From a virus (lineage: Duplodnaviria > Caudoviricetes): a DNA stretch of 64,000 bases. The notes beneath the pieces are model-generated. The model did no database searches and was not told the DNA's origin. It saw nothing but the letters and a program-made list of their open reading frames with translations. A program made the position numbers and the translations under genes. The DNA is taken from positions 176,762-240,761 of the IMG/VR virus record IMGVR_UViG_2706796186_000001. The stretch is one strand, 5' to 3'. Every line of letters starts with the position of its first letter. Within the stretch, counting starts at the first letter, position 1. Below are positions 1-64,000 of this stretch, one piece after another.

Positions 1-2
1 TT

Positions 3-548
3 GACAGCCTGGAAGGTGTCAACCGGCATGATGGGCATCTGCACTTCAATTTCCCAGCCAAGATAATCTTGATCAAAATCAGCGTCTGAGAACCAAACCA
101 TAATTTGGTTATCAACATCGGATGGACTTTCTACTTTGTCCACCGTGGTTTCGAATTTCCAGCTCACCCAGCGTGGGAACCAGTTACCGTTTGCCTGAAT
201 CATGGCACCCGTCTGCACATTGCTGATTGTGGTTTGGAATTGTCCCACTAACAAACGCTGAAACTCTGACTCGTCATTTTTCGTGTTGCCCAGAATCGCT
301 TGGTTGTAAATCCACTGGGTCAGCGCGAGGACATGGTCAGTAAAGAGTGCCGGTACTTTTATCTTCGTCTCATCGCGAAGATACGTGAACGCCACTAATT
401 CAACCTGAAGGTTAGCCTTAGCGAATTTTTGTTTATTCTTCGCAAAAGACCAACTTTGATCGGATAACTCACCTACTGGAGCAACTGCACCTTCAGGAGC
501 GTTATCGATTAGTGCCGGTATTTCGATGAAGCCTTGTAAATTGAACAT
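3..548 (-). CDS. Partial gene (N-terminal part; runs off the window start), probable virion structural protein
   Basis: Read manually and absent from the ORF track: ATG at 548 opens MFNLQGFIEIPALIDNAPEGAVAPVGELSDQSWSF... with no stop before the window edge. Divergent from the 571 gene. Function is inferred from context only. Confidence 0.6.
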   Translation of the reverse strand, partial: MFNLQGFIEIPALIDNAPEGAVAPVGELSDQSWSFAKNKQKFAKANLQVELVAFTYLRDETKIKVPALFTDHVLALTQWIYNQAILGNTKNDESEFQRLLVGQFQTTISNVQTGAMIQANGNWFPRWVSWKFETTVDKVESPSDVDNQIMVWFSDADFDQDYLGWEIEVQMPIMPVDTFQAV

Positions 549-570
549 AAAAATAAACTCCGAGGTGAGC

Positions 571-1059
571 ATGATAGCTGCAATTATTAAACTGCTTCCT
601 TTTCTCCAGTTGCTTCTAGAAGCATTCAAGCCGGGGGATGGAGAAAAGGTAACCCGAGCCAATAAAATCACAGCACTCGCAATCGTTTTACTTCTGACGT
701 ATTCACTCTTTGTGTCGTACGCCTACGTTGACCAGTTTCATAAATTGGTTCAGATTCGAGAACACGACCAGTACGTCGCTCGCCAGAACGACGAGCGTGG
801 AGAGACCATCAAAACGCAGGCGGATGAGTTAAGAACGCTCTACAGCCGCATTTTCGAATGCTTGAGCAATCGACCATATGATGGCGCGAAGGGCGCAGCA
901 AGTGTACCACCTCCTGCTCCAGTGGCGGTACCGCAAACACCGGTTCACACCGAAACCAAAACCGCCGACAACAAGCGCGAGGCTGCTGCTAAGCCGGTAG
1001 GTGTAGTAGATATGAGTCAGTTCCGTCAAGAACTGCTCAAGAACTTAAACGAGGAGTGA
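571..1059 (+). CDS. Membrane-anchored protein, candidate inner-membrane spanin (i-spanin)
   Basis: ATG 571 follows GAGGTG. Hydrophobic helix ITALAIVLLLTYSLFVSYAYV, then a coiled-coil-like segment and Pro-rich linker. Directly upstream of a lipoprotein gene. Confidence 0.5.
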   Translation: MIAAIIKLLPFLQLLLEAFKPGDGEKVTRANKITALAIVLLLTYSLFVSYAYVDQFHKLVQIREHDQYVARQNDERGETIKTQADELRTLYSRIFECLSNRPYDGAKGAASVPPPAPVAVPQTPVHTETKTADNKREAAAKPVGVVDMSQFRQELLKNLNEE

Positions 1060-1061
1060 AA

Positions 1062-1526
1062 ATGAGGGTCATGCTAATTTGCTTATCGCTGTTGCTCACA
1101 GCGTGTAGCAGCTGGGCACCCGTCAAGACGACCACTGCAAACACTGAGTGGTCGGTTCGTGAACTTGGACCACCCCCTGTTTATCCACAAGGGGTAGTAA
1201 ATCTGGATGACCCGCGATACCGTTCGTGGGTGGCAGATGTTAATGCGTATGCGTACTACGTGTTCGTGTACGCCCGTAATCTTAACGATTACGCCAGAGT
1301 TCATGGATGGCGGCCACCGCAAGTTGCACCCATTTGTGAGAAGTTTGATTTGTGGGTGGTTCATCCCATTCCACAACGCATTACCTTGGACGAACGTGCT
1401 CGCCGTCCTGAGGACATCTCACGCGATTTGGCAACGCAACTCAAGCGCATTCTACTGAACTACCGTGAAGATCGTAAGTCTTTCCAGAAAGCATACGAAG
1501 CCCACCTTAGCACATGCCTTAACTAA
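1062..1526 (+). CDS. Lipoprotein, candidate outer-membrane spanin (o-spanin)
   Basis: Signal peptide II MRVMLICLSLLLTA|C (lipobox LTAC, +2 Ser). SD GAGGAG. Pro-rich mature region. Confidence 0.55.
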   Translation: MRVMLICLSLLLTACSSWAPVKTTTANTEWSVRELGPPPVYPQGVVNLDDPRYRSWVADVNAYAYYVFVYARNLNDYARVHGWRPPQVAPICEKFDLWVVHPIPQRITLDERARRPEDISRDLATQLKRILLNYREDRKSFQKAYEAHLSTCLN

Positions 1527-1530
1527 AACA

Positions 1531-1570
1531 CGACACCTATTCCTTCGGGGGTAGGTGTCGCTTTATTTTT
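1531..1570 (+). terminator. Rho-independent terminator
   Basis: CGACACCTATTCC-TTCG-GGGGTAGGTGTCG followed by CTTTATTTTT. Confidence 0.85.
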
Positions 1571-1614
1571 ACACAACCAACCCATCTAATGTATACCCAC
1601 AGGAGAGTTTAATC

Positions 1615-2370
1615 ATGACCGAAGTCACCCCAACCAAACGCACGCCGAATATCTTCGATGCACCCGATATCCATATCCCAACCATCGTCATCGGTATCGA
1701 CGCCGAGACTAAGTCAACCCGCGCCGATGCGTATCCGGTTGCCATTGGGGCAGGGGCATGGGACATCGCCACAATGCGTCTTATCGCGACGCATTACCAG
1801 ACCATCGACCCGAACGATGAGAAGGCCAAAGCCATCTTCCATGAAGACCCATACACCATGGCGTGGTGGCGTGGGGAAGGGGATAACCCAGACTATGCTC
1901 CATCGCGTGAAGCGTATGCCGAAGCATTCTCCGGCACCATGCCGATGCCAGAAGCGTTGTGGGGGATGTACAACTTCCTTGAGAAGTTCAAATCTCACAA
2001 GGTTGCACTGACTATGCGTGGCCCAGAGTTCGATCAACCGATTCTGATGAACGCCTTTGCCCAGTGTGATGTCCCGACGAGTCTCCTGAAACGTTTCTCA
2101 ATGCTGGACTCTGACCGGACGGCTGAGCGTATTATGCACGCTTTCAACCTGACGCCGGACTACCGTGCGGAATCACATAACTGGACGCGCGGTAAAGACG
2201 CTTATCTGCACCATGCCTGTTTTGATGCAGCGCGTGAAGGTTACATTACTGCCCGTATTTATCACTTAGCGCTGGTTGCGCGGTTGCACGGCTTTGACCG
2301 TATGCTTGAAGCGCACAACCAACTGATGACCGGTGAATATACGGCTATGGATTATCTGAGAGAGGAATAA
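1615..2370 (+). CDS. DEDDh-family 3'-5' exonuclease (DnaQ-like fold)
   Basis: ExoI IGIDAET, ExoII RGPEFDQPIL, ExoIII HHACFDA. SD AGGAG before ATG 1615. Confidence 0.8.
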   Translation: MTEVTPTKRTPNIFDAPDIHIPTIVIGIDAETKSTRADAYPVAIGAGAWDIATMRLIATHYQTIDPNDEKAKAIFHEDPYTMAWWRGEGDNPDYAPSREAYAEAFSGTMPMPEALWGMYNFLEKFKSHKVALTMRGPEFDQPILMNAFAQCDVPTSLLKRFSMLDSDRTAERIMHAFNLTPDYRAESHNWTRGKDAYLHHACFDAAREGYITARIYHLALVARLHGFDRMLEAHNQLMTGEYTAMDYLREE

Positions 2371-3890
2371 TGGACGTTAAAGAGTACGATCATGTCGTCG
2401 TCTATACGGACGGTAGTCGTGTAGGCCCTCCAAATGGTACGGGGGGCGGTATCCACGGGTACGCTTTCAACAGTGGGGTGTTAAATGAAAACACCCCGTA
2501 CAGCCTGCCGGACGTAGAGGAGTGTGTCACGACCAACGGGTACAAGAAGTTCCCGAAGGACATTAAGAAGCCCACGGTACCTGAAACAGTTGATTTCTTC
2601 GACTGTGTAATTCCCGTTCCGGCGGAGTTCTGGTCGGACGTGGCAGAACTGATGGCATTTATCAGTCTCTTTGAAAACTCACCTATCCTTGCCAAGAACT
2701 ACACCATCTATATCGATGCGTCTTACGTGGTCAACGCGTGGAACGATTGGATGGACGGATGGCGTAAGCGCGGTTGGACGAAGGCAGACGGTACCCCGAT
2801 TGCTAACGTCAACCTTATCAAGAAGATTGATGAGATTAAGACCCGTTTGCGTCAAGAAGGCCGTTCTATCCGCGTGATCAAAATCAAAGGCCACGCAGGG
2901 TTCTACGGTAACGAGCGTGCAGACATGATGGCGCGTAAAGCCTCATCAATGGTTGCTGCGGGTCAAGGGGTTGAGTACCGTCCGTTGTGGAGCGTCTCCG
3001 GTGAGCTGCCTGTGGAACCCGAAGCTGAGGTCATGGGTAGCGACGGCAGTTTACTCAACATGCCAAAAATCACCAACACGAAGTTCTGCTATCCGTTAGT
3101 GAATGAGGAACACCCAACCTTGTCCATTAACGGTGAAAGCTGGAAATACATGTTCGGTGGGAACCACGCAAAGAACAAGGAAGATATCGTGTTCATCGGT
3201 AAGATGATACCCGATGCGCAGTTTGCGGTGTTCCTGAGTAAAGACGGTTGGGATAACATTTACCAGTTGGTCAACAAGCACAACGAATTGGCGTGGGATA
3301 ATATCCCGCCGATGAAACGTTATGACCCAATTGCCATTGTGTACAACACGATGATTAAGCGCAAGAAGTTCCAAGACGCTGCGAAAGAAGGGTTGCCGGT
3401 TAATCTGATGAAATTCAGTGAAGACGGGAACCTGTGGATGTACGATGACCTTGCAATTACGCGTGTCGTGCGCCCAGCGCTGCTCTCTTACCGTGCGTTG
3501 GAAATCCGTGATGAACTGGCTGCCTTTTTACGCGACGGCGTAGAAGACCGCTCAAGCGTTGTGCTGAACGATATCACCCATCTGCTATTTGATGAGAAAG
3601 ACAAGCCGGTGAAGACCTTCTACCGTAATGTCGATGTCAGCTTCAACGTGAAGGTCAACTACCCTGAAAGTGACAAGCAGATTCCGATTATCCTGACCCG
3701 TAATATCGACATGCCGGATCGTACCGACATGAACCGTATCATGGAGCCAGGCGGTAAATGGTACGTGGCTTGTCGTCGTCCCCAGAAACGTTGCGTGGAG
3801 TTTGCTGTAGTCTACATTGGTAAGGAATACCATGGACTGTGGTGTGGCTATTATGCCAACAAACGCATCCTGAGAGAAGAGGAAGTGTAA
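2370..3890 (+). CDS. rnhA: Ribonuclease HI with long C-terminal extension (phiKZ gp155-like)
   Basis: VYTDGS, AELMA, IDASYV, W-rich WRKRGW and KGHAGFYGNERAD motifs of RNase HI. Confidence 0.9.
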   Translation: MDVKEYDHVVVYTDGSRVGPPNGTGGGIHGYAFNSGVLNENTPYSLPDVEECVTTNGYKKFPKDIKKPTVPETVDFFDCVIPVPAEFWSDVAELMAFISLFENSPILAKNYTIYIDASYVVNAWNDWMDGWRKRGWTKADGTPIANVNLIKKIDEIKTRLRQEGRSIRVIKIKGHAGFYGNERADMMARKASSMVAAGQGVEYRPLWSVSGELPVEPEAEVMGSDGSLLNMPKITNTKFCYPLVNEEHPTLSINGESWKYMFGGNHAKNKEDIVFIGKMIPDAQFAVFLSKDGWDNIYQLVNKHNELAWDNIPPMKRYDPIAIVYNTMIKRKKFQDAAKEGLPVNLMKFSEDGNLWMYDDLAITRVVRPALLSYRALEIRDELAAFLRDGVEDRSSVVLNDITHLLFDEKDKPVKTFYRNVDVSFNVKVNYPESDKQIPIILTRNIDMPDRTDMNRIMEPGGKWYVACRRPQKRCVEFAVVYIGKEYHGLWCGYYANKRILREEEV

Positions 3891-4642
3891 TGCAGAAGTT
3901 GCACAGCCAAACGCTTGTGATGCACACCGCGCAGTTGGTGGAGTCGATGGCGGACTACGCGTTTCTCACGTATGTGAAAGACCGTGCACGGTGTCAGGTG
4001 GAAGGGATTCCACCGTTTGATTGTCGTGAGATTGGGAAGCAGGCCATGGCGGAAGTCGTGGCTGAACTCCTGCTCGATGCGATCATGGGAATTAACGCCA
4101 ACACCGGTTTCAGTTATCGCGGCGTCGTGAAGATGCCGGTTATCCACACTGAGAAGTATCAGAACTGGCGTGATTCAGGTAATTGTGGGATGTTCACCAT
4201 CGAAGAGATGTTTGACGCCCATTGTCGCGAGTTACCACTGGGGCCACTCATCGAAGGCGCTATCCGCTGGTACACCAGTGAGTTTGTCAACGAGATCATG
4301 GCACTGATCAACAACGATTGGTACTGTGACCGAGAAAATGAACTCGTTATCTTTACCAATCGTGAGTTGCTCGTGAAGCAGATTCTCAACGGGACGGTGG
4401 TGTTGCCATTGCTGGCGAAGGAAGATTACGAATTTGCCGCTGAGGCGGACAGCTTCGAAGCAATTCGTGACGAAGTCTTCCAATGGCCATACTCGTTTGT
4501 CACCCAAAACGAGATGAAGGTGTTGCACGAACGTATTCCGTCTTTCATCCTCTCGCCAGAAGACCAAGATTCCGATGAAGATCCTACGGTCGAACTCTAC
4601 GTCTTGAAGCCAGAAGTGATTGATAGAATCAAAAAACTCTGA
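3890..4642 (+). CDS. Hypothetical protein
   Basis: ATG overlaps the previous stop (TAATG); ~250-aa ORF. Confidence 0.7.
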   Translation: MQKLHSQTLVMHTAQLVESMADYAFLTYVKDRARCQVEGIPPFDCREIGKQAMAEVVAELLLDAIMGINANTGFSYRGVVKMPVIHTEKYQNWRDSGNCGMFTIEEMFDAHCRELPLGPLIEGAIRWYTSEFVNEIMALINNDWYCDRENELVIFTNRELLVKQILNGTVVLPLLAKEDYEFAAEADSFEAIRDEVFQWPYSFVTQNEMKVLHERIPSFILSPEDQDSDEDPTVELYVLKPEVIDRIKKL

Positions 4643-4662
4643 GATAGATATTATCTTGGTGA
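4643..4662 (+). promoter_or_regulatory. Early-type phage promoter motif (copy 1 of 5)
   Basis: GATAGATATTATCTTGGTGA. Matches the motif at 13380, 45579, 59757 and 61532, and resembles the phiKZ early consensus TATATTAC. Confidence 0.65.
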
Positions 4663-4684
4663 GCAGTCTATAAGGAGTATCAAA

Positions 4685-5419
4685 ATGCTTCGTGTCAACA
4701 CCCCCGAACTCCTTCTCTTTAACCCCTCGCTTGTCGAGGGGTTGTTCGACAAGATGTGGGAGCGATACTTTAGAGAGGAGATGAATTCTGACCCGTGGTG
4801 GGAACGCTACCGTGGTGACTTCTTTCTGGACTCTTCGCAGATTACGCTGGATGTGTTCAGCCGCTGTGTCGAAGAAGTAGTACAAGCTGCAAACCTGCGT
4901 CGTCCGATGGACTTCAATTACATCACGTTTGATTTTTCATGGTACATGGACAATTACAACTACGAATGTGATTTGGGGATAGACGACCAAGAGAAGATTG
5001 AAAACAAGATGTTTGATTTCTTCCACTTTGCAATTAACCAATTGGTTTCACAGGAGTTCTTAGATGCGGCATGCAAACGACTAACCCCGACATGGGAATC
5101 CTTAACGGAACTCGTGGGGCAGCGTGGCATTGTGGGCTTCTGGTACGAACCCTGTCAAGGCCAGATGCACATGGACTCAGGACGTGACCACGTCTGGGCG
5201 GTGCAAGAAGGGGATTATGACGCTGAGCTGTATGCTGAGTGGCAAGGTGCGGTTGCAGGCACACTCTTTTACCACGCCACCATTGGCGATGGTAATGAGT
5301 TTTATTTATTTAATGGGTCGCTTATCCAAGACGGACAAACACTTGACCACATCCCACTTGGGGAGATGGTGACACTGTGTCGTCTGACTGAACAAGCACA
5401 AACTATCATTGACCTTTAA
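4685..5419 (+). CDS. Hypothetical protein (acidic)
   Basis: SD AAGGAG; 244-aa ORF after the promoter motif. Confidence 0.75.
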   Translation: MLRVNTPELLLFNPSLVEGLFDKMWERYFREEMNSDPWWERYRGDFFLDSSQITLDVFSRCVEEVVQAANLRRPMDFNYITFDFSWYMDNYNYECDLGIDDQEKIENKMFDFFHFAINQLVSQEFLDAACKRLTPTWESLTELVGQRGIVGFWYEPCQGQMHMDSGRDHVWAVQEGDYDAELYAEWQGAVAGTLFYHATIGDGNEFYLFNGSLIQDGQTLDHIPLGEMVTLCRLTEQAQTIIDL

Positions 5420-5431
5420 GGAGTATCTACC

Positions 5432-5800
5432 ATGAAACTTGATCAAGCTATCCAACAGTATGTTACCCAATTCGACCGACACGGCCTGTTCCTGCTGCGC
5501 TTCACTAACGAAACCCAACTGCTGGAGCACAACCCAAAAACGTTTGCCGTGGTGTATGAAAACGACGGCATCGGTGAACCAGAGCGTATGACGCTGCGTA
5601 AGCTGCGTCAAGATGCCATTGAAGCCAAGGTCGTTCATGTTCAACCTGTCGTCTGTGCCCAAGGCTGGCCGGGTAAGCTCGATGTCGAAGCAGACGTGGT
5701 GTTAACTGTCGTGCAGGACGGTGACGTGCGTCGACTGGTGCCTGTAAAATGGCGTACCCTTGACACCCTGCCAGACGGCGTTGAATTCACGGAGTTGTAA
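5432..5800 (+). CDS. Hypothetical protein
   Basis: SD AAGGAG; 122 aa. Confidence 0.75.
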   Translation: MKLDQAIQQYVTQFDRHGLFLLRFTNETQLLEHNPKTFAVVYENDGIGEPERMTLRKLRQDAIEAKVVHVQPVVCAQGWPGKLDVEADVVLTVVQDGDVRRLVPVKWRTLDTLPDGVEFTEL

Positions 5801-5802
5801 GT

Positions 5803-6540
5803 ATGGATATGCGTCCCGTCAGGTTATACCTGCTGACGGCGCTTCACGATCATTTGATGCGTCTCGGTGAGGCGCGTCATATCGCGAAGACAGCGTATCT
5901 GATGATTGCGCGAGAAATCGCGCGGTCTGACTTACGTGACCGTCACAAATGGCTGTTAACGGATGTGTGCGAGCGTTTGAAAGCACGCGTCTATTCGGAT
6001 GAACTTACCCGTGCCCTTTCCTACGTCTGGGTCTATGATGACATTCGGGACGAATCCTTTCTCGACAACAGCGCACGGGTGGTTAAGTTAATCGAACGGG
6101 TGACCAACGATTACTACGCAACCACGGGTGGCCTCACAACCGAAGTGAATATCCAAAGCTCCATCTTGGATTCGCTTCGTGAGACTGCCAATCATCTCGA
6201 TGCGCCCATTCTTTTTTCTACCGACTATGACCTGTTGCGTTTTCGCATCTGGTTTACTGGGGAAATGGATGACGTCGACATGCACGAGCTGTGGTGTCAT
6301 GACGTGCACAGCATGGATGAATGGACGTCCCTGCTTACGACCTACCCATCGGAGAAATACTTGTGGCGTCAAGATCACGAGCCGCTGCTTCCAGAGAGAT
6401 TAGATGAAGAAGGTTACGACATCGAAGCGTTCTGGAAAAACATCACGATTCTCAGTTTGGACAAGCTCTACGTCGAAGCGAAGGAGCGTCTGTGCTCCGA
6501 GGATGAAGACCGATGCGAACTGTACACAGCTATGCACTGA
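5803..6540 (+). CDS. Hypothetical protein
   Basis: 245-aa ORF, tightly packed in the operon. Confidence 0.7.
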   Translation: MDMRPVRLYLLTALHDHLMRLGEARHIAKTAYLMIAREIARSDLRDRHKWLLTDVCERLKARVYSDELTRALSYVWVYDDIRDESFLDNSARVVKLIERVTNDYYATTGGLTTEVNIQSSILDSLRETANHLDAPILFSTDYDLLRFRIWFTGEMDDVDMHELWCHDVHSMDEWTSLLTTYPSEKYLWRQDHEPLLPERLDEEGYDIEAFWKNITILSLDKLYVEAKERLCSEDEDRCELYTAMH

Positions 6541-6929
6541 TGATGTTCCAAGCGTGGTGGCCAAAGCTCACGGAAGGGATTATTGGCGTGTCGGGGTGGG
6601 AATATGTGCTGGTGACCTCGTACCTGATAGAGTGTGCGAAGAACGGCCTTATCCTGCCCAGTGAACGTCGTCAGGCGATGCTGATGGAGAAACTTGACTC
6701 CATGTATCCCGCGGCGATGTTCCAACACCGTAAGCATTTGTTCCATGCTGCGCTTGTTGAGTTAGGTGATGAACGTACTGCGATTATCGTGAAGAAAATA
6801 CGCGATGAGATGGTTAATGTGTCACGCGAACTTAATCTGGTTTGGGTCGGTGTGTCGTACACACCGTTAGATGTTGTTCGTTGTCGTTACCAAGTTAATT
6901 TCGCAGCCACAACCCGAGGTGTTGCATGA
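6540..6929 (+). CDS. Hypothetical protein
   Basis: TGATG coupling with the upstream stop. Confidence 0.65.
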   Translation: MMFQAWWPKLTEGIIGVSGWEYVLVTSYLIECAKNGLILPSERRQAMLMEKLDSMYPAAMFQHRKHLFHAALVELGDERTAIIVKKIRDEMVNVSRELNLVWVGVSYTPLDVVRCRYQVNFAATTRGVA

Positions 6930-7465
6930 AAGTATTATTAGACTTCTCGTTATCAGAATCGCGGGCAAAGCTCGATGCGGTTTTGCTGGCGATGAAGAAG
7001 TCATTGGAGTTCGAAGTCCACAACGCGCTCGCGGAGTATGAGCGTACGTTAAAAGTGGAAACGGGCGATACCTATTGTCTGGTCGATGCCGAGGGGATTG
7101 TCAAAACCACGGTCGATGGGATGATTGATAAAGTCCGTAACGTCCTCAGTACCCCACTGCCAGTTATGGTGGCACACTGGGACGATGGGGCCGATGTACT
7201 TGACCTGATTCGCGATGCCTTTGAGAAAGGTGCAGCGAACATGGAAAGTATGGCACTGGGTGATGCTACCGAAGTGTACGTGACCGTCCCGATGAAAGAG
7301 GGCGGTAACAACTTTGAGATGGTGTCTCTGCACGAGGTGCTGAACACGGCCAATTCGCAGGCGATTGATAAGATACTGAACGACGCGTGTGTTAAAGTGC
7401 GCGACATCTGTATCAAAGAGATTGTCTACATTCAGGAAAAACTCTTGAAGGGAGCTACCTGGTGA
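6926..7465 (+). CDS. Hypothetical protein
   Basis: ATGA overlap; SD GAGGT. Confidence 0.7.
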   Translation: MKVLLDFSLSESRAKLDAVLLAMKKSLEFEVHNALAEYERTLKVETGDTYCLVDAEGIVKTTVDGMIDKVRNVLSTPLPVMVAHWDDGADVLDLIRDAFEKGAANMESMALGDATEVYVTVPMKEGGNNFEMVSLHEVLNTANSQAIDKILNDACVKVRDICIKEIVYIQEKLLKGATW

Positions 7466-8064
7466 AACTCCACATTAACCTGACCCCCAGTAACTTTGAA
7501 AAGCACTGGCCGGAAATGATGATGCAAATCCGTGAGTCGATGGATGCGTTCATGCATGAGTTTACCGGCTTGGCGGTAGAAGACAACAAACTTCTCACGC
7601 TGCCACTCTGGTCTGTTTTGTTTGATCCGATATCGCGGTTGTCTAACTCCATGCTGACGTTTGAATTTGACAAGACAGACATCGAAGATAAACGTATTGA
7701 GAAGAACATCGAGATTATCACCCTCGATACGAAACTCGACAGCGTGCTGGAAGACATTCGCGATGCGGTGAACTACGAGTTGAATGAGTTCAAGACATCC
7801 ACCACTGCGAATGAAGCACTCAACGAATGGTTAAAAGAGATGTCTGACGAAACCCGTGGTAAGTTACGGGATGAGTTGGTTGGGTTGGTTCATCGACACA
7901 TCTCGACACTACTCGATATCCTGTTCGCGCAACTGACAGCGGAAATCATCGAAATCTCGTTCCGCTTTCGCCCGCGTCCGGTGTTAGTGTCAACGGATGG
8001 TGGTACGAAGATGGTAGGACGTATATCGGATATGATTCAGGACGTCCCTGACGAACCGGCTTAA
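7462..8064 (+). CDS. Hypothetical protein
   Basis: GTGA overlap; SD GGAG; 200 aa. Confidence 0.7.
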   Translation: MKLHINLTPSNFEKHWPEMMMQIRESMDAFMHEFTGLAVEDNKLLTLPLWSVLFDPISRLSNSMLTFEFDKTDIEDKRIEKNIEIITLDTKLDSVLEDIRDAVNYELNEFKTSTTANEALNEWLKEMSDETRGKLRDELVGLVHRHISTLLDILFAQLTAEIIEISFRFRPRPVLVSTDGGTKMVGRISDMIQDVPDEPA

Positions 8065-8066
8065 CC

Positions 8067-8546
8067 ATGAACGTGTATTTCGATTACGATGACTCGCATA
8101 TCCGGCAGTTGTGGGTTGATGCGTTTGACAGTATTCGTATCGATTTGCAAGAGTATCTGCGAAATCAGATGCGTGAGTGCTCGCACACGGAATCGGTTGT
8201 TCTGGCGCAAACGTTGTTACAGCCCACCTATCAGGTGTTTTACAAACAACACGACACTGTGTTTCGGACGGTCGTGGAAAAGGAAGACTTAGACGCATCG
8301 GAGTATTCGTTTGAGCTTGACGATGAAGCATACCGGAAACTCATCACCCAGAGTATCGAGGTGTCGGTTGTGGCAACGAAGAAGACGTGGAATGTCAGGA
8401 CGTTGCCGGTGTTATTCGACCGGGATATCGTCTGCCAAAAAATCGAGGCCATTCTCTTCGAGCATTTGGATGAGTTTGTCATTGAGTTGGTTGGGTACAT
8501 GGAAGCCTTTGTCAACGAACTGATAGAGCAACGTCGAAATAAATAA
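8067..8546 (+). CDS. Hypothetical protein
   Basis: 159 aa, ending at a terminator. Confidence 0.7.
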   Translation: MNVYFDYDDSHIRQLWVDAFDSIRIDLQEYLRNQMRECSHTESVVLAQTLLQPTYQVFYKQHDTVFRTVVEKEDLDASEYSFELDDEAYRKLITQSIEVSVVATKKTWNVRTLPVLFDRDIVCQKIEAILFEHLDEFVIELVGYMEAFVNELIEQRRNK

Positions 8547-8590
8547 AAAGCCTACCTACTCCATCGGGAGTAGGTAGCTTTATTTTTTTT
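8541..8590. terminator. Bidirectional terminator (conserved family)
   Basis: AAATAAAAAG-CCTACCTACTCC-ATCG-GGAGTAGGTAG-CTTTATTTTTTTT between convergent genes. Confidence 0.9.
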
Positions 8591-9344
8591 ATTTTGAATT
8601 GGCCTTTAAGGCTTTCAGTCTATCCCCGGTCTGGCTTAATGCTTGAATCAGCTCGTTGTTCTGTTTCATGAACAGACCAAACAGCTCAACCCAATCGGAT
8701 GCCATGTCCAGCATCTTGACGATTTCAGCAGCGCACTGCGGATGTACCGGCGTTTCTGCTAACTCATCTGTGCTGGCACCGATGCTGGCAATCAGCTTAT
8801 CGATATTGCGCTTGAGCTTTTCAGTAACCTCTTTGCTCAGTGCTTTGCTGCGGTTGAACGCCACATCAATCTCACCGGCATTGTGGAAGACCTTCTCAAT
8901 CGGACGTTGGTCGACCGACGTTGTGGTGTAAGACGCAGCCAATTTCTTGACGAGGTCTTTCGGGTCAACGTTTTTGAGCGGGTATTTCAAATCTTTGAAG
9001 CGGAAACCGACAGGAACGGTAAGCATTCCTTTGTCATGGGTAAACGCAGCCAGTTGGCGGTTCACCGGTTCCAGCACGCCATCAATCAGGTTGTCCAGTA
9101 CAGACCACACCGATTCCAGACGCTGGATATGGTCAATCATGTACACGTTCAGACCCGGTGGTACGGTGACAAGCATCCCGGAGAAATGCAGGAACTTCTC
9201 TTGCTGCATCCATTTGGACATTGCCGACATGTCATCGTAGTTTGCCGGTTTGATTTCTTGTTCGCTTCCGTTGAACGTCTTAGGAAGCACAGCCGACACT
9301 TTCGAGGCAAAAGTAGAAAGCGCGGCAATCGGGTTCAGGTTCAT
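8589..9344 (-). CDS. Probable virion (head) protein
   Basis: ATG 9344 after GAGGTG. Lies between UvsX and RNase H as phiKZ gp153 does (recalled). Late TATG motif upstream. Confidence 0.55.
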   Translation of the reverse strand: MNLNPIAALSTFASKVSAVLPKTFNGSEQEIKPANYDDMSAMSKWMQQEKFLHFSGMLVTVPPGLNVYMIDHIQRLESVWSVLDNLIDGVLEPVNRQLAAFTHDKGMLTVPVGFRFKDLKYPLKNVDPKDLVKKLAASYTTTSVDQRPIEKVFHNAGEIDVAFNRSKALSKEVTEKLKRNIDKLIASIGASTDELAETPVHPQCAAEIVKMLDMASDWVELFGLFMKQNNELIQALSQTGDRLKALKANSK

Positions 9345-9370
9345 TTTCACCTCGGTGGAAGGGTAGGCTA

Positions 9371-9379
9371 CATACTAAG
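9371..9379 (-). promoter_or_regulatory. Candidate late promoter (CTTAGTATG)
   Basis: The same 9-mer precedes the tail sheath gene (50799-50807). TATG is the phiKZ late-promoter core. Confidence 0.5.
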
Positions 9380-9435
9380 TCTTTTTACGGTTAAGCCCTG
9401 TGTTATGTAGACGACTAACCCCTGAGGAATTGAAG

Positions 9436-9711
9436 ATGCAAATCAAAATGTTTACGCGTGCCTTGTCCGCGAAATTCGAACCTGAAATCTATTTCACCCC
9501 GCTGCGTAAGGATAATGAAGGCAATCGTGTTGTGGTTGGTCGTATCCTGAAATCAGAAACGCTGGCTGATGGTAAGCGTCAGTTGACCATCGAAATCGAC
9601 GATCGTAACAAAAACCGTTTCAAAGACTTGGGCGAAGAAGCCTGGGTTGAGCAACACTTCGAACTGAATAACAAGCGTCGCCTGATGCTGCCTACCAAAA
9701 AACGCGCTTAA
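9436..9711 (+). CDS. Hypothetical basic protein
   Basis: SD GAGGA before ATG 9436. Confidence 0.7.
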   Translation: MQIKMFTRALSAKFEPEIYFTPLRKDNEGNRVVVGRILKSETLADGKRQLTIEIDDRNKNRFKDLGEEAWVEQHFELNNKRRLMLPTKKRA

Positions 9712-9723
9712 CGGAGTTACGAC

Positions 9724-11223
9724 ATGGCAGGTCCAGCAAAACAAGTCATGGGTGAGGTGATTCGCCCACGCTTTAACGTCTACACCATTATGGATCATGC
9801 GCTTGGTACGTATGTGAAAGGTGAAGACGGCCTCTACTACCTGAACGGTGGTTTTGCCCACATCATGGGCTTTGCGGGTCGCGGTAACACCTTTAAGTCG
9901 ACGCTGATGGATTTCTGCATCTTCCAGATGCTTATCCGTTATCGTGCTGCGTGGGGGTCGAAGTTCGATACCGAAGTCTCAGCAGCACTCGACCGTCTGG
10001 AGCAGGGCTATATCTCTGCACAGAACGCCAACGGTATCCACGATGGGTCTTCTGTACTGAGCCTCATTGAAGAAGAACGTTATAACCTCGTGGGTTCTGA
10101 CGTCATGCCGGGCGAAGAGTATTACGCCAACTACATCCGTGATGAAGTGGAAGGCCGCTTTAAAGCGTACATGGGCGGCAAGGGTGTGCGTGAAACGCCG
10201 TTCCCTGATCCGGTACGCAAACGCAATAAGACCATGAACGACCCATGGTATTACTCCATCGACTCCCTGTCTGAGTGGCACTCGTCTAAAATTGAAGACA
10301 AGCACTCTGAAACCAAAGTCGGTGATTCAGAGCAGAACGCCCTGAACATGCGTGACTCACTGGAGAAATCCAACATGATGTCACGTTGGCCGTCAGCGCT
10401 GGCTCGTGGTGGCTTCTTCTTAGCCTTCGTTGCGCAGCTGGCTGATGACTCCGGTAAAGCAATGTCGCAGGGCGGCAAAGGCGCGAAGCCTGCTAACGCC
10501 AAACTGCTGGATGATGCGGGCGATGATCTGAAATTCGCGGGCATCCCACGTCGTCAAATTTCCTTCCTGACCAACTCCCTGCTGGTTGCGACCAAGTCGG
10601 GTGAGCTGAAACATGAAGGTAGCTACGACGCGAAGACCGGCGTCAACGAAGAGTTGTACCCGACCAAACGTTCGAAGGCGATGAACGCCTCGGTGAACGA
10701 CCTGAAAGAAATCGTCTTCACACAGTATCGTGCGAAGGGCGGCCATACCGGTGTGAAATTCCGTATGGTGTTCTCTCAGGAGATGGGTCTGCTGTATCAC
10801 CTCTCACTGTGGCATTACCTCGATAAGGTACTGAAAACCGAATACGGTTACACCAGTGCTGGTTCAGGTGGCGCTATCAAAGAGCTGGCGATTCTGCCGG
10901 GTCTCAAGTTCGGCCGTACGACGATTCGTGACCTCTGCGATGAGAACGTGCGTCTGCGTCGTGCACTGGAAATTACCGCTGCGCTGGCGTACATGCAGAA
11001 CAACTACCACCGTCTGGAAATGAAGTATCACATCTCTCCTCAGGAATTGTATGAGAAGATCAACGAAAAGTGGGACTGGGACGAGATTCTGGATAACACC
11101 GTTGAGTATTGGATGTTCAAAGACCAGGAAGTCAAAGGTGGTAAACGCACACTGACAGCAATGAGTCTGCTGGCAATGGCGGTGGATGGTCTGGAACCGA
11201 AGTTCTTAACCAAGAAAAAGTAA
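9724..11223 (+). CDS. uvsX: UvsX/RecA-like recombinase (phiKZ gp152-like)
   Basis: Walker A GRGNTFKST, KFDTE, Walker B YSIDSL; synteny with RNase H and vRNAP beta-C. Confidence 0.8.
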   Translation: MAGPAKQVMGEVIRPRFNVYTIMDHALGTYVKGEDGLYYLNGGFAHIMGFAGRGNTFKSTLMDFCIFQMLIRYRAAWGSKFDTEVSAALDRLEQGYISAQNANGIHDGSSVLSLIEEERYNLVGSDVMPGEEYYANYIRDEVEGRFKAYMGGKGVRETPFPDPVRKRNKTMNDPWYYSIDSLSEWHSSKIEDKHSETKVGDSEQNALNMRDSLEKSNMMSRWPSALARGGFFLAFVAQLADDSGKAMSQGGKGAKPANAKLLDDAGDDLKFAGIPRRQISFLTNSLLVATKSGELKHEGSYDAKTGVNEELYPTKRSKAMNASVNDLKEIVFTQYRAKGGHTGVKFRMVFSQEMGLLYHLSLWHYLDKVLKTEYGYTSAGSGGAIKELAILPGLKFGRTTIRDLCDENVRLRRALEITAALAYMQNNYHRLEMKYHISPQELYEKINEKWDWDEILDNTVEYWMFKDQEVKGGKRTLTAMSLLAMAVDGLEPKFLTKKK

Positions 11224-11263
11224 TCTGTTGTGGCGGGGCAACCCGCCACTTGAGGAGCAACCC

Positions 11264-11545
11264 ATGCGTTATCAAAATGATATTGTCGAGCGGTTGCGTC
11301 AAGGTATTGCAGCAGTAAATCGTGAGGTGAGTGATCAGCTGGTTGTTGAGCTGAGTAAACCCCACCACAACCTCTCCGATTTTGCACAGTGTACGAATCA
11401 ATTCTACACCAAGCTGCTCGGTACAAACGGCGCTAACCAAAACACGTTCAGTATTCCTGAGAATACGGATGCTATCCCTTTCTGGATTGAAGATCTGGAA
11501 TCCGCAGTCTTGCCTGTCCTGCGTGTCGCGGGGGCAATGCAATGA
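11264..11545 (+). CDS. Hypothetical protein
   Basis: SD GAGGAG before ATG 11264. Confidence 0.7.
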   Translation: MRYQNDIVERLRQGIAAVNREVSDQLVVELSKPHHNLSDFAQCTNQFYTKLLGTNGANQNTFSIPENTDAIPFWIEDLESAVLPVLRVAGAMQ

Positions 11546-12210
11546 AATTAGATCCTGCGCGCCGCAAGAAAGCCGAAGCGTTTATCTATCAGCTGTTAAC
11601 ACTCATCGACCCGTCAGGGATTAACACCGAAGCCGCGAAAGCGTCCCTACCGGGGTTAAGCGACGAAGACTTTAACAAGCTACGCCACGGCATTCCGATT
11701 TATAACCCGGCGGGCAGTAAGGTGCAAATCGACCACATGCGCAACGTAGAAATCTGTCGTGCGTTGGGGTTAGAGTTGTGCCAGCGTCTGTACTTTACGG
11801 AACCGAAGACGGGCTTAGTGCACCGAACTCGTTGGCCGCATATTGTCGTACCCTTACCGGTGCGCCGACAGACGCAGATGCGAGAAAAGAAAATTGCTGT
11901 TGCGAAGAACGACCGTGTTCGCGACAAACTCTCTGGCCAAGTGGTCGGCCCATCCAAAGCGTCTGGGGTATCCTTCCCTGAGTCGTACATTATGTTCTCG
12001 GATGGTCTGGACAATAGCTTGGAAGAGTTCTTGCATGCGCGTGGAGGGAATGAAGCACTACAACGTGCGTTCTACCAATCCATCCGACAAACTGGCCAAG
12101 GCCGTATCAAGATACCCGGTGCCGAACGCACCTCCAGTAAAGCCACTCGTACGTGGAGTGCCTATTACAAAGCCATGGGTATCGGTAACAACATAGGTTC
12201 CCCGCAATGA
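11542..12210 (+). CDS. rpoB: Virion RNA polymerase beta subunit, C-terminal part (phiKZ gp149 / SPN3US gp218-like)
   Basis: RRQTQMREKK...DKLSGQVVGPSKASGVSFPE...LEEFLHARGG parallels the RpoB C-terminal TQQP..GK...GEME...LQEML region. Confidence 0.75.
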   Translation: MKLDPARRKKAEAFIYQLLTLIDPSGINTEAAKASLPGLSDEDFNKLRHGIPIYNPAGSKVQIDHMRNVEICRALGLELCQRLYFTEPKTGLVHRTRWPHIVVPLPVRRQTQMREKKIAVAKNDRVRDKLSGQVVGPSKASGVSFPESYIMFSDGLDNSLEEFLHARGGNEALQRAFYQSIRQTGQGRIKIPGAERTSSKATRTWSAYYKAMGIGNNIGSPQ

Positions 12211-12935
12211 GAACAGGACGTCGCTATCTGGTAGATATAGATACACTTTTCGACACCCGCTTAGGTTGGGCGAAGGTCATTGCACCCGAGGCGTTAGAGA
12301 AGCTCGAGTTAGATGCTTTTCGTAAACGTCACACCGATATCTGGGCAGAAGCGATTGGTATCCAAAACTGGTCCGAACAACTCAAACAACGTGACAAGCG
12401 CGCGTTGTTCCTGTCAGACCCGACAGAGTTTCTGTTAGGTTTGAAGAATCAGGTGCTCGTTGACTTGACCACATTAGTAATGTCGTCGCCTATTGACCGA
12501 CCGACTGTTACGATTAACATGTGGCCTTACACCGACCTCACGGCTGAACAATCGGATGCGTTCTTGCAGAACTTCCGTCAGCTGTACAACGAGGTTAAGG
12601 TGGACATGGTCTATATCGATCACAAAGATCTTTCACCTGGACGTCTCGACAGCATGTGGGACATCTGGTACATGTTCGACTGGTTTAATTGGGTCACTGT
12701 CCACGCGGGAAATTTTGCGAAAAAAATACCCCAGTTTAAAATCCACCCGCCAGCGTTGCTGACGGACGGACTTACGACTGAGGCGATTGAAGCGATAGAG
12801 CGCGACGGGGTCAATCCGTTCAGTGCCTTGACACGGTTCATGGAAGAACTGGTCACTATCGATCCGGTGGATGCCCGGCTGTATTCTATTCTTCGTCCCC
12901 TGAATTCCCCGGACGAGCAAACGCCACAGCCATAA
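12207..12935 (+). CDS. Conserved hypothetical protein, possible HAD-like fold
   Basis: N-terminal YLVDIDTLFD (DxD) motif; ATGA coupling. Confidence 0.6.
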   Translation: MRTGRRYLVDIDTLFDTRLGWAKVIAPEALEKLELDAFRKRHTDIWAEAIGIQNWSEQLKQRDKRALFLSDPTEFLLGLKNQVLVDLTTLVMSSPIDRPTVTINMWPYTDLTAEQSDAFLQNFRQLYNEVKVDMVYIDHKDLSPGRLDSMWDIWYMFDWFNWVTVHAGNFAKKIPQFKIHPPALLTDGLTTEAIEAIERDGVNPFSALTRFMEELVTIDPVDARLYSILRPLNSPDEQTPQP

Positions 12936-13350
12936 TGGCATTCACGTCAATCTTTTCGCCAACGGGTGCCAGCTCGCCTTCTTTGTGTTCCTGTTTGGGG
13001 ACGTTAGGAAGCGCGGGTTGGTACCCGGTGTTTTCTTCGCTGTTATCGTCGTGACGTTGGATACGCACACCCGGACGACCAAGCACGACCGAGTTCAGTG
13101 CATTGGCCACGTCTTGTGCAGCTCCGGCTGTTTTCTGGGCAGCGTCGGCACGACGTTTACCGAGGATTTGTCTGTCGACACCCGACAGCATTTTCTCAAG
13201 GGAGTTGACGAGGTCTTTGTCCTTGTGGACACTCTCGTCTTCCATGATGAGGTTAGCCACGCGAATACGGGCTTGACGGGTTTGGCGGAGAAGCGACTCT
13301 TCGTCATCAACATCTCCGTCGAAGGCTTGGTACTTCACTTCTTCGCTCAT
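12886..13350 (-). CDS. Hypothetical protein
   Basis: SD GAGGA; 154 aa; its 3' end overlaps the convergent gene by 50 bp. Confidence 0.7.
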   Translation of the reverse strand: MSEEVKYQAFDGDVDDEESLLRQTRQARIRVANLIMEDESVHKDKDLVNSLEKMLSGVDRQILGKRRADAAQKTAGAAQDVANALNSVVLGRPGVRIQRHDDNSEENTGYQPALPNVPKQEHKEGELAPVGEKIDVNAIMAVAFARPGNSGDEE

Positions 13351-13379
13351 GGGTATTCCTCTTTTTAAAAAAGAACTCA

Positions 13380-13399
13380 GACAGATATTATCTTGATGA
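13380..13399 (+). promoter_or_regulatory. Early-type phage promoter motif (copy 2)
   Basis: GACAGATATTATCTTGATGA. Confidence 0.65.
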
Positions 13400-13424
13400 G
13401 ATTATCTCAACTAAGGATCAACTT

Positions 13425-13958
13425 ATGTTGTTCGAATGGCTCACGTTTCCTTTAAAGCGATACGCCCATAAGCGGCGTAGAAGCTATTTAGAGGCCGAGT
13501 TCCATAAGAATACCCAGAATACTTATCAGAGGGTCCTAATAGGCTTAGCGTTGCTTACAGAACCTCTGGAGTATAACGGTAATACTTACCGTAGTATTGA
13601 CCTGATGGGTAATCTGGAACTCCGGTGTAAAAGCTTCGATATTGTTCATCAGCGGTTTGCCTTTCTGCTGCGTGAATACGATCGGGTGCTAAACACCACT
13701 GGACGCAATCCAGACTGGAGTCCCTATCCTGCGGTGATTGACACCCAACAGGATAAACCGATGTTGCGTTGGTTCGATGAGTATTTCGGAACAAGCAGCA
13801 CGGATGTCGTACGGCAGAAGTTACGTCGAACGTACGAATTGTTAGAGACTTATCGAGACGTATACAGCAGTAAAACCAATCCAGAACAAGATGTGCTGTT
13901 TAACCTGACGCGCCATCTCGTTCGTGAGTTAGAGACCATAGTGGAACACTACCTCTAA
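13425..13958 (+). CDS. Hypothetical protein
   Basis: SD AAGGA; 177 aa. Confidence 0.75.
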   Translation: MLFEWLTFPLKRYAHKRRRSYLEAEFHKNTQNTYQRVLIGLALLTEPLEYNGNTYRSIDLMGNLELRCKSFDIVHQRFAFLLREYDRVLNTTGRNPDWSPYPAVIDTQQDKPMLRWFDEYFGTSSTDVVRQKLRRTYELLETYRDVYSSKTNPEQDVLFNLTRHLVRELETIVEHYL

Positions 13959-13989
13959 TCCGTTCATCTCCTTGGAACAAGGGCGAACT

Positions 13990-14832
13990 ATGAGTAAGAA
14001 AAATAGCAAGTTGAAAAAGTTGCTGGCAGAAGGCGTCCCAGACGATACCCCCATTGGGATATACCTTCGTACAGCATACTGGAATCTCGTGAAACACGAA
14101 ATGCGTTTAGCTCCGGTGGACTGGATGGTGTTGTTGAAAGCGTACGTGGCGGATGAACGCTTCGTGGGTCGTTCAACAGCAGAGCCAAAGGAGCGTGAAA
14201 GTCGGCTGATTAACGCCTTAACCGGTGGCTCGGTAAGGGGTGTCAGTGTGGACTTCACTTGGGTGCGGTTCATTGAAAGTTTGGTGATGTTGCGCATCGA
14301 AACGTTAACGTTAACTGCGAAAGCAACCCGTGGTAAGTTTGGGGCAGCGAAGATCGTGCACGCTTCCTGTAATCCCAAACAAGAACTGCTGCGGATTGTG
14401 GACGGGGAAATGGACGAAGACCTGAAAGGGTCGGCGAGTCAAACGTTAAACGCGTTCTTCAAAGACCGGCAGCGTACAGCGTCGCAGGTCATGGAGCACA
14501 TCTTACTCAAAGTCTTATGGAGCTTCTTTGTTGAATACAACATCGACTCTGAGATGTGGCGCAAACTGTCAACGGCTTATGTTAATAACCCGAAGAACTG
14601 TCCGGCGCTGTCTAACCGGCGCAACGACAAACGACACAATCTGCAATCGGCTATTCGTTACACGAAGAAGATTTCTTGGAAGAAGTTCCTTGAAGCGCTG
14701 AAAGCGATTGATGTTCGTGAGTTTCGTTGTGCGTTCTTGTGTACCAACGACAAGAACCAGTCCTTCGAGACAGAAATCGTCGTTGACCTAACCCAACTCG
14801 TTTTCTGGAGTAACCGCAATGAGTCTGAATAA
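13990..14832 (+). CDS. Hypothetical protein with an internal tandem domain duplication
   Basis: The two halves share an LW...W..L..AYV...L..A....W.[KR]F.E.L pattern. Confidence 0.7.
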   Translation: MSKKNSKLKKLLAEGVPDDTPIGIYLRTAYWNLVKHEMRLAPVDWMVLLKAYVADERFVGRSTAEPKERESRLINALTGGSVRGVSVDFTWVRFIESLVMLRIETLTLTAKATRGKFGAAKIVHASCNPKQELLRIVDGEMDEDLKGSASQTLNAFFKDRQRTASQVMEHILLKVLWSFFVEYNIDSEMWRKLSTAYVNNPKNCPALSNRRNDKRHNLQSAIRYTKKISWKKFLEALKAIDVREFRCAFLCTNDKNQSFETEIVVDLTQLVFWSNRNESE

Positions 14833-16147
14833 ACTGGGCGGGTTTTCTAACTCGCTTGAAAGCAAAGCGAGCGGTGCGATCGACCGGGTCAACAATGTCC
14901 AAAACGCGGCGGTGAATACTGTCAATAATGTACAGAACGGGGTGAACAACGCCGTTAACACTGTACAGAACACCGTAGACAGTGCAGAGCGGGGGATTCA
15001 ATCCGCTCAGAACCTCTACAACGACAGTGTGGAAAAAGCCGGGAAAGCCTACGACAGTCTGACCAGTGGGGCCAGCACTATCAAGGAGAAACTCGGCAAC
15101 CTGTTTGGAGGTAGCGACTTAGCCACTTCTAACGCGGTCAAGGCACCGGGATCGGCAGCATCGGGGACATCGCCCGGTAGCCGTATCGCAGGCTTTTCAA
15201 CCGATCCGAAAGAAACGCTTCCGAGCATCAACCCATTAAACCGTGAAGTGGCTGAACCTTTCAAGCCTAAGAACGAAGCCGCTAACGGGGTGCTCGATTA
15301 CCTGAAACCCGGTAAGGCAGGCAGTCTGCTGTCACAAGGGTTCAGTAAGCTTACCGCGTTACGTGACAGTGCGCTGAGTGCGGTTGGTACCGACTATGCT
15401 TCCGTCAAGAAGCGCATTGAGTCGACCATGCAAGTCGCCGGTCAGTTAGCCCGTCTGCCGGGTGAGGTGCAGCAAGAGATTAACTCGTACGTCTCTGCGG
15501 TCAACCAAACCCGTAACGAAATCACCGCGGTAATTGATGGGGCAACCCAAACCTTTAAGTCCTTCAAAGACTTCGATGATTATCTGGCAATCGACAGTTT
15601 CATTGAAAGCTTCAAGGGCAGTAACAGTCTGGCCAATTTTGATATTGGTACAACCTCTGGTCTCATCTACGGCTTATCCAGTAAACTGTCTGAGTACGGT
15701 CTGCCGGGGAAAACCGTGTCCATGGTCGATGCCATTACTGACCCGGTTGCCAAACGCGCCATGTACGGCGAGTTACTGGTGCAAGCGGCAAGTGTCGGGA
15801 ACATTGACACCGTGGAGTTCTACCTGACCAAACTCGAACCCGGCCAAGGGTTGGAGCTGGCGAATGATGTTATCCAGAAATTGTTCGGGAGCCTGCAAGT
15901 CGACACTGGCGTAGGATTGAAATCTTACGGCACCCGCTTGCTGAGCATCTGTAATTCACTCGATCCGAAATGGGACAAGACGAAAGTCGCCCCAGTGCGT
16001 ACCGAGTTGCTGAATTACACGTACTGCAATATCAATGCATTGCAGGCACTGTTAACGACTGACAAACGCAAGTATGTGTGTGCGGCAGGTAGCCGTCGCC
16101 TACAACGTGCAGATGTGTTGGTCAACCAGTTCTTCCCGGCAGCCTGA
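14819..16147 (+). CDS. Probable virion structural protein with N-terminal N/V/Q repeats
   Basis: 442 aa; VNNVQN/VNTVQN repeats; Ser/Ala/Gly-rich N-terminal half. Confidence 0.55.
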   Translation: MSLNKLGGFSNSLESKASGAIDRVNNVQNAAVNTVNNVQNGVNNAVNTVQNTVDSAERGIQSAQNLYNDSVEKAGKAYDSLTSGASTIKEKLGNLFGGSDLATSNAVKAPGSAASGTSPGSRIAGFSTDPKETLPSINPLNREVAEPFKPKNEAANGVLDYLKPGKAGSLLSQGFSKLTALRDSALSAVGTDYASVKKRIESTMQVAGQLARLPGEVQQEINSYVSAVNQTRNEITAVIDGATQTFKSFKDFDDYLAIDSFIESFKGSNSLANFDIGTTSGLIYGLSSKLSEYGLPGKTVSMVDAITDPVAKRAMYGELLVQAASVGNIDTVEFYLTKLEPGQGLELANDVIQKLFGSLQVDTGVGLKSYGTRLLSICNSLDPKWDKTKVAPVRTELLNYTYCNINALQALLTTDKRKYVCAAGSRRLQRADVLVNQFFPAA

Positions 16148-16159
16148 AGGTAAAAGATT

Positions 16160-17194
16160 ATGACAAACGTTGAAATGAGAGAACTGCGTGACCTGATTGC
16201 TCTGGTACGCGGTTCGGACTGGGAACCCGAAGTACGCGATCGCATTGCTGCCCGGTTAATACTGGCTCAACTTCAGGGGCCAAACTGGACACATGCGTTC
16301 AACAAATCACTGCCACTCGAACAACGGGTGATGGGGTTTGATTCATCAGCAATGGATAGAACGTTAGCGAGCAGACTGGCGACATCGCTGGGCTTGTCGT
16401 TGGTCGAGCAAATCGGCCAGTTCGATCCACGCTGGTTTGATGGGGAACTTTCCTACCTGTCTGCGAACCCCCAGTTCCGTGAGAAGATTGTGCGTCGTTT
16501 ACGCTCGGTCGGTTACCGGAGTCTGGCCACAGACAAGATTCCGTCTACGGACGGACTCAACCATTACAACATTTATTCGCAGTCTCGCAACCCGGTAGGT
16601 CAATTGGCAAGTAACTTTGCCTCCAGTCCTGATGGGTCGTACTTCGACACGCCACATGGCCCGTATCGTACGCTGGAAGGGTATTACCATGTCCTGCGCG
16701 TACTGGATTACTTTCTGTACATTGATGCTGAGGAGAAGATTTCTGATTACCCCCTCTATCAGTTCAATGGCAATCCTATCGAACGTGATCTGTTCATCCT
16801 CGAATGCTTCAGCATGAAGTTTCCTGAGATTGACAGAATGCGGGAGGTTGATGGGGCAGAAGGGATACGGACAGGGCGGGTGTTGAAGAAGGCTGTTTAC
16901 GGTGGGTCACGTTACCGTCCGGGTGCATTCTCTGAGCATGTCGAACGCTGTTTTATGAAGGCGGTCGTGCACAAGCTGCATAAACTTAAACTGGATGGCG
17001 TGTGTCTTGGGAATATCATGGCGGAGATTCATCAGCAGGGTATTCCGTTTGAGCACTACTACGTGATGAACGGGAAGATTCACATTCCAAACCATGCGGA
17101 TTGGTTACCCGGTCTGTATACGCGGATTGTGGAAAACATCGACCCGTATGCCGTGGACTTCGACCCAGAGGACGTCATCAAACAACTGGGGTAA
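16160..17194 (+). CDS. Protein with C-terminal NADAR/T4 gp30.3-like domain (putative ADP-ribosyl hydrolase)
   Basis: NIYSQS...LASNFA...TPHGPYRTLEGYYH resembles the NADAR LSNF...F.S.E..[YF] signature. Confidence 0.5.
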   Translation: MTNVEMRELRDLIALVRGSDWEPEVRDRIAARLILAQLQGPNWTHAFNKSLPLEQRVMGFDSSAMDRTLASRLATSLGLSLVEQIGQFDPRWFDGELSYLSANPQFREKIVRRLRSVGYRSLATDKIPSTDGLNHYNIYSQSRNPVGQLASNFASSPDGSYFDTPHGPYRTLEGYYHVLRVLDYFLYIDAEEKISDYPLYQFNGNPIERDLFILECFSMKFPEIDRMREVDGAEGIRTGRVLKKAVYGGSRYRPGAFSEHVERCFMKAVVHKLHKLKLDGVCLGNIMAEIHQQGIPFEHYYVMNGKIHIPNHADWLPGLYTRIVENIDPYAVDFDPEDVIKQLG

Positions 17195-17200
17195 ATCGAT

Positions 17201-17860
17201 ATGTCATTTCTTGACACCATTGATGAACTGGAACGGGGTGAAGAAGAAGGTGTCATGAAAGTGGCACGGGAATCTATCTCGACCGAAACTGAGAAAGAGT
17301 ATTGTCTTTGGGTGAAGCCCACTGCGGAAGGCTGGGAGTGGCTACGTGAGCAACAGGCGTCGATGTACATTGACACCCTGATGCCCATTAACCGTGGCAA
17401 GCGCCGTGTGCGGTTAACCGAAGACCATAAAGCCGTGCTGACCGTGAAGCGTTTTGCTGACGAAGGGTGTATCGAAGAGAACTCCGATATCGGGTTTGAT
17501 ACGGCACTCACCTTCTATCAGGACGACTTCGTGTCGCATTTGGTCAAACGCATCCATCTACCCGCGGGTGAGTTAGAAGCCAAAGGCGGTAAGCATTGGG
17601 ACATTGACGTGTTCTACCGTGCCGGTGGTCATCCACAACTGCTGAACGCAGACGACTACGACGCTTTGCTCAACACCATGAAGCAGGGCAGCTCGTACGG
17701 CGAGTGGGTGAAGGTGGAGTTGGAAGTAGAACGGTTTGAAATGGAATCGATTCGCGAACACATTCCGTTTGCGGTTGAAGACGTCATTCCGTCGCGCCCA
17801 ACCAAGCCCGAAGACCAGGAGTTCATTCGCAACTACTGGGACGTGGACACACGTCTGTAA
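17201..17860 (+). CDS. CYTH / triphosphate-tunnel metalloenzyme family protein
   Basis: ETEKEY (ExExK-like), RVRL...LTVK, EEN, KRI, WDIDVF, VELEV in canonical CYTH order. Confidence 0.7.
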   Translation: MSFLDTIDELERGEEEGVMKVARESISTETEKEYCLWVKPTAEGWEWLREQQASMYIDTLMPINRGKRRVRLTEDHKAVLTVKRFADEGCIEENSDIGFDTALTFYQDDFVSHLVKRIHLPAGELEAKGGKHWDIDVFYRAGGHPQLLNADDYDALLNTMKQGSSYGEWVKVELEVERFEMESIREHIPFAVEDVIPSRPTKPEDQEFIRNYWDVDTRL

Positions 17861-17866
17861 CAGATG

Positions 17867-17902
17867 ACCACTCCTTCGGGAGTGGTTTTCTTTTTTCTTT
17901 TT
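17867..17902 (+). terminator. Rho-independent terminator
   Basis: ACCACTCC-TTCG-GGAGTGGT followed by a T-rich tract. Confidence 0.85.
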
Positions 17903-17947
17903 ACACCATGTTGGCTAACTATGTAGAAATCCTAGGGAATAACTAAA

Positions 17948-18376
17948 ATGAATACACTGTCTTTCGAAGCGGGTAAAGGGTTAAGCGTTAACGGACATCT
18001 GGTACCGGACACCAACAACCACCATTTTGAAAAGCTCTACCGCCGTATCGGGGTAGGGCGTAAGGTCAACCTGAAAATCACCAACGAGATTGCCCTCAAT
18101 GGCAACGTGGCGGCTTTAGGTCCGATGTATGGCTTCCGTCCAAGCCAAGACGCTGCTGCTGCCCTGTTGCAGCACGGTGAGTTTAGCAGCGGTGTGTACG
18201 CATTCCGTTTACTCGGTTCGCTACGTCGGGTGTCGAACAAACACGTTGGTCAGGGCATGACGCCAACCGTTTTACAAAGCGGTGAGATTATTGTCCTCGT
18301 ACATTCCAATCACGAATATAAGTCGGGTTTGGATTTCATGATTAGCTATTCCGAAGTGGAGAATGCAGATGTCTGA
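17948..18376 (+). CDS. Hypothetical protein
   Basis: 142-aa ORF after an intergenic gap. Confidence 0.7.
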   Translation: MNTLSFEAGKGLSVNGHLVPDTNNHHFEKLYRRIGVGRKVNLKITNEIALNGNVAALGPMYGFRPSQDAAAALLQHGEFSSGVYAFRLLGSLRRVSNKHVGQGMTPTVLQSGEIIVLVHSNHEYKSGLDFMISYSEVENADV

Positions 18377-19253
18377 TAAAGCTTACCCCGTCTTAAAGAA
18401 CTTTGAACGTGTCGATACGTGGAACACCAATTCAGACATTTATCGTCATGGTAATGTGCATCAGCAGTCGCTGAAAATGTATCGCCATCTTGGTGATCTG
18501 TGTGAAGGCGTCCAGAAAATGAAACAGCTGGATGTGGCCTCCGCGATGGGTAAGTTTGTGGTGGCGTTGGTCGGCGTGGCTTCCTTCGCAGGGGTCGATG
18601 CAGAGGAGCTGGATGAGCTTTACAGCTACGCAGGCAGAAAGGCTACGGCATGTACCCCAGCGCAAGCTGCGTGCAATCTGGTGCGTTCTACGACGTCTAT
18701 GGTCAACGATATCAACCAGTGGTTGTCTCCGGCGGGTACGCAGATGGCCAGAGCGATTGCAACGTCCTCTATCTGCGAAGTTTTCTGTTTGCTCAAGCAG
18801 AATGCTTCCTTGAATGCGGTGGTGTTAGACCGCACGATTGAGAACGCCACGAACTGTCTTCTGAAAAAGACCGGTAAGATGGACGAGTTCGGCATCTTCC
18901 ATCCCGAGGCAGCTGAGCCTACCCGCTTCGGCGGTGAAGTAACGGCTCGGGGCGAAGCGCTGTGGGCTAAACAGTTTATCCTCAACGGGTTGAAAGGACG
19001 GTTCGCCGAATTGACCGTTCGCTTCCAGTTTGAAGTCGTGGGTGATGACATCTCCGAGGTGATTGAGCAGGACATGAATGTCAAACTCAAGGAGCTGTTA
19101 GAGAAACATGTCTTGCGCAAGCCTGAGTACCGCCATCTCATGAACGACCGTAAGCCCGCAATCGTCGCGGTGAAGAACCATGATCAACTTGAGGTTCTCC
19201 CGAACGACGATCTCAAGGAACTGCTTAACGAATTAGAAAAGGTAACTGGCTGA
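18369..19253 (+). CDS. Degenerate MazG-like NTP pyrophosphatase domain fused to an unknown C-terminal domain
   Basis: [12 protein letters not shown]...[10 protein letters not shown]...[15 protein letters not shown] aligns by eye with the 22390 protein but lacks its acidic metal ligands. Confidence 0.5.
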
Positions 19254-20308
19254 TGAAACAGTATTTGGAATTGATGCACACCGTGTTGAACGAAGGTCAC
19301 GAGAAAGCTGACCGTACCGGCACGGGCACCATCTCTATTTTCGGGTATCAGATGCGTTTTGACCTGCGCAAAGGGTTCCCGCTGGTCACCACCAAAAAGT
19401 TGCACCTGCGATCTATCATCCACGAACTGTTGTGGTTCCTGAACGGCGACACCAACATCCAGTATCTGAAAGACAACAACGTCAGTATCTGGGATGAGTG
19501 GGCAGATGAAGATGGCGATCTTGGCCCCGTCTACGGTAAGCAGTGGCGTGCATGGGTTGCTGACAAAATGGTGTCTATTGATGACATGAACCTACGCCAG
19601 CATTTGGAAGACGAAGGGTATATCGAGCGTGACATGATGTCTATCGAAGGGGAGCATTATTTCCTTTACAGCAAAACCATCGATCAGATTCAGACTATCA
19701 TCGACCAACTGCGTAACGATCCTGACAGCCGTCGCATCATCGTCAGTGCGTGGAATGTGGGTGAACTTGACCAGATGGCGTTAGCGCCCTGCCATTCGTT
19801 TTTCCAGTTCTACTCTCGCCCGATGATGGGCAAAGAGCTGGATGCGTATTTGGCGGAGTACCTTAAAACCGATGCGCAGTTAGCCGAAAAACACGCCGAG
19901 CAAGTTGCCCTTTGTGAGGCTGACCCGGAAGGGGATCACGTTAGCACGCACATGTTCTGCCTGACCAACGATATACCGACGCGTGTACTGTCCTGTCAGC
20001 TTTACCAGCGCAGTGCAGACGTCTTCCTCGGTGTCCCGTTCAACATCGCTTCGTACGCTCTGTTGGTTCACATGGTGGCACAGCAGGTCAATATGGTGGC
20101 GGGTGATTTCGTCTGGACGGGCGGCGATACCCATCTGTACTCTAACCATCTGGAACAGGCCACGTTGCAGCTCTCCCGTGTACCGCATGATCTGCCTAAG
20201 CTCGTTATCAAACGTAAACCGGATTCCATTTTCGACTATAAGTTCGAAGATTTTGAAATCGTGGGTTACGAAAGCCACCCACCCATTAAGGCACCGGTTG
20301 CCATCTAA
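19253..20308 (+). CDS. thyA: Thymidylate synthase
   Basis: [51 protein letters not shown]; C-terminus IKAPVAI. Confidence 0.98.
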
Positions 20309-20317
20309 GGAACACGT

Positions 20318-20818
20318 ATGTCCGACAACGTACTGAAGTTTCCAGGTAAACCTAATGCACATCCAGTCGTTGTCGCGCCCCGCGAGCATCGCGCACACTT
20401 TCCTATCCACACTCGTGATGGGAAGGTGGACGCGTTTACAGTACCGGCGTGTGATATGTATTGGTGGGCGGCGATTTACGAACAGGTGGCGGCCACCAAC
20501 CCGTATTTCGAAAACGTCTTTTACTTTTACTCCGAACCTTACGGCTGGCAGAATCAATCCTTTACGAAACGTAAAGTGTCGTGTGAATTGACGATTGACC
20601 GCCGAACCCTGATAGAGATATTGAAAGCGGTGTCCTATACGCACATTCTGTCTCTTGACGGTTACCTGAACGATAACGATTACGAGATAGTCCATGACAA
20701 TGCCATCATGGTGTTGGCTGACGATTTAGAAATCGATTATGCGATGGGGATCTTCATGTCCCCGACAACGAACCCCGACCGGTTCATCATTAATTTCGTG
20801 GAATGCCATAATGACTGA
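20318..20818 (+). CDS. Hypothetical protein
   Basis: SD AAGGA; 166 aa. Confidence 0.7.
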   Translation: MSDNVLKFPGKPNAHPVVVAPREHRAHFPIHTRDGKVDAFTVPACDMYWWAAIYEQVAATNPYFENVFYFYSEPYGWQNQSFTKRKVSCELTIDRRTLIEILKAVSYTHILSLDGYLNDNDYEIVHDNAIMVLADDLEIDYAMGIFMSPTTNPDRFIINFVECHND

Positions 20819-21686
20819 CAAACTCAATAACCTGTATTTCTTCTCTGACCGTTTCTACACCATGCCGGGTGACAACTACTCCTTCGGTATTGTTGCTGCG
20901 AAAGACACGGCCGAAGCCAAACTGATGCTGGGCACCGAACTGGTTGATGGCCTGCCGCTGGCCACCACGAACGCAACCGGCCAGATTCTGTGTGCGGAAG
21001 AAATCCGTCACATCGAACCGCGTGCCGACAGCGTAGCGAAAACCGTGGTTGCTGACCTGTGGAAACTGAATGACGGCGTGGATGTTTCCGAGCGTGTGAA
21101 ATACCTGCGCGAAACCATTTCGAAAATGCAGGGTATTGACTGTAGCGTACTGGAAGTGGACTTCACCCGTTGTCTGCGTATTCCGGGCGGCTGTACCAGC
21201 ACCGGCAGTGACCTGTGGCGCATCATGGTGAAACACCCAGACTTCCCGAACACCGTACCGATCATGCTGTCTGCGCAGGGCGACGGTTCAATCACCGGTA
21301 ACGATGATGTGAACTTCACCAAACTCGGTGAAACCGAAGAGTACACCTACCACGAAAATGTGGATCGTGTGCTGACGCCTGAATGGCTCCTGCTGGACTT
21401 GTTGGAACAGCACGGCCTGACCCCAGAAGACTGGTACGTGATTGCCGGTACGGCGCGTGCAGCAGCCTATAGCGCTGCCCCGGTAGACGGCTGGGAAGAA
21501 GTGAACGAAGTGTATGGTCAGAATGAAAGTGCGCACGTTATCCGCTTCTGGCTGAACCCAGACTGGCAGAACCTGATTGTGGCGGCTGTGGCGAAAGTGG
21601 TTGAGTCCATGCCAAAAGAGCCGCTGCCAGAAAACCTCGCCGACGAACTGGCGGGTTCCGAATCTGCGGACGAAGCCGCAGAGTAA
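20811..21686 (+). CDS. Hypothetical acidic protein
   Basis: ATG 20811; codon usage typical of a well-expressed gene. Confidence 0.7.
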   Translation: MTDKLNNLYFFSDRFYTMPGDNYSFGIVAAKDTAEAKLMLGTELVDGLPLATTNATGQILCAEEIRHIEPRADSVAKTVVADLWKLNDGVDVSERVKYLRETISKMQGIDCSVLEVDFTRCLRIPGGCTSTGSDLWRIMVKHPDFPNTVPIMLSAQGDGSITGNDDVNFTKLGETEEYTYHENVDRVLTPEWLLLDLLEQHGLTPEDWYVIAGTARAAAYSAAPVDGWEEVNEVYGQNESAHVIRFWLNPDWQNLIVAAVAKVVESMPKEPLPENLADELAGSESADEAAE

Positions 21687-21708
21687 CTTAACTGAAAAGG
21701 TGAATAAA

Positions 21709-22161
21709 GTGTCTACGACTCTAATCAATTACGATTTAGTAGTGCAAGAACTTTCCAAGGGGTTGGTTGCCCTCGACAGCGAAACGGCGTTGCGTTGCAA
21801 TATGCTTCCCCATATCGCGCTCAGTGAGTTCCGCACCATTCGTTATGGTGCCGGACGCCAGAACGGGGTAACCGAACATGCTTCAAAATTAGCTGCGGAG
21901 CATAATGGCCCAGCACTGGTTCTTACGCATGCGGTGTCGTTACGGGACGATTTCATGTTTCGTGTCGAAGGTAACTTTCCGGGTAAGGGCAACATCACTT
22001 CGTTATGTGGGTACTTCCCCGACAATTGGCGAGTTGAGAAGTTCAGTCTCGTTATTGTTGATGAAGCCGGTTTCTTCTTTAAGAAATTTGGCTACGATAA
22101 AATCTATCGCAGTCTGGCAACACAAACGACTGACGATGTTGTGATTCACCTGATTAACTGA
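21709..22161 (+). CDS. Small P-loop NTPase-like protein (degenerate Walker A)
   Basis: GAGRQNGVT (Lys replaced by Val) and LVIVDEA Walker B; GTG start after AAGGTG. Confidence 0.5.
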   Translation: MSTTLINYDLVVQELSKGLVALDSETALRCNMLPHIALSEFRTIRYGAGRQNGVTEHASKLAAEHNGPALVLTHAVSLRDDFMFRVEGNFPGKGNITSLCGYFPDNWRVEKFSLVIVDEAGFFFKKFGYDKIYRSLATQTTDDVVIHLIN

Positions 22162-22169
22162 GGTTTGTA

Positions 22170-22334
22170 ATGTCCCAAGTAGAAAAAGAAGTCATCGCAC
22201 AAGCAGATACCACCACACTGGACGATTTGTTCGGGGGTGATATTCCGGGCGTGGATGAGAATGCAGTAGTTGAAGGTGGTGTTGATGCGGCCGCTGAAGA
22301 CGACAACTGTGCAGGCGGTGCCTGCAAAATTTAA
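22170..22334 (+). CDS. 54-aa acidic micro-protein ending in an NrdA-like C-terminal dithiol tail (CAGGACKI)
   Basis: Manual translation MSQVEKEVIAQADTTTLDDLFGGDIPGVDENAVVEGGVDAAAEDDNCAGGACKI*. SD GAGGT upstream and a hairpin downstream. Below the 60-aa cutoff of the ORF track. Confidence 0.8.
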   Translation: MSQVEKEVIAQADTTTLDDLFGGDIPGVDENAVVEGGVDAAAEDDNCAGGACKI

Positions 22335-22341
22335 CAAGAGC

Positions 22342-22375
22342 GGGTGTCCTTATGGACACCCCTATTTCATTTTTT
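22342..22375 (+). terminator. Probable terminator
   Basis: GGGTGTCC-TTAT-GGACACCC followed by CTATTTCATTTTTT. Confidence 0.7.
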
Positions 22376-22389
22376 AAGGACTATCAGAA

Positions 22390-23223
22390 ATGCAACAGAC
22401 TTTTGAGTTACCGATTGAACACAAAGCCATCATCCTGAATAGCGCTATCTTAGATTTCGTCATGCCTCAGTTGGCGGCTGCCGGTAAACGGATGTCTCGC
22501 ATTACGCGTCTGGCACTCAGCAGTGAAGGCCCACAGACGCTGGTTAACGGTTTTACCTTTGAAGGTGAACCGGCAGAATTCCACGCGATGTTGCGTTATC
22601 ACACCGCGCTCGACTTCCACAAAGAGCCGGTCTACCATAACCGCATCGTCCCGCTGTACCGTGTGTCACAATGTGTGGCCAAAGTCATTGGCTGGTCAAC
22701 TGACCGCGGTATTCTGGAAAACGGCCGTTGGGACTCACAGGGTACCAAGCTGTATGAAGAAGACGGTGAAGCCGCAACTGGCGTGGGTAAAAACAAAAAG
22801 CGTCTGATCATCGACGGTATCGGTGATGCGCTGGTTGTACTGGTCAACGTACTGGAACTGACCAGCATCGATGCGGCAGAAATTGCGCACATCTATCAGC
22901 TGGTTCGTGACACCAAAACGGTGGTGGATAACCCACACTACCATTTCCACAAGATGCGTAAGAACCTGACCGAAGTGGTCGATGTGGTTTACGAATGCGA
23001 AGCCATCGATTCGCCGAAGAAAGTGGAAATCGGTCGCTTAACGCACGACGAGCGTCAGCAGATGTTGGGCCATGCGCAGCAGGCAATCCATCATGCCAAC
23101 CAACTGGCACGCCGTTACGATTACTCGCTGGATGAGTGCTTCTCTCTGGCGTGGGATGAAATCAAAGACCGTAAAGGTTTCCTGAACGCTGACGGTGTGT
23201 TCATCAAAGAAGCCGACGCTTAA
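22390..23223 (+). CDS. MazG-like nucleotide pyrophosphohydrolase
   Basis: W..DRGIL, KLYEEDGE, DGIGDALVVL, ECFSLAWDEIKDRKG...GVFIKE, typical of phage MazG-like proteins. Confidence 0.8.
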   Translation: MQQTFELPIEHKAIILNSAILDFVMPQLAAAGKRMSRITRLALSSEGPQTLVNGFTFEGEPAEFHAMLRYHTALDFHKEPVYHNRIVPLYRVSQCVAKVIGWSTDRGILENGRWDSQGTKLYEEDGEAATGVGKNKKRLIIDGIGDALVVLVNVLELTSIDAAEIAHIYQLVRDTKTVVDNPHYHFHKMRKNLTEVVDVVYECEAIDSPKKVEIGRLTHDERQQMLGHAQQAIHHANQLARRYDYSLDECFSLAWDEIKDRKGFLNADGVFIKEADA

Positions 23224-23255
23224 TTCACGTCCACTAACAATGCAGGAGTAGGACA

Positions 23256-24110
23256 ATGGAATACCAATTATTTCTCATCACGAACGACTTTACCAAATCC
23301 TTTGTGGACGAGTCGTTTCATGCCACGGTAGTTGCGCCGACAGAGGCCGCTGCTCGTTGGATTGTTGCCCAGCAATGTACTGACCTTCCGATGAATGAAG
23401 TGCAGGCTGCGGTAGCTTTTGCAGTGGGTAAGATTGACGCCCCTGCCGAGGGAATAATTTCTTTTGAGTTCGGGAAACGTAATCGGTTCCCGCTTGTTAA
23501 CCTCGACGCCTACAAGCGCCGTGAAGAGTTCGTTGAAGTTGAGCTGCATGGCGGAATACAACCGACACACGATATTCATCCGCCGGTGCCGGGTGCGGTG
23601 GTCAAATGTTTCGCGAGCAAAGAGCATCCGCGAATCGTGTTGATCCGCAGCACACTCAAAACCAGCACGCCGACCCTCATTGAAGAAGTGGGTGTGACGA
23701 ACGAAGCCACATCGGTTCAGCTTTACACTGTTCATTCGCCGTCGGCGTATGCCGAGGTGGCAAAAGGTGAAGTCTTCACCACTGAGTACATCAATCTGTT
23801 TGGTTGTGAAGATGTCCTGCTGTTCCGCACGCTCATCATTCGCAACACCGAGCTGGCTTATCAGGACAAACGCACGGAAGGGTTATTGCAGGAACTGCAA
23901 TCGTTCTTCACCGAAGGGGGCGATCGTAACAGCATGGAAGTGGGCATCAGCTACTATCCGGGCCAGAAGTTGACCATTGCTGATCCCACCAAGGTGGTGC
24001 TGTGGGTCATGTCGTTACCGCAGGTCATCACCCTCGACCGGACGATTACGGAAGAGAGCCTCAAGCCGATTGCAGGCACTAACTGCCACACCCTGAACGC
24101 GGGAGAGTAA
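23256..24110 (+). CDS. Hypothetical protein
   Basis: SD AGGAG; 284 aa. Confidence 0.7.
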   Translation: MEYQLFLITNDFTKSFVDESFHATVVAPTEAAARWIVAQQCTDLPMNEVQAAVAFAVGKIDAPAEGIISFEFGKRNRFPLVNLDAYKRREEFVEVELHGGIQPTHDIHPPVPGAVVKCFASKEHPRIVLIRSTLKTSTPTLIEEVGVTNEATSVQLYTVHSPSAYAEVAKGEVFTTEYINLFGCEDVLLFRTLIIRNTELAYQDKRTEGLLQELQSFFTEGGDRNSMEVGISYYPGQKLTIADPTKVVLWVMSLPQVITLDRTITEESLKPIAGTNCHTLNAGE

Positions 24111-24111
24111 T

Positions 24112-24612
24112 ATGTTTGATGTGGACGTCGTCCCCCAAGGGGACGAGTTCGCAGTACAGATAAACGGCGTCACCATCTGTGTCTGCGACGAACAACGGGC
24201 TAACTTCTGGCGTTGCTGTACGGGAGCAGATAAAGTCTTCGTCAGCTGTGACGTCGGTGTGTCGTTTGGTGAAGAACCACTGCGGTTGTGTAAGTTCCGT
24301 ATCACTGAAACGGAAATGCGCACGTTCCTCGGACAGGTAGTCTACACCTACGACCATCTCGACCATGAGAACCGTGTGGGTTGGGTAGAAATTGACCCGA
24401 CCATCATGCGGACGTTACGTCAGGACGCTGAGGAGATTGTTGAGTCACAAAGCATGTGGCTTGATGAGGATGACGTGTACCCGAAAGGGGTACCGTTTAT
24501 CCTTATCCATCCCGAACGCAACAGCCGTACTGGGGAAGCCTTTATTGAGCTGATGTTTATCGAAATGCCGGAGAACGATGATGTCGAAGAAAAAGAACCA
24601 GCTGACTTTTAA
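24112..24612 (+). CDS. Hypothetical protein
   Basis: 166 aa, packed in the operon. Confidence 0.7.
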   Translation: MFDVDVVPQGDEFAVQINGVTICVCDEQRANFWRCCTGADKVFVSCDVGVSFGEEPLRLCKFRITETEMRTFLGQVVYTYDHLDHENRVGWVEIDPTIMRTLRQDAEEIVESQSMWLDEDDVYPKGVPFILIHPERNSRTGEAFIELMFIEMPENDDVEEKEPADF

Positions 24613-25024
24613 TGCTGATAGTCAGACCATCAGCGTAAACGGAAAGAACTGGGGTAACCTCGGATTGGCAGCATGGGTGCTGGAACGTCTGGCGAACCGC
24701 TCTACCCGTTTCGGGGGTCTCGACTTTGTCATCATCGACGAACCGCTCAAGTACGAACCGTGGCAGAATTTTCATGCCGTCGAAATGTACAGTGCGATTC
24801 CGAACATGGTAATCTCAAAGGTGCTGGCAGAACAGAACTACCGTGGTGGTTTTACCAACCCGCATTGGGCACTGACCTCGAGTCAGAAGTACGGCATTGA
24901 AGTGCCGTTGCTGAACAAAGTCCCACCGGACATTGGTGAAGATGCATTGGTGTTCTTCTTCTCCTACGACCACGCTGAACCAAACAGCGAGTTCCAGTGG
25001 ACGATGCTGCATCAGATGCGTTAA
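24578..25024 (+). CDS. Hypothetical protein
   Basis: SD GGAG; 148 aa, ending at a terminator. Confidence 0.65.
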   Translation: MMSKKKNQLTFNADSQTISVNGKNWGNLGLAAWVLERLANRSTRFGGLDFVIIDEPLKYEPWQNFHAVEMYSAIPNMVISKVLAEQNYRGGFTNPHWALTSSQKYGIEVPLLNKVPPDIGEDALVFFFSYDHAEPNSEFQWTMLHQMR

Positions 25025-25072
25025 ATAAAAAGACTACCTACTCCCGAAGGAGTAGGTAGCTTTATTTTTTTT
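25023..25072. terminator. Bidirectional terminator (conserved family)
   Basis: AAATAAAAAGA-CTACCTACTCC-CGAA-GGAGTAGGTAG-CTTTATTTTTTTT. Confidence 0.9.
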
Positions 25073-25074
25073 GC

Positions 25075-27264
25075 TTACAGGTCACCACGCGCCGTACCGG
25101 TGAACGCCGTGAAGACGTTGGCCACCATACGGGCAGGAGGGAGGTCGAAGAACTTGTTCATAATCGCACCCTGCGAGAAGGCAGATTTCCATGACTGGAA
25201 CTGCACGTTCGCATTCTGCGTGGCTTTCGCCCAACCACTGGTACGTTGGTGTAAGGTTGCGGAACCCAGCACCGCCATGAAGTCGGAGAACTTGTTATCG
25301 TCATCCCACACGCCGGTATCGGTTACGATAGGCATGTACATGGTGCGTGACATGTCACGGATGGTCACGTTGATGTCACAAGACAGTGGCACACCGTCAG
25401 TACGCCAGCCCAGACCACCGACACCGAAGTTCAGACTCACGTTCGTCACCATGGCGTTACGCATCGAGTAGCGACCTCGAGAGTAGGCTTCCAGATAGAA
25501 CGGGTGTGTGAACGACTGCTTACCGGTGGCTAACGGGCAGACTGCGGCTAACCAGAAGGCCACGGGGAGAATCAGGTCTTGGAAGACGTCTAAGTCCCCA
25601 CCTGACCAACAGCGACACGGAATGGTAAAGGAGATGTCATCACCGGACGTGTCTGACGAATCCCACACTTCTGGGAAGTCAATCACCGACGAGTTATAGA
25701 GTGACATAATCCCGGATAAGTGGAGGAAGTCCAATGCCCCTGCAAAGGCTGACTTCAATCCGGTGATTAACCCATCCACACCGTCAATACCGGTTTTCCC
25801 GCCTGCCAGACTCACTTCCAGCGAACGGGCCTTTTGGGTGGCAGAGTTGACCGTACCGGAAATCTCTGGTTCCTTGGTCGAGTTACTGAACGTGCGGGTC
25901 GTGGTGTCACGTCCGTTAATCTTCCAAGTTACCCACTGTGAACCGTTACTGAGTTCGTCCCCAGCCTGTTGCACAATCCCATCGGTAATCTTCGAGAATT
26001 CCCCGAACATGGTACCGAAGGTACTCTTCTCCCCTTCGCGCATCCAGTTCTCAATTTTACCGGTGTCTTTTGCCAACGCTTCGCCGTTGTCGTCCGCCCC
26101 ATTGTTGTTCGCCATGGTTTGGGCTTGGAGTTGCTGTTGGGCAACGTCTGCCGATTTTAAGAACTGCTGCTCACCACCACCCGCACTGTCAGCGTCTGCA
26201 AACTTCGCGGTCATGTTATCCAACACTTGGTCTTCACTCATGTCCGGGTTCTCAACACCTTTATAACCGGCACTGGTACGTGCAAGTTGTTCAAGGGTTG
26301 ACAGCGAGACTTCAAACGAAGCAGCCTTGTCCAGATACTGGCGACTGTACGTCATGGTCTTGTAGAACGACTGAATCTTCGTGGCCATCTCTGCTTCGGT
26401 TTTGGAGGTGGCTTTGATTTCTTCAATCGTCTTCGCTTGGAAGTTTGCAAGCGTCTGGTAACGGTTAATCATTCGATAGATGTCGAACTCCCCGTTAGAC
26501 TTCCAGATATCCGGCAGGCCCGCGTAGATGTCTTCCTTGTTCGCGGTGAAGTTTTTGTTTTTGTCCTCATCGTTCTTGGCAAGCCCGAATGAGGAGAGTA
26601 TCCCCGTTGGCACCAGACGACGATAAAGCAACTGCGTGTTGACGATGTTCTGCACAGCACGTAAGTACAGGTGCATGGTCGGCTTCACGTAGTAATACTT
26701 CGAAGACTGTTTGTCGAGGACGGCTTTCATGATTCGTGGGGTAATCAGGATAAGCGCGAACGCGACCGTACCCACGGTGGCCCAGATAGCGGCCGCAGCG
26801 GTGTACGAGGCCAGTGAACGAATGACACCCGGATAGTCACCTGTACGGGCGAGATATGCGAGCTTCGAGTCGTACATGTTGGCAAAGAAGGCAGCGACAC
26901 CGAGATAGCGTGGCTTACCAAAACGGCAGTGCAGATAGAAGGCGTTCTGCTCAATGGATTCGTAATAGTACGCACCTAAGCGATACGACCCTTGGGCGGA
27001 GAACGACTCAAACCACCGGCGGTTACTCTGCGGGCCGGGGGCTTCTTTGGGTACCGCTAACGCACCGGTAATCGGTGGGTCAGCAAAGAACGTAAATTGG
27101 GGTGGTGCATTTAACGCGGCGTTACCGCCCACTGTGGTGTCACTGAATGACAGCAGAGCATCGGAGTACGTACGCGTGTTGTAGAAACGGGTATCCCGTG
27201 GCAACTTCATACTGCCAAACAATCCGTTCACCCACGTTGTGTCGTTGAGCGATCGTGTATCCAC
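25075..27264 (-). CDS. Virion tail/baseplate structural protein (phiKZ gp182 / SPN3US gp238-like)
   Basis: 729 aa directly downstream of the giant tail transglycosylase. C-terminal tube-like beta motifs (FPEVWDSS...ISFTI...MVTNVSLNFG...CDINVTIRD). Confidence 0.65.
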   Translation of the reverse strand: MDTRSLNDTTWVNGLFGSMKLPRDTRFYNTRTYSDALLSFSDTTVGGNAALNAPPQFTFFADPPITGALAVPKEAPGPQSNRRWFESFSAQGSYRLGAYYYESIEQNAFYLHCRFGKPRYLGVAAFFANMYDSKLAYLARTGDYPGVIRSLASYTAAAAIWATVGTVAFALILITPRIMKAVLDKQSSKYYYVKPTMHLYLRAVQNIVNTQLLYRRLVPTGILSSFGLAKNDEDKNKNFTANKEDIYAGLPDIWKSNGEFDIYRMINRYQTLANFQAKTIEEIKATSKTEAEMATKIQSFYKTMTYSRQYLDKAASFEVSLSTLEQLARTSAGYKGVENPDMSEDQVLDNMTAKFADADSAGGGEQQFLKSADVAQQQLQAQTMANNNGADDNGEALAKDTGKIENWMREGEKSTFGTMFGEFSKITDGIVQQAGDELSNGSQWVTWKINGRDTTTRTFSNSTKEPEISGTVNSATQKARSLEVSLAGGKTGIDGVDGLITGLKSAFAGALDFLHLSGIMSLYNSSVIDFPEVWDSSDTSGDDISFTIPCRCWSGGDLDVFQDLILPVAFWLAAVCPLATGKQSFTHPFYLEAYSRGRYSMRNAMVTNVSLNFGVGGLGWRTDGVPLSCDINVTIRDMSRTMYMPIVTDTGVWDDDNKFSDFMAVLGSATLHQRTSGWAKATQNANVQFQSWKSAFSQGAIMNKFFDLPPARMVANVFTAFTGTARGDL

Positions 27265-27309
27265 GTTAACCTCACTTATGGAAATGGGGGAGGTTTCCCT
27301 CCCCCGTTG

Positions 27310-30300
27310 TTAGCCCGTCTTACGTGAGACGTTCAGACTTGGGGCTGGTTGTGGGTATGTCTGCGTTGACTTCGGTGCAGGGCCACTCGGTGGGCTGGAT
27401 GGCCCCATCGGTGCACCCGACTGCATCAGTTTCCGCATGTCCTCCAGAATCGCTTTGATATCCTTCGTGACTTGCAGTTGCTGATCCGCAACCGTGGCGT
27501 TCGAGAACCCGCCAGCGGCTGGAGACATATCTGAAGACAATGGTGCTTGACCTCCGCCTCCAGTCTGCGCAGCGCGCTGTGCCGCGCCTGCTTTGACCTT
27601 CTCCACATCCTTCGGAGAGAGACCATCCGCAGCCGCTTGTTTCGCAACCTCGTCGGCAACGTTTGACATATCGGAACTGCCTGACGCCGTACCACCCGGC
27701 AGTGCGGGGCCGTTCGACATAGTGGCGACTGCATTGTCTGCGGCCATTGCCCCTTTTGTCTCCATTGCCCCGTCTCGGCGGTTTTCGTTATCGGCGGGCA
27801 GGTTTTGGCCTGCACCGGCCGCAGTACCTTCCATGGACGGGTCGTTTGCAGCAGCACCCGAGGAAACCGCAGGACTTGATGACGTTGGCGCGCCCGGAGA
27901 CAACCCATTAATAGCTTGTTTTGTCTTCGACGGATCAGCCGTCATTTCGTTCGCAGTTACCGCACCCATACGGCCATTCAATTCACGAATGACCTCATCC
28001 AACGTACGAAGTCTTCCTTGTTTGGTGTAGAACACACTCTGGTTCCCAGCCAACACTTTGCGGGTAACCGGCGGTGCCGCAGTGGCTGGTGCGTTCGGGT
28101 TCTTCGCCCATGCTTGCATGAACTGACGCCCACCACCCGGACCTAAGAAGTGGTAGAGGTATGCCACCGCAGGCGGTGGTGCCTTACCACCCAAGTCTTT
28201 CTGGGCTTTCATGATGTTATCACGAATGAACTGCACACCCAGAATGGTGTTCGCGTGTGGGTCGAATTGCCCCCCTGAACTGGCCATCAGCTGTCCAGGA
28301 ATACCAAACTGTCGTCCATATTGCCCCAGTTGTGAATCCCAAGTGGAGTTAATGAACTGGAAGAGACCAGCGGCAGACGCATACGGGTTTTTCGCCTTGT
28401 AGTTAAACTTCGACTCGGCATACGCCATCCCCAATGCCACACTCGGTGGTACCCCCATGGAACGCGCAACATCGGATATCATCTGTTTGACGCGCTCCTC
28501 ACTGTTCAGTGAGCCAACCGGGTACTTCTCTGCCAACTGCTTATAACTACCCGGTTCCACATCCCCGAGCTTGATACCGACACTGCCCGTGGAAATAGCC
28601 GCATAGTTCTTCGCACCCCCCATCGCATCCACAGCTTGATTGATGTCCGTTGGTGTACCGGTGAAAGTACCGCCCCCGAACCCACCTGCTGCTTTTGCGG
28701 CCTTCTGGTCTTCTGCCGTAAAGAACGTCGACTCACCGTCGTCCTTGGTCTGGTAGAAGCTCGTGTTGGTGTTCTTGTCTGCCCACTTCGCACGTTTGCC
28801 CATCGGCTTTTTGTCGTTGAGTAAGTTGCGCACCGCAAGGTCAGCCTCTTTCGAGAGCACCTTCAAGGTTTCCAGTTCTTTCGAGACCGAACCGGGGTCC
28901 ATGTTCGGGTCTTGACCAAACGGGTTAATCGCCACTTCCCAGACTGACTGTCGGATATCCGCTTTCATGTTGTAAGCACGGCTGGTCAGTAAGCCCAGCT
29001 CAAACAGATAACCCCCGGTCAGTTTCACATTCAACGGATCACCCGTTGGCACGAACCGATGGTAACCACAGACGTAGAACATAAAGGTCGGCAGGAAACG
29101 ACTGGTGAACCACAGACGCAACTTCTCAGACCGGTTCGGGTCTTTCCACCCTTGCGGTTCGATAACGTCCATCGCTTCTGTCCATTTCCCTTTGTACGAT
29201 GCGTTCTTGATGTCGATGTTCGGCAACACGAAGCGTTCCAGCATTTTCAGCTGACCTACAATCGCAGGGTCGAGTTCCTTCAAACCGTACGTTTTGAAAC
29301 GAATCGATTCAAGGGCATCCACATCTTTCTGATTCAAGACCGCGAACTGATCGACCTGAATCTGAATTTGCTCCGTACCGTCCTCCCACCCGTTTGGACG
29401 TGGGGCGTTCTCGCGGGTTTCTTTGTCGGTGGCGGCAAGTGCGCTGAAGGCTTCTTTCACACCGGACTCTTCAATGCCTCGGGCTTCCAGTGCGCCTTTG
29501 TTGAACTTCCGGTTCTTCTTGTCTTCCATACGGCGGTTAATGCCACGGAGCACGTCTTCCTGCACGTCCATGACATCATCGGCGTCGAGTAAGTCAGGCG
29601 AGGTGAAGGTCACCGCGTCCTTAAACTTCTGCCACAAACTCCGGTCAACATTCCGAGGGTCAGTCAGCGCACGCAGATGTGGGGCATCTTTGGTGAGCTG
29701 GACTTTGTTGAAGATAGACTTCATCTCGGACTTGCTGACTTTGTTTGCGTTCCCGACATCCGCTAACTGGATATCACGCTCTTGGGCATAGAGCGCAGAC
29801 AACCAACGCAGATAAATCGGAATGAAACGCTGGAGCATCATCGCTTGGAAGGCGAGCATCCCGGACTTGTCATCCTCGGCCACACCAAACCCAACGGCTA
29901 ACTCCTGCACTTCTTTCGCGCCTAAACCACGACAAGTGGCTTGTCCCGTTTCATTGAAGCTCACGTACTGCTTCAACTGTTTCTCGAGGTAGCGGGCTTT
30001 AGCACCGTCGTCCGACGACCACTTATCGTAGTCTTGGAAACCGTACTGTGCCAGACGTAAAGTATCGAGGTATTCGGTGTAAGTCGTGGTCGCAATCTTA
30101 AAGGCAGCCCATGTCAGGCCAACCACTGCACCCACGGCCAGAATCACCGGCCAACCGACCGCGGTGACTACCGCACCCGCCGCTGTCGCAACTGGCATGA
30201 TAAGCCCACGCATCGCGGCACCCCCGAGCATACGTGCACCCCCGCTCGCCAACCACCATGCACCTTGGCCTAACAGTTTTGCCGGTTTCAGGATGCCCCA

Positions 30301-33300
30301 TTTTGCAATGGTTCCCATGACTGACGCAACCGTACCCAAAATGCTCACCAATGGCCCAATGACCGGGATGGACTTGAACATGTCCATAATCCCTTTGGCC
30401 TTTCCACCGGAACGACCACCAGAGCCCGCAGAGGCCCCTTCGTGGTCAGCACGCTTACGGCGGAAGAATTGGAGGTAGTCGCGTTTTTCACCCCCCTCTT
30501 TGAACTTCATACGTCGCGAGAACTTGGCATACATGCCGCGGATGAACCCTTCCTGAGCACCGTTCTCTTCCAACGACGAACGCATGGTGTTAAACCAGCT
30601 CACTTCTTGCAGGTTCACCATCCGGTTCATACGGTCTAAGAGTTTCGACCCGATAGACTGGGCTTTCCCTTTGGCCGCATTGATCGCTTCTGAACCGGCT
30701 TCACCGGCTGCGGTGATATCGTCGTGGATCGCATCTTTGAACTTGTTCCGGCTGAACTTGCCTTTACGGTGAAGTCGACTGCGATAGAAATCGGCGGTCT
30801 CATCATCACGGCCCGCTAAGCGGCGTTCCACATCGTAGCGTGTACCGATGTCAAATTCAGACTCGCGCATGGAATCGCTGAAGTTGTTAAAGCGGTCACG
30901 AACACCACCTGCCCAACCCATGAGGCCGTCACGTTTGCCCCGGAACCAATCGGACACACCGGCACGGCCGTTACGGAAACGACGACCCCAACGACGGTTC
31001 AGACGGGCTCTTACCCCACGACCAAAACGCTGCGCGGATTTGAATGCATCCTTCACACCCTTTCCACCCCCGGCACCCTTTTCCATTTCCTCAGTCCAAC
31101 CTTCATCCTCTGGTTCCCCCGGCATACGGCGGTTCAAGAGTTTGTAGATACGGATAAGGATGTGGTTGGTTTTCTTGCCGGTGGTGTTCAGACCACCGAA
31201 CAGGGAGTTGTTGCTGAAGAAGTCGCCTCCTCCTTTCCCTTTAAACCAGTTGGCAATCGGGTTGTTGGTTGCCAGATGCTTGAGTCGCCCGGCCCCTTTA
31301 CGGAGCATATCCGGGATACCCATCACAAGGTCTTTGCCGCGAGACAACAGACTACCTACCCGACCGATGATACGCTGAAGCGGTGACTTGATGTCACGTC
31401 CCCATTTGTCCACCAGTTTGAAGTCCGGGTTCTGCATCTCTTGTGCGGTAATAATGTCATTACCGGCATCGTCCACGATTGGCCCTGTGATGTCCTTCAC
31501 AGAGAAGACCGGGGTCTTCGTGGCTTTGAGCAGGTACTTGCCTTGACGCATCAGCATAGACGTCATACGCGGGAAGGTTTCCCCTTTCACGTAGATGTCC
31601 GGTGCCGTGGTGAACCACTCTTTGATGCTCTTGGCTTTCGGGGATAAGCGGTCGAGTACCTTCTTCGGTGCCTCGATGACTTTCCGCAGGAAGTTACCGG
31701 ATTTGTGGGACATCGCTTTGAACAGCGACTGGAGTTTCCCGCCTTTGTAGTAACTGAGTTTACCCGCTGCCGCTAAATCAGCCGCAGAGAGAATCACGTT
31801 ACCGGCGTTGTCAAGGATGTCCATCCCCAACTGAATCTCATCCAACGTCTTCGGATTGTGAAGGTGGTTGCCGTCTTCGCTCAGCTGCCAGTATTCCCCA
31901 GCTTCTAAACGTTTCCCTTGCAAGACCACTTTGCCCCGCTCGTCGTACACATCACGCACGCCAAGCAAACCCTTCCCGAATTCCAGCGCGGAACCAAAGG
32001 CACCCGAGATGCTACCGGACGCTAAGCCTTTGAGTTTGGAGAAGATACCCGGACCGTCGCCAGCGGAAAACTTGCCCCTTGCCCAACTGCCGAATTTCCC
32101 TAAGCGGTCTTTGGCACCCAAGACACCGCGCTTGGCCAGATTGAACCCACTGCCAGCCGTATCGAACAGAATACCGCCCCAGCGACGCAGCAAACCTGAC
32201 TCACCGAGTATGATACGTCGACGACGTGGACCACCCCCGCGTGGGGCCGGACCATCACCATCACCACCGCCAGTACCGGCACCGTCAGGACCACTACCAC
32301 CTTCCAGTGATGCTAATAACACACCCTCTTCATCCATGTTCTTCACATGTTTGAGGATTTCCTGGACGTAGGTGGTTACGTTCGTTGCACGGATAGCCTC
32401 TATAAGCCTGTCAGTCTCTCCTGACGCGTTTTTACGGTCTTGACCACCTAACAGGTCGACTAAGTTCGTCTCGGTCTCTCCGTAGAGCACACGCGCCATT
32501 TGACGGGCTGTAATGCCACCACCGTAACGTCCCTTACCTCCAGCCACATCATTCAATGCGGAACCGGCTGATAAGGTGTCTTCGATCCCAGCATCTTCCC
32601 CGAACTTACGACGGATGTAATCCGCAGTAGCAGAACCGTTTTGCAATTTGCGTTGCAGTTCTTGCTCACGGGTCAATGCACGACCGGTACGGGTCTTACC
32701 CATGCGGGTGTCATTGAACATCGTGTACGGGTCAACGAAATCTTTATCTGCGGCAAAGACGTTGTTCTTCTTGTCGTAGTTAAAGATACCGGCGTCACGG
32801 AGGATACGTTCCCCGTAAATGGTCGCGGCTTGGTCAACAGCTTCCTGACGGCGTTTGTAATGCACCTGCACTGACGAGATACGATCGTGCAACTCATTCG
32901 ACAGGCCCCAGTTCTCACCCGCGGTTCCGGCCGCGACATGTTTCAGGGCATCGACAACCTTACGGGCTGTGTTACCGCCCATGTAACGGAAGAGTTGGGT
33001 TTGGTCTTTGATGATGGCATCGACGTCCATGGACTTGCCGGTCGCAGCACGCGACTCGATATAGTCCGCCAGTTGTTGACGCTCTTTCGGTTCAAGCGTT
33101 TTCTTCTGGTCGATGTAATCAACGACACCGTTAATAGACTCCTGCGTCTTCTGACGCCCTTTATCATCCGCCAGTCCTTTACGGACACGGTCAGCTAAAT
33201 CGCGGCGACTGGTGATGCCGCGGGTTGTCATGTCGTATTCAACGTCAGCGTGTTCGCCGTAACCACGACGAATCGATTTGTTGATTTCAGACAGCAACGC

Positions 33301-34701
33301 AGGAAGTGATTCGACCACGGTGAGATAGAACTTGCGGTCAAACTTCGCCGCACGGTTTAGGTTCTCGACGTTACGCTCATCGAGGAACACGTTCTCCCGT
33401 TTCATGGGGTCGACGATACCGAGGGTGTTCCCCATGCGGAACAGGTTAGCTAAGAACCCTTCGCTTTCTCCCGCAATCGCGGAGTTGGAAATTGTCCCGT
33501 CGGTGGCACCACGCGCAAGGAACTTTGCACGCTCAATCGCGGACATCGCCTGCGGGTTATCTTCTAACCACGCCTTGGATTTCCCTTGGCCTTTTTCAAC
33601 CAGTGGCCCCAACAGCTTCTTGGCAAGAAACTTGGTGGCCCAACCGGTGGCCTTGTCACGGCCGTTCTTCTTACGGGCATCCGGTGACAGGGAGGAACTG
33701 TCTTCCATCCCAAAGTCATCTTCAACACCCATCCCCATTATTGTCTCAAGAATCCCACGACCATCAGAGAAGGCACCCGAGATTTTCTTCGTGGCTTTCT
33801 GACGAATGGAGTCCATGAACCCTTCGGCGTATTTCAGGGGGTTCATCCACTCAGCTGCTTGACGACGAACGTGTGCCCAGCGAACTTCTGAGAAGTCCTC
33901 TTTGGCATAGTCCGGCAGCGCGGTGTTTTTGACGATGGCTTCCAGCGCCGGGGTGTTACGGTCAAACTCGGTCTGTTTGAGTTTGGATAAATCTTGCAAC
34001 GCAAACAAGGTACGGTAACCCAGTTCGAGTTGCTTACGTTCAACGTTGAGCAACACCCCACGGGTTAAGGCTGCTGTGGAGTTCGTGTCACGGGCAATAC
34101 TCAGTACGGCATTGAGCATCGCATCGGACTTCATGTCCTTCACGCCATCACGAATACGATTTTCGGTGGCTTGTTGCTGCGCATCGCGTTGTTCTTGCGC
34201 GCTCATCGGGGCTTCACTGCCCCCACCACCCTGACCGTTAAAGACTTCCGCCATCATGCGGTCTAAGCCAGCCTGTTCAGGATCGTATTTACCGCCCTGA
34301 ATCTCGTCACTGCGCGCCCATTTATCTACACGACGCGTAATCGCATCGGGTAAATATTTTTTCATTGTTGGGCCAAGCTGACGGGCTTGGTTCTTAATTA
34401 CACGCTCTGTCTTGACCAGCTCGTCTTTGGTATGAGCGTAAACATCTTTTGCGACCGATTTGGCGTCTTGGTAGCCCTTGTACGCATCGGTGGCAGAATC
34501 AGGCATACCCTTTAAAATGACCTGGTCGCGTTTGCCTTCTGGCCAAATTGCTGACAGCGCGGAACGCTTAATCGTGCGGCCGGTCTCCATGATTGGGTTA
34601 CGTTTTTTGTCTTTGTTCCGAGGCGGCTCGTCAAAGTCATTCCAATCAAGATCAAGGTTGTCGAAGTTAAAATCATCGACACCATTTTTCTTTTTTGCCA
34701 T
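27310..34701 (-). CDS. Giant tail protein / tape-measure with lytic transglycosylase domain (phiKZ gp181 / SPN3US gp239-like)
   Basis: ~2460 aa. SLT motifs AYAESKFN...AAGLFQFINSTW...YLYHFLGPGG; central hydrophobic segment; divergent from the vRNAP genes. Confidence 0.85.
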   Translation of the reverse strand: MAKKKNGVDDFNFDNLDLDWNDFDEPPRNKDKKRNPIMETGRTIKRSALSAIWPEGKRDQVILKGMPDSATDAYKGYQDAKSVAKDVYAHTKDELVKTERVIKNQARQLGPTMKKYLPDAITRRVDKWARSDEIQGGKYDPEQAGLDRMMAEVFNGQGGGGSEAPMSAQEQRDAQQQATENRIRDGVKDMKSDAMLNAVLSIARDTNSTAALTRGVLLNVERKQLELGYRTLFALQDLSKLKQTEFDRNTPALEAIVKNTALPDYAKEDFSEVRWAHVRRQAAEWMNPLKYAEGFMDSIRQKATKKISGAFSDGRGILETIMGMGVEDDFGMEDSSSLSPDARKKNGRDKATGWATKFLAKKLLGPLVEKGQGKSKAWLEDNPQAMSAIERAKFLARGATDGTISNSAIAGESEGFLANLFRMGNTLGIVDPMKRENVFLDERNVENLNRAAKFDRKFYLTVVESLPALLSEINKSIRRGYGEHADVEYDMTTRGITSRRDLADRVRKGLADDKGRQKTQESINGVVDYIDQKKTLEPKERQQLADYIESRAATGKSMDVDAIIKDQTQLFRYMGGNTARKVVDALKHVAAGTAGENWGLSNELHDRISSVQVHYKRRQEAVDQAATIYGERILRDAGIFNYDKKNNVFAADKDFVDPYTMFNDTRMGKTRTGRALTREQELQRKLQNGSATADYIRRKFGEDAGIEDTLSAGSALNDVAGGKGRYGGGITARQMARVLYGETETNLVDLLGGQDRKNASGETDRLIEAIRATNVTTYVQEILKHVKNMDEEGVLLASLEGGSGPDGAGTGGGDGDGPAPRGGGPRRRRIILGESGLLRRWGGILFDTAGSGFNLAKRGVLGAKDRLGKFGSWARGKFSAGDGPGIFSKLKGLASGSISGAFGSALEFGKGLLGVRDVYDERGKVVLQGKRLEAGEYWQLSEDGNHLHNPKTLDEIQLGMDILDNAGNVILSAADLAAAGKLSYYKGGKLQSLFKAMSHKSGNFLRKVIEAPKKVLDRLSPKAKSIKEWFTTAPDIYVKGETFPRMTSMLMRQGKYLLKATKTPVFSVKDITGPIVDDAGNDIITAQEMQNPDFKLVDKWGRDIKSPLQRIIGRVGSLLSRGKDLVMGIPDMLRKGAGRLKHLATNNPIANWFKGKGGGDFFSNNSLFGGLNTTGKKTNHILIRIYKLLNRRMPGEPEDEGWTEEMEKGAGGGKGVKDAFKSAQRFGRGVRARLNRRWGRRFRNGRAGVSDWFRGKRDGLMGWAGGVRDRFNNFSDSMRESEFDIGTRYDVERRLAGRDDETADFYRSRLHRKGKFSRNKFKDAIHDDITAAGEAGSEAINAAKGKAQSIGSKLLDRMNRMVNLQEVSWFNTMRSSLEENGAQEGFIRGMYAKFSRRMKFKEGGEKRDYLQFFRRKRADHEGASAGSGGRSGGKAKGIMDMFKSIPVIGPLVSILGTVASVMGTIAKWGILKPAKLLGQGAWWLASGGARMLGGAAMRGLIMPVATAAGAVVTAVGWPVILAVGAVVGLTWAAFKIATTTYTEYLDTLRLAQYGFQDYDKWSSDDGAKARYLEKQLKQYVSFNETGQATCRGLGAKEVQELAVGFGVAEDDKSGMLAFQAMMLQRFIPIYLRWLSALYAQERDIQLADVGNANKVSKSEMKSIFNKVQLTKDAPHLRALTDPRNVDRSLWQKFKDAVTFTSPDLLDADDVMDVQEDVLRGINRRMEDKKNRKFNKGALEARGIEESGVKEAFSALAATDKETRENAPRPNGWEDGTEQIQIQVDQFAVLNQKDVDALESIRFKTYGLKELDPAIVGQLKMLERFVLPNIDIKNASYKGKWTEAMDVIEPQGWKDPNRSEKLRLWFTSRFLPTFMFYVCGYHRFVPTGDPLNVKLTGGYLFELGLLTSRAYNMKADIRQSVWEVAINPFGQDPNMDPGSVSKELETLKVLSKEADLAVRNLLNDKKPMGKRAKWADKNTNTSFYQTKDDGESTFFTAEDQKAAKAAGGFGGGTFTGTPTDINQAVDAMGGAKNYAAISTGSVGIKLGDVEPGSYKQLAEKYPVGSLNSEERVKQMISDVARSMGVPPSVALGMAYAESKFNYKAKNPYASAAGLFQFINSTWDSQLGQYGRQFGIPGQLMASSGGQFDPHANTILGVQFIRDNIMKAQKDLGGKAPPPAVAYLYHFLGPGGGRQFMQAWAKNPNAPATAAPPVTRKVLAGNQSVFYTKQGRLRTLDEVIRELNGRMGAVTANEMTADPSKTKQAINGLSPGAPTSSSPAVSSGAAANDPSMEGTAAGAGQNLPADNENRRDGAMETKGAMAADNAVATMSNGPALPGGTASGSSDMSNVADEVAKQAAADGLSPKDVEKVKAGAAQRAAQTGGGGQAPLSSDMSPAAGGFSNATVADQQLQVTKDIKAILEDMRKLMQSGAPMGPSSPPSGPAPKSTQTYPQPAPSLNVSRKTG

Positions 34702-34730
34702 TGTATTTACTTCCAATTCAGGAGCTTAAC

Positions 34731-36344
34731 GTGAAGAAGCTAAACTGGGTTGACATTTACTTGTTAAACGTCAACAAGTCCCTGGTGTCTCAGCTAAGAC
34801 AAATTACTACTACCGACACGTTCCAGGGCATGACGAAAAACTTCCACCCGGAAGGACTTTACTCAACCGAAATCTTCGGCCTGACAGGTAGCGAGCAACG
34901 TGACGCAAGCTGGGCATACATCGATGTTAAATTAGACATCATTTCTCCAACGGTTTGCTTAGGGCTGTTTGGCCTAAAGAAACTTTATGAGGACATTTGC
35001 GCAGGCAAACGCTTTGCGGTGTGGAATGAGAAAGAAAAAGATTTTGAACCGGCCCTGCCCAGTGATAAAGGCGCAGACACCGGTTATAATTTCTTCTTGT
35101 CCCATTATAAGGAACTGGCCCCCGCCCGTAACGATTCGTTACGCCGTGATGACTCACTCGACTTCTTCTTCAAATTCCGCGACGTCAGCCTCAGCCGCTA
35201 TGTGCTGGTTCTGCCCGCAGGTCTGCGTGACCTGATTGTGCGCGAAGACGGCCGTGACCAAGAAGAAGAAATTGGGGGGATGTATCGGCGACTCATTTCG
35301 TTGGCGCGTGCAGTGCCTGACCGCAACGTCCGTACCGAATTGACTGACCCGGTTCGCTGGAAACTCCAGCAAGCGTACAACGACATCTGGATGTACTTCT
35401 TTAACATCCTCGATGGAAAAGGCGGCTTTGCACGACGCAAGGTCACCTCTCGTAAGTTGCAGAACGGCACACGTAACGTGTTGTCCTCGTTCTCGACCGG
35501 GTCGAAGGTCATGGGTCGTGAAGACCAAGTGCGTGCCACAGACACCCGTATCGGTTTATACCAGGGTTTGAAATCACTCTTGCCGGTGGCGCAGTATAAC
35601 ATTCGCGAACGTTATCTGTCCCAAATCCGTGCCGGTGATGGCAACCTCTATGGTATCAACACCAAAACGCTCAAACGCGAACTCCTCGAAGTACGCGGGA
35701 AGGTCTATGACCTGTTTACCACCGATGACGGTATTGAGCGGTTGATTAACCGATTGGAAGTGACTGAGGCGCGCCACCAACCGTTGATGATTGACAAAGA
35801 CCACTTCGTTGCGCTGATTTATCAGGACAACAAACATTTTAAAGTGTTCTTCGACATCGACGATTTGCCAGAAGCCTTCGACCGTAAAAACGTTCGGGGC
35901 ATCAGTTTAGGTGAACTGCTATACCTGTCAGGGTATGACCTCTGGAATGACTACTTCATGTTCGTGACGCGCTATCCGATTATCGGGCGCGGTTCGACGT
36001 ACTCCTCGACCATAAGATTGGAGACCACCATCTCTTCCCTCTATATTCACGAGCTGGAAGATGACTGGTTAACGCCCAAGAAGAAAGGGGCGATCTCCTT
36101 CCCCGACAACCGCGTTGCGACGTGGGTCGAATCTATGGCACCGCACCCTTCACGACTGAAAGGGTTGAACGGGGACTACGACGGCGATATGGGTTCAGGC
36201 AACGTGCCGTTCTCAATTGAAGCATTAGAGGAAAACCGTCGTTGGGTAAACTCCAAGAACTACTGGTTCACGACGGATGGCAGTTTCAAAGTGCAGCCTA
36301 TAAATGACGTGATAGAACGGTCGATTAACGCGCTGTTATTGTAA
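34731..36344 (+). CDS. rpoC: Virion RNA polymerase beta' subunit, N-terminal catalytic part (phiKZ gp180 / SPN3US gp240-like)
   Basis: GLYSTEIFG, LVLPAGLRD, GKGGFAR, RYP and NGDYDGD (NADFDGD equivalent); GTG start after GGAG. Confidence 0.9.
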   Translation: MKKLNWVDIYLLNVNKSLVSQLRQITTTDTFQGMTKNFHPEGLYSTEIFGLTGSEQRDASWAYIDVKLDIISPTVCLGLFGLKKLYEDICAGKRFAVWNEKEKDFEPALPSDKGADTGYNFFLSHYKELAPARNDSLRRDDSLDFFFKFRDVSLSRYVLVLPAGLRDLIVREDGRDQEEEIGGMYRRLISLARAVPDRNVRTELTDPVRWKLQQAYNDIWMYFFNILDGKGGFARRKVTSRKLQNGTRNVLSSFSTGSKVMGREDQVRATDTRIGLYQGLKSLLPVAQYNIRERYLSQIRAGDGNLYGINTKTLKRELLEVRGKVYDLFTTDDGIERLINRLEVTEARHQPLMIDKDHFVALIYQDNKHFKVFFDIDDLPEAFDRKNVRGISLGELLYLSGYDLWNDYFMFVTRYPIIGRGSTYSSTIRLETTISSLYIHELEDDWLTPKKKGAISFPDNRVATWVESMAPHPSRLKGLNGDYDGDMGSGNVPFSIEALEENRRWVNSKNYWFTTDGSFKVQPINDVIERSINALLL

Positions 36345-36364
36345 CGTCTCTTTAAGGACTACCA

Positions 36365-39300
36365 ATGCTTCTCATTAAACAATTCAACCAGCGTTTCTCA
36401 GTGCGACGCACAGATGAGTTCGGGAAACCGCGCATCATCCCGCTTGAGAAACTCCAGATCCCGCGTGGGTCTGTTTTCCACACGGTCGACCTTGACCAAG
36501 TGGTGCTGGCTCCGCCGGTGAACACACCGTATTTCCAAGAGCTGGAGAAGCCCGCTCAGATTCGCCACCATTATCGTCTGCCGGAGGACGGGATTTCGGG
36601 TAAGCCGATTCCGGTACCGGTACAAGGTCAGGAACGTCAGATTCTGGCCTACCACCGTGCGAACCGTCGCTTCCGTCGTCTGACGGATGACACCTTAGTC
36701 CGCCGCGATCCGAAGGTGCTGCTCATCGAGAACTACACCCCGATGCTGCCGCACTACCGTTATCCTGACACGTTGATGTCATGGTACGATCGCCTGCGTA
36801 ACATTCAGGTGTTAATCGCGAACCAATTTAAGTACGACACCGCGGAGTATCTGCGTCAGAACTACATCATCGTTAACCTCGGTTCCACCCTGCCGTCGTT
36901 TGATAAGTTCAAAACCACCTACAACAACCGTATCAAGAACAAACTGGAACACTTCCAGTCTATCGAGCTGCTGTGGCTGCTCGACCTGTTCGGTTGGGCG
37001 CGTGGTGACCAGAAGGAGACTCTGTTTGCAGGCATGGACATGACCCAACTGTCCCGCATGAACTTCATTTTCACCCACAACAGCGGCTTTACGTCGATGA
37101 ACATGGGTGTGGTGGAGCGTATGCGTAAATCTGCCGGTGGCCGTTTAACCGATGATGTCATGTCACGTCACTTCTATCGTACTCTGATTCAAGTGATGAC
37201 CACCCAACCGTCTGACAAGTTCGAAACCGAATTTGTGACACCGGAAGGGGAAGAACAGACTGTCATGCACGATGTTGAAAATGACGACATCGTTGAAGGC
37301 TCTGATGACATCACCGATGAAGATATCGTCAATGACGAACCGGTTGTGAATGACGACGACGTGGACTTTGACACCAACGAAGATTTGGTGATTGAAGCGC
37401 CGAAAGAAGACGTCAAGCCGACCACCATCGTTGTTGAGAAAACTATTGATCACGCGGCAGTGATTAAGCAAGAAGTCGAGAAGCTGGCCGAGGCCGGACG
37501 TGTCACTGCGAAAGCATACAAGTTCCTGAACGAATCCAACCAACGCTTCAACCAATTGCCGAACCCGTACAATCCAAAAGAGACGTACGAGCAAGCGTTA
37601 ACCTATTCGGTGAAAGACATTGAAGTCAAGCCGAAGAAAACGCTGGTTAAACCCCTTGTCACAACCGAAGACTGGACGCAGTCAACTGTTGATGCCATGG
37701 ACAAGCAGTACAACAGCGTCGTGTTGCCGAAAGACATCCTGTCTGCTGTTGCGTCGTCCCAGCGTTTGGGGATGGCGATTCATGACCACAAAGTGGAGAA
37801 AGAGATTTCCGTTACCGGGAATATCGAACACCACACGCTTCGTCTTCAACCAATCGGCGGGGAGCCAGTAACGGTCCGTTTCCAGACTCCTGCATTGACC
37901 GAAGATGGAACGTGGATGGCAAATGGTACTGAGTACACCATGCGTCGTCAGCGTGTTGATTTACCGATTCGTAAAGTCGATTTCGACACGGTCGCTTTAA
38001 CCACTGCCTACGGTAAAAACTTTGTAAGGCGCAGCGATAAGGTAGCGAACGACTACGGTCGTTGGTTAACGAACGCAATTATCGTGCAGGCGGTTGACCC
38101 GAAGAACACCAACGTCACCGATGCCAAACTGGCAAACGTGTTCGACCCACTCAATACCCTACCGCGGCAATACACCATGGTGGCGCGTCGAGTATCAGGC
38201 TTCAACGCCATGGGTTATCAGTGGAACTTTGATTCGAAGAAACTCAACGAGTTCTTCGGTGAAGAGGGCGTGAAGAACCTTGAAGCGAAAGAGCTGTTGC
38301 CGGTTGCGAAAATGCGTGGGAACAAGTTCATCGGGATGGATGAAAACTCGCAAATCTATAAAGTCGACGGTGACAAGATGGAACCGCAGGGTGACCTGGC
38401 CGACTTCTTAGGTGTGGATGCAACCAAGTCTCCACGCGAGATGACCGAGCTGTCATTGATGGGCACATCGCTGACGCTGGGCTTCATTTTCTCCTATTAC
38501 CTCGGCCTTACCGGGATGCTCAAACACTTCGGGATTCGCTACGAGGTGTTGCCTCCGGGTAACCGCATCGATAAAACGCTGTACGATTCTGTTATTCGTT
38601 TAGCAGACTCGAAAATTGTAGTAATTTGTGACAACGACAAACAACGGATGATTGTCAACGGTCTGGATAAGTATCTGAAACTCCTGACCACTTACACGGA
38701 ATCGGAAGTCGATCGTGAAGACATTTACCTGAACTTGATTCGGGATGCAGATGGCCTGACACCACGGTACATCAATGAGCTTCGATTAATGCGGACCGCG
38801 TTCGTCGATGACATGCACGCTCGTATCCTCAGGAAGATGGGGGAACCGGAAACCTTTATCGGGTTGTTAGAACGCGCGAACGAAATGCTGCTGACTGACT
38901 ACACGAAACCGGAAATCAACGGCGATGAAATGATGTTCGTCGGCAACCAACGTATTGCGTATCACGTCTACACGGCGATGGTGCGTGCAATGCGTAACTA
39001 TCAAAACGCACCGGGCAGTAACCGTCGCTTTGAATTGAGTCAGGATATGGTGTGGGGCGCTATTAACTCTGACCCAAGTGTGCTGCTGGCACCGGGTGCA
39101 AACCCGATTCAGTGCACCAAAGAAAAAGACGTGATTACCATGGGCGGGACGGGCGGGCGTAACCGTAAGACAATGGTGTACCATACGCGTGAGTTCCAGG
39201 AATCTGACCTGGGTATCGTGTCGGGTAACACGGTCGATAACGGGGACGTAGGTATTACTGCCTTCCTGACCAACAATCCACGTTTTGATACGGTTGACGG

Positions 39301-40552
39301 CACCACCTTCATTCGCAGTAAAGAAGGTGAGGAGCACAAGCCGGGTGAAGTGCTGTCGTTTATCGACGGACTGGTACCGGACACGCTGATGGATGATGCG
39401 AAGCGTCAAAACTTCGTGGGTATCCAGTACGGTTCGACCACAACGGTCGTAGGGGCAATGGTACCGCCTTATCGGACTGAGTTAGAGAAGGGCGTTGCAC
39501 ATCGCACATCGGTGAAACACGCACGCGGTATCGATAAGCCGGGCAAAATCGTCATGAAGACGGATGAGTTTATCCGTATCAAGTACGACGACGGTGAAGA
39601 AGAAACGTTTGAACTGGGGCGCTGGTACGGAGCACATGAGGGGACGTATTACCCACACACCGTTATCAGTAAATGGAAGCAGGGCGACAAACTGCCTGCG
39701 GGGTCTATCATCACCTTTAACGGTGATCACTTCGAACCGGATCTCTACGATCCAACACAGGTTTGCTTGAAAGAATCCATTCTGGCTAATGTCGCGTTGA
39801 TTGAAGCGGAAGAGGTTATTGAAGACTCGAATGCAATTAGTGAGCGGTTCGCTGCGAAAGCACAGTCTGATGTGACCAAAATCAAAGAAGTCACGATTGG
39901 CTTTAACCAGAACATGTTGGAAATGGTGAAAGAAGGCGACCATGTAGATGTGGAGTCAATTCTATGCACCTTCAGCGACAACCTGAACGACGATATGAGC
40001 GGCTTCAGTAAAGAAGCAGCCCAAACCCTGTACGAACTCAGTTCGTTCTCACCGCAAGCCGGTGTGCGGGGACACATCGATAAAATCGAAGTGGTTTACC
40101 ATGGTGACCCAGAAGACCTGACTCCATCGCTGAAAACGTTGGTGAATGGGAAAGACCGTCAACGTCGTAAACTGGCAAACGCGCTGGGCAAGGACATTCC
40201 AACGTCCGGTAGCGTAAACGGGGATTACCGTGTAGACGGTGTGCCGCTGGCGTACAACACGATGTGTGTGAAGTTCTATATCACGCACCGTGTGGACATG
40301 GCGGCTGCTGACAAAATGGTTATCGCTAACCAGTTGAAAACCACGGTACAAGAATTGATGCGTGGCGAGAACTACACTGAACGTGGAGAGGAGCTGGACA
40401 TCATCTTTGGCCGTAACTCGGTGGATGCCCGTATCGTAGGTTCACTGATGCGTATCGGAACATGTAATGCCGCCGGTTTCCATGGCGGTCTTTGTGTCGG
40501 GAAGATTTTAGACGGTGAGGCCGTTCCTGAACTCCCTGCTAAAATCAAATAA
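36365..40552 (+). CDS. rpoB: Virion RNA polymerase beta subunit, N-terminal part (phiKZ gp178 / SPN3US gp241-like)
   Basis: 1395 aa; GGTGG, DDAKRQNF, EDSNAISE, ADKMVIANQLKTTV and LDIIF motifs. Confidence 0.9.
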   Translation: MLLIKQFNQRFSVRRTDEFGKPRIIPLEKLQIPRGSVFHTVDLDQVVLAPPVNTPYFQELEKPAQIRHHYRLPEDGISGKPIPVPVQGQERQILAYHRANRRFRRLTDDTLVRRDPKVLLIENYTPMLPHYRYPDTLMSWYDRLRNIQVLIANQFKYDTAEYLRQNYIIVNLGSTLPSFDKFKTTYNNRIKNKLEHFQSIELLWLLDLFGWARGDQKETLFAGMDMTQLSRMNFIFTHNSGFTSMNMGVVERMRKSAGGRLTDDVMSRHFYRTLIQVMTTQPSDKFETEFVTPEGEEQTVMHDVENDDIVEGSDDITDEDIVNDEPVVNDDDVDFDTNEDLVIEAPKEDVKPTTIVVEKTIDHAAVIKQEVEKLAEAGRVTAKAYKFLNESNQRFNQLPNPYNPKETYEQALTYSVKDIEVKPKKTLVKPLVTTEDWTQSTVDAMDKQYNSVVLPKDILSAVASSQRLGMAIHDHKVEKEISVTGNIEHHTLRLQPIGGEPVTVRFQTPALTEDGTWMANGTEYTMRRQRVDLPIRKVDFDTVALTTAYGKNFVRRSDKVANDYGRWLTNAIIVQAVDPKNTNVTDAKLANVFDPLNTLPRQYTMVARRVSGFNAMGYQWNFDSKKLNEFFGEEGVKNLEAKELLPVAKMRGNKFIGMDENSQIYKVDGDKMEPQGDLADFLGVDATKSPREMTELSLMGTSLTLGFIFSYYLGLTGMLKHFGIRYEVLPPGNRIDKTLYDSVIRLADSKIVVICDNDKQRMIVNGLDKYLKLLTTYTESEVDREDIYLNLIRDADGLTPRYINELRLMRTAFVDDMHARILRKMGEPETFIGLLERANEMLLTDYTKPEINGDEMMFVGNQRIAYHVYTAMVRAMRNYQNAPGSNRRFELSQDMVWGAINSDPSVLLAPGANPIQCTKEKDVITMGGTGGRNRKTMVYHTREFQESDLGIVSGNTVDNGDVGITAFLTNNPRFDTVDGTTFIRSKEGEEHKPGEVLSFIDGLVPDTLMDDAKRQNFVGIQYGSTTTVVGAMVPPYRTELEKGVAHRTSVKHARGIDKPGKIVMKTDEFIRIKYDDGEEETFELGRWYGAHEGTYYPHTVISKWKQGDKLPAGSIITFNGDHFEPDLYDPTQVCLKESILANVALIEAEEVIEDSNAISERFAAKAQSDVTKIKEVTIGFNQNMLEMVKEGDHVDVESILCTFSDNLNDDMSGFSKEAAQTLYELSSFSPQAGVRGHIDKIEVVYHGDPEDLTPSLKTLVNGKDRQRRKLANALGKDIPTSGSVNGDYRVDGVPLAYNTMCVKFYITHRVDMAAADKMVIANQLKTTVQELMRGENYTERGEELDIIFGRNSVDARIVGSLMRIGTCNAAGFHGGLCVGKILDGEAVPELPAKIK

Positions 40553-40598
40553 CACTCTGGGCGGGTCGCTACCGCCCAGTCAAACTCCGGAGTAAGGT

Positions 40599-40892
40599 AT
40601 GTCAATTTTAGAACAAATCCGTATGCGCCACAATTTGCCGGTCGCCGACAATGTGCAGTCGCAAGAGACGGACAGCTTTTCACCGGTGCAACGCATGAAT
40701 GCGATTACACTGGCAAACGCCGTGGAACTGACCACGGAAGTTATCCACGGGTTAATGCGTGGGAATAACGGCCTCGATGGTCGCATGGGTGAACAACGTT
40801 TGCTCAAGCGTGATATTGCCGACATGGTCGGTGGTCGTCTGGCAGGTCGTGTGCAGGATGTTATCAGCACCGTGAAGGGGAACAACCAATGA
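40599..40892 (+). CDS. Small hypothetical (probable virion) protein
   Basis: SD GGAG/AAGG; in the vRNAP-protease operon. Confidence 0.7.
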   Translation: MSILEQIRMRHNLPVADNVQSQETDSFSPVQRMNAITLANAVELTTEVIHGLMRGNNGLDGRMGEQRLLKRDIADMVGGRLAGRVQDVISTVKGNNQ

Positions 40893-42352
40893 TCAATCTG
40901 TACTCTGTTAACGCTACTACGAATGCCATGCGTTTGCTGAAACAGGCAAGCCTGCGTTTAAGTGCGGATGAAGGTTCTCCGATTGCGCTGCTGAACAAAG
41001 CCACAAACCAAGGGTCTGTGTTTGACTCTGCCATCACTGACGAGCAATTCTTCCAAACCCTGCCGCAAATCACGGCACTGCGCCAGCCTGCGCATGGTAC
41101 TGGCGAAGACAACGTGATTGTTGATACGGCTGCCGGTGCAGAGTCCATTCGTGTGGAAGACCACGAACCGACTCTGTATGAACTGAAGCGTATGATCAGC
41201 CAGCGTTGTGCGGGGATGCTGGACTTCTCCCGTAACGTGATTCAGCCGTTCGTGCAGGACGTGTTGAAGAACAACCAGATTGCCCCGGTGCAGGAAGTCA
41301 AAGAAGACTGGCAACTGGTTCCGGTGGATACCGATCCGTGTATCAACGAACCGATTGTACAAGCGCTGATTAACAAACTCGACAACCCGACCGGCATGGG
41401 CTTCTCCCACGAAGCGCTGGACGTGAGTGTGCCGGATGTTATCGATGTGCCGGAAACCGGCCGTAAGACCTTTGACCAGTTGGTGAACAAACTGCTGACT
41501 GAACTGGGTCTGTCCATGTCCGAAGCGATGCGTACGCTGTGCGCGGGTAACGCGGTTGTGCCGAACTCTACACAGGCTCCGCATTACATGAAGCAGAACG
41601 TACTGTTCCTGCTGCTCAGTGCGTACTTCCTGGAGAACCCGTGGGCAAACTCTGGCGTCAGTGTTGACCGTTGGAAAGCCCAGTTCACCAAAGCCCACTA
41701 CAGCTATTGTGGTTGGGTGTACCTGTACGCCGAAGCTGTCGTGGTGCGCACCAAACTCGGCAACATCGTTTACTCTTACGATGCCAACGACAAGAAAGTG
41801 TACATCTGTCAGGAAGCGCTGGACAGCTACCTGAACGACAATGGCACGGTTGAAGCCCTGCTGGGTGCTCTCTATCTGCTGGACGACGGTGACACCACTG
41901 CGTCAACCAACAAGCAATCGCTGTTGGATAAGCAAGATGCGTACGTGGCCGCGTGGGATCGTCGCAGTTCCATTCGCCGTATGGCAGCCGATACCGATTG
42001 GCTGACCACGAACCGTCAGGCGCTGAAGACGGCATTTAATCTGTCCATCGATACCCTCGATCCGGATTACCTGTCCACTGTCGGCGAAAACAAAAAGCTG
42101 ACCCCGGCGGAAGCGAAACTGGCATGTGCGTCGTCCATCGACCACCTGTTCAACCGCAGCACCACCGACATCACCGCATTCATTATTCGTACTGCGTGCT
42201 GTGAAGTGTTTGGCGAGTATGAGCTGTCCAATCTGATGCTTTCTATCCATGAAGGTATGATTGAAGGTCAGAAGCCGGATGCCGTTGCCTCAACGTGGAT
42301 CACCAACTACGTTCTGGATTGGCTGTTGCAGGGTGTGCTGATCGAAGAATAA
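40889..42352 (+). CDS. Probable virion head protein (SPN3US gp243-like)
   Basis: 487 aa, between the vRNAP beta and beta'-C genes (synteny). Confidence 0.6.
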   Translation: MINLYSVNATTNAMRLLKQASLRLSADEGSPIALLNKATNQGSVFDSAITDEQFFQTLPQITALRQPAHGTGEDNVIVDTAAGAESIRVEDHEPTLYELKRMISQRCAGMLDFSRNVIQPFVQDVLKNNQIAPVQEVKEDWQLVPVDTDPCINEPIVQALINKLDNPTGMGFSHEALDVSVPDVIDVPETGRKTFDQLVNKLLTELGLSMSEAMRTLCAGNAVVPNSTQAPHYMKQNVLFLLLSAYFLENPWANSGVSVDRWKAQFTKAHYSYCGWVYLYAEAVVVRTKLGNIVYSYDANDKKVYICQEALDSYLNDNGTVEALLGALYLLDDGDTTASTNKQSLLDKQDAYVAAWDRRSSIRRMAADTDWLTTNRQALKTAFNLSIDTLDPDYLSTVGENKKLTPAEAKLACASSIDHLFNRSTTDITAFIIRTACCEVFGEYELSNLMLSIHEGMIEGQKPDAVASTWITNYVLDWLLQGVLIEE

Positions 42353-42365
42353 CGGAGGGTGTGGC

Positions 42366-43088
42366 ATGAGTGCCATTGAAACCGCACGCCGCGATCCGCG
42401 AAAGATCCATGCTGACTTGGTCGACGAGGGCACTGCCACTATTACCAAAGGGGGGTGTTACCTTTACATCCCTGTTGGGTATACCTCGAAAGAACTGGCG
42501 TTCATTTCTTCAACGATTGAAATCGTGGGGATGTTCGCCATTTCGACTGACCGTAAGACGTACGGTGTCTCGAACGTCACGACGTTTATTGAGATTACAC
42601 CGTCTTCGTTTGAAGAGGTGGATGTTGCAGGCGAGCCTTACTACGAGTTCCGCTTTGACCCCGGTACGGTTGTGTTCCCGAACCGTATGTTACAAGTGGT
42701 TTCCAACCCGGTGTATAACATCGCCTCCTACGTGTACGACTTTGGTAACCGACCGTTTTGGTTTACCATCGTAGACGATGCTGAGCTGTTGTCCGAAGCA
42801 CCGTTGTGGAATGGTTTTCGGGTCTTTGCTGACCAGATTACCGCAGACTGTTACGCGGCACACACCCAACGCAAGAAAGGTGACCCACGTACGTTCTTCC
42901 GTTACACGCTGAAAAAAGACAGCGATATGTTTGGTCCCGTCCAGTACATCCCTCTTCGAGATGGTTCGCTTAACAAAACCTCTCGACTGGCGAAGCTTGC
43001 TGACGTCGAGCTGAAACGCGGGATTCGTTCTGCGCTCAGTGTCGATCCGATTCGTGCTGAACCGCTTGAGGATCTCTTCATGAGATAA
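42366..43088 (+). CDS. Virion RNA polymerase beta' C-terminal subunit (phiKZ gp176 / SPN3US gp244-like)
   Basis: 240 aa immediately upstream of the prohead protease. The C-terminal SRLAKLAD..LKRGIRSAL...LEDL resembles the RpoC region H end. Assignment rests mainly on synteny. Confidence 0.65.
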   Translation: MSAIETARRDPRKIHADLVDEGTATITKGGCYLYIPVGYTSKELAFISSTIEIVGMFAISTDRKTYGVSNVTTFIEITPSSFEEVDVAGEPYYEFRFDPGTVVFPNRMLQVVSNPVYNIASYVYDFGNRPFWFTIVDDAELLSEAPLWNGFRVFADQITADCYAAHTQRKKGDPRTFFRYTLKKDSDMFGPVQYIPLRDGSLNKTSRLAKLADVELKRGIRSALSVDPIRAEPLEDLFMR

Positions 43089-43145
43089 TGGGTAGCGGCA
43101 TCGTCGCCGGTGCCGTTATTCACTGACAATTAACTGGGGTAAACA

Positions 43146-43952
43146 ATGGATTCGAATTTAACCATGCGTTACAACTGCGTAGCGCTTGCGGGGATAAACA
43201 AAGGGCAGACGCTCCAGAAGGACGCGGACGGATACTACTACGTTCTGCTGGGTGCGTTGAACATTTTCAACTCGGAAGGTATCTTCTACGCGTTTAATGA
43301 ATCGAAGCATGTCTTCGACCGTTCAAGCGTGTTCATGCGCAAGGTACAGGCCGGTAACCTGTTTGGTGAAGAAGACCACCCGCCGTTTGAGCCGGGTATG
43401 TCAGAAGCCCAATGGATTGAACGCAACGAATGGATTGAAACCAAGAACGTTGCCATGCACATTCGTGAAGTCGAATTAAAACCGACTGACCAAGTGTGTA
43501 ACGGTATGCCAGTGGTGGAAATCTGGGGCTGGATTAAACCGAACCGCGATCGTGGTCCGTATCTGGCTGAGGCATTAGAGAACCCACATCAAAACGTGTG
43601 CTTCTCTCTGCGTGCCATCGTTCGCGAAGGCCGTATCGGTGGTACCCTGTGTCGTCGTATTGACCGTATGGTCACTTTCGACTGGGTTATCGAAGACGGC
43701 TTGCAAATCTGCAACAAATACTCTGCGATTGAACGCGGCAGTAAAGTTGCCCGTGAAAGTACCCGTACGTTTGTTGACCGTCCTATCCACCGTCGCACGT
43801 TGGAAGAGATGGCCTTCAACCCGCAAGCGACGTCTAAGATTGCGACAGAGTCACGTCGCGGCGCAGCACGTCAGATTGCACGCGAGTACCTGAACTATTC
43901 CGAGGCCCGTCCTCATACGCGTGTTGTGGGGTTAGGGAAGGGGAGCTGGTAA
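43146..43952 (+). CDS. Prohead protease (phiKZ gp175 / SPN3US gp245 / T4 gp21-like)
   Basis: LGALNIFNSEGIFY, GEEDHP (His), FSLRA (Ser), TFDWV; C-terminal ARE/ATE self-cleavage-type sites. Confidence 0.85.
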   Translation: MDSNLTMRYNCVALAGINKGQTLQKDADGYYYVLLGALNIFNSEGIFYAFNESKHVFDRSSVFMRKVQAGNLFGEEDHPPFEPGMSEAQWIERNEWIETKNVAMHIREVELKPTDQVCNGMPVVEIWGWIKPNRDRGPYLAEALENPHQNVCFSLRAIVREGRIGGTLCRRIDRMVTFDWVIEDGLQICNKYSAIERGSKVARESTRTFVDRPIHRRTLEEMAFNPQATSKIATESRRGAARQIAREYLNYSEARPHTRVVGLGKGSW

Positions 43953-44567
43953 ATGGCTGAATACGATGCTTCCTTAGATAAGTGGTTTGAAAACCAACTA
44001 CCTCGTGTCGCGAAGAAACTCACGATAAAAGGGATAGAGGTGCCACCTTTACACATCGGCGGTAAGGTGCGTGTCTTTACACCGCGGTTGCCCAACAGCC
44101 CGGCACCTGGGGAAGATCAGACCATTCCACGCGTTTGCTGCTCATTAACAATCAAGAACTGTTGTGTGGGTGCACGCCACAACTTTCAGTTCGCAAACGA
44201 GAACCCACGGTTGTTCATCTATGCGTTCGATGAACGCAGCGTTGTGCAACCCTCCGTTGAGGTCACAAAGGAACCGAACCGGGCGGGGGAAGTTTGGATT
44301 GTTCCACACCGTATGGCTAACTGGGAAATCAAGCCTCGTGTGATTGGTGAGATGCGCCTGGCCAATATGGCGAAGGATTACACCGAACTGGACTATGTCC
44401 TGTTGGTGTCCGAACCCACGGTATGGGAAAACGGCACAACGTTGAAACCCGACACGGCCTATCACTTCAAAGTGACGTGGTCGCCAGAGTTTCGTTTCAC
44501 GGAACCTAAAGTGGTGCCAGTTGATGTCTATCACGATGCCCTGAATGCGTATACCGTCACCCGTTAA
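43953..44567 (+). CDS. Conserved hypothetical protein
   Basis: FTPRLP...EDQTIPRVCCSLTI...GEVW pattern; adjacent to the protease. Confidence 0.7.
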   Translation: MAEYDASLDKWFENQLPRVAKKLTIKGIEVPPLHIGGKVRVFTPRLPNSPAPGEDQTIPRVCCSLTIKNCCVGARHNFQFANENPRLFIYAFDERSVVQPSVEVTKEPNRAGEVWIVPHRMANWEIKPRVIGEMRLANMAKDYTELDYVLLVSEPTVWENGTTLKPDTAYHFKVTWSPEFRFTEPKVVPVDVYHDALNAYTVTR

Positions 44568-44615
44568 GTAAGTTCGTGGTCTGCAAATCACACTTACTAC
44601 ACTGGAGGCAGTAAC

Positions 44616-44912
44616 ATGAAAGCGGTAAACATTGTGATACCTCCTAGCCTTAACATGTTTTCCCCAGAAGAGTTGAAAGCCGTTGGTTTTCATGCGATTC
44701 AGGGAAGGGTGGGTAAAAACGTCTTAGCCGAAGTGTTGTCTGAACGGTTGGATACAAAGCGAAAGATCAATAATGTCATCGCGGCGATTCCACAGCAAGA
44801 CCTCACGAAATTCTATCTCGACCTGCAAGCAGCCGGTGCGACGATTGACTATAGCCGGACGTTCTTCTTACAAACCGAGCTATACCGCCGTATTGTTACT
44901 GTGAAGCAGTAA
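44616..44912 (+). CDS. Hypothetical protein
   Basis: SD GGAGG; 98 aa. Confidence 0.7.
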   Translation: MKAVNIVIPPSLNMFSPEELKAVGFHAIQGRVGKNVLAEVLSERLDTKRKINNVIAAIPQQDLTKFYLDLQAAGATIDYSRTFFLQTELYRRIVTVKQ

Positions 44913-44968
44913 TAAAAAAATACAGCATTACATGTTTTTGTGCGGGGACTTTTTAAGGATAACATGAA

Positions 44969-45526
44969 ATGATTTATTTGGATAGCGATGGCGTGTTCGC
45001 CGGTTGGCGATTGTACGCACTGCCCAAATACTTTCCGACGATGACTTCACACGAGTTTAACAAACTACCAGAACTGAAGCGCCGGGGGTTGATGCGGGAC
45101 ATGTATCAACAGGAGCCTAACCTCTTCTATAACCTTCCACCCAATAACGCAATGATTCAAGTTCTTGAATTCATTGAGAAAGAATGCTTACCGTGGTCTA
45201 TTCTTACCTCCGGGTCAGAAGATCACTATGATCATGATTTGGTGGTAGATTGCAAAGAGCGCTGGTTTGATAAACACTTTGGTGTTCCAGCAGACAAAAT
45301 CATCGTGACTGAAAACTCAGGAGCGAAGGCGGCGTATGCGGGACGAGGGAAACTGCTTGTTGACGATTTCGGTCGCAATTGTCGCGAGTGGGCACTCAAA
45401 GGTGGTACCGCCTATTGGGTTCACACAGATGAGCCAAACGTGCGGGATCTTATTCGCCATATTGGTGCTTTTGCAGAAGATCCTAATATGCTCTGTGGGT
45501 CTATCCTACAGATACAAGCAGGTTAG
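44969..45526 (+). CDS. HAD-superfamily 5'(3')-deoxyribonucleotidase-like phosphatase
   Basis: Motif I YLDSDGV, motif II ILTS, K..W, motif IV LLVDD...N..EW. Confidence 0.8.
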   Translation: MIYLDSDGVFAGWRLYALPKYFPTMTSHEFNKLPELKRRGLMRDMYQQEPNLFYNLPPNNAMIQVLEFIEKECLPWSILTSGSEDHYDHDLVVDCKERWFDKHFGVPADKIIVTENSGAKAAYAGRGKLLVDDFGRNCREWALKGGTAYWVHTDEPNVRDLIRHIGAFAEDPNMLCGSILQIQAG

Positions 45527-45534
45527 GTGTTAAG

Positions 45535-45577
45535 GTGGCCATCCCTCAAAAGGTGGCCACGTATTCTATATTTTTTT
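45535..45577 (+). terminator. Probable terminator
   Basis: GTGGCCATC...GGTGGCCAC stem followed by TATTCTATATTTTTTT. Confidence 0.55.
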
Positions 45578-45578
45578 G

Positions 45579-45598
45579 GATATATATTACCTAGGTGA
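45579..45598 (+). promoter_or_regulatory. Early phage promoter (copy 3, perfect TATATTAC)
   Basis: GATATATATTACCTAGGTGA. Confidence 0.75.
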
Positions 45599-45642
45599 AC
45601 TTGCATCTGTAAGTTTTTCAATCGACTATCGAGGAGTAAACA

Positions 45643-45834
45643 ATGAGCGAATTATTACGCAGCTTTCTGAAACTGCACGACGGTTCTAAAGACGCCTGCA
45701 AAGCATTTGAAGCGCAGTCCACGATGGATGAGCGTGCGGTACTGGTCAGGAAACTGGCCGTCGCTGTCAATGACAAAGACACTGTACGTGAAGCTGAAAT
45801 CCGTAAACAACTTTTTGGGACTGTAAACAAATGA
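45643..45834 (+). CDS. Small hypothetical early protein
   Basis: SD GAGGAG; 63 aa. Confidence 0.7.
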   Translation: MSELLRSFLKLHDGSKDACKAFEAQSTMDERAVLVRKLAVAVNDKDTVREAEIRKQLFGTVNK

Positions 45835-46508
45835 ATCCACAAGACGTCCGTAAACTGACCGAGCAAGTTATCCGCCACTTCTACGACTTCTATCGTTACA
45901 CAGACAGTGCGCACCGTATCGACCACATCCGTTCCGTTATCAGTAACGTGATTCGCATCTGCTACACCAACGGCTGGCAGGAACATCTGAAGCTGGCCAT
46001 TATCGCAGCGGGCGCTCACGACATCTTCTCAACCAAAGAGCTGAGAGCAGAACACCACATCAAAGGTTTTACGTGGGTGCTTGATAATAAGCCCCTACTG
46101 ATGCGTAAATACAAACTCACCTCCGACGAGTGCTACACCATCGCGTATGCGGTGATGGAACACCGGGGCAGTTTCAAAGGGAACTACAACAGCATCGTCT
46201 CCGAAATTGTGGCAGCGGCTGACCGTGGGATTCCGTCTAAGGATGATGTGACCAACTACATCGGCCGCAGCTACTTGTATGCGCGTGACAACTTAGAGAA
46301 AAGTATTTCGAATGCGAAGTTCCACGCTGTGGCTCACATTCAGGATAAGTTTGGACGCAACGCTTATGCGAAGGTTCCAGACTGGTACCACGAAATGTTC
46401 GCCAGAGAACTGGCTGAACGACGTGACATTATCGACATGCTCGATACCGACTTCTTTACACCAGACTTGGTGGAAGATTTAGAACGTAAACTCAATAACA
46501 ACCCGTAA
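45831..46508 (+). CDS. HD-domain metal-dependent phosphohydrolase
   Basis: AHRIDH, AHD, EHH, EHR and AADR residues of the HD superfamily. Confidence 0.85.
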   Translation: MNPQDVRKLTEQVIRHFYDFYRYTDSAHRIDHIRSVISNVIRICYTNGWQEHLKLAIIAAGAHDIFSTKELRAEHHIKGFTWVLDNKPLLMRKYKLTSDECYTIAYAVMEHRGSFKGNYNSIVSEIVAAADRGIPSKDDVTNYIGRSYLYARDNLEKSISNAKFHAVAHIQDKFGRNAYAKVPDWYHEMFARELAERRDIIDMLDTDFFTPDLVEDLERKLNNNP

Positions 46509-46520
46509 GGATTATCAAAG

Positions 46521-47021
46521 ATGGCCAAAATGACTTCTGTTAAAGACCTGATCGCTGACCTGAACGCTGGCGCTACCACCACACTGGCTGAGCGTCGCCT
46601 GACTGAAGAGTCCGTTACCAATCTGGTACGTGGCTTCGAAGCCGGTACACCGACCATCAAAGTCACCCCGAACGAAAAGGGTGAGCATAAGCTGACCATC
46701 GCGGACATGGACACCATGGACCAATACCGCGCCAACTTCCACGAAGCGTTCAGCAGCATCACCAAAGATCTGATTGGTGAAGAAGCGCGTAAAGACCCAG
46801 AGCTGGGTGCGATGGAAGTGACGCTGGATGTCGGTAAGACCACCTTCTCCACTGCGTTCGCCCGCCCGACTGGCGACAACCCATCTCAGAAAGAGTGGGC
46901 TGCTTCCATCGGCTTCGGCTACAGCACCATCAAGAATAAGTCACTGGAAGGCGCGCTGCGTCGTGACTTCGCCAAGGGCTTCCTCGAAGTTGAAGAGGAA
47001 GACGAAGAAGACGAAGAGTAA
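46521..47021 (+). CDS. Hypothetical protein with acidic C-terminal tail
   Basis: SD AAGGA; ends EVEEEDEEDEE. Confidence 0.75.
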   Translation: MAKMTSVKDLIADLNAGATTTLAERRLTEESVTNLVRGFEAGTPTIKVTPNEKGEHKLTIADMDTMDQYRANFHEAFSSITKDLIGEEARKDPELGAMEVTLDVGKTTFSTAFARPTGDNPSQKEWAASIGFGYSTIKNKSLEGALRRDFAKGFLEVEEEDEEDEE

Positions 47022-47194
47022 TGGTCAAGATAGTCATCGACCATCACCCTGATGTTATTCCGTTCACGGCGATTCGAAAGGACGGCACGATTGCACCACC
47101 CGAGCAGTTGGGTATGACAATCCGTGTTGTTCCGTCTCTAACGCCTAAGCCACTGGACGGGGTAGCAAAACTCTATCACCGGAAACGGCGGTAG
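47021..47194 (+). CDS. Small hypothetical protein (57 aa)
   Basis: TAATG coupling; MVKIVIDHHPDVIPFTAIRKDG...LYHRKRR*. Not in the ORF track. Confidence 0.5.
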   Translation: MVKIVIDHHPDVIPFTAIRKDGTIAPPEQLGMTIRVVPSLTPKPLDGVAKLYHRKRR

Positions 47195-47253
47195 GGTTAC
47201 AGAAGAGAGCTGTCTTATGACAGCTTTCTTTTTTTTGATCTTGAGAGAACATT

Positions 47254-47790
47254 ATGAACGAAATGATGGGTACGATTACCAACGGGATGTTACCGTGCAG
47301 ATTGTCTCGCGAAGAGATTATTGCCCGTATCGGTTTACTGGCCGATATCCATATCCGAGGTTTGCTTTCCTCGCTGACGTTGCAGGAGTTCACGGAGATT
47401 GCCGAGTACCCCGTGGAAATCATGACCTGTACCGCCAACGGCTACCAACGTTTTCTGTCCGAAACGACCCCTACCATTATCCAGAAAACGGCCGGGTTTA
47501 TTCTGCGTTATAAATCTGCGCTGATTTACGAGCTGGGCAAAGAAGTGTTGAATGTGCTTGAAAAAGAACACATCACGCTGAATGCTTCAGATGTGGCCAA
47601 ACTGGAAGGGGGTGACAAAAACCTATTGACGCTCTGGACGGTTGCGAACCCAACGTTGTCTGACGTTGCACCCACTTCCCGGTACGACATCTTTGCCACC
47701 TACCTGTTTATCAGCCACATCAAATGGTTGGTCATCCGCTTAGAAGCGGAAGGTGAGAAACCGGCTGCTGCGGCTGAACAGAAAAAATAA
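47254..47790 (+). CDS. Hypothetical protein
   Basis: 178 aa, ending at a terminator. Confidence 0.7.
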   Translation: MNEMMGTITNGMLPCRLSREEIIARIGLLADIHIRGLLSSLTLQEFTEIAEYPVEIMTCTANGYQRFLSETTPTIIQKTAGFILRYKSALIYELGKEVLNVLEKEHITLNASDVAKLEGGDKNLLTLWTVANPTLSDVAPTSRYDIFATYLFISHIKWLVIRLEAEGEKPAAAAEQKK

Positions 47791-47834
47791 AAAGCCACCC
47801 ACTCCCGAAGGAGTGGGTAAGCTTATCTTTTTTT
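47785..47834. terminator. Bidirectional terminator (conserved family)
   Basis: AAATAAAAAGCC-ACCCACTCC-CGAA-GGAGTGGGT-AAGCTTATCTTTTTTT. Confidence 0.9.
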
Positions 47835-47837
47835 GCC

Positions 47838-48713
47838 TTAGGCCAGCTGGTTCGCTTTCTGTTCTTCGGAAACAGAGTTGAAACCACCCGCAGTCGCTTG
47901 GACATCCGGGTTGATACCATCGTACTGCTGAGACGGAGTCAGCCACAGCTTACGCGTCATAGGACGCAGGCCGTAGAGCTTCATACGTTCCAGTTCAGAC
48001 TGAGCAGCCTGCATCGGACCCCAACCCGTCCATTGCTGGCTGGTGAAGGTGATGGACAGTTCGTTCGTCTGAGGACCGGCGTTCGGATCACGCTCACCGG
48101 TATCCTGACCCGCAGTTTCAGGAATCATGTTGGTCAACCACCAAGCGTTCTGCGCTTTACGCTGATACGCATCCGGCTCAATGTACAGCACAGTGAGGCT
48201 ATACATATCCGGCAGGTGGTCTGGCACGTTCGGGTTGATTGCCACAATACCCGGATGGCCGGTTTGTGGGTCACAGATCCCGTAGACCAGCCACGCGGCC
48301 AGCATGTTCTGGAACACTTTACCGTACTTATCAGGACTGGTGTGGGTCACAGAGGACTGTGCTTCCGTTACCAGACCGGCTTCGTACTGAATACGGTTGT
48401 TACGACCCTGTTGGGTCTGAACCGCTTCGTGGCTCAGTGTTTTATCCAGACCGGTGATGGTGGTGTGGACTTCGATGAAGGACTTAATAGCCTGACGCCA
48501 CAGGGACGGGTTAGGCATGTAGTCCACCCAGCGCGGGAATTCCATGACGCGCGCGATAACGTTACGACGCAGGCGGTGGGCGTTCGTGACGAACTTACCG
48601 ACCTGTCCGACCGGGCCGTTCTGGCCCGATGCGAATGGGTTAACCATGTCGTAAGTACCACCGTCAAAGTGGAACCCCTGGTTGGGTTGAATCAAACGAT
48701 CTTTGATAGCCAT
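47838..48713 (-). CDS. Tail tube protein (phiKZ gp30-like)
   Basis: 291 aa immediately downstream of the sheath; tube-like motifs (WWLTNMIPE, ELSITFT). Confidence 0.75.
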   Translation of the reverse strand: MAIKDRLIQPNQGFHFDGGTYDMVNPFASGQNGPVGQVGKFVTNAHRLRRNVIARVMEFPRWVDYMPNPSLWRQAIKSFIEVHTTITGLDKTLSHEAVQTQQGRNNRIQYEAGLVTEAQSSVTHTSPDKYGKVFQNMLAAWLVYGICDPQTGHPGIVAINPNVPDHLPDMYSLTVLYIEPDAYQRKAQNAWWLTNMIPETAGQDTGERDPNAGPQTNELSITFTSQQWTGWGPMQAAQSELERMKLYGLRPMTRKLWLTPSQQYDGINPDVQATAGGFNSVSEEQKANQLA

Positions 48714-48716
48714 TTA

Positions 48717-50759
48717 TCAGCTCTCCCGACGGTAGACTTTGATAGTGGTGTTGACCTGAGTCAGCAGCACGCCACCGTAAGCAAGCAGATCCAGCGTTAC
48801 AGAGTAACCGTTCGATTTGTCTTCTGCGGTGAAGTACGCTTTCGGTACAATATCCGCGATACCGTCCAGACGACCTTCCAGCGCTTCGATAATCTTATCT
48901 TCCAGCATCTTCGCGCGTTCCGCATCAGTCATGCGGTCTTCACCCGACATTGCCGCCCACACACGGTCAGAGACACGGTAGACGTAAGCCATGATGAAGT
49001 TGAACATCGCGTTGTTCAGGACAGATCGTTCTTCGTTGTAGATGGACTGAATCGCCGGGATGAAGTCACGGTAGTAGTCGTAGCTACGCGCAGTGATCAG
49101 GGACACGTCCCAGTCAGAAGCGTACACGTCCATACCTTTCCACGGCATACTCAGGTCAGTCAGGTCGGTGATAATGGTGAGTTCGCCACGACCGAAACGT
49201 TTCTCCGGTTTAGCAAAACCATTGCCTGCACCCAGATATTGCGAGAACATGTTCGCCAGGGTGTAGTTCATCGGCACCGGCTTCTTGTAAGAGGAGCCGC
49301 GGATGAATGCAGATTGACCGGTGACCATACCACGCGCTGCTGGGGTACCGTATTTCACGGACTCCGGCACGGAGGTGATCATCTCAATCAGGGCCACCTT
49401 CGCACTCTCCTCCGTTTGGAGGTCGTTGCGGCCTTCGTTATAAACGTGGGTCGCCAGAGTGAGGAAGGTATTGCGTGACTTACCGATAAAGTTCACACAA
49501 GCCGATTTGGTGTCGAAGCTGAAACCGGAGTCCCAGAAACAACCCAGTGAGTATTTCAGTTCGTTGTCGTAACGAACTTGGCCACGGTCTGGGAACAGCA
49601 GCATTTCGCGACGAACGAGTTCATCGAATGCATCGTTACCCATGGTGCCATCGGAGCCGCCTTGCAGGAAGTGAATGTTGCTGCTGCCGAAGACCGCTTT
49701 ACCGGTTTCCGTTGCAGGGTTCACTTGCAGGCCGTCGTACGGCTGACCAATCAGATCCAGACCACCGAAGATATCGATGAGATATTTGTCGGTAGGTGCG
49801 TTGATCATGTTACCCGCAGCCAGGTCGAGCACGGCTTCAAGTTGGTCATGATAAACGTGGAACGTTTTGAACGGGCCGTAGTTTGGCAGCTCGCCAACAT
49901 CCGGGCTAACCTTACGGTAAGCATCGGCAACAACCACTTCGAAGTCCAGCTGCGTTCTCATCGGCTGATAGTATGCGTCAGGTAAGAAACTAAAGTTCAC
50001 ACTTGACATACTGTTCAGGGTCTTCCAGATTACCGCAGACGAGACACCCGCCAGAGTTTCAAACCACTGGAGGTTGTAAACACGTCCACCGACTTTCGTC
50101 TGGTAGGCCGAACCCAGTGCCGGTGAGGATTTCTCGCTCAACGGTACCAGTTTGAAACCGAAGCCGTTCGCATCAGCACCCGCGTAAGGCGCTTCAATAT
50201 CGAACAGTGGGTACATCTTCGACTTCGCGCCGCCTTCACCGGTCAGTGTACCGTCGATAGGTACCGCAGCGCCGATGGCCGGACTGTTGCTGTCAATAAC
50301 CACGCTGCGCAGTACGATGAGCAGGCCATCAACCTGTGTCTCGATCTTCGCTTTACCGGTGTTATCGTACTGCACGGTGCCGCCAGCATCACGCACATAC
50401 TTCGGCACTTTCGTGGCGAGTACGTCAGCGTAGAAGCGGATGGACGCCGTTTTCGCGTCATCAGGGATAAGGCGCTGATACATCCCCTCGTTGGCGTTGG
50501 CATTGAACATCGCCTGGTACGGTGTGTTGAACGTCGCGTATGGGCCGCGGAGATCGAAGATGCCTCGGCCCATTAAGTCGAGGGCGTTGTCGCCACTCAA
50601 CGGGAACGCTTCGTCACCAACGCCGCGTGCGCCAAAGGTGAAGATCAGCGGCTTATGAATCGGGTCACCCGTAGGTGCCCTCACAAGGGCGGGTACGGAA
50701 TTGTCTTCCATCCCTTCCTTGTAGTTCACGGGCGCGCCGTTACGTGGAATATAGCTCAT
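48717..50759 (-). CDS. Contractile tail sheath protein (phiKZ gp29-like)
   Basis: 680 aa; FLQGGSDG and WDSGFS motifs; position divergent from the terminase operon. Confidence 0.85.
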   Translation of the reverse strand: MSYIPRNGAPVNYKEGMEDNSVPALVRAPTGDPIHKPLIFTFGARGVGDEAFPLSGDNALDLMGRGIFDLRGPYATFNTPYQAMFNANANEGMYQRLIPDDAKTASIRFYADVLATKVPKYVRDAGGTVQYDNTGKAKIETQVDGLLIVLRSVVIDSNSPAIGAAVPIDGTLTGEGGAKSKMYPLFDIEAPYAGADANGFGFKLVPLSEKSSPALGSAYQTKVGGRVYNLQWFETLAGVSSAVIWKTLNSMSSVNFSFLPDAYYQPMRTQLDFEVVVADAYRKVSPDVGELPNYGPFKTFHVYHDQLEAVLDLAAGNMINAPTDKYLIDIFGGLDLIGQPYDGLQVNPATETGKAVFGSSNIHFLQGGSDGTMGNDAFDELVRREMLLFPDRGQVRYDNELKYSLGCFWDSGFSFDTKSACVNFIGKSRNTFLTLATHVYNEGRNDLQTEESAKVALIEMITSVPESVKYGTPAARGMVTGQSAFIRGSSYKKPVPMNYTLANMFSQYLGAGNGFAKPEKRFGRGELTIITDLTDLSMPWKGMDVYASDWDVSLITARSYDYYRDFIPAIQSIYNEERSVLNNAMFNFIMAYVYRVSDRVWAAMSGEDRMTDAERAKMLEDKIIEALEGRLDGIADIVPKAYFTAEDKSNGYSVTLDLLAYGGVLLTQVNTTIKVYRRES

Positions 50760-50798
50760 GGAACATCTCCATAAATTCGTCTTTTAAGACCAAACGGT

Positions 50799-50807
50799 CA
50801 TACTAAG
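50799..50807 (-). promoter_or_regulatory. Candidate late promoter (CTTAGTATG) for sheath/tube
   Basis: Identical to 9371-9379. Confidence 0.5.
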
Positions 50808-50817
50808 GTATCAACTC

Positions 50818-51726
50818 ATGGCACTTGAAAACGCTTACACAGGCAACGTCTTCCGTAGCTTTGACCTGAATTCACTCGCAGCCAGTATTGAACTGGCACG
50901 TAAACTCAACCAAACAGTCGCTCAATCTGACGAGGTTCACTACGTTGTTGAGACAGCCGATGTAAAATCGTTTCCTTTACCGATTGTTATCGGCGACGAC
51001 GTGTATGTAGATGCACGCACGTTTACCTCATTGGACAGAAACAATGAGCTAAAAATTCGAAACCCAATCGAACACGCATTGCGTCTCGATCAGGCTCGTT
51101 GGGAATTAGTGTGGAAACGAAACAATAGTCGGCTCGGTGCTTTGATGGCACAGCTTCCATACCACCATGAGATTTATAGCAAGTGGGTAGGCGATGCGAT
51201 TACGCATGCGTACGCACTCACTCCATATCAAAGCGGGCAAATCCGCGCAGCGGCCGCTTTGTTCTCTGTGGGTCAGTTCTACAACAACTTCGAAGACGAG
51301 ATGAAGATGCTGCGTTTGCAGCAGGAATTGTCCCGTCAGCTGGGTACGCCGTTTGAGATGTTCGAGGCCATTACCGGCCACACCGACTACCTCTTCCCGC
51401 GCAATGTCGAAGAGTTTGTGGAGATGGTGAAGCTTGCCGACATCACCCCACGCCTGAACGACTTTAGCGTGCTGGCATTGCAGCAGATGCTGAACACCAG
51501 TTTCTTCGGGGTTAGCTATGAGAAGCAGTTGTGTACCAGTGCGCTGGAATACCCACCTTCTCTGCTGGTCATGATCCGTGCTTCACTTGAGAACAATATG
51601 TTCAACCGTTCTCGTCTGGGTGGCACGATTAAGAAGTCTGACACTGCGAAGAAGAAAGACAAGTTCTTGTTCACGTACGAACTCATCATGAACCAGAACA
51701 CCAAACCCACTAACATCAAAGGTTAA
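50818..51726 (+). CDS. Virion structural protein (phiKZ gp28-like)
   Basis: 302 aa; synteny between sheath and terminase. Confidence 0.6.
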   Translation: MALENAYTGNVFRSFDLNSLAASIELARKLNQTVAQSDEVHYVVETADVKSFPLPIVIGDDVYVDARTFTSLDRNNELKIRNPIEHALRLDQARWELVWKRNNSRLGALMAQLPYHHEIYSKWVGDAITHAYALTPYQSGQIRAAAALFSVGQFYNNFEDEMKMLRLQQELSRQLGTPFEMFEAITGHTDYLFPRNVEEFVEMVKLADITPRLNDFSVLALQQMLNTSFFGVSYEKQLCTSALEYPPSLLVMIRASLENNMFNRSRLGGTIKKSDTAKKKDKFLFTYELIMNQNTKPTNIKG

Positions 51727-51737
51727 GAGGTTCCATT

Positions 51738-54263
51738 ATGGAGAACTGGCTGGTCGCCCACGCGGTTGACAACGCTTGGCAGCGTCCGAACCTTGATCGG
51801 GCACTGATTATTGAACCGTATCGTATCACGCCAAAAACCGGCGCGACCGGCTTTGTCCGTAACGGGCCTGTGTCTGTATCTTTACCCGACGCAGGTTGGT
51901 GGCACGCATACGTGGTGGATAAACTCCACATGAACTGGGGGAACCTCAATATTCCTCCGAACCGTTGGAAGCGAGTATCTGCCTGTGTGAATGCGTTCAG
52001 TACCTTCATGCAGCTGTACAACGAGAATGGAAGAACATTCCCGGTGACGAATGCTTTTGTCATGCGTCGCGATACCGGGGAAATCCTGTTAGCGATTCCG
52101 CAGACCGACCGTTACAAATGGCTGGATACCGACGACATTTACTGGCGTATCTTCCCCGGTTACACTGGTACGGTGGTGGCGAAACAAGTACACCCGACGT
52201 TTGTCGAATTCTTTGAAACGCCGAATGCCAACAAAATCAAAGATGCAATAGACCGCTACAACTCACTGGTCGGCCAGAACAACGGCTATGTGAGTTTCTG
52301 GGTCAACGGCTCGCTGATTATCAACCCGACTCCGGCCGACATTTCGACGTGGGACGATGTTGAGATTGTGGTAGATGGGCGTGGGATTCGCACGGTAGAT
52401 TTCCGTTGTGGGGATTTACCGACGTTCCAGTCGTCGTTGGATGGGAAACGTAAATACCTGCTCCACTTCCCGAAAACAGCGGACATGGTGTGGATTTTCA
52501 ACAACGACGTTGAGATTCAGATCCTGAACGGACGCGAGGGTCGTTACTACCACCGTCATCGTCATCTGGCCATTCGTCAGGTTACCTTCAACGACATCAG
52601 TATTCCAACAGAACGGCTGAGCCAGTTGCGTAACGCCTTCAGCAAACCGATTAGCGATTTGGATGACGTGGTTATCCGTGTGGTTATCCGTGAAGACTAC
52701 CTTGCAGTGGCACCGCTGTTCAACGCCAGCCATATCCACGACCTGTATAAGATGCCAGACAGTGACATCGTTGCAGCGATGGTTGGGGCTAACGCTACCG
52801 TTCCTGAGTGGACAGCGAAGGTGTTGGAAAATGCCGCCTTTAACAAGGTGGCCGCAGCGAAGATGTCAAACATCACTCGCGATTTGACCACGGAAGCTTA
52901 CGGGTATAATGCAGTAACGCGTTACGCCGCTGACACGCCACAGAAGTTGATGTTGGATAACGGGAAATGGACAGCAACACTACCTGACCTGTTAGCGTCA
53001 CGGTCAGTGGTTTACGAATACGACTCGACTGGAAAGCTGCTCGGTTGTTACCCGAACCGTAACGCGGCAGTCTACACGGCGAAGAACGTCACTGCACGTT
53101 ACATCGAAGGGATTGCAGGCGATGTCGATACGGCGATGAACATCATGGACAACGCGCCCGATTTCTCCATCTCAGAAGGGGAGAACGTTGCGCTATGGGT
53201 TCGTAAGGTGGTCAGTGGTGTCGGCACCAATGAATACACCGAAGCGGTAGAAGGGACGGACTACAAGCGGGAGGGTAACGCCATCCGGTGGAGCGTTGAC
53301 CGTGCACGCCGTTGGCCAACCGTCGTTCGTGATGACCGTCATTTGTTCTTCAGCCAGACCGTGAACGTCAAAGAAGGACAACTGCGTATCCCGATTCTGG
53401 GACGTTCGAACAGCGAACCGATTCGTACGTTGTGGACACCGATGGAAACCGTGGAGGTCTGGTTAAACAAACGACCATTGGTCTTTGGGATTGACTACGT
53501 CGTTATCTGGCCAGAGATTGTCATCGTGTGTAAAGTCTGGGCCAGTGACGCTGACGAAAACGTAGTGGATGTCCGTGCGCGTGGCGTAACCGGTAAACTG
53601 CATGTGCCGAAGACCGGGTTTGTTTCGAGCGGATTACTGTCTAACAACAGCCACTTCGATGTGCGTGATGACAAGGTCATTCGTATCGTTGCCGGGGGAC
53701 GTATCCTGACCCGCAATGAGGTGGTCTTCCGTGAAGACAACACGGTGGGTACCGATGTAGTGCCGGACGGCTTCCCCTTCTCAGTGGATGACCCGACGGT
53801 GCCACTACGGTCACTTATCACCGGGGACACGTATGCGTTACGCGATGTATCTCGTGACATCGATGCGCGTACCGAGGATTATCTGTCGGCTTGGTATCCA
53901 ACCCCGCCACCGGTCAATCCGGTACCGTTGAAAAGCTGGTATCATCTCTACAGCCCACTGTTGAACAAAGTGCTGTGGGATTACAAGCAAGGGTACCTCC
54001 ATTTGGTAGAAGACGATCCTGAATACCGGATTTCGACTTCACAGCTGGACATCGTCATGGAGGGTTATCTTGACCTGCTGAACTTTGACCCGGCATTCAT
54101 TGGCTATGATAAAGCCTTTGTGCGTGTGCATCCGCATTCGCAATACCAGGTTGTAGAGGTTGATGAATTGGGCTTTGCTTTCATGGACCGTGTGAATCAG
54201 CGGTATCTGAAAGGTGAGGTGCAACTTAACCAGTATCTGAAAATCAAAGGTTCTAAAGCATGA
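51738..54263 (+). CDS. Virion structural protein, probably baseplate (phiKZ gp27-like)
   Basis: 841 aa, beta-rich; synteny. Confidence 0.65.
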   Translation: MENWLVAHAVDNAWQRPNLDRALIIEPYRITPKTGATGFVRNGPVSVSLPDAGWWHAYVVDKLHMNWGNLNIPPNRWKRVSACVNAFSTFMQLYNENGRTFPVTNAFVMRRDTGEILLAIPQTDRYKWLDTDDIYWRIFPGYTGTVVAKQVHPTFVEFFETPNANKIKDAIDRYNSLVGQNNGYVSFWVNGSLIINPTPADISTWDDVEIVVDGRGIRTVDFRCGDLPTFQSSLDGKRKYLLHFPKTADMVWIFNNDVEIQILNGREGRYYHRHRHLAIRQVTFNDISIPTERLSQLRNAFSKPISDLDDVVIRVVIREDYLAVAPLFNASHIHDLYKMPDSDIVAAMVGANATVPEWTAKVLENAAFNKVAAAKMSNITRDLTTEAYGYNAVTRYAADTPQKLMLDNGKWTATLPDLLASRSVVYEYDSTGKLLGCYPNRNAAVYTAKNVTARYIEGIAGDVDTAMNIMDNAPDFSISEGENVALWVRKVVSGVGTNEYTEAVEGTDYKREGNAIRWSVDRARRWPTVVRDDRHLFFSQTVNVKEGQLRIPILGRSNSEPIRTLWTPMETVEVWLNKRPLVFGIDYVVIWPEIVIVCKVWASDADENVVDVRARGVTGKLHVPKTGFVSSGLLSNNSHFDVRDDKVIRIVAGGRILTRNEVVFREDNTVGTDVVPDGFPFSVDDPTVPLRSLITGDTYALRDVSRDIDARTEDYLSAWYPTPPPVNPVPLKSWYHLYSPLLNKVLWDYKQGYLHLVEDDPEYRISTSQLDIVMEGYLDLLNFDPAFIGYDKAFVRVHPHSQYQVVEVDELGFAFMDRVNQRYLKGEVQLNQYLKIKGSKA

Positions 54264-55900
54264 CCACTTTATTGACTGATCTTATCGACAGAGACCGCGG
54301 CTTTCGCGTCTGGGGGGAAGGTGACCTCTATGACGAGAAGAAAGGCACCGGCTTTGTCCCCAATCCAAAAGACTGGATTGTGCACGACAACAACATTGTT
54401 GAGCGTGTCTTAACGGTGAACTACGCGACCCCGTCATGGACGGTGGAAGTGATAAACGCCATCCCGGTGAAGAACACGGACAAGATTAACGGGGGTCACT
54501 ACCCGCTGCGTTCGGACAAATACCGTGTCTATTTCGACACCACGAAAAACCCGGCGACCATGGTGGTGGATAACAACATCACTTTCAACGGGCCGGACGT
54601 GGACGGGATTCGTATATTCCGTGGGACGGACATTTCGGACAACGGGGAAATTCTGTCAGGCTTCTACAAAAACGGCCGCCTTGACAAGAACTACCTGCCG
54701 ATGCAGACCATCTCCAAAGACGGTGTCGAGACCGTGGTCAAATCACCCCTACCGGGCAGTCTGTTAGCGCCGGTGGAACACGGTGAGCAGTTCAGCTACG
54801 TCGTCTATGCCGATTCCGGGGACATCATCGAAATCGGTACCGGGTACTTCATCAAGACCAACCTCGTCATGCCGCAAGACACGGCGAGCCGTCAGATTCT
54901 GGACATCAAACTGGTGTCGCCGTTCATCGTGGATGACAACGGTACCGTGTTAACGTTGCCAATTAACATCCCGCTGGATTCTATCCCGCTGTCGGTTGTG
55001 GTGAAATACTCCGACGGTGAGAAGAAGATGAACATCGACGGTTCCCGTGTCATTCTGAACGGGATTCGTAATGCCGGTTCCCACGATACGTATTACCTCT
55101 CGACCAATGCCGGTAACGAGCTGCCACTGACGCTCAGTTATCTGTTGGCTAAAGGGGAAACGTACTTTGGGGACAACCTCATCAACGGGACAATCTTCAA
55201 AGATTATACCGCGGTGACGGAAACGGTGGACGGGGCGTACTCGATGAAACTGTTTGTGGTACCGAAGTGGCTGAACGCCAACCAAGGTTATCGCCTCCAG
55301 TATTACCTGTACAACCTGACCCGCGGACAGGTTTACGACGCCACGGCGGCGTGTACGCTGACGGGCGGACAAGCGTTTGACCCAATGTTGTACGGTGTCA
55401 AGCAGCGTCTGAATGTCCAGTGTGACATTTCCAAAGTGGATGCGAAGTTCCGTGCGTTTATTCAGGCACAGTCCTTCTCCATCACGCTGGTCAATCCGGG
55501 TACCGAACTGAACACCAACTACTTCCTCGAATATCTGCCTGATGGGCTGAAATACGGTGAAGGCATTTGGGCCACGTTCAAATACTCGAACGTCAACTAC
55601 TCGGAAATCGATGTGCGTTGTGGTAAAGCGACAAAAGCCGAATGGCTGGCCGCGCTCTACGACCCATCCTACCCGCTGTACGACCGCCGTAACGAATCCG
55701 GCCCGCTGGAGCCGACCCACTTCGAAATCCACGTCGGTGGACAAGTGGTGACAGCATCAGTCGATGACTGGATGAGTGTCAAGGTTGTGAACTACAAAGT
55801 GGCGCTGGACGATACGCTGGTGATTCGCTGGTTACGCCGTACTCCAACGGACACCCTGCAACTCGCTTGCTCCCCGATGTTGGCACACAACATCAGCTAA
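54260..55900 (+). CDS. Virion structural protein (phiKZ gp26-like)
   Basis: 546 aa; ATGA coupling; synteny. Confidence 0.65.
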   Translation: MTTLLTDLIDRDRGFRVWGEGDLYDEKKGTGFVPNPKDWIVHDNNIVERVLTVNYATPSWTVEVINAIPVKNTDKINGGHYPLRSDKYRVYFDTTKNPATMVVDNNITFNGPDVDGIRIFRGTDISDNGEILSGFYKNGRLDKNYLPMQTISKDGVETVVKSPLPGSLLAPVEHGEQFSYVVYADSGDIIEIGTGYFIKTNLVMPQDTASRQILDIKLVSPFIVDDNGTVLTLPINIPLDSIPLSVVVKYSDGEKKMNIDGSRVILNGIRNAGSHDTYYLSTNAGNELPLTLSYLLAKGETYFGDNLINGTIFKDYTAVTETVDGAYSMKLFVVPKWLNANQGYRLQYYLYNLTRGQVYDATAACTLTGGQAFDPMLYGVKQRLNVQCDISKVDAKFRAFIQAQSFSITLVNPGTELNTNYFLEYLPDGLKYGEGIWATFKYSNVNYSEIDVRCGKATKAEWLAALYDPSYPLYDRRNESGPLEPTHFEIHVGGQVVTASVDDWMSVKVVNYKVALDDTLVIRWLRRTPTDTLQLACSPMLAHNIS

Positions 55901-55942
55901 TACCTTCCTCCTCCCCGGTCGGGGAGGAGGCTAGGAGGAACC

Positions 55943-58054
55943 ATGATATTACGTGAACGTGATTGGGGTTTCTATCCGGGCGCTTTAGCGGATGACACCA
56001 CCAAGAACAAACACTTTATGTATTTCGCCGACACCCTCAAAGGGCTCGGTGTAAAGCACTGGTATTTGCATCTTGCACTTCTCGACCCGGAACTGCAAGG
56101 TGTTGATCCGCACGACCCACACCTGACTGTTGAGCAACAGGCGCGTGTGATTGCAGAATGTGCACGTAACCCATGGTACTACATCCGTGAATGCCTGCGC
56201 GTTCCTGCGGATGGTACTGACGGTGTACCCTTTAAGATTGACCGCGGTAACTTTGCGATGTTTTGGATTTTCTTCAATAACATCGACGTGGCCATCGAGT
56301 TCCTTCGTCAGCACGGTAAGACCGTCGGGATGTGTTCGCTCCTGAGTTGGCTGCTGCGTTTCCTTGAGAAGTCGCGTACAATTCTGGTCACCAAAGGACC
56401 GGTACTGCGTGAGGAAACCATCACCAAACTGAAAGAGCTGCGCAACTGCCTGCCGAAATACCTGTGGCCTATCCACCCGGATGACCCTGACAACAAAGAA
56501 GCCTTTGCGTGTATGGCGCAGGGCAACAAACTGATTACCGCGATTGGTCAGAACGACGAACAATCTGCAAACGGTGTGGGCCGTGGTCTAACCGCCGGTC
56601 GTCTGTTCTCGGATGAGGGCCCCTTCACCAACAACATCCACATCATTCTTCCGGCCGCGCTGGCATCCGGTACGGCTGCCCGTAACATCAACGAAGAATC
56701 CGGTGTGCCTTACGGTAACGTGTTCGCAACAACGCCCGGCGATCTGGCCACCCCAGAAGGTCAGTACATGTACGAACTGATGACTTCGGGGATTAACTGG
56801 GACGAGCGTTATGTCGATATCCCAACCCGTCAGCAGTTGATTGACATGATTCGACACAACTCCACGTCGAAGATGCCACGTATCATGTTCTACGCGAAGT
56901 TCAACCACCGTCAACTGGGTACCTCCGATGCGAAACTCGCAGATATGATTGCGAACGCCACGGGTAGCCCAGACCAAATCCGCCGTGACTTCGGTGGCGA
57001 ATGGACTACCGGTGGTTTCAACAAACCGTTCTCCGGTGACGATGCTCGCCGTATGAACGGGTCGCGTATGCGTGCCACGTACAAGGACATCAGTCCAGCC
57101 AACTACATCACCGATTGGTATTACGGTGAAATGGAAATGGCAACGAAACTCCATGACCGCCACATCATCGGTCTGGATACGTCGGAAGCGGTAGGTCGGG
57201 ATGCGATTGCCATGTCGATTGTCAACTCGGTGACCGCAGAGTACGCCGGGAAGATGACCGTGAACGAAACCAACGTCATTGGCTTTGCCATTCACTTGGC
57301 GGACTTCATGGAGCGGTTCCCGAATACGGTACTTATTCTCGAACGTAAGTCGACCGGTTCATCGGTTGCAGATGCAATCATCCTTCAATTGCAGTCTCGC
57401 GTCCGTGACTTGCACCGTCGTCTGTATGTCAGGATAACGGACACCAACAGCCGTAACGACGATTTGTATAAGGAGTATGCTCGCGGGCCAGCAGGCGGAA
57501 ACGCTGAACGGTTCTGGGACAAATTCCGTAAGTACATCGGCTTCACTACGGATGGTGATAAACGTCGGAAATTATATGGTGAGGTCTTCACCATGGCTCT
57601 CCGTTTATCAGCCCACTTGTTACGCAGTGGTGAACTCATCGACCAAATCCTTGGTTTGGTGGAGCGCAGCGGACGTATTGACCACCAGAAATCCGGTCAT
57701 GATGACTTGGTCATTTCTTGGCTACTGGCAATGTGGCTGCTCTTGTTTGGTAAGAACCTGAATCACTACGGGATTACCAACAACCGACTAATGATTCGAA
57801 ATCGCAATATCCTTGTAGGTGGAGATGTTACTGGAGACGAGGACGCGATGGTTGAAGAGGAGGAGAAGCAACAGCAACTGATGGGTGAGATTGAAGAAGT
57901 GATGAAGCAAAGTGTGGGCGTGACTTGTCCTGTACGCCAAATGACCTTGCGTAATCGCCTCCAGTCCCTCATCGCACAACTTAACACTGATATGCGCAAC
58001 GTCGCATCGATGGAAAGCTTGAAAGAGCTTATCCAGCGCCAGAGGATGAAGTAA
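55943..58054 (+). CDS. terL: Terminase large subunit
   Basis: Walker A LRQHGKT, GRGLT, Walker B LFSDEG, motif III ATTPG, nuclease IGLDTSE...HDDLVISW. Confidence 0.92.
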   Translation: MILRERDWGFYPGALADDTTKNKHFMYFADTLKGLGVKHWYLHLALLDPELQGVDPHDPHLTVEQQARVIAECARNPWYYIRECLRVPADGTDGVPFKIDRGNFAMFWIFFNNIDVAIEFLRQHGKTVGMCSLLSWLLRFLEKSRTILVTKGPVLREETITKLKELRNCLPKYLWPIHPDDPDNKEAFACMAQGNKLITAIGQNDEQSANGVGRGLTAGRLFSDEGPFTNNIHIILPAALASGTAARNINEESGVPYGNVFATTPGDLATPEGQYMYELMTSGINWDERYVDIPTRQQLIDMIRHNSTSKMPRIMFYAKFNHRQLGTSDAKLADMIANATGSPDQIRRDFGGEWTTGGFNKPFSGDDARRMNGSRMRATYKDISPANYITDWYYGEMEMATKLHDRHIIGLDTSEAVGRDAIAMSIVNSVTAEYAGKMTVNETNVIGFAIHLADFMERFPNTVLILERKSTGSSVADAIILQLQSRVRDLHRRLYVRITDTNSRNDDLYKEYARGPAGGNAERFWDKFRKYIGFTTDGDKRRKLYGEVFTMALRLSAHLLRSGELIDQILGLVERSGRIDHQKSGHDDLVISWLLAMWLLLFGKNLNHYGITNNRLMIRNRNILVGGDVTGDEDAMVEEEEKQQQLMGEIEEVMKQSVGVTCPVRQMTLRNRLQSLIAQLNTDMRNVASMESLKELIQRQRMK

Positions 58055-58281
58055 TGACTCAACTCTTTTATTTAGCGGTAGCAATAGTTTGGATCGCCAT
58101 GTTTGTGTCCATACACCACATTCACGGCGTTGTTAAACAACATGCCATTCAGAACAATCTCTCCACGATGGTCTTGCTTCGATCGCAAGCCTTTGCGATT
58201 ACCGGGATGATTGTGCTGGGTGCCATCGCGACATCAGGGATGCATTACGTTTATACGCTGCACCAACTCTCGGTTCTGTAA
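58054..58281 (+). CDS. Small two-TM membrane protein
   Basis: Two hydrophobic helices; TAATG coupling to terL. Confidence 0.6.
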   Translation: MTQLFYLAVAIVWIAMFVSIHHIHGVVKQHAIQNNLSTMVLLRSQAFAITGMIVLGAIATSGMHYVYTLHQLSVL

Positions 58282-58300
58282 GTCCGTCTGCTGGCAAGAT

Positions 58301-58355
58301 AAAAAAGAATAGGCACCTACCCCCAAAAGGAGTAGGTGCCGTTCTTTTATTTTTT
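58301..58355. terminator. Bidirectional terminator (conserved family)
   Basis: AAAAAAGAATA-GGCACCTACCCC-CAAAA-GGAGTAGGTGCC-GTTCTTTTATTTTTT. Confidence 0.85.
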
Positions 58356-59733
58356 AGCTTGCGATTGCGCGCACGAGGAAGTAAAGCAGTAACGCATTAC
58401 GCACGGCAGCCAGTGCCGCGGTATGGGTCAGGTGGGTCTCCTTCTTCACCAGTTTCTCTAAGCGGTCACGCAACGACAGGACGTATTCGTTGGTGGACTT
58501 TGAGGACTGGTAGAGCGCGCGCATCCGGTTCAACAAGAACGCCACGTCTTTGAAGTTGATGCGGTTGGTCACAATCAAATCAAAGGCATGGGCCAGCGCA
58601 TCGTTCATGATACTTTCGACTTCACTGCGCTGCTTCCCAAGAGGCAGAGAGGCAATGTAGAACAGCACCGTCTTCATGGCCACCGGGGAGGCTTTCGGCA
58701 CCATCTCGAGGGCCACGCGTGCTAACTCTTCTTTGTAGAAGTTGTTGATGTCGTACGAGGAGTCAATCAACGTTTGCTTGGCGGTGTTCAGTGCGGTGAC
58801 TTTGTCGCGGATAATCGACTCGCCATCCAAATCAATACGGGACGATTGACTCAGCACACGGGCGTTAGAACGGCGTACCGCATCCAGTACCGCGTAGTAG
58901 TCCTTCACCGTCTGTTTGGTACGGGTGTTCAAGTCCGTGATAAAACGGATGAGCAGATCGGGGTGGTTGAACGCCTTCACTTCGTTGTAGTGCGGGCACT
59001 CCTTCGACACGAAGTATTCCGCACGATCGGTCATGTGCAGCCCCCAGTTCCCCATGCGACGAATATCGAATTTCAACGACAGCATGGAGTACGCCGCTTC
59101 GGCGGCCGGAAGGTCAACCGGTTTCGGGAAGAAGTGGTAGTAGATACTCGAGTAGAATTTGAACTGGAGCAACTTCACCAAATCCACCGCTGCGCCGTAA
59201 ATCTCTTTGTCGGAGAATTTCGGGTACATGGCGTGAATCATGTAGGCGATGGTCAAGTTGAAGGTGTTACCCGCAACAGCCCAATCCGCGTTAATGGTTT
59301 TGGTTTGGGCAATCTCGGCTTCCAGTAAGTCTTCGTCCACCTCAAGCACTTCATCGAACAGGCGATTACGGTCACTGTCGTAGAAACGGATGGTGTGCAC
59401 CCCAAGGAGGTTGGAGCCAAACCATTCCACGTTCCCCTCGCGGTTGAACACACCGGAAACGTACAGGCGAATTTTGGTGGCCAAACGACGGTCAATGGTC
59501 ACGTTCTTAAACACGCCATCGAACGCCTTGCGCAGGGCTTCGGTCTTGACGGCCTCTGAGGCCACAAGCTGGCCAGCGGGGATATACCCGCCTAAACCGT
59601 AGTCGTAAATCAACCCGTTATCCAGAGGAATGTCCCACTCATCTGGAATGCGATTACGAGACGATTCGCCGACCGCTAACTCTTTTCCATCACGATAGCA
59701 ACCCGTCGTGAAGTCAAAAACAAGCTCGGACAT
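58354..59733 (-). CDS. Conserved phiKZ-like protein, probably virion-associated
   Basis: 459 aa; SD GAGGA; N-terminal segment ends in the A-x-E-type site VASE. Confidence 0.7.
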   Translation of the reverse strand: MSELVFDFTTGCYRDGKELAVGESSRNRIPDEWDIPLDNGLIYDYGLGGYIPAGQLVASEAVKTEALRKAFDGVFKNVTIDRRLATKIRLYVSGVFNREGNVEWFGSNLLGVHTIRFYDSDRNRLFDEVLEVDEDLLEAEIAQTKTINADWAVAGNTFNLTIAYMIHAMYPKFSDKEIYGAAVDLVKLLQFKFYSSIYYHFFPKPVDLPAAEAAYSMLSLKFDIRRMGNWGLHMTDRAEYFVSKECPHYNEVKAFNHPDLLIRFITDLNTRTKQTVKDYYAVLDAVRRSNARVLSQSSRIDLDGESIIRDKVTALNTAKQTLIDSSYDINNFYKEELARVALEMVPKASPVAMKTVLFYIASLPLGKQRSEVESIMNDALAHAFDLIVTNRINFKDVAFLLNRMRALYQSSKSTNEYVLSLRDRLEKLVKKETHLTHTAALAAVRNALLLYFLVRAIAS

Positions 59734-59756
59734 AACGATTCCTCTAAATTTTTACG

Positions 59757-59776
59757 GATAGATATTATCATTTTGA
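59757..59776 (+). promoter_or_regulatory. Early-type phage promoter motif (copy 4)
   Basis: GATAGATATTATCATTTTGA. Confidence 0.6.
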
Positions 59777-59801
59777 TAATACCATAAGGAGTTTTTAAAC
59801 C

Positions 59802-60932
59802 ATGAAGAAATTACTCAGAAAACAAGACTGGAATCATAAGTACCATTCCCCGGAGTTCGACAAGTCCACACCAGTGGTTGTCTGGAAACTCGACCACGGT
59901 TGTCTGTGCACCTTGCGCAACGTGGGTGGGATGGTCGTAATTGAAAATGGCACCTATTCTGCCGCCAACACCCTACTGGCTCGCTTGCTGGCCGAAGCGG
60001 GTATCACTGGGGACATCACCATTCATACCACGGCACTGATTCCACAGAACGTGTCTCGTTGGTTGACGTGGTGGTTGTCAACGGAGCCGGAAGAGGATGA
60101 CCCGCATCTGCGGACACTCACCGTTTCAACAATGGGGCAGATTCCCACAAAGAAACTGCCATTCCAAGTAAACGTAATTAAACCCGCGACAATGGCAGCC
60201 TACGAAGTCCTCGACTACGTACGCCAAAGTTCTCGCAACCCCTCTGTCTCACAATTCCTTGTGGAACACGGGGAACAGGTATACCGTCTGGAACCAGAAC
60301 GTCGGACGGAGGCAAAGATTGTAGACTGTACGTCACGCGGATATGTTTTACGTACCCAGTCCAATCACGTCTTCTTAACGAATATGGTCTCGAGACGGAT
60401 ACAGGCGCAACTCAAGGCTAAGAACTTGAGGCCCGAAAACCTCATCGGTGCCACCGTGAGGGTAGAGTACACAATGTTTACCGACGGGAACCGTCTGTGT
60501 AACTATAAGTCACCCATTGTGTATCGCTGTACCGATTTGGACACATTGTGTCCAGATGCCATCCCCCCATACGATGGTCCCTTCATGTTCATTAGTAACC
60601 AGCCATCCAACAACGCGCTGTTAACAGCCACCAGATGTGGACGGGCGAGGATTACACAAAACGGGGATTCTATCATTGGGTGCGATGGGGAGTCCGAACT
60701 GCAACTGTTCCGCTTCACCAGGGGCGTCGAGGACGGCTGCTATGCAGCTACCCTTGAGCGACAAGGGCAGTCGGAGGATTGGCGCTTTGAATCTGATTTG
60801 GCTACAGACGCACTCGATCCGGATGCGTTCGTACGTTGTGTGGAAAACCACCTTTACCACACAACAGGGTATCGCCTACAGGGAATCAGACTCAAATACG
60901 TTGATAGGACAAACACCCCAACGATGACATAG
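59802..60932 (+). CDS. Hypothetical protein, possibly a divergent ATP-dependent DNA-ligase-like fold
   Basis: WKLDHG near the N-terminus (KxDG-like) and LIGATVRVEYTMFTDGNRL...SP (ligase OB-fold-like). Confidence 0.5.
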   Translation: MKKLLRKQDWNHKYHSPEFDKSTPVVVWKLDHGCLCTLRNVGGMVVIENGTYSAANTLLARLLAEAGITGDITIHTTALIPQNVSRWLTWWLSTEPEEDDPHLRTLTVSTMGQIPTKKLPFQVNVIKPATMAAYEVLDYVRQSSRNPSVSQFLVEHGEQVYRLEPERRTEAKIVDCTSRGYVLRTQSNHVFLTNMVSRRIQAQLKAKNLRPENLIGATVRVEYTMFTDGNRLCNYKSPIVYRCTDLDTLCPDAIPPYDGPFMFISNQPSNNALLTATRCGRARITQNGDSIIGCDGESELQLFRFTRGVEDGCYAATLERQGQSEDWRFESDLATDALDPDAFVRCVENHLYHTTGYRLQGIRLKYVDRTNTPTMT

Positions 60933-60943
60933 GAGTAAACGCT

Positions 60944-61465
60944 ATGCTTGCTACACCTACCTGTACTGCCCAAAACGTAAACGGTCTGCGTGTAGTTTGC
61001 CAGGATAATAGACTGGCAAATCTGTGTGATGAAGGTATCATCACCGCCATGATTAACTACAACCCATTGGGAGACTACGGTCGCCGCAACCCCACCGAAC
61101 TGCTGTCTATCGCAGCGGTAATTAAGCGCATCTTCGGGAGCCTCACGGTTGCTGAATTTAGTCGTTTCATCGACAGCCGAGAAGACATCTCGGTCGGTTT
61201 CTTAGCCCTGCTGCAAGACGGTGCAGCCTCATTTGAAATGGGCTTAGGTAACTTCCTTGACTTTGAGTCAGGATTCGAAAACGGGGTGTTCTTCGTAAGT
61301 CGAGACCGCTACAATGGCGTTTGGAACTATCTGGCTAGATCAGGCGTCAACGTTCCGCCCAGTATCCGCAATATGCAGCTGTATGATGTCAACATCTTCG
61401 GAGAACCGGGGTTGTGGATCAAACCTGTCTATCTAGGAACTGACGGTTCTAGTATCCGTTCGTAA
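60944..61465 (+). CDS. Hypothetical protein
   Basis: SD AGGAG; 173 aa. Confidence 0.7.
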   Translation: MLATPTCTAQNVNGLRVVCQDNRLANLCDEGIITAMINYNPLGDYGRRNPTELLSIAAVIKRIFGSLTVAEFSRFIDSREDISVGFLALLQDGAASFEMGLGNFLDFESGFENGVFFVSRDRYNGVWNYLARSGVNVPPSIRNMQLYDVNIFGEPGLWIKPVYLGTDGSSIRS

Positions 61466-61469
61466 CGTG

Positions 61470-61510
61470 TGACTGTGCTGCCTTCGGGTGGCACAGTCAA
61501 TTTTTTGTTT
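61470..61510 (+). terminator. Rho-independent terminator
   Basis: TGACTGTGCTGCC-TTCG-GGTGGCACAGTCA followed by ATTTTTT. Confidence 0.9.
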
Positions 61511-61531
61511 GTTTGATTAAAAAATATTTCA

Positions 61532-61551
61532 GATATATATTACCTTAGTGA
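61532..61551 (+). promoter_or_regulatory. Early phage promoter (copy 5, perfect TATATTAC)
   Basis: GATATATATTACCTTAGTGA in an AT-rich context. Confidence 0.75.
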
Positions 61552-61601
61552 GATTGGCCTATCAATCTTAACTCAACCTATTGACTATCGAGGAATTAAC
61601 T

Positions 61602-62225
61602 ATGTTCAACTTCACTAAAGTAGCCGCCCTGTCTTCTCAGAACCTGAACCTGTCCGTTGAAGAGAATGAAATGATTCGCTTCATCGAGCAAACCGCGAAG
61701 AGTGTTCCGGTATTCGATTTCTACGTGTCTGGCGAGACCGCTATCGCGTTAACGGTAGAAAACAATACCGTGACCTTGGTCTGGGGTAAAGAGTTCACTC
61801 TGGAGCTTCTGGAGGACTTTGTGCGCCATACCTACCCAAGCATGAAAAACTTCTTGGTGTACCTGAAACAAGAAATCCCATGCCCGACCGGTTGGAAACA
61901 AACTTCCGTGTGCTTCACGCTGGTCAATCCCGCAGGCCACATCGGCGATTACACCGCTACTGATTTGGGTAACGGTTTCATGAACATCCAAACACGCTAC
62001 GGTGCAGCAGTCATCGGAGTAGCCGGTGCGGCGGGTACGCTGATTCTGTCTGATGAGCCATGCAGTGCACAGACGTGGGGCTTGATGTATGACATCGCTG
62101 GGAACTTTGCGAAAGAGGGTCGCCCGTTTACCGTACAGTCTACCACGCCGAAGTGGAATGAGTCCCTGTATCAAAACAGCGACTTCGAATTCCGTTCGCA
62201 GTCGATTTCAAAAACGTATGCCTAA
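61602..62225 (+). CDS. Hypothetical early protein
   Basis: SD GAGGA before ATG 61602; monocistronic between a promoter and a terminator. Confidence 0.75.
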   Translation: MFNFTKVAALSSQNLNLSVEENEMIRFIEQTAKSVPVFDFYVSGETAIALTVENNTVTLVWGKEFTLELLEDFVRHTYPSMKNFLVYLKQEIPCPTGWKQTSVCFTLVNPAGHIGDYTATDLGNGFMNIQTRYGAAVIGVAGAAGTLILSDEPCSAQTWGLMYDIAGNFAKEGRPFTVQSTTPKWNESLYQNSDFEFRSQSISKTYA

Positions 62226-62233
62226 TCAAAAAC

Positions 62234-62268
62234 GGGGAGCTTCGGCTCCCTATTTTTTTTGTTTTTTT
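62234..62268 (+). terminator. Rho-independent terminator
   Basis: GGGAGC-TTCG-GCTCCC followed by TATTTTTTTT. Confidence 0.9.
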
Positions 62269-62755
62269 GTGGCCCCATGCTGATACCCAATGCAAAATTG
62301 TACACTTTTTAACCATGGGGTAAATTCGCTCTGAATGCGTTTCTGAGATGGGGTGCATCTGACCCAGTACACTTGGGTTCCCAATACCCCATTCGTGCAG
62401 CAGGGAATCGTACAGCGCGAAATTGGGCGGGTTGCAAACCGGTTTCCGGGTGTGGGGTCGGCTGCGCGACCGCCGATGCCGATCACACGTTGGGGTGCGC
62501 TTGCGCGTTTTCAGGATCTAATTCAGGAATTCAGGACAAACGAATCTTCGTGAGTTTGGCTGAATTTGGTTGTTTTTTAACCGCTTACTCTCCCCGGCCT
62601 TTAGCCGGGATCGAGATTAGTTCAATTTAAAAATTTTTGTTTTAAAAACAAGCACTTGGGTTATATCCTACCCCCGATCCTGAACCCCCTCTGGGGTTCA
62701 GTTAAAAAGTCCTTTCATTATACGCGTGCACGCGCACGCCATTTCCTACAGGATC

Positions 62756-62850
62756 TTTTAAAAGAATTAATAATATTATTAAATATATATATCCCGTAGG
62801 GATAATATTAATAATTTAAATATATATAAACCCTACGGGTTTTAAATAAC
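62756..62850. repeat. AT-rich core with direct and inverted repeats (candidate origin or packaging site)
   Basis: Two TAATATTA...TAAATATATA units, followed by CCCGTAGGG and by its reverse complement CCCTACGGG respectively. Confidence 0.55.
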
Positions 62851-63010
62851 TAACGCGCGTGATCCTTATTACGAGATCTAATCCGGGAACCGGGGATCGG
62901 GGGAAAGTCGATTTACAAGTTTTCCCAGTTCTATGCACGACGAACCAAACGCTTGCCCAGACATCCCTGGGCCTTTTTCGAGAATCCACGATGCGGGTTC
63001 TGGACAAAGC

Positions 63011-63345
63011 CAGCGGGACAGCCTAACACTTCCCAACGCGTTTCAGGTTTCGGTCAGAGACTCGGACTTCGCATTCCGACGAGACCGGTACCGTGGTAGC
63101 CCCACGGGAGACTCACCGCTTTCGGGCCGTCACCCGATACGATGCCATGGAACTTACCCGTGGTCTGCGCGTGAACTCTCCCTGGGGTGTGGCCAAATTC
63201 GAATTCGGCTTGCGGCCGATACCCGTACACGGTTTAGCCCCGTGTACACCGGAGAACCTTCCGACAGGAGTGTGATCCAAATCTTGGCGGCTCGGAAAGA
63301 CGAGAGGGGGATGCCCCCACGCTGTGAAGCGCCGGGGCGTCGCTG
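63011..63345 (+). ncRNA. Candidate large structured non-coding RNA (~335 nt, family unknown)
   Basis: Ends pair (CAGC..GAC..GCCT / GGGC-GTC-GCTG) and enclose about a dozen nested helices found by eye. G-U pairs and a GUGA tetraloop favour the + strand. No credible ORF. Confidence 0.55.
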
Positions 63346-63372
63346 AATTAAATTCTAACCAGGAGTGTGACC

Positions 63373-63753
63373 ATGACCGACGTAACGTTCGAAAGTCTTG
63401 CCCCAACCCGGATGCCTGACCCGGTGACCTTCCCCCGCGATGGGTCGATGGTACCAGCTGCCGATGTGGTGGCTTGGTTACGCACCGGTTGTCCGACCAC
63501 GCACTGCCTGACTGCTGCTCTGCTCGAAAAACATTTCGAGTCGATTGCGTTTCAGCCGTTCCCCAACTCGCTGGCCATGGCTGCGGTTGGTAAACTCAAA
63601 CCGGAGAGCGGTGGTTATCACCTGCCGGTCTGTGTGAACACGCCGTACTCCCACGCAGAACTTGCGGTGGTCGGTGAGTTAGTCCGTACCGAAGCCCGAC
63701 TGCGTCACCCGAACTTCGGTAACTTCTCCACGGTACCCGGTTGGGAAAAATAA
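63373..63753 (+). CDS. Hypothetical protein
   Basis: SD AGGAG before ATG 63373. Confidence 0.7.
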   Translation: MTDVTFESLAPTRMPDPVTFPRDGSMVPAADVVAWLRTGCPTTHCLTAALLEKHFESIAFQPFPNSLAMAAVGKLKPESGGYHLPVCVNTPYSHAELAVVGELVRTEARLRHPNFGNFSTVPGWEK

Positions 63754-63809
63754 TATTTTTTACAAACTTGGGTGTTCCTGTGTTCAGACCACAGCACCGG
63801 AGAAAAACC

Positions 63810-63989
63810 ATGACACCAGAACAACGTCGTCGTCGTGACGAGGAAGAACGCCGCCGTCGCCAATCTGCACAGCGCGGTAGCACGCCGGGTTACATTCCGG
63901 TCGATGATTCGCCGTACTACGGCGGAAACGATTCGCCATCGGGTTGCGATACCGGCTCAGACAGTGGCGGCTCTTGCGGCTGTGACTAA
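63810..63989 (+). CDS. Small Arg-rich / Gly-Ser-Cys-tailed protein
   Basis: SD GGAG; MTPEQRRRRDEEERRRRQ...SGCDTGSDSGGSCGCD. Confidence 0.6.
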   Translation: MTPEQRRRRDEEERRRRQSAQRGSTPGYIPVDDSPYYGGNDSPSGCDTGSDSGGSCGCD

Positions 63990-64000
63990 GCGAGGTTAGC

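Follow-up and report, generated by a model that had tools for sequence, protein, structure and literature searches.

Why should a phage that encodes no ribonucleotide reductase (RNR) carry a gene that ends like one? The question is raised by a 54-aa open reading frame (hereafter, the micro-ORF) of a jumbo phage, the last residues of which resemble the redox tail of class Ia NrdA. Textbooks describe the C-terminal cysteine arm of RNR which, to our knowledge, is known only as a part of the enzyme. In class I RNRs, a reduced cysteine pair on the flexible C-terminal tail re-reduces the active-site disulfide, the disulfide thereby formed in the tail is reduced by thioredoxin or glutaredoxin, and disorder of the tail is needed for interaction with these redoxins (PMC5704485). 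The original prediction held that the micro-ORF copies this tail and provides a diffusible redox shuttle that boosts host RNR in trans, and named as alternatives a decoy and the detached tail of a split phage RNR encoded elsewhere. We found this interpretation to be partly supported: the gene, its conservation, its NrdA-type end and its nucleotide-metabolism setting stand, and the target of the putative arm is where several readings have to be weighed.

Results

The micro-ORF lies in a block of nucleotide-metabolism genes

The window analysed here is the right-hand 64 kb (64,000 nucleotides) of a 240,761-bp genome rated 100% complete by CheckV. The genome belongs to the Machinavirus/SPN3US-like group of jumbo phages of Erwinia and Salmonella, and the locus is 95% identical to Salmonella phage pSal-SNUABM-04. 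We confirmed the 54-aa ORF, its own Shine-Dalgarno (SD) site and the downstream hairpin that had been predicted (Table 1). The SD site overlaps the TGA stop codon of the preceding gene, and the hairpin, which starts 8 nt past the stop codon of the micro-ORF, has an 8-bp stem with 6 G-C pairs and a 4-nt loop. The predicted product is as acidic as anticipated (pI 4.05; 13 D+E vs 2 K+R) and contains two cysteines in total, both among the final eight residues. It begins with a variable N-terminal third, followed by a mid motif IPG[VL]D ... VEGGVD and an 11-residue end, DDNCAGGACKI. The micro-ORF has no match in Pfam or NCBIfam, and a phmmer search against PDB sequences found nothing, the match being too short for HMMER.

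Table 1. Coordinates of the micro-ORF, its signals and its neighbors in the window.
Feature	Position	Strand	Remarks
MazG-like gene, head of the block	18363..19253	+	phrog_10269, E = 4e-129; MazG PHROGs, E = 3e-11
Thymidylate synthase ThyA	19253..20308	+	Same operon; so annotated in relatives; PF00303 in syntenic loci
Body, 291-aa phrog_10453 protein	20811..21686	+	Gene two places upstream of the micro-ORF
~150-aa gene, phrog_2586	21709..22161	+	Start probably GTG at 21709; between body and micro-ORF
Shine-Dalgarno GAGGT	22160..22164	+	GAGG at 22160-22163, 6 nt 5' of the ATG
Micro-ORF	22170..22334	+	ATG start, 54 aa, TAA stop
Tail codons DDNCAGGACKI	22299..22331	+	Cys codons 22308-22310 and 22323-22325; stop 22332-22334
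Terminator-like hairpin and T-rich run	22342..22376	+	Hairpin proper 22342-22361
MazG-like nucleotide pyrophosphohydrolase	22390..23223	+	phrog_7855, E = 5e-121; weak Pfam MazG match

The genes of this part of the window occur in the order MazG-like, ThyA, two unknowns, phrog_2586, micro-ORF and MazG-like, so that the nucleotide-metabolism cluster invoked by the original prediction does surround the micro-ORF. The phrog_2586 gene has no Pfam or NCBIfam match and belongs to no recognised endonuclease family. The longest ORF of the phrog_10453 gene, hereafter the body, begins at 20739 and overlaps the upstream gene; homologues begin at the MTDKLN... methionine (20811), which is therefore the probable true start and leaves positions 20739-20810 as an extra stretch. 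The sole true RNA library on the locus covers positions 22392-22561 only, inside the downstream MazG-like gene. Further downstream, a strong bidirectional terminator-like hairpin (25033-25060; 11-12-bp stem, T runs on both strands) separates the plus-strand nucleotide-metabolism block from a convergent minus-strand gene of 729 aa.

The micro-ORF ends like NrdA and is conserved

The end of E. coli K-12 NrdA, as read from NC_000913, is ...QDDGCESGACKI-stop. Compared with its DDGCESGACKI, the DDNCAGGACKI-stop of the micro-ORF matches at 8 of the 12 final residues, and 10 of 11 residues match DDGCAGGACKI, the form found in many bacterial and T4-like phage NrdAs, which bears out the claim that the tail of NrdA is copied here. 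As in class Ia NrdA, the cysteines form a CX4C pair at the very end of the chain, on a tail predicted to be flexible; disorder of this region was seen in the AF2 model of a fused relative described below. The micro-protein is not a thioredoxin-fold redoxin (Trx, Grx or NrdH): the spacing is not the CxxC of a thioredoxin fold, and such a fold would also be at odds with the predicted disorder.

An exact scan of IMG/VR for DDxCxxGACKI returned 68 loci, and in 68/68 a stop codon directly follows the motif. These loci are either ends of NrdA, including split pieces of 166-460 aa, or micro-ORFs; about 24 are free ORFs of 36-80 aa without an NrdA body, nearly all of which have their own SD site. Among 28 distinct micro-ORF tail sequences, a set that was selected by the motif itself, third codon positions vary freely while the residues are fixed: both Asp, both Cys, all four Ala, both Lys and three Ile codons were seen at the invariant positions. 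Given this choice of sequences, independent support for selection comes from synteny and profile hits, which include the variants SDEGCEGGACKI and DDESCPGGACKI, both of which keep CxGGACKI. Both cysteines are invariant among the homologues compared, so the constancy on which the prediction had staked itself was found. The motif VEGGVD is likewise conserved and is absent from NrdA. At the variable tail positions, hosts have CESGAC and phages C[AT]GGAC; the micro-protein does not track host NrdA.

In the same IMG/VR collection, many contigs of T4-like phages (L023, L025, L027, L029, L032, L039, L013 and L048) carry C-terminal parts of NrdA, 166-464 aa long, with the tail motif at the end. They look like split (genes-in-pieces) nrdA.

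Syntenic orthologues were found 5' of the MazG-like gene in related jumbo phages (Caitlin gp246, pEa_SNUABM_10, SPN3US_0234 of SPN3US and phiEaH2 gp153), spanning the genera Machinavirus, Seoulvirus and Erskinevirus. Their N-termini are divergent, and IPG[LV]D ... VEGGVD and the final eleven residues are conserved, as the predicted persistence of the motif in such phages demanded. The micro-ORF had been described as missed by the gene track; in relatives the orthologues are in fact all annotated, as hypothetical proteins, and the product matches three PHROG families whose function is given as unknown. The match to phrog_14561 spans residues 4-54 (E = 4.2e-31) and is thus essentially full-length, while phrog_24014 and phrog_38753 match the C-terminal half. 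A profile search of 5.8 billion proteins returned 265 relatives of 23-137 aa, and micro-ORFs in other lineages have SD sites comparable to that of the window. A literature search found no description of a free-standing NrdA-type tail gene, and no mention of SPN3US gp234 was found in the SPN3US literature searched.

Phages often gain and lose nrd genes, and the tail is of the same kind as the ends of NrdA, so the micro-ORF could be imagined as the dead remnant of a lost nrdA 3' end, or as a chance ORF. We consider this highly improbable. Conservation of the gene extends over no fewer than four lineages of phages and two families of bacteria, and every copy has an SD site of its own; variation at the invariant residues is synonymous only; and a remnant would not be expected to possess an additional conserved motif, VEGGVD, that NrdA lacks. 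Furthermore, no other remnant of nrdA was found in the genome, and the window contains a single instance of the motif with a stop codon behind it, against 0.00 expected from 100 shuffles. Judging from sequence conservation, the micro-ORF is a real, conserved gene, whose predicted product is acidic and intrinsically disordered.

Carrier phages encode neither RNR nor redoxins

Searches of the whole 240,761-bp genome revealed no large subunit of class I or II RNR (PF02867), no NrdB (PF00268) and no NrdD (PF13597), nor any glutaredoxin or thioredoxin. The nrdA body that had been reported missing upstream of the micro-ORF is therefore missing from the entire genome. The micro-ORF itself has no Pfam match and hence none to the RNR catalytic barrel (PF02867/PF00317) that marks NrdA, and no nrdA or other catalytic subunit lacking its tail was found in the rest of the genome. 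Because there is no catalytic body anywhere in it, the micro-ORF qualifies neither as an RNR subunit nor as a piece of a split RNR, and we reject the alternative of a split phage RNR encoded elsewhere.

This situation is shared by other carriers. PF02867 was detected in 0/8 carrier phages that are at least 99% complete (G000, G001, G003 and G010-G014, that is, the genome of this window and 7 further complete genomes), whereas all 5 phage records with the NrdA-end motif that served as a control scored strongly in the same search. Glutaredoxin and thioredoxin were absent from the complete carriers tested (0/6), and G000 additionally lacked NrdB and NrdD. Any RNR or redoxin partner of the micro-protein must therefore be encoded by the host.

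A host-encoded partner could be harmed as well as helped. The free tail might occupy the tail-docking site of host NrdA or tie up thioredoxin and glutaredoxin, thereby throttling host RNR in the manner of yeast Sml1, for instance so as to halt replication of the host or divert reducing power elsewhere. The likeness of the tail to NrdA serves this reading equally well, and Sml1 is said to compete with the R1 C-terminal arm, as Zhang et al. reportedly described in PNAS in 2007. Small, disordered RNR-binding inhibitors do exist, since Sml1 binds R1 and inhibits RNR (PMC11941123). However, the carriers lack an RNR and yet encode ThyA or ThyX, enzymes that need dUMP derived from RNR products, so that blocking the only RNR of the cell looks self-defeating. 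On chemical grounds, a reduced dithiol that arrives at the active site in its oxidised state would be expected to reduce the site and not to obstruct it, and steric mimicry alone would not require two invariant cysteines. These considerations make inhibition unlikely in our view.

The micro-ORF and the phrog_10453 body occur fused, split and apart

A search for longer relatives of the micro-protein revealed five clusters of fused proteins of 298-314 aa (P0123-P0127), one of which (P0123) is represented in a complete 237-kb phage (L049). These proteins are 36-55% identical to the body of the window (E 1e-55 to 5e-109) and continue directly into micro-protein sequence, the alignment reading ...DD[LM]FGGD-IPGLD...VEGGVD...CAGGACKI. 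The micro-protein aligns with their C-terminal ~45 residues, and unfused bodies, including that of the window, end just past a degenerate copy of the linker (NLADELAG...). Judged by these alignments, the micro-ORF is the detached C-terminal tail of the phrog_10453 protein encoded in the same operon.

Four states of the locus were observed. In the fused state, thyA is followed by a small gene, the body with its tail and the MazG-like gene (L122, L124). In the split-adjacent state (L125), a double stop is followed by a 58-aa micro-ORF and an identical terminator hairpin, and the SD context, ttaactgagg, is shared with the window. In the third state, the ~150-aa phrog_2586 gene is inserted between body and tail (the window, SPN3US, phiEaH2, Caitlin and L123). 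The fourth state is a tail with no detectable body, found in the complete carrier genomes G003, G010, G011 and G013. Synteny is identical between fused loci and that of the window except for the inserted gene. The phrog_2586 gene follows unfused bodies at all loci split in this manner and is missing from the fused ones; in this it resembles an inserted element. The body-less jumbo phages L012 and L015 carry it too, together with the micro-ORF. On the tree of the bodies, the fused state needs at least two changes and 0/200 bootstrap trees allow a single one, although the strongly supported branches alone are still compatible with a single origin of fusion. Taken together, the fused, split and tail-only forms look like the distribution of a portable redox arm.

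The body itself is rare, with five clusters at 50% identity among 1.84 billion proteins, and it has no neighbor in Pfam, NCBIfam or the ESM Atlas. The AF2 model of the fused protein P0127 combines a confidently predicted mixed alpha/beta body (pLDDT ~90, residues 1-270) with a disordered tail (pLDDT <50, residues 271-314). Comparison of the body fold with the PDB using Foldseek returned nothing at E ≤ 0.001, and the best score of an exhaustive VIA-align search (Z = 5.3) was within background. No cysteine is invariant in the body alignment, so that re-reduction of a disulfide within the body cannot be the purpose of the tail.

Repeated fusion to a body that is not RNR points to a partner other than NrdA. 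Accordingly, the arm could serve the phrog_10453 protein or another phage nucleotide enzyme instead of RNR: body and tail would form one unit in which the dithiol arm might, for example, reduce a bound substrate or cofactor, and the likeness to NrdA would reflect only the shared recharging partner, thioredoxin or glutaredoxin. The tail is covalently attached in at least five protein clusters, fused and split forms alternate among close relatives, and the split forms remain in one operon and share a terminator, all of which suits such a unit. Nevertheless, without an invariant cysteine the body has no disulfide of its own to be reduced, the four complete tail-only carriers have no detectable body to be served, and a body that matches no fold or family offers no enzymatic role that could be named. 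As detailed below, evidence from other phages falls on both sides, and we rate this possibility on a par with that of an inhibitor.

Free and fused tails occur in unrelated phages

In unrelated phages of ~60 kb, a lineage without relatives among INPHARED isolates, the free tail is followed by a dNMP kinase gene, with ThyX and dUTPase close by. The start codon of the micro-ORF and the stop codon of the 277-aa gene before it overlap (TAATG), an arrangement suggestive of a coupled pair, and to that extent one that favors a tail serving a neighboring phage protein. However, the 277-aa protein shows no homology to the phrog_10453 body (no BLAST match; hhalign probability 0.3%); its AF2 model has a mean pLDDT of 49. 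In two other contigs, a 123-aa protein (L052:5787-6155, L063:9894-10262), encoded two genes upstream of ThyX, carries the same tail in the form DDDCEGGACKI. Its N-terminal domain has no family match and represents a third, unrelated type, again in keeping with an arm that works for the protein to which it is joined. In L052, the gene is located between those for PolA and a 5'-3' exonuclease on one side and ThyX on the other. Considering the window, the ~60-kb phages and L052, a thymidylate synthase is thus found near the tail in three independent phage settings.

In some phages of ~220 kb, the micro-ORF is read as a putative 120-aa protein (L030:391-750 and P0025) because a small basic ORF located upstream is in frame with it. 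In L012, the small basic ORF and the micro-ORF are separate.

Neisseriaceae and Moraxella encode free tails in addition to intact NrdA

Free tails of 42-69 aa were also found in at least four genera of Neisseriaceae (Neisseria, Eikenella, Simonsiella and Wielerella), a bacterial distribution that is to be read as a lower bound. In N. meningitidis, the gene order is iscR-iscS-micro-iscU-iscA-hscB, and in L024 Pfam confirmed the flanking IscS and IscU. The corresponding micro-proteins (L074:6001-6210 in N. meningitidis, L024:3167-3292) are unannotated in some reference genomes. An internal ATG preceded by an SD site would give 42 aa, suggesting that the annotated 69-aa form of the Neisseriaceae probably starts too early. 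Two predicted proteins of 89 aa (P0117 and P0120) consist of an N-terminal fragment of IscU and a Neisseria-type micro-protein; they come from very short ENA metagenome contigs (<900 bp) and may therefore be artefacts of assembly or gene calling. In Moraxella cuniculi, a micro-ORF that ends in GACKL is flanked by an aroE-like gene and a gene for an acyl-CoA dehydrogenase.

The NrdA tails of these bacteria are intact (DDGCAGGACKI in N. weixii, DDGCANGACKI in M. cuniculi), which indicates that the bacterial micro-protein is an extra copy rather than a part split off from NrdA. A split bacterial NrdA, considered as a candidate, was ruled out on the same grounds in both species.

The position between iscS and iscU raises the further possibility of a small peptide with a general dithiol or metal-binding role. 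During Fe-S assembly, its CX4C end would act as a reductant of disulfides or persulfides, or else as a ligand of iron or of an Fe-S cluster; phage copies would use the same chemistry for another purpose. This location is shared by Neisseria, Eikenella, Simonsiella and Wielerella, the free-tail Neisseriaceae keep a normal NrdA tail, and in N. gonorrhoeae oxygen and peroxide regulate iscS and iscU together, both genes being repressed anaerobically and induced by peroxide (PMC3032703). Co-expression with a stress-regulated isc operon would also suit a regulator and, as such, the inhibitor considered above. The M. cuniculi micro-ORF, however, is outside any isc context, and the phage settings are those of nucleotide metabolism, not of Fe-S assembly. 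Furthermore, a likeness to the NrdA tail that extends over 11 residues far exceeds the need of a generic dithiol or metal site. We therefore regard a role of this general kind as quite improbable.

Discussion

Our observations are best accommodated, with a probability that we put at roughly 45%, by a dithiol arm that is recharged by host redoxins and acts most likely on host NrdA, stimulating it. The two cysteines of the micro-protein would alternate between the dithiol and the disulfide state; the disulfide of the arm would be reduced by host thioredoxin or glutaredoxin, as happens with the NrdA tail; and the reduced arm would pass electrons to a target disulfide, most likely the active-site cysteine pair of host NrdA. 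Where the phrog_10453 body is present, it would be a docking or helper domain and not a redox client. In this way the arm would help to supply dNTPs to phages that encode MazG together with ThyA or ThyX and lack RNR. What we infer from sequence and gene context is that the cysteines cycle, that a redoxin is the partner, that host NrdA is the target and that the effect is stimulation and not block.

The defining residues of the tail, its terminal position and its disordered context are all kept, so that the most economical assumption is that it has the same partners as the NrdA tail; host NrdA is favored as the target because it is the only known client of this exact tail. Also in support of an arm acting on host NrdA are the four carrier types with a nucleotide-metabolism context and the modularity of the arm, which is found fused, split-adjacent, split by an insert and alone. 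On the other side, in bacteria that have a free tail the tail of NrdA is intact as well, so that an extra one is not obviously needed for RNR, and the gene of the Neisseriaceae lies in the isc operon, away from the nrd genes. The attachment to non-RNR proteins and the failure of phage tails to follow host NrdA at the variable positions also count against it. An inhibitory role, or a target other than RNR, fits the data about as well as a shuttle that boosts host RNR.

A broader proposal would be a new class of foldless, diffusible redox carriers of 40-60 residues, in which a CX4C pair delivers electrons from host thioredoxin or glutaredoxin in trans. RNR-less phages of several lineages would use such carriers to drive host NrdA and thereby enlarge their dNTP supply, the Neisseriaceae would have wired the module into the isc operon, and the arm would exist free or on NrdA, phrog_10453 and other bodies. 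We advance this generalization tentatively and hold it to be doubtful as a whole.

What appears to be new here is the redox tail of RNR as a portable module, free or re-attached. An NrdA-type arm is found as a gene of its own in phages without RNR or redoxins, on a domain of unknown fold in their relatives, and within an Fe-S operon in Neisseriaceae. Should the arm act on host RNR, it would give a virus a new and very inexpensive means of tuning the host's rate-limiting step of dNTP synthesis, and would also provide a natural tool for the study of tail-mediated re-reduction, a process that is difficult to capture in structures. Should its target lie elsewhere, the NrdA tail would turn out to be a portable redox module of general use, with further clients. 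In both cases, a concrete and testable hypothesis becomes available for several PHROG families and for unannotated bacterial micro-ORFs, and the fused, split and tail-only series provides a clean example of a gene in pieces.

Among known systems, the closest is the class Ia NrdA tail itself (C754/C759 in E. coli; NrdA of T4-like phages). The two share the extreme C-terminal position, the acidic lead-in, the DDxCxxGACKI motif and predicted disorder. Unlike the NrdA tail, the micro-protein is not attached to an RNR catalytic body, its genome is without RNR, and it adds VEGGVD and a variable N-terminus. As to its genetic arrangement, the NrdA of Aeromonas phage Aeh1 reportedly comes in pieces, split by a homing-endonuclease gene, as Friedrich et al. 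are said to have described in PNAS in 2007. Both there and here, an inserted gene splits a phage gene, here phrog_2586, which is missing from the fused relatives. In contrast to Aeh1, phrog_2586 belongs to no recognised endonuclease family, the protein that is split is not RNR, and a split free of any insert exists (L125).

Sml1 resembles the micro-protein in being small and disordered, and the action of both would centre on the large subunit of RNR. It differs in that it has no redox cysteine pair and is an inhibitor, and no sequence relation between the two is expected. Finally, NrdJb of the split class II RNR of Pseudomonas aeruginosa (NrdJa and NrdJb) provides a precedent for a C-terminal electron-relay part encoded by a separate, adjoining gene (PMC5704485). 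NrdJb, however, is a folded domain, a cysteine-rich zinc finger that works with a catalytic subunit of RNR, whereas the micro-protein is a 54-aa peptide predicted to be disordered, the body from which it is detached is not RNR, and some genomes carry the tail without the body.

Follow-up and report, generated by a model that had tools for sequence, protein, structure and literature searches.

We asked what is contained in the only large gene-free stretch of the final 64 kb of a complete virus sequence of 240,761 bp (the whole 64,000-nt stretch that was analysed is referred to as the window). The large terminase gene (TerL, 55943–58054) lies 4.9 kb upstream of this gene-free stretch (62230–63372, 1.1 kb), in which the original prediction had taken a densely nested segment for either a large 5′ leader or a structured RNA not yet described. 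The nearest public relatives identified by blastn were Salmonella phage pSal-SNUABM-04, with 97% identity across the region, and Erwinia Machinavirus phages; the source phage and its relatives are SPN3US-like jumbo phages. The proposal was supported by covariation among homologues, by the lack of a matching Rfam family and by an open reading frame (ORF) that was not conserved, and we are highly confident that the locus carries a genuine conserved structured RNA.

Folding of the segment at 63011–63345 gave a minimum free energy of −141.9 kcal/mol, and its z-score against shuffled sequences was −2.74 on the + strand versus −1.91 on the − strand. For the refined RNA (62935–63347), the z-score was −3.44 and none of 100 shuffles was equally stable, indicating that the structure is denser than expected by chance, as had been predicted. 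Taken alone, the z-score of the 335-nt segment is of moderate size, and it is the comparison with homologues that decides. A search of the entire window against Rfam 15 (4227 models) gave no match at the gathering score. At E ≤ 10 over 62200–63500, only chance hits were obtained (10.8–21.6 bits against cut-offs of 55–128), including one weak hit inside the element on the − strand, confirming that no signature of a known RNA is recognizable. A T-box, considered for the likeness of AGGGGUGGGUAC to AGGGUGGUACC, was rejected with no T-box hit in Rfam, and a description of such an RNA was not found in the literature searched. In the literature and databases searched, this structured RNA family is undescribed, and as a family it has no counterpart among the 4227 Rfam models.

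Homologues were collected by blastn, by exact-pattern scans of IMG/VR and metagenomes, and from contigs encoding a syntenic 376-aa protein. We obtained 29 distinct homologous sequences, all at the same syntenic locus. The carriers were Machinavirus, Erskinevirus (phiEaH2, Asesino), Seoulvirus (SPN3US, SPFM phages, SPAsTU, pEa_SNUABM_29), a Wellington/pEa_SNUABM_11-like clade, a 222-kb E. coli "plasmid" (NZ_CP173450.1) and metagenomes. The last but one was the sole hit when 5,426 E. coli genomes were searched by blastn; this plasmid is phage-like, and no chromosomal similarity was detected, indicating that neither host rRNA nor any other host RNA is its source. Duplex scans of the RNA against full-length 16S, 23S and 5S rRNA gave just non-specific GC-rich matches. 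The element was present once per genome in the genomes scanned whole, and a covariance model built from the 3′ domain only (R1) found a single copy in the genome of the window. In SPN3US, the element occupies approximately 605–1130 of JN641803. Conservation was patchy, with near-invariant blocks alternating with inserts of variable length, and the genera that share the core sequence AUCUUGGCGGCUCGGAAAGACGAGAGGGG have proteins that are approximately 50–75% identical.

We considered whether the segment could instead be protein-coding or a chance GC-rich fold. An ATG ORF of 137 aa (62933–63346) overlaps the element in the window, spanning the segment, and short hypothetical ORFs are annotated at the locus in some relatives. 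However, the frame of the ORF was broken by 1-nt indels in pEa_SNUABM_43 (pEa43), most homologues contained 2–8 stops in each frame, and a Pfam search with the ORF gave no hit. Among the homologues, indels of 1–2 nt fell in loops, and substitutions in stems were compensatory and not concentrated at third codon positions. Judged by this comparison, the element encodes no conserved protein, and we regard either coding or a chance fold as barely credible.

RNAalifold with 15 sequences, a covariation check of the kind proposed with the original prediction, returned 59 predicted pairs, of which 21 showed compensatory change. Overall, compensatory changes support at least eight helices. Helices on the + strand covaried across at least four genera and contained many G-U pairs; the frequent G-U pairs establish the + strand as the functional strand. 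The comparison shows a conserved fold consisting of two stacked 5′ hairpins, a multi-helix core with invariant junction strands and a long 3′ hairpin capped by a GNGA loop.

The first hairpin of the RNA, T0 (62955–62972), is GC-rich, has a terminator-like score and is followed by C and a U5 tract (62974–62978). Its stem differs in each clade and always pairs (GCCCAG/CTGGGC, GCCCGA/TCGGGC, CGCCTCGG/CCGGGGCG, GTCCTGGG/CCCAGGAC and others). The second hairpin, H1 (CUUUUUCGAGAAUCC with GGGUUCUGGACAAAG(C), 62973–63010), stacks on T0. In the alignment, 90.5% of H1 cells were paired and 5 of the 12 pairs had changed on both sides, whereas slid controls reached 38–59%. One U-G pair of H1 is near-invariant, being kept in 17 of 21 distinct sequences and replaced by C-G in the others, and 17 homologues folded singly gave the same two-hairpin arrangement. 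The U5 tract that follows T0 forms one strand of H1, and the outermost H1 pairs covary (CG, GC, UA); therefore, the RNA includes T0. The extent that had been proposed, 63011–63345, thus held for the core and not for the start. We place the conserved RNA at approximately 62935–63347 on the + strand (about 415 nt), with 63011–63345 as its core, and the full unit begins 5′ of 63011, including the two covarying hairpins at 62955–63009.

Downstream of H1, the junction strands CCUAACAC (63022–63029) and UUCAGGU (63042–63048) were near-invariant across clades (63022–63048, + strand). The next helix, H3 (UCGGUC, 63050–63055, with GACCGG, 63083–63088), begins directly after the universal UUCAGGU and ends before a universal ACCGYGG. 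It corresponds to the helix CGGTC/GACCG of the original prediction and encloses the hairpin TCGGA/TCCGA (63062–63079), in which an A-U pair is swapped to U-A in pEa43; both pairings were upheld by the homologues. H3 has 6–7 bp of differing sequence and inserts of 26–89 nt in most homologues, and just 2–4 bp with inserts of 6–62 nt in clade B and L053. An invariant ACCGUGG then leads into the long-range helix H4 (GGUAGCCCCA, 63095–63104, with UGGGGUGUGGCC, 63183–63194; region 63090–63194, + strand), whose alifold pairs show CG, UA and GC swaps. On the + strand inside H4 are CGGG/CCCG (63123–63136), for which the predicted TCGGG/CCCGA agreed with the homologues, and GCCAUGG-AACUUAC-CCGUGGU (63144–63164), the predicted GCCATGG/CCGTGGT, in which three pairs swap. 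The GAACUUAC loop is kept in all clades except the Wellington-like one, and its hairpin covaries. The helices H5 (UCGGC/GCCGA, 63205–63219) and H6 (GUACACGG/CCGUGUAC, 63225–63247), both on the + strand, covary as well; H6 reads CCCAGCG/CGCUGGG, GUCUGCG/CGCAGAC or GCUUGUG/CGCAAGC elsewhere, and both helices are missing in the Wellington-like clade.

The H7 region (GGAG..CUUCC..GGAG, 63249–63286, + strand) includes a Shine–Dalgarno (SD)-like strand, AGGAGUGUGAUCC (63266–63278), and an invariant UUG (63284–63286). The purine/CUCC/purine segments X, Y and Z (GGGGGA, CUCC and GGAGG) are able to form two mutually exclusive hairpins, and the Y-Z hairpin was 67% paired on the MAFFT alignment, a value lowered by misalignment. 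The ultra-conserved core AUCUUGGCGGCUCGGAAAGACGAGAGGGG (63281–63310, + strand) is 28–30 nt long and near-invariant in 25 sequences, with changes limited to G63287, the H8 loop and, in some clades, the first three bases. It includes H8 (CUCG, 63291–63294, with CGAG, 63301–63304), a predicted helix that proved invariant. A long-range pairing of GCGG (63287–63290) with CCGU (63091–63094) is possible; its pairs were consistent (UG, CG, UA and two UC), essentially without covariation. The long 3′ hairpin H9 (63307–63323 with 63328–63344; element 63307–63347, + strand) has the loop GUGA (63324–63327) and is followed by a conserved tail, GCUGA(A). Over 25 sequences, 97.1% of its cells were paired and 8 of 14 pairs had changed on both sides, compared with 37–50% paired in slid controls. 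The loop was always GNGA (GUGA, GCGA, GGGA or GAGA), in line with the CGCT-GTGA-AGCG hairpin of the original prediction.

In structural detail, the original prediction was about half right: several helices stood, including GTACACGG/CCGTGTAC, and both boundaries, the helix meant to close the element and the multiway junction on its 3′ side did not. The terminal helix proposed between 63011–63024 and 63335–63345 is not kept in other clades, and its 3′ strand pairs instead with 63307–63316 in the 97%-paired hairpin. Similarly, GGGGG/CCCCC, CCGTGG/CCACGG, GGGTGT-GGCC/GGCC-ATACCC and CCAA/TTGG were not conserved in other clades; in place of CCGTGG/CCACGG, GGTAGCCCCA pairs long-range with TGGGGTGTGGCC. 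These five helices are specific to the clade of the window and conflict with covarying alternatives. A closing pairing of UUCAG with CUGAA was also considered and rejected, as it showed no covariation and had mismatches in four clades.

Next to the question of the fold is that of transcription. A promoter-like motif, TTTACA-N14-TATG (62912–62935, + strand), predicts a start at G62935, 20 nt before T0. Across the 240.8-kb genome, the general motif T(T/A)TACA-N13-15-T(A/G)TG had 17 copies on the + strand, often after a T-run and upstream of genes, versus 2 on the − strand and 2.4 in shuffles. In the published middle promoter of phiKZ (PMC4666361), AAanTTACc lies around −24 and is accompanied by TATG, the G being position +1. 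Likewise, GATTTACAAG-N-TATG at 62910–62935 has a TTAC element near −24, TATG and G as +1. The RNA probably has its own phage promoter, and from this likeness we infer transcription by the phage non-virion RNA polymerase (nvRNAP) from G62935, a start site that is predicted from the motif. The promoter motif was also present upstream of the RNA in most relatives, 60 to 370 nt away, with TTACG variants in SPFM4; these distances suggest longer 5′ parts of the RNA in other clades.

The T0 hairpin has the form of an intrinsic terminator, namely a GC-rich stem-loop (62955–62972) followed by CTTTTT, and its U-tract also pairs in H1. Since this terminator-like hairpin and U5 lie just 20 nt past the predicted start, full-length RNA would need read-through, and its production may depend on read-through at T0. 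Terminators directly after promoters, with possible antitermination, are described for 201phi2-1 and phiKZ (PMC11512511). These observations bear on an alternative, in which the RNA is a cis-acting 5′ leader or attenuator and T0, the X-Y-Z switch and an SD-UUG mini-ORF control read-through to, or translation of, the genes from 63373. The exclusive hairpins offered by GGGGGA, CUCC and GGAGG would suit such a switch, and the promoter-proximal terminators of 201phi2-1 and phiKZ with their possible antitermination (PMC11512511) would provide a precedent. In the window, pSal-SNUABM-04, pEa_SNUABM_10 and pEa_SNUABM_4, the RNA ends approximately 25 nt before the start codon and just 5′ of the SD, with no intervening promoter motif. 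Gene 63373–63753 has no promoter motif of its own in the clade of the window, where it would be co-transcribed with the RNA; the RNA reads on into the SD of this gene there and can double as its leader.

However, most relatives have a T-run and a further promoter motif directly after H9 and before the next gene, so that the next gene is a separate unit; this separate motif argues for a stand-alone RNA. The downstream gene also varies between clades, and it was deleted in pEa43 and pEa6 with the RNA retained. In addition, 370–500 nt with about ten helices is far bigger than known leaders, and coupling to translation would be unlikely if transcription is confined to the phage nucleus, as is established for phiKZ and inferred here. 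We therefore judge that a leader function as the whole explanation is unlikely.

The position beside the terminase gene raised another alternative, namely that the element serves packaging or replication as a pRNA-like motor RNA, a cofactor of pac recognition or an origin-associated transcript. TerL (55943–58054) lies 4.9 kb upstream of the element, and many database records begin or end at the locus. An AT block (approximately 62687–62901), directly followed by the RNA, holds the most AT-rich 100 nt of the genome (83% AT); it is unique and is kept even in a Shewanella-MAG phage. Against this, the promoter is directed away from the AT block, the G-U-rich covariation points to a folded + strand RNA and not to duplex DNA, and Rfam gave no match whatever, pRNA included. 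The cumulative GC skew of the genome rose monotonically with no origin signal. No motif of the AT block recurred elsewhere in the genome, and the block was rejected as a generic early promoter for this reason. A further point against packaging or replication came from Derbicusvirus Phobos, whose TerL is 75% identical, yet neither R1 nor inspection of the syntenic gap revealed the RNA. Taken together, we consider such a role improbable.

The same comparison delimits the distribution of the RNA. A search of Phobos and Vibrio phage pVa-21 with R1 gave no match, and inspection of the syntenic gaps in both revealed no homologue; with no 3′-domain match in these two, the RNA is taken to be an accessory of one clade, inside which its core is strongly conserved. 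In pEa_SNUABM_6, a 114-nt deletion between two TAGCCCC repeats has removed the interior of H4, H5 and half of H6, and the Shewanella-MAG relative keeps the promoter and an H4-like helix and lacks the 3′ domain. The RNA thus looks dispensable in places (the pEa_SNUABM_6 deletion, Phobos, pVa-21 and the Shewanella-MAG relative).

We also weighed a degenerate or atypical group I-like self-splicing intron, or another mobile ribozyme. In three homologues (L025, L018 and L036), a peripheral loop carries an ORF for a 169-aa HNH_3 endonuclease. In L025 the ORF is inserted before the core and scores E = 2e-5 (24.6 bits, just below the Pfam cut-off of 24.8), the same insert occurs in L018 and L036, and it is absent from the window. 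The near-invariant U-G pair in H1 and the terminal G of the element (GCUG|A) might be read as intron-like, although neither demonstrates splicing, and introns are known in chimalliviruses. However, the models Intron_gpI, Intron_gpII and D1–D4 gave no hit at E ≤ 10 over 62200–63500. No gene is interrupted, both flanks have stops in all frames without exon continuity, and the same intergenic site is used throughout the genomes, none of the close relatives having an empty one. No P3/P7 pseudoknot or P10 could be threaded, and the strand preceding GCGG had no P7 partner when threaded by eye; the internal loops of H9 are symmetric and lack the bulge of a group II domain V. A group I intron was rejected for want of a core, exons and a model hit, and for an intron or mobile ribozyme of any degenerate kind we see very little likelihood.

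We then turned to the SD-like strand. The strand GGAG(G)UGAUCC (AGGAGUGUGAUCC in the window, 63266–63278) is complementary to GGAUCACCUCC of the 3′ tail of 16S rRNA, whose sequence was verified on E. coli rrsH. This complementarity was noticed post hoc, after many motifs had been inspected; the duplex of 63266–63278 with the 16S tail has −20.6 kcal/mol, which was the strongest of all 18-nt segments on the genomic + strand. The same site was the best within the element (270–530 nt) for 24 of 25 homologues, at −17.6 to −25.5 kcal/mol, whereas shuffle controls averaged −13.5 to −14.7 kcal/mol and 0–1 of 300 reached the observed value. The SD-like strand is degenerate and weakened in L051. Its SD-like character is kept despite a changed internal partner, which is CUCC/GGAG in most clades and CACC/GGUG in the Wellington clade. 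The invariant UUG lies 5 nt past the SD-like strand. The mini-ORF that it would open has 5, 13, 14, 20 or more than 40 codons depending on the clade, in the SPN3US type its frame is shifted by one nucleotide inserted in a loop, and the homologue alignment showed no conserved peptide. In thermodynamic models, the SD-like strand was partly paired in hairpin H7 and no more exposed than average; the conservation of the strand could be partly structural.

In a further alternative, the RNA acts independently of the ribosome as a ribozyme or protein-binding scaffold, with the junction strands as the catalytic, ligand or protein core and the SD-likeness incidental to H7. The RNA is large and multi-helical, with a near-invariant core of 28–30 nt, conserved junctions, a GNGA loop and variable peripheral inserts, a pattern that characterizes ribozymes as well as large orphan RNAs, among them OLE, GOLLD and ROOL. 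However, no catalytic motif was recognized, no conserved gene for a partner protein adjoins the element (Pfam gave nothing in the neighbours), and an SD-like strand that ranks first in the genome and is the best site in 24 of 25 homologues can hardly be regarded as incidental. A ribozyme or scaffold of this kind is conceivable, and we hold it to be doubtful.

The reading that we tentatively prefer, as possible and not as probable, is a stand-alone RNA acting via the host 30S subunit. Under this proposal, a stand-alone ncRNA of about 415 nt, restricted to one clade of the SPN3US-like jumbo phages that form a nucleus, would be transcribed from G62935 by nvRNAP. The strand GGAG(G)UGAUCC would pair with the single-stranded 3′ tail of 16S rRNA on the 30S subunit, and this docking would position the invariant UUG, together with the ultra-conserved core, on the ribosome. 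The docked RNA might be a ribosome-bound decoy or regulator, or might be stabilized by 30S binding, and in the clade of the window it could additionally serve as the leader of gene 63373. Phage genes use SD sequences too, and a pure anti-SD sponge would also harm the phage. A bolder version of the docking proposal is a new class of ribosome-targeting phage RNA, in which docking to the anti-SD on the 30S subunit would let the core act as a decoy, a re-programmer of translation or a ribozyme for the takeover of translation; we think it unlikely that the RNA will prove to be all of this. If true, the ribozyme version would act on the ribosome or on the RNAs bound to it.

To our knowledge, few large RNAs combine a complex fold with an invariant core apart from rRNA, RNase P, tmRNA and introns, and the large complex RNAs found so far have often proved to be ribozymes or central machines. 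The carriers here are nucleus-forming jumbo phages (SPN3US, Machina-like, Erskine-like and Wellington-like). In phiKZ, transcription is kept apart from translation, and the phage, inside its protein shell, has to manage host ribosomes. A conserved RNA that combines a phage promoter motif with the top complement to the 16S tail offers a testable handle on the dealings of such phages with the ribosome, and both SPN3US and its Salmonella host are genetically tractable. Its presence also marks as functional the longest stretch without genes in these genomes, beside the terminase gene.

Finally, we compared the RNA with known systems. STAB-SD is an SD-like stabilizer in the 5′ UTR of cryIIIA of Bacillus thuringiensis, and, like the present RNA, it strongly complements the 3′ tail of 16S rRNA but opens no conserved ORF. 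By analogy, 30S binding could protect or anchor this RNA. STAB-SD is short, lies near the mRNA 5′ end and occurs in Gram-positive bacteria, whereas the strand here sits roughly 330 nt inside a complex ncRNA, has part of its length paired in a predicted hairpin and precedes the UUG and the core. Phage group I introns with HNH genes are alike in size, phage setting, the U-G pair of the first hairpin, the 3′ G and the looped-out HNH of some copies; unlike them, this RNA interrupts no gene, does not match Intron_gpI and revealed no P3–P7 core or guanosine-binding site. Phi29 pRNA is likewise a phage-encoded structured RNA, and the present RNA lies in the terminase neighbourhood; however, it has no Rfam match and is three times larger than pRNA. 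The 5′UTR-derived and intergenic sRNAs of phiKZ and 201phi2-1 resemble it in their chimallivirus setting, in the promoter-proximal terminator and in their conservation among related giant phages, but they are shorter than 250 nt and form simple hairpins (PMC11512511), whereas this RNA has 415 nt (at least 600 nt in relatives) and several domains. The likeness to OLE, GOLLD, ROOL and raiA extends to a length of several hundred nucleotides, covarying helices, invariant junctions, GNRA-type loops and a function that cannot be read from the sequence, and some copies of GOLLD and ROOL are located in phage genomes, as here. Unlike those families, this RNA matches no covariance model; its hosts are nucleus-forming jumbo phages of Enterobacterales, and it carries a promoter motif of phage-polymerase type and an extended SD-like strand.

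The structured RNA (approximately 415 nt; window 62935-63347, plus strand) lies in the gene-free region 62230-63372 and is preceded by an AT-rich block at window 62687-62901 (core 62756-62850). This block has an AT content of 83%, the highest 100-nt value in the 240.8-kb genome, and occurs only once in that genome. It contains the inverted pair CCCGTAGGG/CCCTACGGG, whose arms are separated by a 29-nt AT spacer; GATC sites as well as palindromic GC-rich boxes flank the pair. The block was retained across genera, including in the phage of a Shewanella metagenome-assembled genome (MAG), and was enlarged in NZ_CP173450.1 to approximately 190 nt consisting of A/T only. Located near the large terminase gene (55943-58054), the AT block may be an origin or a pac element. 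The 25-mer CGCGCGTGATCCTTATTACGAGATC (window 62854-62878), positioned after the AT block and before the promoter motif of the RNA, showed 96-100% identity from Machinavirus to Erskinevirus and SPN3US.

Hairpins were also abundant in the 5' half of the gene-free region (window 62270-62705), which was conserved in part among relatives, with matches at 62358-62502 and 62478-62861. The hairpin GGGGAGCTTCGGCTCCC at window 62234-62251, which carries T-runs on both strands at the end of gene 61581-62225, looks like a bidirectional terminator closing that gene.

The promoter-like motif T(T/A)TACA-N13-15-T(A/G)TG was found in 17 copies on the plus strand of the whole genome and was enriched and biased toward that strand; the copies inside the window start at 8239, 17900, 20435, 62912 (the motif of the RNA) and 63759. 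Together with its TTACG variants, the motif could provide a map of candidate middle-type promoters in this phage group. The gene following the RNA (63373-63753, 126 aa) lacked a dedicated promoter motif in the clade of the window and was missing in pEa43, pEa6, Caitlin and ChrisDB. The C-terminal part of its product is similar to a 245-aa protein (L025:13122-13859), the gene of which lies 3' of the RNA in the Wellington-like clade and has a promoter motif ahead of it.

In three homologous loci (L025:12464-12973, L018 and L036), an HNH_3 homing-endonuclease ORF of 169 aa with its own SD sits within the RNA, immediately 5' of the invariant core (window 63281-63310); the insertion is accompanied by a partial duplication of GGTGATCC, and the RNA elements on either side are intact. 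Erwinia phage pEa_SNUABM_6, the record of which was deposited as a complete genome, has lost about one-third of the RNA through a 114-nt deletion (in the counterpart of window 63097-63236) bounded by two direct TAGCCCC repeats.

The distant relative from the Shewanella MAG (GCA_051654845.1; L052:8260-8936) retained the AT block together with two promoter motifs, as well as a helix, GGTAGTCCGGCAG/CTGCCGGATAGTACC, resembling the long-range helix at 63095-63104/63183-63194; it lacked the ultra-conserved 3' domain, and its sequence leads directly into an SD and ATG. Divergent copies of the AT block and RNA were present in NZ_CP173450.1 (149301-155141), inside a 2-kb gap without genes and with a tRNA gene downstream. 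This replicon, a circular 'plasmid' of 221,873 bp from an E. coli isolate of urinary origin, resembles a jumbo phage belonging to the same group as the phage of the window.
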